In this document: positions 1 to 64,000 of the stretch, one piece after another
Layout of the letters: every line of letters starts with the position of its first letter
Numbering within the stretch: the first letter of the stretch is position 1
NCBI RefSeq assembly: GCF_018977255.1
Contig: NW_024704742.1
Coordinates: 95,420,001-95,484,000 of the forward strand
Source: Callorhinchus milii
Taxonomy: Eukaryota
DNA: 64,000 nucleotides
Direction: 5' to 3'
Notes under the pieces: model-generated
What the model was told of the DNA's origin: nothing
Databases searched by the model: none
What the model saw: the letters and a program-made list of their open reading frames with translations, nothing else
Made by a program: the position numbers and the translations under genes

Positions 1-315
1 AATAATAATAATCCTTGCATTTGATATAGCGCTTTTCACGTCGGGAGGACGTCCCAAAGCGCTTTACAGAACACACTGTAAAGTGAATTGACTGTATATT
101 TGTGGGCGAACGAGGCAGCCAATTGCGCACAGCAGTGTCCCACAAACAGTCGTAGATTGAAAATGACCAATTTATTATTGTTTTTGGTTTTGGAGGGATT
201 ATTATTAGGCGTGTGGAGTAAGGAAACTTGCCCAAGGTTTCGCCCTGCCTGGAATTGAACTCAGGTCTCTCACTTGCAAAGCAAGTGCTCTAACCACTGA
301 GCTACAGGACTCCAC
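1..315 (-). mobile_element. tRNA-Ala-derived SINE, young short subfamily (Deu-like 3' block, L2-type tail, (ATT)n end)
   Basis: Reverse complement of the copies at 22785 and 54318: A box TAGCTCAGTGG, B box GAGTTCAATTCC, (AAT)n at the window start. Confidence 0.9.
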
Positions 316-1646
316 AAAGCTACAGGACTCCACTTCTTCCTGGTTGAATTCTAAAGATTATTGACATAACCGCATTTTCTCTATGCAAAGTCTGTTTCCT
401 TTGCATTTCATTCTTTATTACCAGTGGGATTTTNAAAAAACACGCAAATGGTAAAGCCACTGCAATTACTGGAACCTCGCTCTGAAAAAATGCCTCATGC
501 TTGTTTTCTTCAGGGGATCCTCTGTAACATTGTGTACCTGGTGCATAATCGACACCTACCTGCGCCTCATTGAATTTGTTGTCTTGCGAGTCGGTGTGTA
601 GTAGTACAGGGAATACAGAGAGCAGTTTATTTAATGGTGAAGATCACCAGGAACAAGGTACNTTTTTCAACCCATTTTAAAAAAAGTAAGAAATGTATAT
701 TACATTTGACTTTCTAAATGAATTGCATTAAATTTATTAGAAATAATTAATCCAGCCTGTTCAGATAAAATAATTTATACACTGTACAACAATTAGCAGT
801 GACATTTGTGCTCCAGTTTTCCCTTCTCTGACCAAATGCATTTTCTTCATTTGTGAGCCTGAACTGTTGGCAGGCTATTTAATTGTGAGGCCTTCACAGC
901 CAGACCCAATAGTGCCCTCACACAAAGTCCACAAAACTCAGTGTATAGTGATTACCAGTGAAAACTGTGATTGACTCTACCTCTGTTAGGTTGAGACCAG
1001 CTAGGTCAGTCCAAGATCCAAGATTGAACCTAAGACCTTCCTGATTTGTATGGTACAAAGTTCATTTTTAGCATACTGCATACAGCCATTTAAAGGAAAC
1101 GTGTTGCATGGATCAGTGCAATCTGGTGTTTAAATAGCATTCATTTTGAACAATGCTTATTCAAAAAAAATCCTTATCGCTTTTCCTTTAATGAGCACAC
1201 CATTAAAGGACATGTCAAACAAAGGGACCCCATTTAATCATGACCTTACCCATGCATTCTGCTGATGTACAGCAAAAGAAAACATTTGCAAATGATCATC
1301 TGAACTGAACATATTGTTGCTGGGTCAAGGGAGGCAGCACGTTCTCAATTATTGTTAGAAAATGGGAATTAACGTTCTACTCTGATTTATAATGCAGCTG
1401 CTCGATATCATGAGAAGAAAAGTGTTATGTATATCTTCTTTCCTGACATGCACCCTGCTTCAAAGCTGCCTTTTCATGCATCTTTATTCCATCGTTATCA
1501 ATGAGCTTTCTTGTCCACAGCAGAGGTATGCCTGAAAATACAGAGCTTATTATCGCATGAGGTTCCTGAATGTTTGAACTGGCCTAAAGCACCTCCTGAT
1601 ATGAAAGTTAGTTTCCCGAAACTTGAGAAGGAACAGATTTATTTAG

Positions 1647-1799
<153 letters not shown>

Positions 1800-2034
1800 T
1801 AATGCCTGTAAAAATACAGAATTGTTTACAAACTACCACTTGAATAATAAGAATTGGAAGATTTGAATAAGTGATTGAACATTAATATAGCCAGAGGGAA
1901 TTAGGGAGTGTGTAGCATCCAACTGGATCCATCACTGCCACATTGCCCAAGAGAGTGATGCAGTTTGACTTGATCTTTCCTTTACTATTCTCATTTTGAG
2001 AAGATTGTTAGCTAACTATTTCAATTCACCTCTT

Positions 2035-2346
2035 AATAATAATAATAATAATCCTTGCATTTGATATAGCGCTCTTCACGTCGGGAGGACGTCCCAAAGC
2101 GCTTCACAGAATACACTTAAAGTGAATTGACTGTATATTTGTGGGCAAACGCGGCAGCCAATTGGGCGCAGCAATGTCCCACAAACAGTCGTAGATTGAA
2201 AATGACCAATTTATTATTGTTTTTGGTTTTGGAGGGATTATTATTAGGTGTGTGGAGTAAGGAAACTTGCCCAAGGTTTCGCCCTGCCTGGAATTGAACT
2301 CAGGTCTCTCGCTTGCAAAGCGAGTGCTCTAACCACTGAGCTACAG
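2035..2346 (-). mobile_element. tRNA-Ala-derived SINE, young short subfamily
   Basis: Near-identical to 1-315; lacks the first few head bases. Confidence 0.9.
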
Positions 2347-5186
2347 TAGTTATATTTTCTTTACCAATATTTCATTGATGTAGATCCTACTGTAATATAA
2401 TTGTAAAGCTTGCACTTGCACTATCACCATGTAATTTGACTTAATTCAAGGGGTATCATGTTCAGTGCACAGTTGCCCTTTTTTGTCTTCTTTCAGGATT
2501 TGAAATGTTTTTCAGATAACATGAAGTAAGCCATTTTAGTAGGCAATGAGTGGGTCTTTTAACTGTCAGAAAAGAACTGAAATCCAAATAATGAATTAAC
2601 TATTTGGTTTGACAACACATTGTTTACATTCTTACACAAACTAGCCCTTTTGTTTGCAGAGCCTGACAATCCAACCACTCTCCCACACAGAATGAATTGC
2701 TGTGCCTTTGGTATCTTTAAGAACAGTTACGGTGATTTGATAAGGGATATTTCTACTCGGTTTTCATCACTTAAAGTTTGCATCTTTGCCCTGAAAGTGA
2801 TTGAGTGCTTGAGGTCTTATCACAGACAAACGGACTCTTTAAGAAAATTCAGCCCTGGTTCTTTGTGTGCAGATTTTGAGCTGCTGTGCAATTTATTGCA
2901 GTTTACATATTTTCAATCTGCAGACCTGTAATACGTAGGGATAGTTTAGCAGTTTCCTATGCTGACTGAGCAGTGATAAGGTCTTTCATTGTTAGCTATG
3001 TATCTCACTAAACACAGATTGAGCTGATGTCCATGTATTTGTATTTAGTTGTTGTTGTAACAGAGATGATGACTTTCTCAGGTCTTGGGCAAGCGTTGTA
3101 CTCCCTTTATGACCTGGTTCTAACACACACATGACTGCATTGCATGTCTTCTGAGGGAGAAGTTATAAATATTTAATGGCTGATCTCTTTTAAGATGTTG
3201 TGCTTTTCCTTAGGACTCACTCTTGCCTTGACTTATTTTACATGATTCCCTACCTCCTCCCACCCAATGATAAGCGTATAAAATGTCAGCTGCCAATCGT
3301 GCCATATTCCCATGACTGGAAACTTGTATTCTGCCAGAAATTTAGTCCTGGATACCTGCTTTGTGCTTTCACCAGATGTGTTGTAGCTTTCTCAGATGTT
3401 GAACAGTGAGCTGCTTCTGGAACTCGCCTCCTCTGGGAAAAGCTCATGAATGTTTAGCTGACCTGTATCTGTCACTGGTTGTTGATTAGAGATGCACATT
3501 ATGCTGAAGCTGCATTGATTCTGGAACACTTCTGGTAGACATTACTTTGGAGGTGAGGCTTAAGACAGGAAGGGGTTGGTGGGGGAGTGTTAAGAGAAAA
3601 CTACGGTTAGAGTCTTAAATATATAAATATATCCGTAGTTTATCACACAAAATAATATTAAATTTAAATACAATAGAATTTTACATCTCTATTGCACCTT
3701 TAATGTTGTGTGGACGTCCTGAAGCCCTTAACAGTACTGGCTATTTATGAAGTTTATTTCAAGTCATTTATTGAGGAATACATTTAGAAACCTGCTTGGC
3801 ATTAGTGTTATCATGAAAAACCATGCCTATAATATCTTTTTTTTAAATAATTGGCAACATGTTTGCAAAAACTTCAACTTCCACAATTCAATACATTATT
3901 TTTCCGATTCACAGCAATCAGAGATTCCTTTTGTTACCTTCCTGATCTGTATTGGGTCAGTGGCACATCAATCACATATAGTCACAATATATTCCTATTC
4001 ATCCACTGAGATTTTCAGGGAGCATTTTTTAATTTCTTATATTAAATTGTTTTGGACTCCCAGGTAATTTGCTTGTTTTAGCCTCCCAGTTGCTCACAAG
4101 CCTTTGCAATTTAGTCCCTTGTTTAAAATTAGCCCCTTCTATGCATTTGGAATTCAATTGAATTAAGCACCGATTTGCAAGGAACCTGAGAGTTCAAGGC
4201 GCAATATAAGTGCAAATTGTTGTTATCGTTGGATGATACAAACTAGTGAAAGGTCAAAAAAACTCACATTTCTGCCCAAAGCTCAATTCTTTCCCAGTTT
4301 GAACTAGATAGAAAAGATTCCCCTCACATAATAACAAAATTGCCTTGTATCAATTTTTTATATTATATTCTCCCTTTTTAAAAATAATTGGCCCAGACCA
4401 AAATGCCCAATCAGCTAAATACTATTTTTTTTCATAGAACCCAATAAGTTTACTGAAGCTAAGAAAATCCCAAAATTGTATCTTGTAATGCACAGAGAGC
4501 AAGCAGAATATTTGAGGCTGGGTGAAACCAAAAGGAGAACCCTGCAAAAAAAGGGAGGCCTGAACACTTGGATTAACACTTTATTGTGCCCAGGAGTAGG
4601 TCATATACTGCCACCTAACAATAGAATATGATGAGGTCCAAATGTCACAATGGGCGAATATGGCTAATGTGGTCCTCCCAGATCCAGTGTCATCCAAGGC
4701 TGGCTCACCAAGGGGTAGTCTGGAAGATACAAGACCAGTGAGAATATCTACATCTCTGCAATTAGGCTCAAGAAAATACTGGGCATGAGTTTTCTCAAAT
4801 TTTTAATACTGAGAAATATGGGGGCGATGGAGAGGGGTTCAATTTATTAAATAAGCCGAGTCCTGAGTAATTTTCATTTTAAGCACACTTTCTTTTCAAT
4901 TTTGCAAACGTGGCTGTGGTTCATCTTATTTGAGATAAATGAAAGCATGGCAGTGTTTAAAAAAAGCTAATTTTCTGCAGCATTCTTCACATTAAGTCTT
5001 CTCAGTCGAAGCTGTATTTTATCATGATATTTAATGCACACATTCTGTCCTTGAAGTTGCCCTTTTCAACTACTTAATGCACTCCATCACCTAGTCCTTT
5101 TAGAGTATCTTCTAATCTACAATAATTGTTGCAGTAACCCTAGTTCCGAACATGTTCCTTGAAAACTAAGTATTTCAGAGAATTAA

Positions 5187-5369
<183 letters not shown>

Positions 5370-7349
5370 TGATGCCACAGTGCCACTTTGACTAGGCGGC
5401 CACCAGGTGTAACTGCAGCAAAAACGCAAAACTGAAAATAACTCATGAACAATAGGAGATACTGGAAAACAAATATGCCCATGTCACTTCCAGATGCAAG
5501 ACCTTTCCAATGAGGTATAATTCATGTCTCGTCGGCAATTGGTTATTGAGATCCTTCTTGAAGCGCAGACAGACATTGTTGATTTATTAGTATAGATAAT
5601 CCTTGCATTTGATATAGCACCTTATCACGTCATCAAAGCATCTCAAAGCGGTTCACAGAATATACCATAAAGTGGTGTATACCTTGTATATTTTGTATGA
5701 GCAATTACAATTTACATATACTTTATTTTGCATTGTTGTATGTTTCTGTGACATCTGTTTCCACCTGCTTCCTGGTAAACACTGTTTCCTAGTGTTGTGG
5801 TCGTATTTCTATAATACTATGTTATAAGCACACATGATTATAAATGTTTAGTCCTCCTATTTAAACGTAATGCACTGCTCATGACAGACCAACGATTCTG
5901 GTTCATCAGCAGGACCTGGAGAGGAAGGGATTTTTCCCATTTGGCTTCCTGTTAATCCTGCAAGCCAAAACCCTAATGAGAAGTGTGGTACTAGCTGGAT
6001 AAACAACAGGGCATTTGCCAGACAATGCTCTCAATGGCAAGCTATGTAATTTTAGCTGGTCTAATTCCAACAGTACCTCAATGCATACACTGGGGTCCCT
6101 AAGCCTTGGCTCTTGCTAACCTGTACCTAATGTTTTCTGTAATTAAGTAAGCAGGGTGCAAGGCAAGGTTCCATGCATACGTGAAACTCTCCTCATTTCG
6201 GACTTGTTTACACAACAGAAGATTGCTTTCTTACAATTGTTTTATTTCATGTGTAAATGCCAGCTGCACCACAAAGAAAAATATTCACAACAGAAGAGAC
6301 TGGAATGTGAAAAGCAGGTCGATCAATAGCTAAAAGAGAAAGCTGGGTCAACATTTTGGGTGTGACACTGAATCTAGTTCTGAGGAATAGTCAAAGTCAA
6401 AACGTTAACCTATACTCATCTAAATGATCGACCTGCAATGCATGTCCATTTCCTGTTCTTATCTCAGATTTCCATCATTTGTTTCTTTATTTTGAGCTTG
6501 ACTATCGATCTGAAACTGCTTTCATTTCATGAGGCATGTAAATGAACACCTTAGTGCGTATACACATTTGTAAAGAGTACCCATATGTGCGGGTCGGAAA
6601 TAGCATGCTCACCTTAAAAATTGCACTCTGTGAAACTCTAGTGGGACAAAAATAGGAAGAAATAATTTCACAATAGACTAATTAAAGGAAGTTGAGAATG
6701 GGCATGCACTCTGAATGAAATCCTAGCAGTATGAAGCTTTAGGATATTGGACATTAACCAGGGGCAATGATGACTGTAGAGTGGGGTGATCACATGGATT
6801 ACGGTAAGGAGATTGCATTAGAGAAGGCTATTATGCCACATAACTTTTGAATGGACCCTCAGAGTATAATGGAAGGGATCCCAGCTGGCAAACAAAGTGT
6901 GGTTGACCGTAGAAATTTTCAAGTACCAGATCATTTATTTTCAGCTGCACAATACAAATCACTTCAGCAATTAACAGAGTTGTTTTGCTGAAAGTTAATG
7001 TATTGTGAAGCTTTCTGCATATGTGTCAAAGAGGTCTGCAATAGTCTGAATAACATTAGGTGTGAATACAGTAGAGCCCCATTTTAATGCATTTTATTAT
7101 AAGGCAGGTTCAGTTAAAGCACGGATGGAGTCTGGATCCAATTCACTTGCATGTACAGCTATTGTTTTACTGGGGAAGTGCTTTCACCAGCTGCACAGGC
7201 CGTTACAGTCTCATTATAAGGCTTTTATGGACTTCACTACCACCTTATAATGGCACTCCATCACACATATTTGGATCCATACTCCCATTAAACGCTTTGA
7301 TTTATGAAAATACATCCATCGTGCTGATATGAATTAATTGGAACACTAG

Positions 7350-7713
<364 letters not shown>

Positions 7714-7720
7714 GTCCTCA

Positions 7721-9955
7721 TACTCATTCATATATTCCCACAAAAGGGAAATGTGCGAGAACCAAGCCTGCTTGGATGACCAGGGATATTCTGTCTAGGA
7801 TGAAAAAGAAGAAAATGGCGTACGACAATTGGCGGATGCAAGACACTGAGGATAGCAAAGCGCATTATAGAGAATGCAGGAGTGATCTTAAAAGAGCGAT
7901 AAGACAGGCTAAAAGATCGCATGAGAAGAGGTTAGCGGGTAACATAAAGGGGAATCCTAAAATATTTTATAAGTACATAAAGGAAAAAAGGTTAGTTAAA
8001 GGTAGGGTGGGGCCAATCAAAGACAATGATGGCAATCTTGTTGTGGAGCAGAGGGTGGTAGTTAATGGGTGTTTCTCGCAATGGAAGGAGGTGTGCAGCG
8101 GTGTCCCCCAGGGATCGGTATTGGGACCACTGCTCTTTCTAATATATATTAATGATCTGGATTTGGGCATAGGGAGCACTATTTCCAAGTTTGCAGATGA
8201 TACCAAGGGCATGGCTGATGTACTAAACGAGTACTTTGCATCTGTCTTCACAACGGAAACGGATGCCCCAAATGCCACAGTATTGGATGACAGTGTAGAG
8301 GACATAGATCAGATTACTACAGACAGAGAAGAAGTTCTGAAAAGATTGACTGGGCTCAAAATTGATAAGTCACCAGGACCAGATGGGTTTCACCCAAGGT
8401 TGCTGTGGGAGATACGGGTTCAAATAGCGGAGGCTTTGGCCATTATATTTCAATCGTCATTGGATACAGGAGTGGTGCCAAGAGACTGGAGAGTAACTAA
8501 TGTTACCCCACTCTACAAAAAGAGGCAGAAAGACAAGCCCGGAAATTACAGGCCAGTCAGCCTAACTTCGGTAATAGGAAAGCTACTGGAGACCGTAATC
8601 CGGGACAAAATAAATCTCTACTTAGAGGAACACAAGATAATTAGAGACAGCCAACATGGATTTGTTAAAGGCAAATCTTGCCTAACAAATCTAATAGAAT
8701 TTTTTGAAGAGGTGACTGCGAGGGTTGATGAGGGAAATGCGGTGGACATTATTTACATGGATTTTAAAAAGGCTTTTGACACAGTACCGCATAAGAGGTT
8801 AATAAAAAACTGGAGGCCCACGGTATTAAGGGGACAGTAGCCGTTTGGATTAGGAACTGGCTGAGTGACAGAATGCAGAGGGTGGTGGTTAATGGGTGTT
8901 TCTCGCAATGGAAGGAGGTGTGCAGCGGTGTCCCCCAGGGATCGGTATTGGGACCACTGCTCTTTCTAATATATATTAATGATCTGGACTTGGGCATAGG
9001 GAGCACTATTTCCAAGTTTGCAGATGATACCAAGTTAGGTAGGGTAGTAAATAGTGAAGAAGATTGTGACGGACTGCAGGCAGACATACACAGAATGGTG
9101 GAATGGGCTGACATGTGGCAGATGGATTTCAATGTAGATAAGTGCGAGGTGATACACTTAGGTAGGAAAAATGATAGGAGGCAATATAGGCTTGGTAGCT
9201 CAATCTTAAGGGGGGTGAACGTACAGAGAGATCTGGGCGGTCAAGTAAGCGATTCATTGAAGGTAGCAGAGCAGGTAGATAGGGCAGTAAAAAGCGCATT
9301 TGGTGTACTGAGCTTCATTAGTAGGGGCATAGAGTATAAGAGTAGGGAAGTTATGCTTAATCTGTACAAAACACTGGTTAGGCCTCAGCTGGAGTACTGC
9401 GTCCAGTTCTGGGCACCTTACCTCAGGAAGGATATTAAGGCACTGGAAAGGGTGCAGAGGAGATTCACGAGAATGATACCAGGAATGGGGAAGCTTAGCT
9501 ATGAGGACAGGCTGGAAAAGTTAGGACTTTTCCCATTAGAGCAGAGAAGGTTACGCGGGGACCTGATAGAGGTCTTCAAGATCATGAAAGGTTTCGACAG
9601 GCTAGATAGGGAAAAGCTGTTTCCGCTGGTAGGTGTGTCTGTGACTCGTGGTCACAGTCTTAAGATATCTACCAAAAGAAGCAGAGGGGAGGTTAGAAGA
9701 AATGTTTTCACTCAGCGAGTTGCTAGAATTTGGAATGATCTGCCCGAAAGGGCAGTGAAGTCCGATTCGATAACAGCTTTTAAGAGCGAACTGGATAGGT
9801 GTCTGGAGAAGACAAGTTTTCAGGGTTATGGGGAGAAAGCTGGTGAGTGGGGTTAATAAAAGTCAGTTGCTCTGTCAAAGAGCCGGCACAGATTCGATGG
9901 GCCGAATGGCCTCCTTCTGTGCCGTAACATTCTATGATTCTATGATTCTATGATT
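7721..9955 (+). mobile_element. Young 5'-truncated CR1-clade LINE (ORF2 linker + RT + 3' UTR)
   Basis: ORF2 motifs [56 protein letters not shown]. 3' UTR with GGGCCGAATGGCC and an (ATTCTATG)3 tail at 9929-9952. Only one frameshift (A-run 8804-8809); candidate TSD GTCCTCA at 7714-7720 and 9959-9965. Confidence 0.95.
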
Positions 9956-11049
9956 TTAGTCCTCACGCATCACTGTACCTTGCAAAATTAGCTGCTTATC
10001 CTGTTATTATCTGAAAGCGTTAAACCGCTAAAGTATCCATTGCTGTTGTTGGTAGTCTGGCCCATGTATCCAGTACACCGTGGGTGTGGGGGCAAGAGGA
10101 GAATCTCCACAATCCCATGTATGGCTAGAAATTTGTTAATTTTAAACCCAAGTCTGCTAATTCTGGCCTCACATTCCAGTTAATTAGACTGAAAACATAG
10201 CGCCTCTGGATTAATAGCAATCCAAACTGGCCCAGAAAGGAAAAATAATACTATGTTGTGATCTGTAATTACATATAACATAATGAATATGGAAATTACA
10301 CATTTTATTTAGTACAGTCACTGTGGTCATACCAGTAGCGCAGTGCCACAGCTGATGTGTCTGCTCAAGGTGGTGATAANTTTTTTTTATTTGTGAGGAG
10401 AGAAGTGTACAGAGCAGTGAACAGTCTCGACAACAACATGGCTTGAGATTCGAGTAATACAGTGGTTGAATTGTTGAAGGGGCACAGAGATATTCTGCCA
10501 CAATGTTATCTTATTTTGAAGCTGTGTTGTTCTTGAGCCTGTCAATTAAAGTAGTGCGTACAATTCTTTTACATCACTGGGGAGGAGAATCTGCCCCAAA
10601 AATAACACAAATAACACTACTGATTTACTAAAGTAACCAGAACACAAAAGACATAAACTTGTTAACTATTCCTAAGGGATATATTTGGGGAGCTGGTGGT
10701 GAATAAGATCAAAGTGTGAGAAAACCAACTCTCATGTTATAGTAACGGCAAATAAAACATTTTACACGGATTGTTAATGGACAAGTATTTGGACCATCAG
10801 TCACTGTAAAAAAATATGTTTTTTGATTACAAGGCAGTGTTTGATAGGGGTCACAGACAATTCTTTGTCCATATACGTGGCCACCAACAAGGATTATCAG
10901 GAATATGCATGCTGAGTCTGGATTAGAGTAGAACAAGCAGATTTGTATGCATCCCATCACACCTGCTGTTCAGCATTTCATTTACTAAATTGTTATCAAG
11001 GCATTATTACAGAAGCGAGGGAGAAGCAGCTGGCAGCCTGGTTGGGGGT

Positions 11050-11700
11050 TGTCTGATCTGGATGTTGCCAATGACATTGTGTTGGTTTTAAAAAAAAAGA
11101 TTGCGAAACGCTACAGAAAGCTCAATCCAATCATAAATAAATGAACCAAAACATAGAACTGGTGTTTAACAATAGGAAATAAACCCAAGTAAATGAAAAA
11201 GTAGGTGACAGCTGAAATCCACATTAGTACTGGCAGAGAAGCACTGATAAAGGTAGAGGGAATTCACTTACCTTGCTTTCAGTGAAATAACAGAAAGGAC
11301 AAGGCCAAGAAAGGAACTGACAAGGTATTTGATATACTAAGGAACATCTGAGGACAGAAGAGCCATTTCTGCCCAAGATCTAAATTATAGTCATTCTTGG
11401 CACGTTACTCTCTAAATCTAAGCGTTGGGCTCTGATTGAAGAGGAATAGATGCATTTCTGCGAGGGCTTCAGAATAACAAGAAAGGATCACAGAAGTTAA
11501 GCTAAGAACTTAGAGTCATCCATGTGCGGCTGATTAAACAAGGTTGAAATGAATCACTGATGACGAGGCTGATGCTTCGGCAATTGCCTGTGGGTTTCTT
11601 AACAAGAAAGAGAAAACAAGGGAAAACGATGGAGAACCTGGATTGACAGTCAATTAAACCCAAAGATTAATTGAAAATGGCTTGTTTCCAGCACTGGAGG
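11050..11700 (+). mobile_element. Decayed RTE-like LINE RT/3' remnant
   Basis: GATCTGGATGTTGCCAATGACATT (DLD.A.DI, cf. DLDFADD) and GTAGAGG.AATTCACTTACCTTG (VE.FTYL), plus later G.R..G..R..W-like remnants. Confidence 0.5.
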
Positions 11701-12358
11701 AAATGGAGTATAAAATGCTTAGGTTATTAAATGATTAAGTATTAAAACCTATTTCTAAAAAAAGGGCCATTTGAATATATGGATGAGGATGAGATTGAGT
11801 GCTAGGAGAGATAGAAATAGAGATGCAATGATGTTGGAGCCATTGGAATCATTAAAATGTCACAAGTAGAATGGCAGCTAGACCAGAATGTCTACTGTGG
11901 GTTGGAACGCATAGTTTTGCCTCCTTTACTTTTTGGATGAGGGTAGAGAAAGGTAGAAATTTTAGAGAATATTTTTTAGGTAGATTGAAAAGGGTGGAGT
12001 ATAATCCATGATGAGCGTATCATTCGTGGTCTTGCTGAGGCAAGTGGCCTTTTCTTATTCCATGCTTTGTTATTTGAGGTATTAAGACAGAGCTGATATG
12101 TTTTATATTGAAAATAAAACATTAGAACAAATGAATGTATGGAAAAAATCAGAAAACACCATTGCGATCCATGTAAAAATACTGAATATACTTTAGCTGT
12201 CTTGATCTCTTGCTCAAAATTGGATCTTGTTTTAAAAAGCTAATTTGTAGTTACAGCAAAGCCTTCAGTTCTCTAATATTGCGTCACATGACATTCCGTA
12301 ATTTGGCCAAATGATTCACGTGGATATTTTTAAAAGTGTTCTGCTGCCTGAATGATAA

Positions 12359-12544
<186 letters not shown>

Positions 12545-14094
12545 TGACCTGCAAATCAAACTGAGGTGACATTTTTACTGTGGATTATTGTAGTTTATGA
12601 TTATTATATTTAGAGCATTGTCTGTGTAGCCAGGCACAAGAACTGAAAGATAAGGAACAATAATCCTAACATTTGATATAGTGACTTTCACGTCAGGAGG
12701 ACATCTCAAAGCACTTCACAGGATATACTGTAAATGTAGTGACTTTATGCGTGATTGCGGCAGCCAATTGCACACAACAATGTAGTGAATATTCGCGGGG
12801 GTTTTACTTAGTTTCCTTTAGGGATTGTCCTTTAGGAGCTTTTCTTCTAAGACAATGAAGTAGAGTGGGATTCTAGGTTGCATTTTGTGTCGTCTGTTGA
12901 AAGATTGCACTTTGTGAGAGAATAGGCTTTCTTTGTTCCAAGCATTTCTTTTGTAATCCTCTAAAATCATATGCTATCTCAGATCAAATATTGCTGAAAT
13001 ATTTCCTCAGTGTATTTACACAGATTTATCTCTGGTAAGGCTGTTTCGGGCTTTATTGATAAATGTTTTCCACATTTTTGTAATGTTTTTGATGGTGCAC
13101 TTAAACAGATTGACTCATTACGTCAGTGATAGTAACAGCAGTAGTCATCACATAGATGTGATTGTAATCCAAAAATTACAATTCCCTTTGTTAGACTGAG
13201 GGTTTTATAATGCATATGAGGTTTTGAAATGACAGATCTCTCCCTGATGCCATAAAACAACTTGTCACTAACCTTCTAGCAGTGACAATGCATTTTATAT
13301 TTGCAATAAACAATAGACCTAGTTGTCAGTGGGAGAGCATTGATAAACAATTCCCTAATATGAAGAAAGAACAACAAGTTTCATTTATAGCAAATATTTC
13401 AAGCACATAAAAGGTCAGATTGATTAATAGTTTAAAATAAAATGAGTGTTGAAGGTTAGTATTTCCCAGTTATTCAGTGTGTTCCAGGGATCTGCATCAC
13501 AAACAATAGCAAGGCATATGACCTGTAGTGTAAGTGAGTGTGTGTAGTGCGCCTGTACATATTGGATAAATATTTCTGAGCATGTTGAAATGCTGTGATC
13601 TACAGAAAAGAAAGGTCAGTTTCTGCAATAGGTTTATAAAAATTCCAATTTCTGGGCCAAAGCAGTTCTATACATTTTCATGAACAGTGATTCTGTAAAT
13701 ACCATAAAATACCATACCTTCAAAATGCACAGCCACAACACTTTACAGTATATCCTGCGAAGCACTTTTAGACGACCACCTGATGTGAAAGGTGCTATAT
13801 CATATGTAAGGATTATTATTTTATAGTTATTGCTCAAACTACAGGAAGAGCTTGGTTATACAATAGCAACCCTGATGAATTTAAATAACTGCTAAACATT
13901 TTAAATTTAAGAAAAACTTGCTTTATTCCAATCACTGGTGATGTTGATTTATTACACTTCTGAATGGTAACTATTATCCTCTCCGATTTCTCTTATTTAC
14001 CCATTATTTCTCAGAGGGAAGATAAATTGTTGCCTCAGTTGAGCTTGTATTGTTAATTACAGTAACATCCCCATTTGTAGTGATTGTTTTTTAT

Positions 14095-14395
14095 GGACGA
14101 ATATAGCAAGTTCTGCACAGCAATGTGCCACAAAGTGAATGACCAATTTTATTGGGGATTGTTGGCCAGGACACCGGGAAAATCTCCTTTCTCTTCTTTG
14201 AATAGTGCCATGAGATCTCAAACGTCTGCCTAAATAAGCAGATGGGATATCATCTGAAGGACAGGATTTCCAACAATGCAGCCTATGCCAGTACTCTATT
14301 TGACTGTCAGCTTAGACTATATGAGTTCCAAGTGCTTGAACCCACAACCTTCTGACTTGGATGTGACAGTGCTACCAACTGAGCCAGGATGACAC
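14095..14395 (-). mobile_element. Older Deu-domain SINE (SacSINE1/AmnSINE-like). Further copies at about 19274-19568(+), 33340-33575(-), 36955-37200(+), 48990-49370(-), 52320-52715(-), 55569-55833(+), 58783-59133(+), 62320-62600(-)
   Basis: Head GGCTCAGTTGGTAGCACT...GAGTCAGAAGGTTGTGGGTTCAAG and Deu blocks GATGAGA.GTTAAAC.GAGG.CC...GA.GTTAAAGATCC.ATGGCACTATT; diverged. Confidence 0.75.
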
Positions 14396-14493
14396 ACAAA
14401 TATGCAACATTTCCCCCACTGCATCTCATTTTCCAAAGAGGACTTTGAGACGTTCTCCATACATGGTGTTATATAAGTGAAATTTGTTGTTGA

Positions 14494-14616
<123 letters not shown>

Positions 14617-14875
14617 TAAGGTTTTCCTCCATAGGCTGCAGATCATCCAGAACTCTGCAGCCCGCACCAGGCTCCGTGACCCTAACACCACCATCCTCAC
14701 CCGACTCCGCTGGCTTCCCATTTCACAGAGGATACAGTTCAAGATCTTGGTGGTCCTCACCTTCAAGGCCCTCCACGGTCTTGCTCCCACAACCTCTGCG
14801 ACCTCCTAACCCCCTACTAACCTGCCCACTCCCTCCGCTCAGTGGGCTCCAGCCAGCTTCACGTCCCCCAGCCCA

Positions 14876-14952
14876 ATGTATACATATACAATGTGTGTGT
14901 GTGCATGTATATATATGTATATATATGTGTGTGTGTGTATGTTTGTATATAT
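14876..14952. repeat. Compound (TG)n/(TA)n microsatellite, after an L2 fragment at ~14625-14872
   Basis: Alternating purine-pyrimidine runs seen directly. Confidence 0.9.
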
Positions 14953-15047
14953 TAAATACTTTTTGCATTAAATGGCAGCAGGAGACTTATTCCTCTTTGG
15001 ATTATCTTTATAATATTATAAATGTTTCTCCATTTTATTTATTCCAG

Positions 15048-15111
15048 GCCTGATGTCACCAAACTGAAATTTGATGGGAAAACATTCTATGTCCATGGTA
15101 TTCAGAAAGAG
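15048..15111 (+). CDS. FRMD3: FRMD3 coding exon: PDVTKLKFDGKTFYVHGIQKE
   Basis: attccAG acceptor and GTGAGA donor; 64 nt; KLKF.GKTFYV motif. Confidence 0.96.
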
Positions 15112-15675
15112 GTGAGATATTCCTTACAATGAGTGCCAGGTTATATGAAATATACGGACAAATGCTATACAGCACTCAATGACAAAGTCATCGGGTGCAA
15201 AAAATGTCAGAGTTTCCGTTGGCACAATATAAATAACTAATGACAGTTCAAGCCCTCTCTATTTGTACAGTCTTGGGTTGCCGATTCTGAAAATGTTCAG
15301 AGTCTGTGTGCTTTTAAAAATTGGACAACTCTGATAAATGTTAGATGTGGTGTACAGTGGAGAGTTAATTATCCATACTAATTGGAACCAGCTCTATTGT
15401 GGATAAGCAAATAGTGTGGATAATTGGACATTACGAAAATACAAATGAGCTACGATGCTAAATAAATGATCTCTCCATCAGGATTTAGACTGTTACTGTA
15501 ATATGACACTACCAGTTTTCACTCACTCTGCCACTGTTTCTCTAACTTTTTTTCTCTCTCAGTCTGCCTTTCTCACTCTTCAATCTCTCATCCTTTCTTT
15601 CTGTGTATCTCTCTTTCTCTCTGAGTATCCCACTTTCTATCTCCCCTCTCTAAATATATTTACCTCTATCTTGGG

Positions 15676-17250
15676 TAGGAGCACTTGCCTCTCAAGCGAA
15701 AGTACCCGGGTTAGATTCCTGGGCAGGGCGAAACCTTAGGCAAGTTTCCTTACTCCAAATACCTCTGTTTACCTAGCAGTAAGTAGGAACCCAGTTGTTA
15801 GTCGATTGGTGGATCATTTTTTGGGGTAATTCTCCCTTCAAAAAAAATGTGGTCACTCAGGCAATGACTGTTTGTGGTATACCGCAACTGGCTGCTGCAT
15901 TTCGCCCACAAAATATACAGACAGTTCACTTTATAGTATATTCTGTGAAGTGCTTTGAGATGTCAAAGTTACAAATGACATTCTCTCTATCTGTGACCAG
16001 GGATCCCGCTGCCTCCTCGTCCTCCTGGATCTCTCTTCCACGTTCGACATAGTCGACCACGCCATCTTCCTCTGCTGACGCTCCTCCCTCAGCTACCTTA
16101 ATGGCACCGCACTCGCATGGTTTGAGTCCTACTTAACCAACCTCCTCGATTTCATCTCAGCAAATAGTTTCTCCTCCTGCCCCTGTCCAGTCACCTGCGG
16201 GATACCCCAGAACTCCATCCTTGGCCCTCATCTGTTCCTATTCTATATGCTCCCTATGGGCAATGTCATCCGCAGACACGGGGTAAACTTCCACATGTAT
16301 GCAGATGACACACAAATTTATTTTGCCTCCTCCAGTCCGCCGATGTTCTATTAACTTGTCTGGCAGACATCAAGGTCTGGATGAGTGTAAACTTCCTGCA
16401 GCTGAATATGGACAAGATGGAAGCCATACTCCTTGGCTCCCATCAACGTCTTCACTTCTGCGGATCTAAACTCCTGAATTTCACCAAATCAGTGTGCAAT
16501 CTAGGCATCCAGTTCAACCCCTAGTTGTCCTTCCTCCCCCACATCTGTTCCCTGACCAGGACTGGCTTCTTCCACCTCCGCCATATTGCGCGCCTCCAAT
16601 CTTACCTTACCCCAAATGCAGCTAAAACCCTCTTGCATGCATTTGTCACCTACACCCAATGCACTCCTCGCTGGTCTCCCCAGCTCCACTATTCAAAAGA
16701 TCCAGCTCATTCAGGACTCTGCTGCCCGTATACTGACCCGAACCAAACTCCAAACCCACATCTCACCAGTTCTGGCCAGACTCTACTGGCTCCCCATCAT
16801 TGAATGGATCGACTTCAAGATCTCACACTCGTGTTCAAATCCATTCACTCCCTGGCACCTCCCTACCTCTCCAACCTGCTCACTCCCCATTCCACCACCC
16901 GGTGCCTCTGCTCGACTGGTACCGGCCTCCTGCTTACCCCTCGCACCCTCTGCCCCACCATCAGAGGTCATGCTTTCAACCACTACGCCCCGAAACTCTG
17001 GGACACTTTCCCTCAACCTCTCTGCCTTGCCCCCTCTCTCCCCTTTTTCAAATCCCACCTGAAAACTTTCCTCTTCCACCGTGCTTATGGCCACCTCCAC
17101 CCCCGCTGGCTCGGCTCAGGCTCCACCACTGTTAAATGCTTTGAAACGCTACCCTGCGTGGACGGCGCTATATAAGTGCAAGTTGCTGCTGTTGTTGATG
17201 TCTCAATGGCGTGATAAGGCACTATATCAAATGCAAGGATTATTATTATC
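15676..17250 (+). mobile_element. Long-subfamily SINE (15676-15964 + 17197-17250) split by an L2 insertion
   Basis: SINE body stops at ...TTTGAGATGTC and resumes after the L2 tail as GATGTCTCAATGGCGTGATAAGGC...GGATTATTATT. Confidence 0.85.
15965..17196 (+). mobile_element. L2-clade LINE, 5'-truncated and decayed
   Basis: [37 protein letters not shown] and LKTFLF remnants; (GTT)n-like tail; GATGTC on both flanks. Confidence 0.9.
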
Positions 17251-20103
17251 TCTTAAACTGTCTCTAATCCTATACTATACAAAACTAAAGACACATACCT
17301 TCAAGCTACAAGGCCAAAAATCCAGTTGTGGACTTTCCAAAAGTTGTACACGTACACAGAAGAATACTAGATCCACGATTTACTAGTGTTTCGTAGCTCA
17401 ATTCCATCTCTAATAACCTTGTGGAGTCCTGTAGCTCAGTGGTTAGAGCACTCGCTTTGCAAGCCTCTATTTTGACAGCTAGCAACAGGACCCATATGAT
17501 TTTAAGCATGATCCGACACTAGCAAGCCTGAGACCATGCTGAGCTGTGCTGCCAATCTAAAATTGCAGACTTGAAACAAGAGTTGATAGCAATAGGATGC
17601 TGGAGTTGAAATAGTGTCCCAATGGAAACAAAAACTATGACTTGTGTCATTTATGCCTTGGGACCTAAAGTACTGGGATCCCCAAGTATGTCACACAGAC
17701 TGATGAGAGGTTGCTCTGGGAGCTGCGATCTCGTCAGTCGGCGTGATGAATGTTCGATTTCCTGCAAGAGAATCGCCTTTTCTGGCACAAATGCCATTTA
17801 CATTGAGCATTTGCTGTTGGAGCTGTCATCACACTCACCAGAATTTTTCCCCAATGGTCTTACTGGTTAAATTACCCTTTGCAGGTATCCACAGAACAAC
17901 ATACCCGCATGTATTCATTGGAATCAAAATATTGTTAATTGCAGGGGATGTAAAGACATCAAAGCTATTGAAAGAATCTTCAAAGCAGCACAGCTATTCA
18001 ATGGTTTTGGATACAGTTCAGAAATATTTTTAGATGTGTCAGTAGGTTCAATAATACATTTTTTTAAAAAGCAATGTATGGAAGAGGGTTGCCAGAACAG
18101 TTTTACTGTATAATTTAACACCTGCTGGTAAGCAACTGGCCTCATATCAGGTGCAGTGTACTCCTTCAGATCTGGAAACAAACCAGCACATTCATAATCC
18201 AGAAGTCGAACAACAAAACAAAACTAAAACTGAATGTTCTTGTGGAATGCTCAAAGTGAGTTGTGTTCAGTCAGCAATTGCTGTGGGCTTTGAAACTCTC
18301 CCCACCAACACCACACCCCCCCCAAGTTATATATGTTCCTCCCAATTCAGGCTCCAATTCCTTCTTTGTAAAGTGTTTGAGACGTAATCCTATGTGAAAG
18401 ATGCTATGTAAGAGCAAGTTGGGGTTGTTTTATTAACCTCTCAAACAAGATAACAAGATACGTTAATAGTTTTGTATGTCATCTGTGCCCCTGATCTACA
18501 GCATTAATTGATTTCAAATGTGTTTTTTTTACCCTGTGCTAACACGTGCATAACAGCATTAATACATTTTATGATTGTATAGACAGCACCATTTGCTTGT
18601 GCAGAGATTAGCTCCATCAATGCCAATCAACTTGGTACAAGAAATAAATTCTACATGTTCTGCACAGAACATAAAAGCCACGGCCTGTCACTGAAACTAC
18701 TTATATTGACATATTTTGATAGTGTTATGATCAGAGGTTACATTTGCCTTAACACATAATCATGAGACCAAGGGTGGAGATGCAAGTAAGTACAATAATA
18801 TAATATATATCATTAATCCTTGCATTTGATTAGCAAGGATTATGGTTGTTGAGACATCTCAAAGTGTTTCACAGAATATTCTGTAAAGTGGATTGACTGT
18901 ATTTTGTGAACTATGTATTTTGTGCATTGACTATTTTGTATATACTGCATTTGGCATTGTTTCAGAACAAGGTCTGTGCACTGGAGGCCAGAAATTTCAT
19001 CTAGTTTTAGGCTTAAAATTTAAGGTTATGCAGAGTTTTTCTTTAAATCTTAAATTTTGAGACAGTTGTATTAAAAATAATACCAGAAGGGATTTCAGAC
19101 CTTACATATTCGGATGGGCTGAGGCACAGAGTAGAACAATGTGGGGTTTGTCCTCAGAATTTTATGACCTCAGCCTTACCATCAGGCAAGGCATTGGAGT
19201 CCAGGGACTTCCCATATGCAGGAAGGGAAGTTTGGAGGGTGAGGTCCATAGCTTGGCTAACTAGGGTGTCATTCTGGTTCAGTTGGTAGCACTCTTGCTC
19301 CTGAGTCAGAAGGGTTCAAATCCCACATTGAAGATCCTGTGGCACTATTTGAAAACTGAAGGGGACTTCTCCAATGTTCTGCCAAACATTCCTCCAAATA
19401 AAATTGGTCATTCACTTCATGGCTATTTGTGGAAAATTACTGTGTGTAAAAATTGGCTGCTGCGTTTATCCACAAAACACAATCACTGTACTTTACAATC
19501 CTGTGAAGAGTTTTGGGATGTCCTCCTTACATGAAAATTGCTGTACCAAAGTATATGGATTATTATTACAGTATTATAACTACAAGGTACACGTTTCTTG
19601 GAACCAGCTTTAGCAGTTATGGGATTGTGGGCATTCTGTTTTCCATCAGAGTTGATAGAGATCAAGCTTGTGAAAAGAGGAAGGATTAAGAGTTTAGCCA
19701 TTAAAAATAAGTGGTGGAAAATGTTGGTTTGGTTTAAATGTAGAAACTCTCTAACCAGCTCCTTTTAAAAAGTAATTGAGTGTGTTATTATCATGCAGTA
19801 AATGGCAACATTTTGTTCTAAGCGGGATAATAATATTGTGGACATTTTATGCAGTAAGCAATTTCAAATGGACATCTCATTTTCCACAAACATTAATGGC
19901 CAAGGCGACATCAATAGCACATATTGGGACATCAACCTCTCCTGGCTTGAAAATGAAGCTGCGGTGATGGGCAGTTAGTTGCAGGGACCTGAGATGAAAC
20001 TTTGAAAATTCTGCACATTTTGAAAATGTATACGTACGCAATGTAAATGTTCTTTATCACGCATATTCCAGCGACTTGGGACATCCTCCCGAGGTGAAAG
20101 TAA

Positions 20104-20232
<129 letters not shown>

Positions 20233-22049
20233 TGAGTTTGTAGCAATAATCATTGAAGTGTTTCTATGAAAAAGGCTGTTGAATGTAAAACAGAAAAAGG
20301 TTTACCAATTTTACATGCATTCCCTTATTTTCCCTTATTTTTTTTTACAAATCACTTATAATTTACAATCAGTACTGAGAATGGTAAATATTAAAATTAT
20401 TGCCACAGAACAATACTTGGCAGCAATGTTTGTAAAGCGCTTCGAGATATTATCCTCCATGAATGGATCTATATAAATGCAAGTAGTTGTTATTGTTGAT
20501 GTGGTGCTTGATTGCATGCAATATAAGCAAAGGCATTTAAGAAGCGACAACATCAATGCTTGTGTTGCAAGCGATACTTTTCTAATGGCCAATATTTTTC
20601 ATTGAAACCTATTTGAAACAGCAGTGATTCCTCTTTATATCAACCATCATTCCAGACATAAGCTTGAAAGGGAAGGAAAATCTTTGGCGAGTATTTTCTA
20701 TGGAAAGTACTCCCCCTAGCTATAGACGAAGAAAATAATGCTATTACAAATGTGTATTGTACTATGTGTGAGGACATTTTTCGATTCCCGAAAACTGGTT
20801 TGGAAATTGGTTCATAGGAGATTTCTATTTGTCTTAACTGCAGTGTACACTCTCCCTAGAGGAATGCACAGTGCTTACGTAATTCTTGAAAGTATTAGGC
20901 ACAAGTTGAGAAGAGCCAAAGCTTGGGGATGTCAGAGTATGTGTTGGGATGCCGCTAACCAGCTAAAGACACATAGCTTGCCATTATAAATATTGCCTGA
21001 CAAGCTTCCCACTGACTTGACCAGATACGTCCTCCCTACCCATTAATTGAGGCTTTGGCTTGCAGAGCAAAGAGGAGTAGAGTGGGCAGAATCCCTGCCC
21101 CTAGTAACTGTTCTGCCACTCCCAATTCCTGCTGGTGAGCCAGGTGGCTGGTCTGCTCTGCATTAGAGAACAGACCTGTCTAACTCAGAAACTGGACTGC
21201 CAAGACTGTCACAGAGTGTCAACTTGATTCTGATATTTCATTGCCAAGCAAATCATCCTAGAGCCAGCTCAGTCCTAAGAAGACTTTGGCTAGCTTGCCC
21301 CCTCCCCAAGGAGTCAATAGTTGATTAGGTTTGAGCCTCACCACAATGATCACAGGGACTAGGAGTTCCTTTCATCCCTCTTAGTGAGCAGAACAACTCA
21401 GCATAACATGAGTGAGAGTATTATCACAATCCTGCTATCCACAGCTTGGACACGCATCTCTTCCCAATTGAATAGTGGTTCCACTAGTTGGAAATATGGA
21501 GCTTCAATGGTTGCTGTTTATCTCTGTGTACAATTCAAGGTAGATACCAAGCCCTTCTTAGCTTTGGACCAGTTTGTAAGTCAATCATGAGCTGCCTGTT
21601 TCTGAGGAAGTATATCTATGGCTGGGTGTTGCCAAGCAATTGAGGAAGCAAGTGCCAAATATCCAAGAAACACAGTGTTTTATTGTAGATCTGTTACTAT
21701 ATGTATTCGAAACACACTGGTGATGTCAGTAAAGATACACATTGGAAACTTGTGTAGTTCGATTCCAGAGGATGAACTTCCAGCAACAAAAGTGCTGATT
21801 GGGGTAGTTGAACGGCTAAACAACCCATTACCTGAGAAATTCACATCAGGGCCGTAAAATGCTGTGTGGCTGTAGATTGCTGTCCTCGGAGGACAGTGAA
21901 AAGGAAAATGCAGATGAGAGTGTGTCATAGAAACAGTGAGTCCTACCACGTGTGCAGACAGAGGGAATACAGCAGACACCCAGGCGATTTTCTTTCTCTC
22001 CCCAACACTGCAATGATATGAATAAAGGACATTGTAGTGCTTAATATAT

Positions 22050-22480
22050 AATGTAATCCTTGCATTTGATATAATAATAATCCTTGCATTTGATATAACG
22101 CTTTTCAAGTCTTCTCGACATCTCAAAGCGCTTCACAGAATATGCTGTAAAGTGAATTAACTGTATATTTGTGGGTGAAACACAGCAGCAGCGCACAGCA
22201 GTGTCCCACAAACAGTCGTGGATTGAAAATTACCAATTTATTATTGCTTTTTGTTTTGGAGGGATTATTATTAGGTGTGTGGAGTAAGGTAACTTGCCCA
22301 AGGTTTCGCCCTGCCTGGAATTGAACCCAGGTGTCTCGCTTGCAAGGTGAGTGTTCTAACCACTGAGCTACAGGACTCCACAAGCGCCTTATCACATCTT
22401 CGAGACGTCTCAAAGCACTTTGAGATATCCCAAAGCAGCCAATTGCGCCCAGCAGTGTCCCACAAACAGTTGTGGATTAA
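22050..22480 (-). mobile_element. tRNA-derived SINE (to ~22381) followed by rearranged SINE fragments
   Basis: Full head-to-tail match; duplicated tail motif TAATCCTTGCATTTGATAT; extra tail and Deu-like pieces at 22383-22480. Confidence 0.85.
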
Positions 22481-22784
22481 TACTGCTGGCCACCAATAAA
22501 GTCAAACATCCAGCGGTGGAAAAGAAACTTAAGATATGCCGACTGAAGATATGCAACTGTGGGACAATTAAAGTAAATGGGAGATATAAACATGGAAAAA
22601 CCCATCCCTTGATTTTCTGTGTAAACCTCGGAACAGTTGTTTACATCACTTAGACTGAAAGAATACATTCTTATCTTGAAGGTAAAATATTCTTTACATA
22701 AATAAATGTAAGCTCACTTATTTCGCTCATCCCCTCCCACTAACTGCCATGCCCCAAAGAATTGTTTTGCTCATTGCATCTAAA

Positions 22785-23107
22785 GTGGAGTCCTGTAGCT
22801 CAGTGGTTGAGCACTCGCTTTGCAAGCTAGAGACCTGAGTTCAATTCCAGGCAGGGCGAAACCTTGGGCAAGTTTCCTTACTCCACACGCCTAATAATAA
22901 TCCTCCAAAACCAAAAACAATAATAAATTGGTCATTTTCAATCCACGACTGTTTGTGGGACATTGCTGTGCGCAATTGGCTGCCGCGTTCGCCCACAAAT
23001 ATACAGTCAATTCACTTTACAGTGTGTTCTGTGAAGCGCTTTGGGACGTCCTCCCGACGTGAAAAGCGCTATATCAAATGCAAGGATTATTATTATTATT
23101 ATTATTA
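22785..23107 (+). mobile_element. tRNA-Ala-derived SINE, young short subfamily, full length (another 3' fragment follows at ~23111-23220)
   Basis: GTGGAGTCCTGTAGCTCAGTGG head, TGGGACATTGCTGTGCGCAATTGGCTGCCGCGTT Deu-like block, stem-loop tail, (ATT)n. Confidence 0.92.
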
Positions 23108-23689
23108 AAGAGTTTCGCCCACAAAATACACAGTCCCTTTACAGTATATCCTGTAAAGCATTTTGAGACATCCTGATGATGGGATAAGATGATATATCAA
23201 GTGCAAGGATTATTATTATTGAAGGTCTATCAATCTATCCAGGTTGATTAAAGCATTGTGGAGAAGAAATTACACCTGCATCCGGAATTTGATCAATTCT
23301 TAAATACAGCCTTGATTTCGAAGCCCATTTTCTGCAAGTTTCTTTTAAGAAAAATAGTTTCAGAGTTAAGACTGAATTCTGCAATTACCATTTTTAGATT
23401 TTTGAAATGCTACATAAGTTTAAAAATCTAGACCCAGGGGCTGGTTTGGCTGGTTGGTTAAGACAGGAGTAAACCGAGAATGCTAAGTAAGAAATTGAAC
23501 ATTCAGCCTTCATGCTGTAAAAGCCTCTCCTGCTCAGGTATGACAAGGGTTTGTTGGACAGGGCTCATAGTGTGATGTATCACCTCCTGTGATCAGAGGA
23601 AAGCAGTGTGATCATTAAAGGACAGCTGCCATGCTTGCTGCTGCTGGCGTCTCTGACTCAATTAAATGTACCTGTGTGTTTTGAAGTAT

Positions 23690-24315
23690 AACAACAACAA
23701 GAACAAGATTACATTTGTATAGCGCCTTTCATGTTGGGAGGACGTCGCAAGGCGCTGGACAGTGTACAGCAATTCAGACCCGAGCTGGGGTCAGGGCAGG
23801 AGAATGGAGGGGAAGGGGGTGGCCGCTGGCATGCTCAAAGAGGAGGGTTTTGAGGTGGGACTTGAAGGAGGCTAAGAGGGGGTGAGGCAGAGTGATTGTG
23901 GGATGGAATTCTAGAAGTTGGGGGCAGAGTGGCTGAAGGCTCTCCCGCCAATGGTGGGGTTTGTGGGTCGGGGGACATGGAGCAGGGCAGAGCCGGCTGA
24001 GTGGAGGGTATGGACGGGTTGGTAGGGGGTTAAAGGTCACAGAAGTAGGGTGGGGCGAGGCCATGGAGGGCTTTGTAGGCGAGGACCAGGATCTTGAATT
24101 AGATCCCCTGAAGGATAAGGAACCAATGGAGTCGGGCGAGAATGGGGGAGACGGGGTCATGGAGTTTGGTGCGGGAGAGGACACGGGCTGCTGAGTTCTG
24201 GATTATCTGTAGCCTGTGGAGGGAAGAGTTGGGAAGGCCGACAAGCAGGGCATTTGATAGTCGAGCCTGGAGGTGATGAAGGCATGAACAAGAGTTTCAG
24301 CGCCCTGAGGGGTAA
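23690..24315 (-). mobile_element. L2 LINE 3' fragment (a short + strand L2 end follows at ~24405-24555)
   Basis: (AAC)n tail on + strand, stem-loop AGCGCC...GGCGCT, SFKSHLKTLLF remnant. Confidence 0.85.
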
Positions 24316-25126
24316 ATAAAGCATTAGTCACCCTGTTCTATAGCATACTGCAACCTAACTGTGTCTCAATATCCCGTTCTGTAGTTCCCATGAGCAACAC
24401 CAGCAGGCTGCGGCCTGCTCCACAAACCCGCCCAGCCCGCCTCACCATCGACGGTCAGACTTTCAGCCTCTCTGCCCCCACCCCTTGGAACTGTTCAGTG
24501 CTTTGGGACATCCTCCCGACATGCAAAGCACTGCACAAATGTAATTTTGTATTGTACTGTTTAATGGAATCTATCCTTTGTAATATGGTCTTACTGGCTT
24601 CAGGTTTCTCCAATTATTACAGTGTTGGTAACTCTGTCTTTCAGTCGATACCCAACACAATGTTATAAAAGCATCTAGTGTATCCAATTTAATGTATTTG
24701 AAAGTGAGTCAGTGGATTGAATGTCCTTCTCCTGTTCCTGATTTCCTTTGTGCTGTGTTTGGTGAGGGTGCAGCACTATGCTAAAGCAATGGCAAGATAT
24801 TAGCCTCATGTACTCTCCTTCTCCCATCCCATGATATGTCCCTCTCACTGCAGAGTCTGTCAAAACCACCCAGACAGAGCAATGGCACACGCCGTTGAAT
24901 TGAATCTAAGATGGAAAAAGAGTGCAGCCGATGTTCCAGTAATCCACACTGATGCAGTACGAAAACAAGAAAATAACTTATATTTTTATATAACAACAAT
25001 AGGTTGCATTTATATAGCGCTCTTCACACAGGGTAGAGTGTCAGAGTGCTTGAACTTTTTTTGTCAAAAGGGTCTCAATACACTTCACAGAGTAATTACC
25101 GTCGTGTTTTGATTATTCTTTTGTAG

Positions 25127-25267
<141 letters not shown>

Positions 25268-26325
25268 TGAGTTTTTCCCTTCATTACAAAAGCAGCTTTA
25301 ATAAACTTCTTACTTGATTTAATTGTATTTTTCCCCAAGAAACCTAAATCGCTGGATCAAGTAGCAAGATCAGTGTATAAGGCAAATATGGCTTGCAAGC
25401 CAGCCAGTCAGAGAAATTGCACACTTCTAAACCCTTCAATATCCTTTCCAGTTAAATATTATCATGTGAGAGCACTTCAGTCAGTGTCTCAGATGTAAAG
25501 AGATTACACTCACTAAACACTCACCACAAGTAAAGCCTGTTTACGCCAAACGTATATTGTTTTCTCCAATTCGAAGTTCAGTGCACGCCATATACCATAT
25601 ATTTACTTATAATGCAAATTCACTTGTAACAGGGTTGCACAGTGGAGCCCGTTCACTGCAAGCTGACCATAGTCATTGATTTTTCAGCTCATTAAAGGTG
25701 TAAAATAATTTGACCTTAGCAAGCTTGCGAAGGGCGTTTTCCAACCTTTACTATACCGCAGATCACATGGTAAGGAAATGGTGGACTTGGTAAACATGAT
25801 ATATCACTGTTCAAGATTCTGCCCTTGCCACCCAGCAAATGCAGAATTTAAAGTCTTCATAAAATATATAATGGAAATCATTTACACCAGAAGGATTCAG
25901 AAGCAATGCTAGTGATGTGAGAAAAGTGCTAGTCGCAGTGTAGTAATAAGAAACGTAAGAAGCTCATTTCCAAATGGTATTTTTTTGAAGGAAACAGAAC
26001 AAAGAAAAGAGTGAAACTATTACTTTACCTCAGTCTAAATCATTTCTTGTTCTCACAATGCTTTCCTCAACTTTATATAAAAGCTTTTGTTAGCCAGGGA
26101 AGGGGGATGAGGAGGGTTGGAGGGGGGAGCTGAATCCATTTCCCTACAGTGAATCTTGTTTTCTGTTGACGTATCCATTGTTCCTCTCTCTTTCTTTCTT
26201 TTACTCCTGACAGCAGCATGATTTTCATTTCAGCATCTTTGTTTTCTTGAGAGCAAAACATCACGCAACCCCTATAGTGCTTGATTAATATTTTATTTGG
26301 ATAGCATTATTTAAATTGCATGTGA

Positions 26326-27836
26326 AACAACAACAACAACAACAAGATTCCATTTATTGAGCGCCTTTCATGTCGGGAGGACGTCCCAAGGCGCTGTACA
26401 GTTGGGTCAGGACCCGAGCAGGGGGGAAATGGTCAGGGTGATGGGAGGGAAGGGAGGGAGCGAGGAGGGGGTAGAGAGTCGAGAGGGGAGCTGAAGGCAC
26501 GGTCAAAGAGAAAGGTCTTGAGACCGGCCTTGAAGGAGGAAAAGGAGGAGGCGGCGAAGGCACTGGGGGATAGAGTTCCAGAGCCTCGGGGCTGAGAGGC
26601 TGAAGGCCCGCCCACCGATGGTAGGACGGTTGGGGCGGGGGATGTGCAGTAGACCGGAGCCAGAGGAACGGAGGGTACGGGCAGGTAGGTAGGGGGATAG
26701 TAGGTCGGAGAGGTAGGAGGGAGCAAGGCCGTGAATGGCCTTGTAGGTGAGGATGAGGATCCTGATCCTCTGGGGGATGGGGAGCCAGTGGAGGTGAGCG
26801 AGGGTGGGAGTGATGTGGTCCTGGTGCGCGACAGTACACGAGCTGCAGAGTTCTGAATGACCTGCAGCTTGTGGAGGGAGGTGCCAGGAAGGCCGGCGAG
26901 GAGAGAGTTCCCATAGTCCAGCCTTGAGGTGATAAAGGCGTGGACCAGAGTTTCAGCAGCGTGAGGGGTGAGGTAGTGCCGTAGTCTGGTGACATTCCGG
27001 AGGTGATGGAAGGCGGTGCCAGTTGTGGCGCGGATATGAGGGAGAAAGGACAGCTCAGGGTCGAACAGAACACAGAGGTTCCTGACTGCTTTGAGAGGTG
27101 GAGAGTGCAGCCTTGGATGCTGATGCTGACGTGAGCCAATCAGGAGGGCCTCAGTTTTACGCACGTTGAGCTGAAGAAAGTTATCAGGACTCGATGTCGG
27201 ACAGGCAGCTGTCAGGACATCGGTGGTCATGGAGTTGAGGGTAGAGGAGGAAAGATAGAGTTGGGTGTCATCCGCATACATGTGGAAGTTAACCCCATGT
27301 CTGCGGATGATGTCACCAAGGGGGAGCATATAGAGGGTGAAGAGGAGGGGACCGAGGACAGAGCCCTGAGGGACACCGCACGAGACAGTGCGGGGGCTGG
27401 AGGAAAAGCCGTTAGTAGAAAGACGGTGGGAGAGGTACGACCTAAACCACTCAAGGACAGGGCCTTGAAGGTTTAGTTGGGGGGGGAAAAGCGGTGGAGG
27501 AGGATAGCATGGTCGACCGTATCGAATGCTGCCGATAGGTCGAGGAGGACGAGGAGGCAGAGGGAGCCCTGGTCACAGATGATCAGGAAGTCATTGGTGA
27601 CCTTGACCAGGGCAGTTTCTGTGCTATGGGCAGCACGGAAACCCGACTGAAGCGGTTCGAATAGTGAATAGTTGGAGAGGAAAGAGCGCAGCTGGGAGGC
27701 GACAACTCTTTCCAGGACCTTGGACAGGAAGGGGAGGTTGGAGGTGGGCCGGTAGCTTGATAGCTGCGACGCATCAAGGGAGGGTTTTTTCAAGGTGGGA
27801 GTGATGGTGGCAGTTTTTAAGGGAATGGGAACAGAA
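26326..27836 (-). mobile_element. L2 LINE, 5'-truncated, RT region with several small deletions
   Basis: [69 protein letters not shown]; (GTT)n tail. Confidence 0.93.
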
Positions 27837-28375
27837 AGGATGCTACACTAATCTGGGCAAATAAATTCAGCACTTGAGCATATCTAAAATGAGTACCAAT
27901 AATACACAATGACTGATGCTTAGAAATTTACAAACATGCAAAGGCGAGAGATTGTCCCAGTCAGTTTGGCTCAGCACTACATTGTGCAATACCTTTACTT
28001 ACAGGGTGTCATTTATTTGTTATTACACATTGCAATTATTTTCAGTTTGCACATGGTAAATGGTTATTGCAAATGACAGCCCTAAAGTGGTACTGAGCCA
28101 TACAGACTAGTTAAGGCCCAGATTTATTCCCTCACTATCCTCCACCTTTCTTGATGCCAATCCGCAGCTCAGGTGCAAATCAGCACCTTGGGACATCCTT
28201 CCAATAACAGGCCATATATAAATGTAACTTGTTGTTGGTCTGTCTGTGCTCAGTCAGTTTGATCTCACATAGGGTGACTCTGAAAAGTTGCTATTGGTCA
28301 AAGTAAGCTATTTAATGGGTTATCTAGGTTTCAAGTTATCTTAATTGACTTAAGTTACATTATTAAAATATTAAT

Positions 28376-28700
28376 AACAATAATAATAATAATATTCCTT
28401 GCATTTGATATAGCGCTTTTCACGTCAGGAGGACGTCCCAAAGCGCTTCACAGAATATACTGTAAAGTGAATTGACTGTATATTTGTGGGTGAACGCGGC
28501 AGCCAATTGCGCACAGCAATGTCCCACAGACAGTCGCGGATTGAAAATGACCAATTTATTATTGTTTTGTTTTTTTGGAGGGATTATTATTAGGCGTGTG
28601 GAGTAAGGAAACTTTCCCAAGGTTTCGCCCGGCCTGGAATTGAACTCAGGTCTCTCACTTGCAAAGTGAGTGCTCTAACCACTGAGCTACAGGACTCCAC
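28376..28700 (-). mobile_element. tRNA-Ala-derived SINE, young short subfamily, full length
   Basis: Near-identical to the other young copies; flanked by TAAT on both sides. Confidence 0.92.
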
Positions 28701-29382
28701 ATAATCAAGCACTATAGCCATGTTTCGAACACAGTGTGCACTCTATCTTCAAAAGGATATTGAACAAGAATAATCCTATGATTTAAAGCTCTGGGTTATT
28801 ACAATGCTGAATCTCACAAAGTAGAACCTGTTCTTGTTAGAAAACGAGTGTCTTCTTCCCCTCCCCCGAAGAGCCATACCTTGGACCTGGGACAACTGGA
28901 GACGCAGTAAAACCAGATTTCTGGTGCTCATTTGATAATTACGTGTGATAGAAAGTGGTCAACTTCCAGAGCGCCAGGTTACCACTTTTTGCACATGATA
29001 TTCCTCCCGACGTGAAAAGTGCTGTACAAATGCAATTTGAATGTTGCTGATGTTATTTCTTATGAGCAGGCAGCAATACTGATGACACTTCATGAAGCAG
29101 ATGTTTTATGCATGTAGTGAGCATGCCCAGCACTTAGGAAGTAACATCAGCAATAACTTTATGGCCCAGAAGTTGGTTATTCCTTTTGCCCTTTGGATTG
29201 GACCCAGATGATCGCGTTCTAATGAGATTTTCCTGTTTTGACTGTTTGCATCCATTCACACGTAGCAAGATACAGACCAAAGCTGGTACACTACATGTTT
29301 TAGTTCCTCAAATTTAAAGGCGTTAAACGTATGGTGTTATTTTCAAAAAAAGGAAAAATTGTCATTTAATAACTCTGATTAA

Positions 29383-29481
<99 letters not shown>

Positions 29482-29829
29482 TAAAGTACAAATAGATGTG
29501 GTCATGCAAAGGGCCCCACCTTTTCTCCAGCAATCCTGGTTAGTAAACACTGAGTGACATTAGAAACAAAATGTCTGACTTGTTCACATTTACTACTGAT
29601 ACTAGAATATAAGACGTTTTTTTCTGAGGGGGAAGAGGGTTGGGGCTATGCACACAAGGTAGTGTATCATCAAATCAGAGAGAGCAGGAAAGTGTGAGCA
29701 ATATTTGATCATGCTCTGTGCTCTGAGCTGAGTAAACTGATGGCAGTATGGTCAGTTATGAGTGCTGGTAGATTAGCCTGTTCAGGGGGACGTTAAAGAT
29801 CCCATGGCACTATGATCCCAATATCCTGG

Positions 29830-30205
29830 ATAACAAGAGCCATTCTTACCTACACATCCCTATGTGTCCTGAGCTGCCCGATCTCTGTAACATTCTCCAG
29901 CCTCACTCTCCTGCTTGCCGTCTCTGTAAAGCAAACCTGGGTCTGGGTGCATTCCTCACCCACTTTGGCCCACTCAGGGTATCCAATCCTTCAAACACTA
30001 TGCCCATAATTCTGGAAGCCCTTCCTTAAATCCCTCCACCTTGCCCTTCTAAATCTGTCTTTAAAAGCCTCCTGTAAACCTATCTCTTTGACTGTGCTCC
30101 TGTCACCTCCTCCTTCTCCTGCCCTTTGTGCTTGGTGTCTTGCACCATCTCTGAAAAGTTGTTACCCTATGTAAAAGGTGCTATATAAATGAAAATTGTT
30201 ATTAT
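29830..30205 (+). mobile_element. Old L2 LINE 3' fragment
   Basis: C-rich L2-like 3' ORF end (TTTAAAAGCCTCCTGTAAACCTATCTCTTTGAC) and GGTGCTATATAAATG tail. Confidence 0.7.
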
Positions 30206-30259
30206 CGTGTTGTAAGATTTGTGACAACGCAATACTTATTAGACTGTAATCTTTTCCAG

Positions 30260-30381
30260 ATGCACACTAGCACAGAGCCGAAGTTCGTATTCTTTATGCA
30301 GGCAGCTGATAACTGATGTTGAGAATCTGGATTCGCAACTCCCTTCCCCCAGCGATTCTCAAGAACATTCTGGTGTGGATG
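30260..30381 (+). CDS. FRMD3: FRMD3 coding exon: CTLAQSRSSYSLCRQLITDVENLDSQLPSPSDSQEHSGVD
   Basis: ttttccAG acceptor and GTGAGA donor; 122 nt; QSRSS.SL..QLI...LPSPS resembles FRMD3; phases fit both neighbours. Confidence 0.9.
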
Positions 30382-30674
30382 GTGAGAGCTCAGTTACATT
30401 TACACACAACCAGTCTGCTGTCCAGTAGGGAGTAGAGAAGAGATGAAAGAGATGGCTGCACTTTCATTGTCTTAACGTCCTCTGATGCATAACCAAACGG
30501 TATTTGAACTTACATCATGCTTATGAGCTGGAGGCTTTACAGTCGGTGTAGTTGTGGTAATGTTGTGCGACTGGCTATGCAGTAAAATTAAAAAAATTTA
30601 ACCAGTGTTCAGAAATGATCAATAGAGTTCTAGATACAATAATAATCCTTGCATTTGATATAGAGCCTTATTTG

Positions 30675-31253
30675 ATTTCAAGATCCTCATCCTCACCCAC
30701 AAGGCCATTCACGGCCTTGCTCCCTCCTACCTCTCCAACCTACTATCCCCCTACCTACCTGCCCGTACCCTCCGTTCCTCCGGCTCCGGTCTGCTCCACG
30801 TCCCCCGCCCCAATCGCCCTACCATCGGTGGTCGGGCCTTCAGCCTCTCAGCCCCGAGGCTCTGGAACTCTATCCCCCAGTGCCTTCGCCTTGCTTCCTC
30901 CCTCTCCTCCTTCAAGGCCGGTCTCAAAACCTTTCTCTTTGACCGAGCCTTCAGCTCCCTCTCGACTCTCTTCCCCCTCCTCGCTCCCTCCCTTCCCTCC
31001 CCTCACCCTGACCATTTCCCCCCTCCTCGCTCCCTCCCTTCCCTCCCCTCACCCTGACCATTTCCCCCCTCCTCGCTCCCTCCCTTCCCTCCCCTCACCC
31101 TGACCATTTCCCCCCTCCTCGCTCCCTCCCTTCCCTCCCCTCACCCTGACCATTTCCCCCTGCTCAGGTCATGACCCAACTGTGCAGCGCCTTGGGACGT
31201 CCTCCTGACATGAAAGGCGCTTTATAAATGGAATCTTGTTGTTGTTGTTGTTG
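30675..31253 (+). mobile_element. Young L2 3' fragment with internal tandem expansion
   Basis: Highly similar to the L2 ends at 26326 and 35207; (GTT)n tail. Confidence 0.9.
30978..31160 (+). repeat. 46-bp pyrimidine-rich tandem repeat, 4 copies
   Basis: Unit TCCTCGCTCCCTCCCTTCCCTCCCCTCACCCTGACCATTTCCCCCC; ACCATTT recurs at 31011, 31057, 31103 and 31149. Confidence 0.95.
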
Positions 31254-31989
31254 TCATGCCTTCTAGATGTCTAAAAGCGGTTCACAGAATATACTGTAAA
31301 GTGAATTGACTGTATATTTTGTGGGTGAAACTCAGTCACCAATTGCACACAGCAGTGTCTCACAAACAGTTGTGGATTGAAGTGAGCAATGTATTTTTTT
31401 TTGTTGAAGGAATTATTACCCCCGGAAACACGATCCGCTAATTGACTAACTGGGTTCCTACTTACTGCATAGATAAACAGAGGCATGAGGAGTAAGGAAA
31501 CTTGCCCAACGTTTCGCCCTGACGTGAATCAAACTCAGGTCTCTCACTTGCGAGGAAGTGCTCTTATCACTGAGCTACGGGACTCCACATATGCTTAATA
31601 TATGCTCCACATATGCTTAAATCCCTGGGAATTAGAGCAGGAATGCCCTGCTTTTAATCTCTCAGTTGCTGAAAGGCACTTCAACTTTCTTCCAGCAGAA
31701 AAATGGTGCATTAAGGCAACAGTGGATGTTGTCGGTAAGAAACTGTGCCTGTTTGTTTCTGCCCTGTGCATGTGCAGCGCCATTTCTGTGACCTACACCA
31801 AAGATTTGCTTGTATGTTGACGTTCCCTGAAGTGAGCCAGTTCACGATTGACTGAAGCACAATTTGAGTGAACTGAGGTGGATAAAATACATGAAAATGC
31901 ACCAGAGCTGTCCAATCCATTTACCCTCTCAGATATGACAAGGCAGAAGTAAGGAAATGGAAAGCTGGGAGATGAGCCAAATGAATCAG

Positions 31990-33290
31990 GAAATAGGGCC
32001 ATGGAAAGAATGAGCAGAATAATTGACTTCAATGAGTGCTTAGTCAAATGGTGTGTACAGGAGGGAATGGAAGTTGTTGATAACTGGGGTGATGTTTTCA
32101 GGCAGAAGGTACCACTTCAGGAATGATGAACTGCACATAAGTAGATGAGGAACTAAGCTGCAGGCGAAGAACATAAATATGATGTTTGTGATTCATTTAA
32201 ACTAGATTTGGAGGGCAGGCAGGAATGCTGTGGTAGATAAGAATGAGCTGAGGACCATGGACGATCAGTGGTTAATGGGTGAAGGGGAAAAGAAAATGAA
32301 ATATAAAGATTAACCAAGAAAAGGAACATGTTGCAGCATAAGCTCAGATGTTTTCAAAGTAATTTTACGTCGAGTGCAATATCATTTATACTTTGGGCTG
32401 ACAGGGCTCCAAAACACAACAGGAGTTTCTGTTGCACACTGTTTAGAACTTGCCCAGGACAGCCCTGCCCACCAACAGTGTGGGAGCAGTGTTTTATCAG
32501 ACTCAAATATAAGTCAACATCTGTTTTAAGAAGAGCTAAAATGCTGCTCTCACACTGGGAATAGAGATGCTTTCTGCTTCTCACTGCCTAGAAGCCAGGA
32601 TGTTGATATTGCATCTTCACAGGCTCTGGCTAAAACCATTCTCCCACAGTAAGTGATGGGAGTCTCAGAAGCATTCACTTCACACAAACATAAGATTCTT
32701 AAAGGGCTGGATAAAGTAGACACTGAGGGTCTGTTTCCACTGGTAGGAGAATCTATAACCAGGGGTCACAGTCTTAAAATTAAGGGTCAGCCTTTTAGAA
32801 CAGAGTTGAGGAAACATTTCTTCACTCAGAGGGTAGTGAATTTATGGAGCTTGAACCCAGAGGCGAGAATGCTACCACTGCACCAGGTTGACCTAAAAGG
32901 AGCACTAGGAAGGAAGTATTGGAATTCGAGCAGAAGGAGCCTGTGAAAACATAACTGTTATAAGAGATGTGGCTGAGAGTGAACTGTGGTCATTCAAAAG
33001 AAAAACTAACAAGAGAATACTAAATGTTTTGCAAGGAGAGGCCTGTGAAGCTGGTTGGAGGAGTGTCGTTAATGCCAATGGAGGACATAGCTGCAGTTGA
33101 GAGGGGAAATTTAACAGCTAAAGCAGGTGGCAATTGCAATCTGGGTATAAAATGTGTGAGTGTGGGGCACGGGGTGGGGGAGGCGGGATTTGTGATGTGA
33201 TAATTAGCACATGGCAGATAATGTGGTAGGGAGCATCTGTCCTCAACTGATGATGGGCAGAGCAGGACTATAACTGGTGGATTTTAAGCG
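31990..33290 (+). mobile_element. Ancient CR1 remnants: ORF1 esterase C-terminus (~31990-32210), RT 3' piece (32688-32846), endonuclease start (~33020-33290)
   Basis: SRIIDFNECLVKWCVQEGMEVVDNWG / FRNDELHI..GT (DGLHL-like); LFPLVGESITRGHSLKIKG...FFTQRVVNLW; R...GGVSL. Confidence 0.65.
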
Positions 33291-35206
33291 ACACAGAAAT
33301 TGCCGTAGTGTTTAGGAATTCTGTTGACCAAAAATAACAACAGTTCTTACGTTTGATACAGACGTCTCAAAGTACTTCACAGGATAAATTGCAAACTGAA
33401 GTGAATGTGGGCGAAACAAGGCACACAGCAATGTCCCACAAACAGAGGGGCCAATTTTATTTGGGGGATTGTTGGCTAATACTCCCTTCTCTTTTTGAAT
33501 AGAGCCATAGGATCTTTAACGTCCACTGAACAGGCAGATGGGAACTCGGTTTAACATCTCATCTGAAGGACAGCAAATATAAATTGTATTTATATTCATA
33601 CTCTGTATGAAATAAATAGATATAAAGGGCCAACAGAAACCACATTGTCAAATGCTGAGGATATTAACCATGTGACATCCACCCCCAAAATATAACAGGC
33701 GCTTGCAGAGGCTTTACTCTGAATCAGGACCTACAGCTAATGCTTCTCCAGCAATCCCCCTTCCCGCAGACTTGAATATGCAAACTGCGAGTCACAGGAT
33801 ATATACATTTCTCTGAGGGAAATGGAGTGGAGGATCAGCCTGTAAGCAACATCAAAATAGTAAATGACATCATGGAAACTATGCAGCTGTCCTGAATTAA
33901 ACTGGTCTACTTTGATTTCACATTGAGCATCGGAGAGGCGATTGTGATACATAACAAGTTGCTTCCTGCTCAGCAAGTCGGGGACAGGAACAGAAAAGTC
34001 TCACTGTTTTGCACAATTGGCTGCCGCGTTTTGCCCACAAAATATACAGACAATTTACTTTTACAGTATATTCTGTGAAGTGCTTTGAGACATCTGAAAG
34101 ACGTGATAAGGCACTATATCAAATGCAAGGATTATTATTAGTATCAGAAGTGATAGTTGCCCATTGAATACATTTTATCACAATGCCTACACAGATAAAA
34201 CTATCCCTTTAGTTTCAGAAATGAATACAAAAATTTAAACAAAAACTTCATGCTACTATATATGATACATATTAGTTATTAATAGGTGTGTGACTTATCA
34301 CTTTTGCTACTGTATAACAACCTGTTTCAACTCAAATTGGATCATTGTTAACATTGTGCATTTCACTTAATTTAAAGGCCTAAGATGGGTAATTTGGAGT
34401 TGAAGTACAGATCAGTCATGATTTAATATAATGGCAGAATAGGCTCGAGGGGCCTAATGGCCCAGTTCTGTTCCTATGTTCCTAATAATAATAGCCCTTA
34501 CATTTGATCTAGAGCCTTATCGTGTCTTCGGGACGTCTCAAAGAGCTTCACACAATATACTGCAGTAAATTTTGTGGAGTTTTATGGAGTAAGGAAACTT
34601 GACTTACTTTACTCCACAAAAGGAATAGTGAAGGTTTGCCTAACTTTAGTAGAAAAAGAGCATTAGTTTTGCTACAATGCCATCACAGGCATCTAACTTC
34701 ATGATGTGTTTCTAAGTGATTTATGATATTGCATTGTGCGCACAGTAATAAGAGAAGATACCAAATGCTTTTCTGTGAAGACAACAAATTCCTTTGGTCT
34801 ACAGAATGCTGCTCTGACACAATTCTTCATTGCCTGTATAAGCTTAAGTAGAAGGTTATAAAAAGGATTAAAGATTGGTTACAGTGACTGGATTAAATAA
34901 AATAAACGTCAGTAATGTTCTTTTGCTAATAATTGCAGTCATTCTTCCGTTGAACCTTTGTGAATTGGATGGTTACCATGAAGAGTACATTAGATTGCTC
35001 AGTGTTGTATTTCCCTTCTGAGAGGATTTTGTCACTAACTGTGCTGTGACAGGAGGAATACCTTGTCCCTGAATCTGGAATGTAATTACATGTTTTAAAA
35101 ATCTTTGAATATACAAGATATATAAATGTTATAAATATATAAATATACATATATATAAATGTTTGCTGCTGCTGTATCACATTCCTTCTCCCTGCTGCCT
35201 TACTTT

Positions 35207-35746
35207 ACAACAATAACAACAACAAGATTCCATTTATTGAGCGCCTTTCACGTCGGGAGGACGTCCCAAGGCGCTGTACAGTTGGGTCAGGACCCGAGCA
35301 GGGGGAAATGGTCAGGGTGAGGGGAGGGAAGGGAGGGAGCGAGGAGGGGGTAGAGAGTCGAGAGGGGAGCTGAAGGCACGGTCAAAGAGAAAGGTCTTGT
35401 GTGAGACCGGCCTTGAAGGAGGAAAGGGAGGAGGCGGCGAAGGCACTGGGGATAGAGTTCCAGAGCCTAGGGGCTGAGAAGCTGAAGGCCCGGCCCGGCG
35501 GTTGGGGCGGGGGATGTGGAGCAGACCGGAGCCAGAGGAATGGAGGGTACGGGTAGGTAAGTAGGGGGATAGTAGGTCAGAGAGGTAGGAGGGAGCAAGG
35601 CCGTGAATGGCCTTGTAGGTTAGGATGAGGATCTTGAATTCGATCCTCTGGGGGATGGGGAGCCAGTGGAGGCGAGCGAGGGTGGAGTGATACGGTCGTG
35701 AAGCCTGGTGCGGGACAGTACACGAGCTGCAGAGTTCTGAATGACC
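35207..35746 (-). mobile_element. Young L2 3' fragment
   Basis: Same subfamily as 26326; [13 protein letters not shown] remnant; (GTT)n tail. Confidence 0.9.
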
Positions 35747-38294
35747 GTTCCTGTGGCCCTATATTTTGAAGGGGGACAGGTTTGCCTTTCATGTGCTTGG
35801 GTGCTTGAATTGTCATTCAAAGATGAGGGTCAGGCAGGTTAAGAAATTTCACACCTATATATATATTCCAAGATTTTTAAAACATGGTGTAATAATTATA
35901 TTCCATATAGGGACAAGGTATAGCTCTAGTTTTTGTTATTATTGTTGTTAGCGAGTGGTGATATGCACTCAGCTTCTGCTGAATTCTCAGTCTGAACTTT
36001 ACTGCAATGGTGATACCTGGAGCTAAGAGTTTCTCTTCACTGTGTAGGAAAATATTTCCCCAGGCAACTCTCAAACATTACCTGGTGACTGGGTCAGAGT
36101 GTAGTCACAGTCAGTGAGCAGGTTACGGGATGAATGAGCCAGGGGGGAATAAATAAAGAAAACAAATAATATTGAACAGTCATTCAAAGATCAAAGACAA
36201 AGAAAATGTAATAGTATTTATTCTAAATCGTGTTTGGTACAGGATTTCAGCTCCGATCATGGCAAGTGCTTTATAAATAACTCTGGAATGAAAGCCATCA
36301 TTTCCCTTGTGCCCAGTACTTGGTCAGAGAGTTCACAATCAGTGGATACACTGGGATCTTTTCTTGCCCTGTTGTTGGAGTTGGCTGGCAGAGACTGTGA
36401 GGCTTCTTGACTGGGGACAAAATGTTTGCCATCTAGGCCTGTGGACTGAAGTACTGAAGGATGATCATGGTGAAAGGCCGATTGAAAGTCCCTACCAGGA
36501 GCAGCCTTCATCTCTGTATGGTGAACCACTGCTCCACAGATATGTACATTTGATTATTGAAGCATGGACCAAAGGTCATAGCCAGGGGAATCGGTAATGT
36601 CTCATTTCTTTAATAATAACTGAGTTTCTGCATGAATGTTTCCTTTTGATACATTTTTGATTTGGTGGAAAAATTCCCCAGGTTAATATAAATAAACCTG
36701 GAGGTCCATTCTGTTAGTCGGGGAAATCAGGTGCTTGCCTCCTTTCATGAGCTGGCTGGTATTTTTGTTGACTATATTAAAAATTATTGAGTCTGTGTAT
36801 TTGTACTTCATTCCATGTAAACACATCCTTTCCATTTTGGGGGATATTTAAGATTTTAAAAGGTACATCTAAGATTGGTAGCAGGAGATTTAATAGGGAG
36901 TTTAGGAGAACTTCTTCACACAGAGGATGGTGATTAAAATGTGGAATTCATTGCTGTGGTTGGTAGCCCTTCTGCCTCTGAGTCAAAAGGTTGTGTGTTC
37001 AAGCCCCAAGTTGAGACTTGGAACTCATATAACCCAGACTGTCACTCTAAAGCAGTGGTGAATTGTCAAAAGTTACCTTCCTTTGTATGAGATGTCAAAC
37101 CAAGGTCCTGTTTGCATGTTCGGATGGATGTTAAAGATCTCATGGCACTATTTGAAAAGTCTATTCGGTGTCCTGGCCAACAATTCCACAAATAAAACTG
37201 GTCATTAATAATAATAAATTGGTCACTTAATCCATGACTGCTTGTGGGACACTGCTGTGCGCAATTGGCTGCCGTGTTTCGCCCACAAAATATACAATCA
37301 ATTCACTTAACAGGATATTCTGTGAAGCACTTTGAGACATCTCAAAGACATGATTAGGTGCTATATCAAATGCAAGGATTATTATTATTATATAATTATT
37401 ATTTACAGTATATCCTGTGATGTGCTTTGAGAAGTCCTCCCCATGTGAAAGGCGATATATTTCATATAAGGATTGTTATAATTATTATTTGATATCAAAA
37501 GCATCAATGTATCTCAATCAAAATGATACATACAAGAGGGAGAACAGACTAAAGGGGAATAGGAGGGGTGGGGCTTGTGTGGGATACATGGACTAGTTAA
37601 ACTGAATGAGCGGTTTCCTTTCACATTATTCCTCACTGTGTGTCATAGGAATAATGTGAAAGGGATTCATAACCTGTAACAGTGGTAGTTTAGAACATGA
37701 TACAGGAATTAATGATATAATGGAGGCAGTGGTGCCCGATTATCACAGAGTGGATAAAACTTTGATTCTTATCAGAGATTAAAGAAATAAACGAGCGAGA
37801 TGATTGGAGGACATTATTACACTGGGTGAAACACAGCCACACTATCTCCAAACACATCAGTGAATTCCCTTATCTGTTGTGACAAAGGAACGCATTCTCG
37901 CTGCATTAATGGCAAGCCTTTTATTCTTTTAAAATATTAACCCCTGCTGTTGTGAAGGTATCTAAAAATAAGCACCAATTTGTGGATGTTTAGGAGATGA
38001 GAAAATTTTTGTTAAAATAAGCAGGTTTTTAAAAATCATTGGCATGGATAGTTCAGGATTATAGATTGAAATGGTGCACCTGGATGATGGGGGGAAGCTA
38101 ACTAAAGCTACTTTGTTTCTTGGAATACTATGCACAGACCAGTATTTGTATCTGCAGTAAATGCCAAGCAACACCGGTTTGCAATTTGTCAGGCATTTTT
38201 TTAACATATATTGTGACAAATGCGTAATAAGTTAGAATTATCTATGTCCTTTTGAGGGATTTTGTGGGGTCAAACCTGCTAAAAGTAGGCGGGA

Positions 38295-39042
38295 TGATAC
38301 AGCTTTGGTGTTAGAGCACTTGCCTTGCAAGGAAGAGACCTGGATTTGATTCCCGGCATGGCAAAATGTTGGGCGAGTTTCCTTAATCCACATGTCTCTG
38401 TTTACCTAGCAGTAAATAGAGACTCGGTTGTTAGTCGATTGACGGATCGCTTTTGCGGGGGTAATAATTCCTTGAAAAAAATCAATAAATTAGTCACTTC
38501 AATCCACGACTGTTTGTGGGACACTGTTGTGTGCAATTGGCTGCCGCGTTTTTTTACACAAAATATACAGTCAATTCACTTTACAGTATATTCTGTGAAG
38601 TGCTTTGAGTCATGTCGAAGACTTGATAAGGCACTATATCAAAATGCAAGTATCATTATTATTATTTACATGCTGAGTGTTGGATTGCCCACGAGAGAGT
38701 TGGAGGTTTGTCAGTTGAGATTGAGTAGCTAATTTCCTGGAGATAAATGGAGAGATGGATTGCTCCTGTTTTATTTGTTTCCTCTGTGGTACTAAGGGCG
38801 AAACCTTTGGCAAGTTTCCTTACTCCACATGCCTGATAATAATCCCTCAAAAAAAAGAAAAAAATAATAATTTGGTCACTTAATTCACAATTGTTTGTGG
38901 GACACTGCTGTGCGCAATTGGCTGCTGCATTTCGCCCATAAAATACACAGTCAATTCACTTTACAGTATAATCTGTGAAGCGCTTTGAGACATCTAGAAG
39001 ACATAAAAAGTGCTATATCAAATGCAAGGATTATTATTATTA
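38295..39042 (+). mobile_element. Long-subfamily SINE (~38295-38665) and a headless short-subfamily SINE (~38795-39042)
   Basis: Both match the SINE consensus; the first carries the CTCTGTTTACCTAGCAGTAAATAG block. Confidence 0.85.
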
Positions 39043-39189
39043 TAATATCACCTATTGGCTTACATTTGTCCCCTTGGAAGCATTTTGAAGCAGGAAAAGC
39101 AGTACCAACTGCATTGGTCAGATTTTGAGAGAGCCAGTGATCAAGAAGAAATAAAAATCACGTGGCCCAGAGTGTTACAGTGGGCAAAA

Positions 39190-39425
39190 CCACTCTGCCC
39201 CACCCTCTGGAACTCCATCCCGCAGTCCTTTCCGCCTCGCCCCCTCCCTTGCTTCCTTCAAGACCAATCTCAAGACCCTCCTCTTCGACTGTGCTTTCGA
39301 TCAACCACCTTTCCCCCCGCCCTCCACCCTCCCTGATCCTGACCTTTAATTCGGGTCCAAAACAATGACTGTCCAGGACCTTGGGACGTCCTCCCGATAT
39401 GAAAGGCGCTATATAAATATAACTT
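39190..39425 (+). mobile_element. L2 3' fragment
   Basis: CTCTGGAACTCCATCCC...TTCAAGACC...GGGACGTCCTCCCGATATGAAAGGCGCT tail. Confidence 0.8.
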
Positions 39426-40919
39426 TGCAGTACTCTGCTCTCACACACCATCTAGTAGTTAGCTGTGGATTGGCAAAGTCATTGGAACAGGGCACACCTG
39501 CCCATCAGCTTAGTTGCAGGATCATGTGAGAAACAGGCGACCAAGAGAGGGGAAAGAAAAGAAATACCCATGGCAAAATTGGGCACTTTTATGTGTTAAG
39601 GAAATGAAATTGTTTGTTTTATTCAATGCTACTGCACAGTTTTGTCTTTGTGTTAAAAGCTGCTAAATAGAAATAAATACTGCTCTTTGTGTGGGTTTGC
39701 AAGAATTGTATTGGGGATAATAACAGTGAAGAAAATAGTTCCTCTCTAGTTTTTAGGAGATACACAGGAAAATAAAAAAATCATAGAATCTTAATGAGGC
39801 TGTTAGCAACTTCTGACCCTCTACTCAGGGATATGTAAAATGACTTTTGTAACTTTTATATTAAAAAAACACAGCCAGGGCTAGAATAGCCTGAGATGAA
39901 TGTTAATCTACAATTTGTTGAACAAAGGTGAGAATACTTAAGTCAAAGCAGCAGACAAATGGAAGCCAAGTGACATTTAAAAAACAAGAGCTGAGCTGTA
40001 GGTGGCATTTTATAAAGATAAGAAAAGTCTTTACGAACAAGCAGCTCCAAAAGGATTAAAAGGCAAAATGAATGCAAACTAATCCCTTGAAGGACACTTC
40101 TGTGTGGTAGAGGTGCTTTAGATGTTTGCAATGCGTAAAATAACTTTGAGCTAGAGGAAGTTAATATTGTCTGGGAAGAAATAATAGCAAACTGTTCAAA
40201 ATAAAGGAAAAGATTTTTGAAAGATTGTTCCACTAAAAAGCCTTGCAGTTATGCATTCTGTGTGAGTCTCAAGTTGTCTGAGGGTTGTATATAATTTGGC
40301 TGTAGCAGAAACAAACTTTACTTGCTCAGAATGCAATAGGATATCATGCTCCAAACATTTCATAGTTCCAGGGTTTGCAGACTGAGAATGTTAAGAGTTA
40401 ATAGGCCAGAATATCTGTTCCAGTTACAATAAAAAGAGGATTTATCAAGATTAATTACCCACAGTTATAAGTGAGGAAGATTAATTAGAAAGCTGAACCT
40501 AGTAACTGTTAATAGTACCTTTGCCAAAATTTATATATTTTCAGTGACTGAATTTATATATTTTCAGGGAGTAACGCAAAGCAACTGAAACTGGCTTGCA
40601 TGATGGCTCAGTAGGCAATGCAATAGGTCAAGTGGTGTAGAACTCTATCTGGCTTGGATAATCTTAAGCATGGTGATTTTGTTTTACAGCAACAACAGCA
40701 ACTTACATTTATTTTCCGGACAGCTATCCATTACCTCTAATTCTCTGACACAATCTGCCTCTAGTATCATAACACATAATCACCATTTTCTGAGGAAAGT
40801 AATGTTTGTGCAATTTCCAAAAGAGGACTGGTGTAACGGAGAGAGTTTAGAGAAGAGTAAAAAGGCTGATTCTGGGCTTTCGCATCCATTTCATAATTGA
40901 AAGACCTAACTTAAAGTAA

Positions 40920-41588
<669 letters not shown>

Positions 41589-43541
41589 ACCTGCACACCG
41601 CCTGCACTTAACTCACCAGAAAGACTCGCAACTGTGGCCTCTCTGAGCAAACCTCTTTCTGCTGTTTTTACTGTTTTTATGTTTTGTACCTTTTTAATGT
41701 ACTAAAAAGTATTTCAGGAAATTTTCTTCAGTTTATTTTTAAAAAGCGAAAACAGCTCATGAAATAATTGAATGGTACGGTGCAAAGTGACAGGTGTGGG
41801 ATGGACAAAATATTTTTGATGACTTGGTAAGTTTTTGCTGGTATTTCAAAGGTTTTTTTTGACCTACGCAACGTTTTGTCACTATTCTTCCATGATCCGT
41901 TGAAAGTCCTTAAAGTGCTGTTCAGATAAGTTTTTCAAATATAATACACCTTACTTGTGAATTTGTGTAGCACATTGACTAAGCTGTACATTGTATATTG
42001 TATTTTTTTTGTGGGTGGGGGGGCTTTGCAAATACACAGGATGTATTCGCAAGTCAATATTACTATTCCAAGGATTTGTTGTCATTGAGTTTGAGAGAAC
42101 GAACACTGTGATTGTAAAAAGAAAGAGAATTGGAGAGTTTCAGCTCATTGTAATTCATACAGCACATGCATTTTACTCGCTCTATCATGGGAAACAAATG
42201 GCTCATCATGATATGATTCTATTTTGAAGAGCCGTGTGAAATAGGTTTTGGCAGGACTTGGTACAGTTTCACATCTACATTAATGCACAAAATACACAAG
42301 TGAAGGGTTATCTGTTAGATCTCAAAAGAGAAATGTGACCAGGATTAAAAAATGTTTTGTTTTCCCCTGAGGTCCCAGGTTTTGGGACTGGCCATACGAA
42401 GAATCAACTACTTAGCTACGTACTTTTATATAGAATGGTTACAAAGGACCACTAACTAGTCTTAAAAGCCCTGCTGCCAGTTAGGAGAATCAAAAATGAT
42501 TATTAAAGTATCGTTGCTAAAAATAACAAGTAACATAATGAAATGCAAGAAAAAGCTTGTCAATGAATTGCTTTTGCCAGGATGCATTGATCTTATTGAG
42601 TTTAATCTGACGACTGTTTCCAACATCTACAAACCTGACCTTTGGCAAGCAGTCATTTGGATCTCGTGATTTTTGAAAGGATTGCCAAACAAAAAGCACA
42701 ATAATACAGACCGAGCGTGAACAAAGCATTTGATATTTCAACATCCAATAAGACAGAGCTACCTCCCCCCAAACCACACCAGCAAACAACCCCCTCCTCT
42801 AAGTTATTTGGTCCCAGATGCACAGGGAAAGTAACAGATGCGTCATTGTCTTCTCAATAGGGTACAATAGTAACAGCTGATTCCCCTGGAGTAAGGGGCC
42901 ATGTCTCTGGCTCACTCCTGCTGATTCCAGTCATGGTCTCTGCTTCTTGGTAAATTTACCCTCTCCCTGTACAGCACACCCAGACATTTACAAATATTTA
43001 TAGAGAGTGAATTATGTTTTTATACAGGGTTCAGGTGCCGGTCTCAACCGTTCAAGCTTTCACTTTCCAGCTTCATGATATTACCTGAATTCAGTTCTTT
43101 CCAGGATTACAGTCTTCTAACACACTCATATTCTTTCTTCTGTTCTCCCCTTAAACTAAGGGCAGTCGAGAAGATCAACACTAAAACTGTGAAGCTTGCA
43201 TAATTTTTATCCAAGTTAATTCCTACTAAGTCATTAATCATTTTATTCAGCATATTCAAACGTTTGCTTCGCCTTTGCTGACTGATTGACTGAAAATCCA
43301 CTATCAGAGAAGGATGATCTCCAGATAAACAGAATTCATTCTGTTCCAGTGAGCAATTGGGGTTATGAGCATTTCTGTTGGAGAATCAAGTAAACGATTG
43401 AGAAGTTATACTACATTCTGACCCAGGCTCTGCCATGGTATGATCTCCATCGACTTTAATCTACAAATATAGAGATTAATTGATTGCAAGAGGATTTAGC
43501 AGACATGAAGGAGAATTGTACGGATGAGAGGTTTAAATAAA
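41589..43541 (+). other. FRMD3: FRMD3 3' UTR (end not determinable)
   Basis: AT/U-rich, repeat-poor sequence follows the stop. Candidate signals: ATTAAA at 42344 and 42502, AATAAA at 43536, and more distal AATAAA at ~47559, 47612 and 48601. Confidence 0.5.
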
Positions 43542-44169
43542 TATTCAGTGCCCTAAAAAGAGCAGAATGCAGAGTTAATCTACATAATGTTGTTTGACAG
43601 CCAGTGAGTTATGTTTAAAATTAACTCTTTTAGTTTTCACTTTGTTTGCATAATATCACAGATCCTAACCTTTTCCACATGGAATGTGATGCTTTAAACA
43701 TAGCGAAAGGTAAAGACAAGTCAACGTGTTGAAGTGAAGAAAAGTCATCACTGTCTAAATAGAAAATGCATGAAAAAACTCTTGGGATTAGTACAGTGTT
43801 TGTTTAGTCAAACACATCTGCTGCTTTTCATAGTCAGAAGGCTGGGAAAACACATGGTGTGGAGCCCTGGTTCTATTTCCAGCACAACCTGATTACTTCA
43901 GAAAATGTTAAATGATTCATATTTATTTAGAAGTACTAATCGACGAATTGAAGAGGAAACTTGATTCATATATGAGGGAGAAGGGAATAGAGGCATACAG
44001 GAGTGGGAATTAGGAGGAGCGAAGGCTGGTGTGGAGAAGCCTAGTGTCTGTGCACCATAAATAACCTGATCAATTGGTTCTCTGATCTTATTTATGGTTT
44101 ACATTTTAATTATGTATTGCAGAGGGACAGTTACATTGAACGGCTTTTACTCCGGTAGGTCATCAAATT

Positions 44170-44375
44170 AATAAACCTTGCATTTGATATAGTGCTTTTC
44201 ACGTCTTCTAGACGTCTCAAAGTGCTTCACAGAATAGACTGTACAGTGAATTGACTGTATATTTGTGGGCAAAACCCGGCAGCCAATTGTGCACAGCAGT
44301 GTCCCACAAACAGTCGTGGATTGAAGTGACCAATTTTATTATTTTATTTTTCTTGAGAGATTATTTACAGGCGTG
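44170..44375 (-). mobile_element. SINE 3' half
   Basis: CCTTGCATTTGATATAG tail plus the Deu-like block in reverse. Confidence 0.85.
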
Positions 44376-44891
44376 TAAATTGAAGAGGGAATTAGACAGT
44401 TATTTAGAATTCAATTGAATGAGAATTGTAGGATATTTCATATTTTCTGAATTTTATTTTAGAACTGGTCAGATTGACCCAATGGTCTTTCCAGTACAAT
44501 ACATTCCTAGAGGATACTGTGTTTTATTGACACTGCACTGTGAAAGTACACCCTTTTGATTTATGCAGTGAAAGGTTTGACTGGAGGCAGCAGTGTTGTG
44601 GTCTAAATCTATTCCACTAAAATGGCTGACTTATCGTTTTCAATTTGAGATTTGCAGTGGGAAATCACTGTTGAGGGCAATCAGTAGTGTGAGTATTTTG
44701 CTCTTCTAAGTGAGTTAGGGATTTTGATCACTACCCATTTCATATGCAAATAGGAATCGACTATAAAAAGTGGTTTCAGTAGTGAGCTGACTGAACTGAG
44801 GTGCCCACTGAACGTTGTTTTTGTGACAACACCACCAAATAGGACATACTTTGCAAATGACTTAATTCAAAATAATTTGTGTAAAGTATAT

Positions 44892-45128
44892 GAATCATAG
44901 AATCATAGAATCATACAACATAGAAAGAGGCCATCCGGCCCATCGTATCTGCGCCAGCGCCGAAAAGAGCAATCCAACTCAATCCCACTGGTCCGCTTTC
45001 TCTCCATAGCCCTGCAATCCTGTCCTCCCCAAATACCCATCTACTTCTCTCTTAAAAGTTGTGATTGAATCGGCGTCCACTACCCTTTCAGGTAATGCAT
45101 TCCAGATCCGAACAACTTGCTGGGTGAA
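44892..45128 (-). mobile_element. CR1 3' end
   Basis: (CATAGAAT)n tail on + strand, GGCCATCCGGCCCATC 3' UTR stem, end of ORF2. Confidence 0.88.
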
Positions 45129-45419
45129 AGGGGATTTGTGTTCTATAAGGAATTGTCTCCATTGCTATATCAGGCTTGTGAACATGTTGTTAATTATTTT
45201 GTAATCAATTATTAGGTTTTGTACCAGTTTTCACTGAGTAATATATTCTGAAAATGGCATGAAAGCAAATGGCTCAATCAATTTACTCTACAGTTCAGGC
45301 TCAATCTGACCTTTTTAATTATTTTCATAGCACATATTCCCCTGATTTTTGCTGAAGGAGAAATTGATTCAATTCCCTTCAGAATGCTTCAATACTGAAT
45401 GAGTCAGTAATGTAATTCA

Positions 45420-46830
45420 CTGCTCCGTACATGACCGTTTGTTCCATATATCCATGGCTGTACACATTGGGAAATTATTCATTTTTTTACTTTTAGCTGT
45501 TGACTTTCTCTGTTTAACAAGCCTGTCTGCTGGCTCTTCTATTCTTGCTTTGCTATGAAACCGCTTTCTACATTCAATTTATCTCACATCATTATTTCAA
45601 AAAAACTTTCATACTGATGACCATAATCTCCAGGTCTGAATTAAAAACAGATTTTACTTTGTGACTATTTATGTGTAATTTCATAATCTAATCTCAGTCA
45701 TCTTTTTGTCCCTCTCTGATGCCTTTGTGCTGTCTTTATGGTGCTCTGTAACACGGCACAATGGTACTTTTATGTAGTGGCCATAATGGTGCTTCATTGA
45801 TGCTTGGTAACGTATAACATAGGGCATTTAAGAAAGAATTGGACAAGTACATGTAGAAGAAAGGTATCAATGGGAATGGAAAAAGAGCAGAAAATTGGGT
45901 TTAGGATGGATGGCCTCTTTGAGAAGAATATACTGACATGAAATGATGCGCTGAATGTACATTATGCATTCTGTAGTGTACATTTCTGTGGTTCTGTCTA
46001 TATTCCTTGTTTGTCTTTGGAAATTTACCCTTATACTAATACTAAATGTGATCAACCTTATTTCATGATATATGATATTATTTGATATTGTATATCACTA
46101 AATAAGATTTGGTATCATATATGATGTATGATAACTTTCATCTCTTTCACTTTGCAACCCTAGTTGCCACAAACAACACCTTTATATTTCTCAATATTAA
46201 ATGTCATTCGTGAATCATCTGCCCGGCTGCTAAATCTCTGTAGATTTCTCTGAAATGTTCTTTCTTTATCCAGTGTTTTTCCTATCAGTATTTCAAGCCT
46301 GCAATTCTAAAGATCACAATCTGACATTTTTAAAAAACCTGAAAAATTTGCTGCTTTCCATTCATCTTAATAGGCTGTGATATTTTAAAAAAATATATAC
46401 CTTTCTCCTATTCTACCCTAGTTTCTTTAAGGCTTTTTCAATGACTGCATCTGGTCCAATTGTTTCACAAATATTCAACCATTTGTATTATTATTTTTAT
46501 TCCTTATCTCTATTTTCTCTAAGACTTCAGGTGTATTTCCTTTCTTTCCAATTGTAAGAGAGGAAATAACACCATATTCTATGGTGAAAACAATACTTAT
46601 AATAAATTATATTTCCATTCCCTTTTCTTTCATTCTTTCTCCCCTCTTTCTGCATGAGAACTCTTTGATAGATTGCCGACTACAGTATGAACATTGGTGT
46701 TAAAGAACTCTTATTTTGATAGTTAAATAACATGCTTTTGCACACCAATATCCTTTTGGGATAGTTTTTAATTCATTTATTTGGCTCTTGAATAGTCACT
46801 GGAAAAAAACCAGTGACAGTTTGAATGGAA
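45420..46830 (-). mobile_element. Ancient, highly decayed CR1 ORF2 remnant
   Basis: Scattered antisense matches to CR1 motifs (ADD-like GAATCATCTGC ~46212; GPD-like CATCTGGTCC ~46448; EYC.QFW-like ~45750). Confidence 0.45.
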
Positions 46831-49727
46831 GAGCTCCCCCCACTTCTCAGGCATATGATAAAAAAGCATCTTGTGAGCGTTATGATTGTGAGACATGCAG
46901 CACTTTCCCTGATCAGAAAATCCTTATCATTGTTTTATTCCATTTTTCCATAAAAATTCCAAAAATATATTTTTTCCAGAGGATTTGCTTTTGCCATTCC
47001 ATTAATACCAGGAGTCCTTTTCCTGATGTAAATACAATTATGGTAAACACCACAGCATGTACTGCATTCAGTTTAAATGGTCTAAATTCCGTGATGCATT
47101 AATTCACTTCTTCAATGCTCGTCTTGTGTTATTACTCCCTTGCATTTTGTTTGTGCAATTGCGAATTTCCAGACATTACGTATTTCAGCATCATTTCACA
47201 AACACAGCCTCCTGTCTGGACACACTTCATAGAGTTGACCTTTACAATAGATGTCATTAGATGTACCAAATGTTCTTATCAACAAGGACTCTGCAGACTC
47301 AATGAGACTGTAAATTAGGAATTGTATTGCAAATGGATTTTGAGTGTATGTTGGTGATGGGCAAAGGAACCTGTGAAAAGATGGTAACATGTATGGCAAG
47401 TTTAATTGTTTAATCCAGCAGTAACAAAGTTTGAATAATACCTCTGAAGTCATTGGATTGTGTGATGAATGTAACCAGACATCTGCTTAAATATTAAAAC
47501 CTCAGAATACCCTAGTGAAAGCATCCTAACTGTGTTCCTTTTTATAAGCACCAACAAAAAATAAATATTACATTCAATTGACGGAAATTAATTTTAAACA
47601 ATCACTGCAGCAATAAAACTAAGCAATAGGTTGGATTCTGTTTATTTCAAAAGTGTATGGTTTATGTCATTCTGTCATTGGGTAGAGGGGCTGGCAGGCA
47701 TCAGAACGCAATTAAAACAGTTCAGCTCCAACATGTGTACAGGTACTTCCATGCCGTGGAATTCATAATTGTTATGATTATGTGGCACTTAAGTGGACCA
47801 TAAGTTGGACAGTGACTGGTAACAGATTGCTGCAATATATTGCAAACTGTTTGATAGAAAGCTTATTAGAATTAAATATTCCAAAAAATGAAATGGTGCG
47901 GAACTGGAGGGTGGGGAACAAGCCATGGTTTTGTAAAAGCAATCCTGGTCAACATACCAAAACAGCTCCAAAACTTACTTGATTTGTGCTGCAGTTACCT
48001 GACGTTTAATTGCAAATGAGCAGAAAACAGTCTATTTTTGAGCTACAGAAAAAAGAACACAGAATATTTTAATTCCAGCATGTTCTGGTCTCCGAAACAC
48101 CTTCATGTGACTTCTCGACAATGAAATTGAAAAACAAACCAAAAATCTGTCTTATTTTTGCATTACATTATTGCATCTGCCCAGAACTGTGTCCCCTTAA
48201 AAAAAATTGTCATACTTGTAATTTCCTATTCATTCACTGGCTCAGACACTATTAATGGATGTTAGTGGACTATGTATTAAAAATACATATAAAGGGATTC
48301 TTTCAGTGAAATTGGTAAGAGCTGACACGGGATCGCAAAGGTTGCATCCATTGATTATGTAGACATTGTGGTGTTCTTGCTGTGGTTTGAATGTATATTT
48401 ATTGTGTAAAGTAGAAATAGTTAATCACTAAATGTTTTGTTGTTTGGCCTCTGGGAAAGATGAACCTCATAAAAACCAGACAGGCTAAACAACTGTAACT
48501 TTAGTCTTACAAACTTCGGAAAGATCAGCATTTCATATTTATGTGTTAAAAATGATGCCTGGATTGTTTTATATAGTAGTACAGCTCCAACAGTATTGAC
48601 AATAAAGGTGTGACTGGAAAGAACTCTCTTGCCTGGTTATTATCTTGAAAATCTTGAAAATAATTTTATCCTATGAAGCGTTTGAGAAGACTTCCTGACC
48701 AAATGCAATGATTATTATAAAATAAACAGCTATAATCCCATTTCTCTGGTAGGTTTGAGTCTGGACTAATTATATCTCTGTACTCCCATAGTAACCCTGT
48801 TTCATACCAGTGAGAGATCGCTGGATTGAGATTGTTGTTCCAAGTGTAAGATCTGTGTCTTAGCAACCAGTACGAAGCCACTTCAATGAGGTCATCTCAC
48901 ACTGCTTCATATCAGCTGTAACTATCGTGAAGTCACTTATTACAGGTTTATAATGAAAGACGTGTCACTGAAAAAATATTTTAGAAGTAATTACTTCATT
49001 GATTGATTTTATAGGCACCCACACAGTGAGTATTTGTGCCAGCAAGGTTCCACAAACACCCACGAGGCAATCTCCAGCATTGTCGACAAAGTTACTGTGC
49101 GAAATAACCTTCTCATTTTGAATATTGTCAGAGGATCTTTAATGCCCACCTGAACAAGCTGACCAATTTTAGTTTAACATCTCTTCCAAACTGCAGTGCG
49201 TCAGTACATAAATGTCACCTTAAGACTATACAATACAATTTACATTTATATAGCACCTTTCATGTTGGAAGGACATCTCAAAGCACTGCACAATGGAGGA
49301 CAATGCAGCTTTTCACTCGCAACCTTTTGATTCAGAAGCGAGACTAGTACCAACAGAGCCAAGCTAATATCACTCGTTATCTTTGTGATGTTTGTCAGTG
49401 AAGATTTTTTCACTGGTAAGTGGGTGGCATGACTATAAGGAGACAGGCAGAGCTCTGCTTCCCCTCTACTGAATACAGAATCATGCCGAGGTGGTAGTAA
49501 AAGTCAGTGCCAGTGCACATTATTTTAAAGCAGTTGTCCGAGGAAGATAGGAACACAGGAGCAGGAGGAGGCTATTCTGCCCACTGAGCTTGTCCCACCA
49601 CATTAGAGGTTTTTTTATGACAATGCCTACCCTTTGTCAAATAGGGACCTGAAATGTAATCTTCCCAGAGTTGCACCCCCAAGAGAATTGGAGGAAAGAA
49701 CTATTCATGCCAAGAGCAGCAAAAATG

Positions 49728-51500
49728 AACAACAACTTGGATTTATATAACGCCCTCCACACCGGACGGCATCTCAGAGTGCTTCACAGTAACGGATCCC
49801 TGGACCAAGTCAGTGGGATGGGGAGGAAGGTGACCAAAGGCACGGTCGAAAAGAAAGGTCTTCAGCAGGGACCTGAAAATAGGAAGAGAGGGGACGAGGC
49901 GATGGGAGTGAGGAAGGGAGTTCCATAGCCTCGGGGCATAGTGGCTGAAGGCACAGCTGCCGAGGGTGGAGCAGAGGACTCGGGGGACGAGGAGGAGGCC
50001 AGACCCAGAGGAACGAAGGCAACGGTTACTGTTTTGGGGAGCGAGGAGGTCAGAGAGGTAGGGGGGTGCAGAAGAGTGGAGGGATTTGAATACACGGGTG
50101 AGGATCTTGAAGTCGATCCTCTCTGGGATAGGCAGCCAGTGCAGTCTGGCAAGGACTGGGGTGATCGGGGAGCAGAGTTTGGTGCGGGTGAGAATGTGGG
50201 CGGCAGAGTTTTGAATGATCTGGATTTAATGGATGGTAGGGGAGGGGAGGCTGGCGAGGAGGGCGTTAGAATATTCCAGCCGAGAGGTGACAAAGGCATG
50301 GACAGGGTTTCAGCGGCTTTCGGAGAGAGGTATTGGCGAAGACGGGCGATGCGTCAGAGGTAGAAGAAGGCGGTGCTGGTGAGGGATCGGATGTAGGGGA
50401 GGAAGGATAATTGGGAGTCAAACCTGACGCCTAGGTTGTGTACAGATTCGGAGAGTTTTAGGGGGAGGTCGAGTAGGTGGAGGAGGTGAAAGCCGTGAGA
50501 TTTTAGATGTTGACGAGAGTCAAAGAGTATGGCTTCCGTCTTGTCAACGTTCAGCTGAAGGAAATTTGTGCTCATCCAGCCCCTGAGGTCTGATAGGCAG
50601 ACTGACAGAACATCAGGGGACTGGGGGTCGCAAAGAGAGGTGGAAAAATAGAGTTCGGTGTCGTCCGCATACATGTGGAAATGTACCCCATGTCTGCGGA
50701 TGACATCCCCAAGAGGGAGCATATAGATCAGAAAGAGGAGGGGGCCAAGGATGGATCCTTGGGGTACCCCGCAGGTAATCGGGTGAGAGTGGGAGGAAAG
50801 GCCGTTTGTGCAGATGTACTGCTGGCGGATTGTGAGGTAGGACTCGAACCAGGCGAGTGCGGTCCTACTGAGGTGGATGACGGAGGAATGGCGTTGGAGG
50901 AAGATGGCGTGACCGACTGTGTTGAACACCGCGGAGAGGTCCAGGAGGATAAGGAGGCAGAGGTAGCCCTGGTCACAGATAGAGAGGATGTTGTTTGTGC
51001 AGTCTCTGTACTGTGGGCAGGGCAGAAACCGGACCGGAGGGGTTCGAGGAGGGAGTGGGAGGAAAGGTGTGCGCGAAGTTGATTTGGAACAATGCGTTCT
51101 AGGACTTTTGCGAGGAAGGGAAGGTTAAAAATGGGGCAGTAGTGGCTGGGGTTTGAGGGATCTAGGGAAAAATGTTTTGAGGAGGGGGGTGATGACAGCA
51201 GTTTTGAGGGGGACAGGGACTGATCCGGAGGAGAGGGACTGGTTGATGAAGTTAGCCAGTAGTGGGCAGAGGAGGGGGAGCTGGGTGACCAGCAAGTTGG
51301 TAGGGAGGGGGTCGAAGCTGCAGGTGGTGGGTTTCATGGAGGTGATGGTGGGTGAGAGGGAGGAGGGAGAGATGGGGAGGAAGGAATGTAGGATGGGGGT
51401 GCTGGTAGGAGCAGATGATGGGGAGGGTGAGAGGGACAGAGAGGGCATGGTGGTGGGTGATGAGGCAGGTGGATGAGGTTGCCTGGCGGATGTTGTGAAT
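49728..51500 (-). mobile_element. L2 LINE, 5'-truncated and decayed
   Basis: MKPTTCSFDPLPT, LKTAVITPLLK, GVPQGSILGPLLF, MYADDTELY, FLQLNVDKTE remnants. Confidence 0.92.
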
Positions 51501-53274
51501 TTGTGAAAATAGGCTATCTATGCCCTAGGTGCCTTTATTTGTATCCAAAATATAACACTTAGCAAGGGAAATTTAAAAAATCATTGTAATATTTGGATGC
51601 AAAAATACTGAGGTTTCACACAAGTTTTAAACAGCAAAGAATGTATATTTGCACAAAGCAAGTTTAATACAAAAAAAAGTGAGAACAAGCCAGGAAAGCA
51701 GCAATTTTCCTTCAACTGATTCTTAAAAAGGCCAAAAGACAAATACAATTCAGAGAAGTTTTGCAGGTAACTTGGCTCCAAGCAATCGTTCACAAGTCCT
51801 GAGGTAACATTTCCATGTACTAAGTCTTAAATCATCTTATCAGTACACTGCAGCATGCAATACTAAGACTTGGTGTAAACAACATTTGTGAGTCGTCCCT
51901 GATGTATTCCTCTAATCGGGTTAACATTCTCAAACAGTACATTTACATCTAATCCCACTGTAACAGTGCAGAATAAAGAGCCACTTCACCATATACATTT
52001 TAAACTGAGTAAAATAACGAATCGCGAGAGGAAGGAGATTGTGAGATGCAAAAACATTAAAGTAAGTAAAAAAGTAAGTAAACTAAGTAAAAAAAAAACT
52101 CAGACTCGACTTGCTGATTTTCACTCATTTTGTTTTAAAACATGACCAACAATACAATTTTATGCTTAGATTTGAATAGGGCACTTTCACTTGCACCACG
52201 GATAATGTCCTCAAATTCAATTCGAATTATTTTGCTGCAGATCGAGAGGAAACAAATGTACTCATCCCACACTCTGTAAAGAGTGGGAGGAAAAGGAGAT
52301 TGAGGAAAAATAAAACATAATAATAATAATCCTTGCATTTCGTGTAGAGCAAGGATGACATCCCAAAGTCACGGGATATATTGTAAAGTGGTTTGACTGT
52401 GTATCTTGTGGGCAAAATGCAGCAGACAGTATGCAAGCAGTAATGTTTAACAAACAGCCGTGGAGTGAGTGACTAATTAGTGACTAAAAAGGACATTGGG
52501 GCAAATCTCCCTTCTCTTTTCAAATAGTGCCGTGCGATCTTTCACATCCACCTGAACAGGCAGATGGAATCTTGGTTTAACATTTCATCTGAAGGATGGC
52601 AACCTCCGACAATCCAACAGATCTCCACTACTCCATTGGAGTGTCAGCTTGGATTATGTGGACCTTGAACCCAAAGCCTTTTGACTCAGAGGCAAGAGGG
52701 CAAACACTGAACCACACAAATATAGATTAGACAAAAGAAACCAAATAACAAAAAATACATTATATTTATTTATGCAGTAAGGGTTATCTCATTACAGTAA
52801 TACAGATGGGATTCATGTCATCACTGTTCATTGTGAAGTGAAGGAAGGTTGTGCTCCTCATGCATTCTTTTCAAAAATACAAAGGGCTGCTCATTGGTTT
52901 TCCGCCACTGATACAATGCTTTTTGATTGAAAACAATTCACAATTGATGCCTTTTTTTCAATCAAAGTGAGTGGCTGTGGGAGGAGGAGGTTCAGCAGAG
53001 GTTATGTCAACTAAATAGCCTACTTTCGCTAACAAAATATTCAGTCAATTCACTTTACAGTATATTTTGTGAAGCGCATTGAGACGCCTCGAAGGCATGA
53101 TAATATATATCATATATATCAAATGCAAGAATTATTATTACTTTTCCTAGAGTAAAATATAGGTGTATCAACAGAGAGCGGGACATGTTGACTTCTTTCA
53201 GTGCCTTACATTAATTCTAAATTGCCCTTCACGGTCTTGCTCCTCCCTAATTATAATTATAATAATTATTTGGG

Positions 53275-54095
53275 GGGGATAAGTTTGCAGGGTTATGGGG
53301 AGAGCAGGGGAGGGAGATTGATTTGGATAGCTCTTTTAAATGAGCCGACACAGACAGGATGGGCCGAATGGCCTCCTTCTATGCCATATAATTCTATGAT
53401 TCCTTACCTCTGTGACCTATTAAAACGTTACCAACCTGTTCGTTCCCTCCGCTCGCTGGGCACTGCCCTGATCCATATCCCCCGCCTTACTCGCCCCACC
53501 ATCGGCAGTCGGGCCTTCAGCCTTACTTCCCCGCCCTCTGTAACTCCATCCCGGAGCTGCTCTGCCTCACCCCCGCCATGCTTCTTTCAAGGCTCGTCTC
53601 AAGAGTTTCCTCTTTGACAGTACCTTCGGTCATTGCTCCCCTACCCTCCAACCTTTTTGACTCCAATCCCCAGCTCAGGTGCAAACTCTTCAAAAATCCT
53701 CGTCCTCACCTGCAAGGCACTCCATGGCTAGCTCCTTCTGATCTGTGACCTGCTGATCCCATATCAACCTATCTACTCTCTCCGCTCAGCAGGCTGCGAC
53801 CTGCTCTGCGTCCTCCATCTGGCTCACCCCACCATTGGTGGTCGGGCTTTCAGCCTCTCTACCCCCACCCTTTGGAACTCCATCCCACATTCCCTTCACC
53901 TTGCCCCCTTCCTTGCCTCCTTCAAGGCACGTCTCAAACCCTCCTCTTTGACCCTGACTGTCCAGTGCCTTGGGACATCCTTCTGACCTGAAAAGCGCTT
54001 TACAAAGATCATTTTGTATTGTATTATATCCAGCGCCTTGGGACGTCCTCCTGAAGTGAAAGGCACTTCTGTAAATGCAATTTGTTGTTGTTGCT
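53275..54095 (+). mobile_element. Stack of a CR1 3' end (53275-53402) and several L2 3' fragments/tails
   Basis: GGGTTATGGGGAGAG...GGGCCGAATGGCC...ATTCTATGATTC, followed by repeated CCCACCAT.GG..GTCGGGC.TTCAGCC L2 blocks and stem-loop tails. Confidence 0.8.
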
Positions 54096-54317
54096 GTTAT
54101 ACTGCAGTCCCTATCCACTCCTCCTGGTATGCGACTCTTCCCGCCCCAACCCCCATTTTCCAGGTAGTTTCAGACAGCTGATAGTCTGAAAGCTCTCATC
54201 AGGCTTTGGTACTGAGTGAATCCAACAATAACAGGTGATAGTCTGAACAAGCATGAAACTCTTAAACTATACCCATCAATAACACCCCAGGGATGGGACT
54301 CAGGACTAAAACACTCG

Positions 54318-54640
54318 TGGAGTCCTGTAGCTCAGTGATTAGAGCACTCGCTTTGCAAGCGAGGGACCTGAGTTCAATTCCAGGCAGAGGGCGAAACCTT
54401 GGGCAAGTTTCTTTACTCCACACGCCAAATAATAATCCCTCCAAAAACTAAAAACAATAATAAATTGGTCATTTTCAATCTACGACTGTTTGTGGGACAT
54501 TGCTGTGCGCAATTGGCTGCTGCGTTCGCCCACAAATATACAGTCAATTCACTTTACAGTGTGTTCTGTGAAGCGCTTTGGGACGTCCTCCCGACGTGAA
54601 AAGCGCTATATCAAATGCAAGGATTATTATTATTATTATT
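54318..54640 (+). mobile_element. tRNA-Ala-derived SINE, young short subfamily, full length
   Basis: Anticodon arm CTCGC-TTTGCAA-GCGAG (TGC = Ala), A and B boxes, stem-loop tail, (ATT)n. Confidence 0.92.
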
Positions 54641-54899
54641 TGCCCAATGTTGCCATTGCTAGTATTATTATTATTACGAGTGGTGTTTTCAGTGATAAAG
54701 GTGAGACCGTTTAGCGTTTTGGAACTGTTTGAAATCAATTTGGTGAGAGAGCGGGGGAGTGGGGGTGAATTGGGTAGCTCTTTTCAAAGAGCCATCATGG
54801 GCTGAATGGCCTCCTTCTGCGCTGTGTAATTCTATGATTTATGATTGTATATTGGAGGGGTGACAACCTGAATAAAAGGCAAAATTAAAAAAAAACGTG

Positions 54900-55525
54900 C
54901 AAGTGCTTCCCCCTGTCTGAGCTCCCTGTTTCTCCAGCATTGGCCACGGGCCAGTGTGTGGTGGGGCTGCACTGGTCTGGGCTGAAAGTGAATCATGTCA
55001 GACTGAACGCCACAGTCGCTGAGACCACGACCTGAGGCTCTGTTCAACCCAAACAGGTAACAGGCGAGTTACAGGAGGCGGCGGCTTGTTACTGTCTCCG
55101 AGGGCGGAGCTGTGTCCATGGCAGCGCTTAGATACAGAGCTACAGGCACAGGCTGGGGAGAGGCACAGAGGCCGAGGAGCAAGCAAGGCACTCACCCTGG
55201 GGAGAGCCGCTCACCCTGGGAGACCAGGCAGATGCTGACGGTAAGCTGCTGCAACACAATTGGTGATAGAAGACCACATTGAACTTAAAAGAAAAAGATC
55301 TCAGTTGGTTTTCCCCGCTGTCCTGCTGCTGCACTAATGCAAAGCAAGGCTTTCTTGTGCAAACTTTCTCTACATTTTAATGCAGCTTCTTCCGTCTCCA
55401 CTGACGCACAGCTGTTGCTAAGGGATGTGGCATTTGAAAGGGTGGATCGGTGCCGTGGAGGCCGAGTCTGATGCCTTCTTCATTTCCTTTGGTTATTTGC
55501 TTCTCCAGGAGTTGCATGTGTAAGT
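54900..55525 (+). promoter_or_regulatory. GC/CpG-enriched promoter and candidate non-coding first exon(s) of the second gene
   Basis: Local rise in GC and CpG in unique sequence. GC box GGGCGG 55102-55107; X-box-like GTGTCCATGGCAGC 55112-55125 and GTTGCTAAGGGATG 55414-55427; half-CRE TGACG 55402. Donors ACG|GTAAGC (55241) and TGT|GTAAGT (55520). Confidence 0.6.
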
Positions 55526-56095
55526 GTTGTGTACTGGAGTGTTATTGCTGTCTGGTGAGAATTGTCAGCCTGGCTCTGTTGGTGATACTCTCTCTCTCTG
55601 GGGGCCAGTTGTGTCTGGGTTGACACACTAACTCAGCACTGGGACTGCTGCCCATCCAATGTAATGTTAAACTGAGGTCCTGTCTGTCTGATCTTTAGGT
55701 GGACATTGAGGATCCATGACACTATCTCAAAAGAGCTGCCCTCACCAACCAACCTCCAGATAAATTGGCTTGTGTGAAACACAGGTGCTATGGCATGAAA
55801 GGTGCTAAGTAAGTGTAAATTGTTACTGTTGTTCACTTAATGCCTTCTAGTGATAAGTTTATGGTCATATTTGCCCTCAAAGGCAATCACCATACATGAC
55901 AGGGTTGACCTCTGAAGTGTTTTGAAACGTTTGGTAATCTTGGGCTTTATAGTAAATGTAAAGGTGACCTGTTGTATTATTTTGTGTTGGCTGGTGATGG
56001 AAACATAGAAACATTTCTATTTTTGTCAGGATGGCTGCAGGTCAGTTGACATGACTGCTTTTGTTGTTTTTTAATCAGAGCTGCACTGTTTACCT

Positions 56096-56770
56096 ATAAT
56101 AATAATAATAATAATAATCCTTGCATTTGATATAGCGCTTTTCACGTCAGGAGGACGTCCCAAAGCGCTTCACAGAATATACTGTAAAGTGAATTGACTG
56201 TATATTTGTGGGCGAACGCGGCAGCCAATTGCGCAGAGCAATGTCCCACAAACAGTCATGGATTGAAAATGACCAATTTATTATTGTTTCTACAAAGAGC
56301 TGGTCAGCTCAGCATTTATCCACAGGGTAAGACTACTATATTGAACAGACTACACTGTTTTCACTGTTCATGGTGGTGATTTTCCTGATTCACCGCCATG
56401 AACAGTGGATTTTGTGTTCAAATCCCTTCACTTTCCGGCACCTCCCTACCTTTACGATCGCCTCACTCCCCAATCCACCACCCGGCGCCTCAGCTGGACT
56501 GGCACCGGTCTCCTGCTCGTCCCTTGCACCCTCCGCCCCACCATCGGAGGTCGTGCTTTCAGCCCCAAAACTCTGGAACACTGTCCCTCAATCCCTCCAC
56601 CTTGCCCACTCTCTCCCCTCTTTCAAGTCCCGCCTGAAAACTTTCCTCTTTGACCGTGCTTACAGCCACTTCCCCCCGGCTTGGAGTCAGGCTCCGTCAC
56701 TGTTAAGTGCTTTGAGATGCTACCCTGTGAGGAGGGAGCTTTATAAGTACAAGTTCTTGTTGTTGTTGAT
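56096..56770. mobile_element. SINE 3' half (56096-56288, -) and L2 3' fragment (~56403-56770, +)
   Basis: Direct similarity to the copies described above. Confidence 0.85.
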
Positions 56771-57714
56771 TCTTGGTGCTTTTATATCGCAGGAAGTGGC
56801 TCTGCATTAAAGTTACCCTGCGGCTGGACTATGGATTGTATAATATAATTTCACGCTGCCTGCAACAGTGGAAATGGGGGATATGCATGAAGAGGGTGCA
56901 CATCTCTGTTTCTGATGGTTTCTTACTTCTCCTGACATGAAAGATGCTTTATAATTGCAGTTTGTTGTTGTTGACAAGGTGAAACAACAACTTGCATTTA
57001 TATAGTGGCCTTCATGCCGGATGGCGTCTCGGAGCACTTAAACTGACTTCAGTGGCAACCTCTTACCCTCCTTGTGGGAAACCGTGTGAGTTGATGGGCT
57101 TCGGATGCTCCAAAGGCATTTTTTTAGCACGTTACCATTGATAGCGGTACTGTATAACTGGTATTGCAGAATATAGTTGAAACACTGCCCCTCACAGAGC
57201 AGCTGCCCTGCTCGGTAGTTATGTCTTGTTTAGAATATTCTGTATCATGCGGAGCTTCCTGTTGCCTCTTTTATACCAATGGGACCCTGAGGCCCAGTGT
57301 GGCATACATTTAGATCAAAATGTCTTGGTGTTTTGAGCTGCTCGTGTACAGTAATTAGTGTTAGAACTGCAGCTCTTCACAGCACTCCTCACAACAGGAC
57401 ATCTTAAAGCGTGAAATTATGAAGGATCCTTAAGAAGTGATGGCAGATGCTCATGGGTCTCGCCTCTCACACTGCCACCGTTGCTGTGGTAATATTGCCT
57501 GTAACCTTTTGGATTCCTGTGTTTTTTTTAGAACCTAAAATGATTAGGTGTGTATTTCGCGACTATATTTAGTGTAATCAGTTGGTAAAAACTGCATTTT
57601 GGTGTTCATCTCTGTGTGTGGGAGGGGGAGGAGATATTTTACAATTAACTGTTGATCTTTGTTTCAGTTGCTGAATTTGCGAACTAAGGAAGAGGGCAAA
57701 ATCTGTTGTGCAAG

Positions 57715-57738
57715 ATGCCGTTAAATCCTAAACAGGTG
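57715..57738 (+). CDS. Uncharacterised gene, start-codon exon (exon 57668-57738): MPLNPKQ(V)
   Basis: tttgtttcAG acceptor at 57666-57667; AAGATGC start context; in-frame upstream TAA at 57685; phase-0 donor GTG|GTAAGA (alternative CAG|GTGGTA) matches the phase-0 acceptor at 59152. Confidence 0.75.
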
Positions 57739-59151
57739 GTAAGATATGTTTGTGTATTTCCACCTCCCCCGATTTTTTTGCTCTAACGAAAAATGATTAC
57801 TGCAAATAATTGTGTTTGAATTACTAGAAGGTCATTTGGTAGAGACAATAGGACTTACTTTCCCTGTTGCTGTTTTTTGTGTACAACTCCCATTGTTTGA
57901 AATGTTAAGTATGGTGTTTATCTAACAATTCATGTGGATCAGTATTCTGTGCGAGATAAGTGTTCTGTTTATCCTGCAAGTCTATCTTCAAACGGGTGTG
58001 TTTTTCGACTTGAGGTGTAATCAGAAATCAGAACCTTGTTTGAGAAAAAAACAATTTTCCGGGGGTGGGGTGGGGGTGGAGAAATGGTAAGAAAACAGCA
58101 ACTGCAGTTCTCTTTGAAACAACACTTAATTTTGGGATTGAACAGGTAGACTATGAAGTAGACAACCTTTAGATTCCAATGTTCCTAAACATTTTTATTA
58201 GGAGATTCTACGTTCTGATTGTCACAGTGAGCATAATCTAATATTAATTTAATTCTGAAGGAAGTGGTATAGCCCATTGAATTTATTCCTAACCTCGTGC
58301 TATGAAATCTCTCCATCCCTCATGAGCTTCAATATGATACAAATATCACATCAACATGAATAATATGTCAACACTAATCTCTTCAACACTAATTTCTTTT
58401 TTGTTTAATTAGAGCCATCTACTACTTATTAAATGTAGATGTCTTTTCCTTCAATTTATGCTAATGGTGATGTGGGCATATGCTTAGTTTACTGTAGATT
58501 CTCAGAAGCAGGGTTGTCATGTTGAGAAATTGCTGAAAATTATATGCTTGTGTTTGTGGGCTGGGTTCATTGTTCTGGTCTATGAATAAAGCCAATTCTA
58601 GTAATGAACAGCTCAGGATAGATCTGCTAGATCTTTCCAATGCTGCTTTTTGACAAGCGAACTATCTTCTCTCAGGTAGGAGATACGTTTTACTTACGGT
58701 TTTAACGGCCTTCTTGAAAGAAGTACTTTAAATTGAAACAGCTTCCTTCCCTATTTGTTAGCACTGGGATAAAAGATGTAAGCCTGGCTCAGTTGGTAGC
58801 ATTCTTGTCTCTGTGTCAGGAGGTTGTGGTTTTATGTCCCACATCAGGACTTTGAAGTCACAGTCTAGGCTGAGCCTGGGGCAGCACTACATTGTGGTCA
58901 TTTTCCTTCAGGTGAAACATTCAACAGAGGTCCTGGCCAACAATTCACCAAATAAAATTGATCAGGTTCTGTGATCAGAAATTTGTGATCAGAAACATGG
59001 CTGTTTGTGTATTCTTGCTGATTGCAAATTGGCTGCTACATCCAGTTACAAATAGTCACCAATAAATCATGTGAAGCACTTGGAGATATATCAATATCAG
59101 ATGTGATAAGGCACTGTATCATATTTAAGGTTCATCTCTGATATTTTTCAG

Positions 59152-61921
59152 GTGGAGCCTTTAACTGCAAGGACCTTGAAGCGCATAAATGCTGAGACCG
59201 TTTTAGAAACTGACACTCCACGCACTAGTGAGCTGAAGACTCTTCGAATAAAGCGGTTGGCCTACTTTGTTCCTGAAAAAGAGCATTGCCAACGTAGCTG
59301 TATCTCTGCATCCCTTCCTCCCAGGCTCCAGATCGGTAGCAATCCAGGAATTCCCGATAATAGAGTGGGAGATCCTCTAAAAGATAAATTGGCAAAATAT
59401 GAGAAAGAAGGCCTCTCTGTTCAGGAAATACTTAATTCTAATGAATCAGTTGAACAAATTGTAGTTGGTGATACAGAGAAGTCCCATTCTACCAGTTCAG
59501 AGCCATCATCAGCAACGGCAAAGAGTCACCTTAGAAATGCTTGCTTTCCTGAGCCAGATTATAACCTACTTGAGGATCCCATGGTTTCAGAGAACCAAAA
59601 GCTTACACACATTCTCAACTGGGCTCAGAATATTCTTAGGAAGTCCGATGAATGTAGGGATGAAGCAAAGAGCAGCAAAATGTCTCAAAGAGCTTGTCGG
59701 TCTCAGTCTAATGAGGAAGTGCCAGCACTGAGACGTGAGTGCTGTGATGGAGAGCAATCAAGAGCTTCACTTTATCGGTCTTGGGATATTGATGGAAGGA
59801 CCACCGCTGATCTTTTCAGCAGCCGAGTGGATGCTTCTCATTATTCTGCTGATATTTCCAGTTTGTCTAATAACTACTGTTCATCCGAGATTTCGAGATC
59901 AAGCCATACATTTCTTCAAACTGACTGCTTAACTGCAGGTTCGATCGACGAGGTGGAACAACATGCACTGACACATAGTGGAGGTTTAAATAGGCGCCAG
60001 TGGTTTTCTGGGGCAGGTGAGACTGAAAAGTTGGAAAGAACAATTCCTAAGCAAGATAATATATATGGAGGTAGTATTCCAAATAAGGACTGTAAAACTG
60101 AAGGCACAGCGGAGATTCACGTCCATGCAACTCTGTCCGAGTACCCAGCAGATGACGACTGTCATTCTGTCACTGGTGGTGCAGGCACAGAGAATAATAA
60201 TGAATATTTTTGGGTACCACTCGAAGATAATTCAGATGAAGAAGACACCAAAGGAGGTATGGAAAGAAAGCAAATGATTGTGCAGCCTTTTGTGAACAGT
60301 AATCAGTTGTGTAATGAGAATTATGAAGAGTCTGTCTTATCGACAGGACCAGCAAAACCTAGAAAATCTTCCGTCAAGTATTGTTACACTTCGTCTGATC
60401 TATCAGCAAGCCCACTTCAACTAAATAATGTTGCACAACACAGCACATCAGCTGTTGGTAATAATAAATTACCTTTTTATGCATGGGAAGCCACTGCGGG
60501 AGATTGCTTTCTAGGTAATTACAATAAGCCTTCGGCGGAACATTCAAAAGCTGCTGATCCTCCTGATCTATCACTAAATCTTCAAGATGCTACTGACTGG
60601 GATCCATCACATAGCAATACTTATTGTGCATTTAACTTTGAATCACGGAAGGATTGGTCTGTTGTTCCCAAACTAGATCTTTCAACCCTTTACAGAGGCC
60701 CAAGCTTAAGTTGCGATGAAACATTGCCAGTGACTGCTAAGGACACGTGGAGAACTTTCACAGTCAGGTCACTGAGTGAAGAAAGAAGGTTAAGCTGTGA
60801 AGATTGGGAAAAAGTAGATATGAAACAATACTCTGAAAGAATGAAAAATTTGAGTATTATAAATGCAGATGAAACACGAGTGTTAAACAGCAAAGGCACT
60901 GAGAAGACATTGTCTTCAGAAAATGATCCATTGCAAAAAGAAGTAAACCATAATATTGACAAAAATGAAGTTCAGCAAAGCCTAATTGAGCATAAGGTAC
61001 ATAATAGACCACTAAATGTGCTGACTTCAACCTTTCCATCATGCTTGTCACCGTCTTCTAATTCCAGCTATTCAAAAGATCCCAGTCTACCTTTCCAAAA
61101 AGAGAAGTTTATTAACAGAGAGGAACAACCCAATGCAGATTGCTCTTCCTTTGTTGGAAGTGACCTGGTTAAGTTCTGCCCAGAGTGCTTAAGTGGTAAT
61201 GACCCAAATATTAACTGGTGCATGGAGTGCGGATGTGTTCTTATTGGGATACTAACTCGGCAATGTCCCGTTTCTACCAATGTTGCTGAAATATCATCCT
61301 TGATTACGAGACAGAGCCCCGAGAAAGAGAAACTAGATGTGCTAGTAAAAGGCAGCCTAAGACCCTGTTCAGAATTTGTGAGACCGGACAATATTTACGA
61401 CTTGAAATGTTCCAAGACTTTCACTTGCACTTCCTCGGGTGAACGGGAGCTCCGTGTGTATGAGAATTATCTTCTCTACAGTCAACCTCTAAAGAAATTC
61501 TCAAACCAACACCAGGCACAAAAAGAACAACAACCTATAGATCAGCATCTGGTGAATGAACAAGGGAGTCGGACAGATGCATTGAATGGAAACAGTAAGA
61601 GACACAAAGCCAAAGAGAACTATGCCACCTCATCGTCTGAGACCTCCACTCTCAGCTCTGACCTTATTGACCTGCGATCTGAAGACAAATTAGGCAGGGG
61701 AGCTGCACCTTTGACAGGGAATACAGATGAATGCTGTGTTGTACAAAGTTTTTCAGTGCTAGAGAATCATCCACAGGGAAAAGATTATTTTGAGAAACCA
61801 ATCTATAAAGAAACATCAAAGGATCCAACCCACAAAGCTTTTTTGAAGCAAGCCTTTGGAACTTTGAAGGATGAAACTGTGACTTGTACAGGCCATGAGA
61901 AGAAAAAAGGAAATTTGAAAG
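59152..61921 (+). CDS. Uncharacterised gene, 2770-nt internal coding exon: Ser/Glu/Asn-rich, probably disordered, with one zinc ribbon (FCPECLSGNDPNINWCMECG)
   Basis: atttttcAG acceptor directly before the ORF; more than 920 codons without a stop in repeat-free sequence. Donor AAG|GTAGTT at 61922 (phase 1); after it the ORF-track translation becomes intron-like (Phe/Ile/Tyr-rich). Confidence 0.88.
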
Positions 61922-63078
61922 GTAGTTATTTAATAATTCAAGGTTCACTGTGTTTTATTTCCCTTATTCCCCAGAAACGTCATATGTTTTACTTCATGAT
62001 ATTTCTTTGCTTTGAAGTGCTCCCATCAGATATTAAGTTCACCCACAAAATTACAATGAGCAGGTATGTCAAATGCAAGAAATATTATATTTTTATTTAT
62101 AAACATTGTGACGTTTTAGTGGAATGACTTGGGTGGACTACAAAGCTGAAGAAAGAAGGGCTTGCTGGGTTGAATGGCTTTTATGTTGTTATTTCAGAGA
62201 TGTTTTCTTTTGCTTTATATTCTCTGAACAACCAAATTTATCCCCCAAATTCTCATTAAATGGGTACCATGGCAGAATACTATTAATTGGAGTAATAATA
62301 AAATGATCCTTTTATTTTATATAGCACCTGTCACATTGAAACATCTCAAGTGTTCATAGAGTTTTCATATATTTGTCGGCAAATGTGGCAGCTAATGTAA
62401 AAACAGCAATGCCCCACACAAAGTTATAATGTGAATAATCAATTTTATCTGGAGTATTGTAAGTCACCATCCCTGGAGAAACTCGCATCTCTTTTCGAAT
62501 AGTGCAGCAGGATCTGTCATCCACCTGAACAGCCAGATAGGACATGGGTTTATCATCTTATCCAAATAAAGACACCTTCAGGATGTAGTGCTCCCCAAAA
62601 ACTTTATTGGAGTATCAGACCATTTTACTAATAGAGCAATACCTGGAGAGTTTGGAAGCTTGGCCAAATGATTGATGTGCAAAGCAGAAAAATACACTGG
62701 AGGCATGAGTGTTAAATATTTGAGTGCTGATTCCAAATGCACTCCCAAAATTCATTGCGTTGTTTGTAGGATATTGGTTGTATAAATTAGCTGCCGTGTT
62801 TGTCTACATAAAAAGCACTCAATTAATTTCTAATTAATCAATCTCATTCTGTAAAGTGCTTTGAAACGTTTCTTTCATGTGAAAGACCTTATATAAATGT
62901 AAGTGGTTGCAGTTTGCTAGGGATAAGTCCTTTGTTGGAGCAAAGTAATGGAAGATTACAGTGGGATTTGATCTGAAAATAGCTCATTTAGGGTGTTTAA
63001 ACAAAATGCTGTATATTTTTGAAGGAACCTAGAATTGTTTTTGTCCTCATAAAGCAAATTAGATTTTTGTATTACAAG

Positions 63079-63199
63079 ATACAGATGTAACGCCAGTGAG
63101 GAGAAAAAGCATCCAAGCCAGCCTGAAAAGGCACAAAAGATACTGGGAGAAGTCCAGTATTGCATGGTCATCCTACACACACGGAGAAGTAAAACCACG
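63079..63199 (+). CDS. Uncharacterised gene, next exon: (DT)DVTPVRRKSIQASLKRHKRYWEKSSIAWSSYTHGEVKPR; gene continues beyond the window
   Basis: Two in-frame phase-1 acceptors (AAG|63079 and CAG|63085) and a strong donor ACG|GTAAGG at 63200; open in the frame set by the previous exon. Confidence 0.82.
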
Positions 63200-63293
63200 G
63201 TAAGGGATCCTGTTGACTTATCTGATCTGCAGTGCTGGACCCACTCATCACTGCAGCAGCATTACATTGAATCTATTGACATAATGATCATAA

Positions 63294-63495
63294 AATAATA
63301 ATCCTTGCGTTTAATATGTACGTTTCACAACAGAATGTCTCAAAGCGCATCACAGGTTTTACTGCAAAGTGTAGTGACTGTTTATTTGTACAAAATATAC
63401 AGTCAATTCACTTTACAGTATATTCTGTGAAGCGCTTTGAGACGACTAGAAGATGTGAAAAGCGCTATCAAATGCAAGGAAGGATTATTATTATT
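63294..63495. repeat. Two SINE tails in inverted orientation forming a near-spacerless palindrome
   Basis: Minus-strand tail ~63294-63385 and plus-strand tail ~63390-63495 meet at TTTGTACAAA. Confidence 0.85.
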
Positions 63496-63577
63496 TGTAG
63501 ACAAATGCACAGAGAATGTATATTTTTGAAGGTGCCCTATCAGCTCATTGTGTCTGAGCCAGCTCCCTTAAGAGCAT

Positions 63578-63760
63578 AAAAACAAAACCCAGATGCTGGA
63601 AATCTGAAACAAAAACAGAAGTCGCTGTGAACACTCAGCAGGTCAGGCAGCATCTATGGAGAAAGGAAAGTGAGTCAACTGAGTTCTGACGAAGGGTCGT
63701 GGACCCGAAACGTGGACCTGGACCTGCTGAGTGTTTCCAGCGACTTCTGTTTTCGTTTCC
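63578..63760. mobile_element. Palindromic Penelope-type non-autonomous repeat with a hammerhead-like core (older copy at ~6290-6480)
   Basis: Inverted arms 63606-63644 and 63721-63759 pair at 36 of 39 positions; internal CTGACGA-A-GGGTC-GTG-GACCC-GAAACG. Confidence 0.7.
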
Positions 63761-64000
63761 CTTAACAGCATTCCTTTCAGTTCCATTTACCTGCCCTTAC
63801 CCCTTTTTTTATGACGCTGACTCTTTTTAAGCTTTTATCAAGTTCCCTCTTGAAGGCCAATTTGTCTCAACCACTGATCCCAGCAGGGTATTCTTGTCCT
63901 AACTACTCTGCAAGAAAAAAATTCTCCTAACTTCCCCATTTGCTCGTTTACTAATACTGTTGAAGTCTCTTTAACCGGACGCTGGTTAACCTTGGACGTT

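Follow-up and report, generated by a model that had tools for sequence, protein, structure and literature searches.

A gene on a 64,000-nucleotide stretch of the Callorhinchus milii genome (contig NW_024704742.1; the window) encodes an FBXL-type protein in which an F-box and LRRs follow an N terminus of ~1,080 residues that is mostly disordered. Its F-box/LRR identity is secure. The N terminus is further predicted to contain a built-in hook for p97, for which we put the chances at about even or a little better. The whole model, an FBXL-type SCF receptor that docks p97 itself and so couples ubiquitylation to extraction, is one that we favor slightly.

Gene structure and transcript contigs

All features described here lie on the plus strand. 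The original prediction joined three exons (57715-57738, 59152-61921, and 63079-63199), and this structure stands, with GT-AG ends and an in-frame join of 971 codons with no stop. Four sequencing runs were used as contigs, none of them recorded as RNA, and the evidence for transcription is the spliced contigs, which come from two studies (X1 in one and X4 in the second). An X1 contig of 3,325 nt (record 4) aligns to 55698-55808, leaves a gap of 70 nt, runs gapless over 59151-61918, and continues over 63076-63201 and for another 250 nt. This single contig skips three introns and connects the large exon to 63079. Its alignment favors 57738 as the donor and 63079, not 63085, as the acceptor; the acceptor at 63085 and the donor at 57735 are in frame but have no contig support.

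We infer the first coding exon (57668..57738, with the ATG at 57715) from its fit to the 70-nt contig gap; the RefSeq N-terminal peptide is identical. It is followed by a 2,770-nt coding exon with a mostly disordered product (59152..61921) and by a coding exon supported by the contig and the reading frame (63079..63199), in which the Trp motif RYWEKSSIAWSSY starts at 63138. The open frame around the large exon has 1,005 codons; when 57001-64000 was shuffled 200 times, no frame exceeded 205. Upstream there are at least two 5' untranslated region (UTR) exons. The exon at 55057..55240, with GT at 55241, is joined to 55698/55699 by an X4 contig and covered over 55057-55239 by an X1 contig, which has 499 further nt on its upstream side with no listed placement. 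The exon at 55699..55808 has AG/GT ends and is covered by X1 record 4 and X4 record 23.

Inside the large exon, a 411-nt GT-AG segment (60458..60868) is an intron in the RefSeq model and is retained in the contigs. Since three runs (X1, X2, and X4) have contigs that cross it or fall within it and other sharks have homologous residues there, a retained form of ~1,484 residues exists; a minor form with the segment spliced out may exist as well. The gene does run out of the window, as had been noted, since the X1 contig goes beyond it and the RefSeq protein continues. The C terminus was read from that protein, and the extra 250 nt of the contig agree with it only in that the transcript continues. 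Contigs and window differ at six single bases (four residue changing and two silent), a number that does not suffice to test for selection. An Rfam search over 41000-64000 gave a single tRNA-like match and nothing else.

F-box and LRR domains

The exon product matches XP_042202810.1 (LOC103187373) from C. milii at 99%. The RefSeq model has 1,347 residues and the label "uncharacterized," and RefSeq carries the gene under this label in many species, which corrects the suggestion that it may be unannotated. A folded C-terminal domain, which was to be looked for in the downstream exons, is present beyond the window as an F-box and about 14 LRRs. Pfam places the F-box at residues 950 to 994 of the RefSeq protein (PF12937, F-box-like, E value of 1.1e-11 and 44.8 bits against a curated cutoff of 24.3; PF00646, 33.3 bits against 20.5), with LRR matches C-terminal of it. 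In the AlphaFold2 model of an 825-residue turtle ortholog, made with a 49-row alignment, the F-box and 14 repeat strands have a pLDDT of >90. The top fold matches of this model are FBXL2, COI1, and FBXL17, the best being FBXL2-SKP1 (E value of 2.5e-16), yet the two are 24% identical when aligned by fold, and the family has its own locus, apparently beside RASEF. Residues 780 to 1347 matched in the ESM Atlas first a "rasef" cluster, which is probably the LOC103187373 family, and then generic FBXL clusters.

No named protein had been recognized from the exons, and none of the searches found a full-length match to a characterized gene. The gene is uncharacterized, but the kind of protein is recognizable as an F-box/LRR receptor. 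It is neither RASEF nor IDNK, as originally stated; the RefSeq protein has no EF-hand, coiled-coil, or Rab Pfam match, which excludes RASEF. FBXL2, FBXL20, FBXL17, and SKP2 share with it an F-box leading directly into an LRR solenoid, and the shark gene differs from them in an N-terminal extension of ~1,080 residues that includes a VBM-like helix, a zinc finger, and a Trp motif. The mechanism that we propose would start from this C-terminal F-box and LRR solenoid, as indicated by sequence and model. By analogy with the family, the F-box would very probably bind SKP1-CUL1(-RBX1) and the LRRs would bind the substrate.

A candidate p97-binding motif

The best-conserved island of the N terminus follows the pattern h-R-x-[KR]-R-L-x-Y-[FY]. 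At 59212..59268, the shark has DTPRT..LRIKRLAYF, a candidate p97-binding (VBM-like) helix after a TP site, supported by conservation and modeling. This segment was missing from the original prediction, which had listed VEPLTARTLKRIN next to it, a stretch that is conserved less well. In a 62-row alignment, with rows picked for intact N termini, R40 and R43 are the sole invariant columns. The motif is present in 82 of the 135 family proteins, always within the first 200 residues; there is none in the other 129,448 residues and there are two in 3.1 million shuffled residues. By group, teleosts have it in 5 of 37 records, squamates in 1 of 14, and the remaining groups in 65 of 71, and for teleosts and squamates loss and incomplete 5' models are indistinguishable. 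The first helix of the exon product (residues 23 to 39) is predicted as helical, near the terminus, with a pLDDT of 84 to 92.

One published form of the VBM consensus is EhRRRRLxhh (PMC5389986), and the ataxin-3 VBM core is EELRKRREAYF, with p97 Y143 reported as required for VBM binding (PMC10950897). A relaxed VBM pattern, E/D-h-R-x-[RK]-R-L-x-h-h, fits 28 of the 30 motif-bearing nonvertebrate rows, several of them placed by the tree. The shark motif shares 6 of 11 residues with this ataxin-3 core and a relative as many as 9, and the Pfam ataxin-3 model PF16619 reaches an E value of 0.028 in the motif region of one ortholog (one of five motif-bearing proteins). A second consensus, PsiRXXRXXR (PMC5559722), is not matched, the third Arg being Tyr or Phe in all rows; the ataxin-3 peptide given in PMC10950897 likewise has no such Arg. 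ELM holds three VBM instances. Neither VIM nor SHP patterns were found in five family proteins checked.

The known carriers ataxin-3, UBE4B, HRD1, and RHBDL4 share with the family a short Arg-rich helix near the terminus of a ubiquitin-pathway protein and the same predicted cleft. One of them is a deubiquitinase, others are ligases of the U-box and RING types, and one is a protease (PMC5559722); none of these carriers, as given in the reviews consulted, is a cullin-RING substrate receptor. The vertebrate copies of the family also differ from them in missing the acidic residue of the motif.

We modeled shark residues 20 to 55 together with a p97 N-domain, for which a metagenome contig (L065; E value of 6e-110 to solved p97) served as a stand-in for the shark protein; family alignments were not used. 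The complex scored 0.86. Of three controls, none of them a scrambled peptide or another basic helix, the highest scored 0.00. At least 93% of the contacts agree between runs, and the partner pLDDT is at least 66. In the calibration, which did not extend to peptides, 51 of 78 solved microbial pairs attained the score mark, as did 2 of 108 mismatched ones; among eukaryotic pairs, the figures are 39 of 65 and 2 of 126, respectively. In the model, the conserved peptide residues L39, R40, K42, R43, L44, Y46, and F47 contact p97 residues that correspond to human 33 to 38, 52 to 56, 70, 72, 141 to 143, and 175, thus including Y143, and the site is the cleft between the lobes of the N-domain. As VBM and VIM complexes have been solved (5EPP and 3TIW), passing indicates resemblance rather than binding and may reflect memory of such complexes.

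We predict, at somewhat better than even odds, that the LRxKRLAYF helix acts as a VBM in the p97/VCP N-domain cleft, at the end of a long flexible tether. The ligase would then bring along the segregase that pulls the ubiquitylated substrate from its complex. If this is true, SCF would be linked directly to p97 by a VBM that one of its receptors carries itself; should the p97 link not hold, what is left is an ordinary FBXL gene without a name, which still has value as annotation.

Alternatively, the protein could be an SCF receptor with no p97 binding whose basic motif is a nuclear localization signal or a cyclin-docking RxL motif coupled to the TP phosphosite. The vertebrate sequences speak for this: in all 63 motif-bearing vertebrate rows an [ST]P lies no more than 12 residues upstream, none of these rows, shark included, has the acidic residue that precedes the hydrophobic one in VBMs, and K-x-L followed by aromatics fits the usual RxL pattern. 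However, [ST]P is found in only 9 of the 30 nonvertebrate rows, where the VBM consensus fits nearly throughout. The segment is also predicted as helical, whereas RxL motifs bind in extended form, and the p97 model passed. We regard this alternative as unlikely. A separate difficulty for the p97 reading is that the motif persists in placental records without F-box and LRRs, a poor fit to obligate ligase-p97 coupling unless those records are partial.

Disordered region and other ordered islands

The N terminus had been described as low-complexity S/E/N/K sequence with short ordered islands. It is indeed disordered, with 755 of the 923 residues of the exon product at a pLDDT of <50, but its compositional bias is only mild (S+E+N+K, 34%). 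The peptides quoted as islands are all present in the translation. One of them, VVPKLDLSTL, is conserved only in cartilaginous fishes among eight aligned rows.

The long disordered region has RPxSA repeats in all five proteins checked. Such repeats may be linked to cilia, and FBXL13/DRC6 is an FBXL protein that acts in the axoneme. Together with the finding that no arthropod or nematode name is among the matches listed, the repeats could point to an LRR protein with a vestigial F-box and a structural, nonligase role in cilia, the centrosome, or germ cells. Yet the F-box, besides scoring above the Pfam cutoffs, is as conserved as the LRRs, which makes a structural role of this kind quite improbable.

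The ordered islands of the exon product are the first helix, a hairpin at residues 131 to 170, the zinc finger, and a helix at residues 769 to 792. The helical hairpin (DYNLLED...KLTHILNWAQNIL, 59557..59637, pLDDT of 92 to 97) is vertebrate only: it is conserved from lamprey to bats, and in 40 nonvertebrate rows it gave no match below an E value of 0.01. Its fold has no specific match; in a wide fold search with the N-terminal model, the best hits, with a Z score of 4.8, were generic helices and were set aside. The helix at 61456..61527 (consensus SVLEKYxxYxxxLxKIR) is conserved and has a pLDDT of 79. For isolated islands, the pLDDT values of the three helical segments are unusually high, and the whole set is found from lamprey to bats, so they might fold together or dimerize and dock another partner, the VBM likeness of the first 40 residues being incidental. 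Against such a unit stand the pTM of 0.35 and the hairpin itself, which was not detected in the nonvertebrates, where the basic motif is strongest; we consider it improbable.

An island of the form YFWxPLxxSSDEE (60205..60243) is conserved in sequence and has a pLDDT of <50. The Trp motif can be followed from a cnidarian-clade record and molluscs up to turtles. Its docking on the LRRs was considered and found no support, as it is not ordered in the turtle single-chain model (pLDDT of 26 to 34). Residues 1 to 200 had no usable match in the ESM Atlas, and a PDB sequence search with the first island and the zinc finger returned chance matches only.

The lone zinc ribbon of the original prediction was confirmed as a single Cys4 ribbon at 61171..61242, C-x2-C-x3-N-x6-C-x2-C, with a predicted RanBP2/NZF-like fold (pLDDT of about 90). 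Its DZR match (E value of 4e-4, 21 bits) is below the curated cutoff of 27.3, and there is no zf-RanBP Pfam match. The backbone superimposes on the NUP153 and TRABID fingers with a root mean square deviation of 0.6 to 0.7 Å over 24 to 25 residues (E values of 0.8 to 1.2). With the RanBP2/NZF fingers of NUP153, NUP358, TRABID, and TAB2 it shares the Cys spacing with the Asn, and its backbone is close to theirs, though at E values of 0.45 to 3. RanBP2/NZF fingers have a Trp ahead of the first Cys, and ubiquitin-binding ones have a Thr-Phe pair after the second. The shark finger differs in having neither; Leu-Ser takes the place of Thr-Phe in the shark, and several frogs have x-Phe. DZANK1, a protein with a double zinc ribbon and ankyrin repeats, shares the weak DZR profile match, but the shark protein has a single ribbon, and no ankyrin repeat was matched by Pfam in the RefSeq protein. 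As a speculative last step of the mechanism, the zinc finger, the Trp motif, and the vertebrate hairpin might provide docking for substrate, ubiquitin, or location.

Distribution of the family and its fate in mammals

Relatives across vertebrates and invertebrates, proposed as a further check, were found from jellyfish to bats. With residues 800 to 1347 as the query, 123 proteins matched at E values of up to 1e-30. The 120 matches listed include fish (sharks, rays, bichir, sturgeon, gar, bowfin, teleosts, and coelacanth), tetrapods (amphibians, turtles, squamates, alligator, marsupials, and three placentals), and invertebrates (amphioxus, a crinoid, and molluscs). Nearly all of the matches listed are "uncharacterized" or hypothetical, and a few were given "-like" names automatically. 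Profile searching across 1.84 billion representatives added lampreys, Sanderia (jellyfish), Macrostomum, Paragonimus, Owenia, and Watersipora. The gene is thus old in vertebrates, as supposed, but calling it an ancestral vertebrate gene understates its age, since jellyfish, flatworms, an annelid, a bryozoan, molluscs, a crinoid, and amphioxus have it too.

The tree was built from the F-box/LRR region with 109 of 149 rows, 40 having been dropped for fewer than 230 profile positions. All 33 vertebrate rows group together (support of 100), in a clade that broadly follows the species tree. The tree is midpoint rooted and holds no named paralog, so the orthology of its deepest rows is not proven by it. 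The absence of a named paralog from the tree, and partial models automatically named FBXL20-, 7-, 2-, or 4-like, leave room for a divergent ortholog of an already named human FBXL protein, but this is very improbable, as these names are mutually inconsistent, the best sequence match among solved chains (FBXL2, E value of 1.9e-27) covers LRRs only, a bat query returned no human or mouse entry among its 22 proteins, and the locus adjoins RASEF.

The neighborhood was read as follows. Upstream in the window is a FERM gene, which we take to be FRMD3; its last coding exon lies at 40993..41588, and further 5' it has FERM_M and FERM_C exons. On the other side, the Acanthochromis ortholog is filed under "rasef," and a Myotis model and one further predicted model fuse LRR exons of the family to RASEF. 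Such fused or filed gene models are indirect evidence that the gene adjoins RASEF in a bat and a teleost. The best explanation is that it is single copy in vertebrates, between the FERM gene and RASEF, and that modules have been shed in teleosts, squamates, and therian mammals.

The bat query found its 22 proteins among the best 7,999 candidates of 426 to 1,358 residues, from elephant, bats, moles, horse, cheetah, sloth, anteater, and marsupials. The matches listed for the shark and bat queries include none named as from a primate, rodent, or bird. Sequence evidence of this kind makes loss of the gene in human and mouse likely. The view that it may have been lost in mammals is right in part: the gene is apparently missing from some mammals but survives in marsupials and some placentals. 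The F-box/LRR region is whole in 2, partial in 7, and absent in 9 of 18 placental-type records and whole in three of five marsupial records; this is a survey of protein records, and short mammalian ones may be partial models or short isoforms. These placental records show a decayed zinc finger or none at all, and an eroded Trp motif.

Tentatively, and with rather less than even confidence, we suggest a pre-bilaterian FBXL family that joins an SCF receptor, its own p97 motif, and an NZF-like finger in one chain as a self-contained adaptor for ubiquitylation and extraction, was kept from jellyfish to bats, lost the finger, the Trp motif, and LRRs stepwise in therians, and is gone in primates, rodents, and birds. 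On this same tentative reading, it was missed by work on human, mouse, and fly because it was lost in primates, rodents, and birds. The gene is already predicted in RefSeq but is not described in the literature found. In a search of mainly open-access main texts, we found no published description of the family, no mention of twelve ortholog locus identifiers, and no mention of RASEF, FRMD3, and F-box together; expression tables in supplements could list such loci. A hagfish germline "FBXL4" expansion (PMC10972751) was considered and, in the accessible part of that paper, has no link to LOC103187373. The family would be an overlooked addition to the animal F-box inventory and could serve as an example of how a gene decays step by step in mammals. 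Xenopus keeps a full-length copy.

The transcript of LOC103187373, the unnamed F-box/LRR gene, may extend beyond its first mapped 5' UTR exon. An AG lies before window position 55057, and record 2 of the sequencing run X1 continues for 499 nt on the upstream side of this position, a stretch with no listed placement in 52000-64000. The gene may therefore have one more exon further upstream, or transcription may read through from the FERM gene. The two 5' UTR exons together lie between two inverted copies of a 192-nt repeat (54449-54640 and 56101-56292), which are 96% complementary. Such inverted repeat pairs can favour back-splicing or RNA editing.

Inside the large coding exon, we noticed an in-frame GT-AG segment of 411 nt (60458-60868). 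It is removed as an intron by the RefSeq model and kept in the contigs, and could possibly be an exitron or an annotation artefact.

Several database models of this family (P0166-P0170, P0199, and P0201) are mislabelled as RASEF, the neighbouring gene, or fused with it, and in the Atlas 151 F-box proteins form a cluster that bears the name "rasef." Short models of 340 to 427 residues with only the F-box and LRRs were found in sharks, crocodilians, and lampreys (P0011, P0159, P0160, P0326, P0328, and P0333); these may be genuine short isoforms or split annotations.

A tRNA-like Rfam match (54325-54387, 38.2 bits) adjoins a high-copy repeat and probably marks the head of a tRNA-derived SINE. A CR1-like LINE within the FERM gene is represented by broken reverse-transcriptase frames (7656-9856), and L2-like fragments occur near 26400-27800 and 49700-51500.

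Intact, intronless genes for Cdc48/p97, the predicted partner of the N-terminal helix, were found on three giant-virus MAG contigs (L001:1673-4054, L002, and L003:1706-4063). Their sequences are protist-like, and they may have originated from viral capture or binning contamination.
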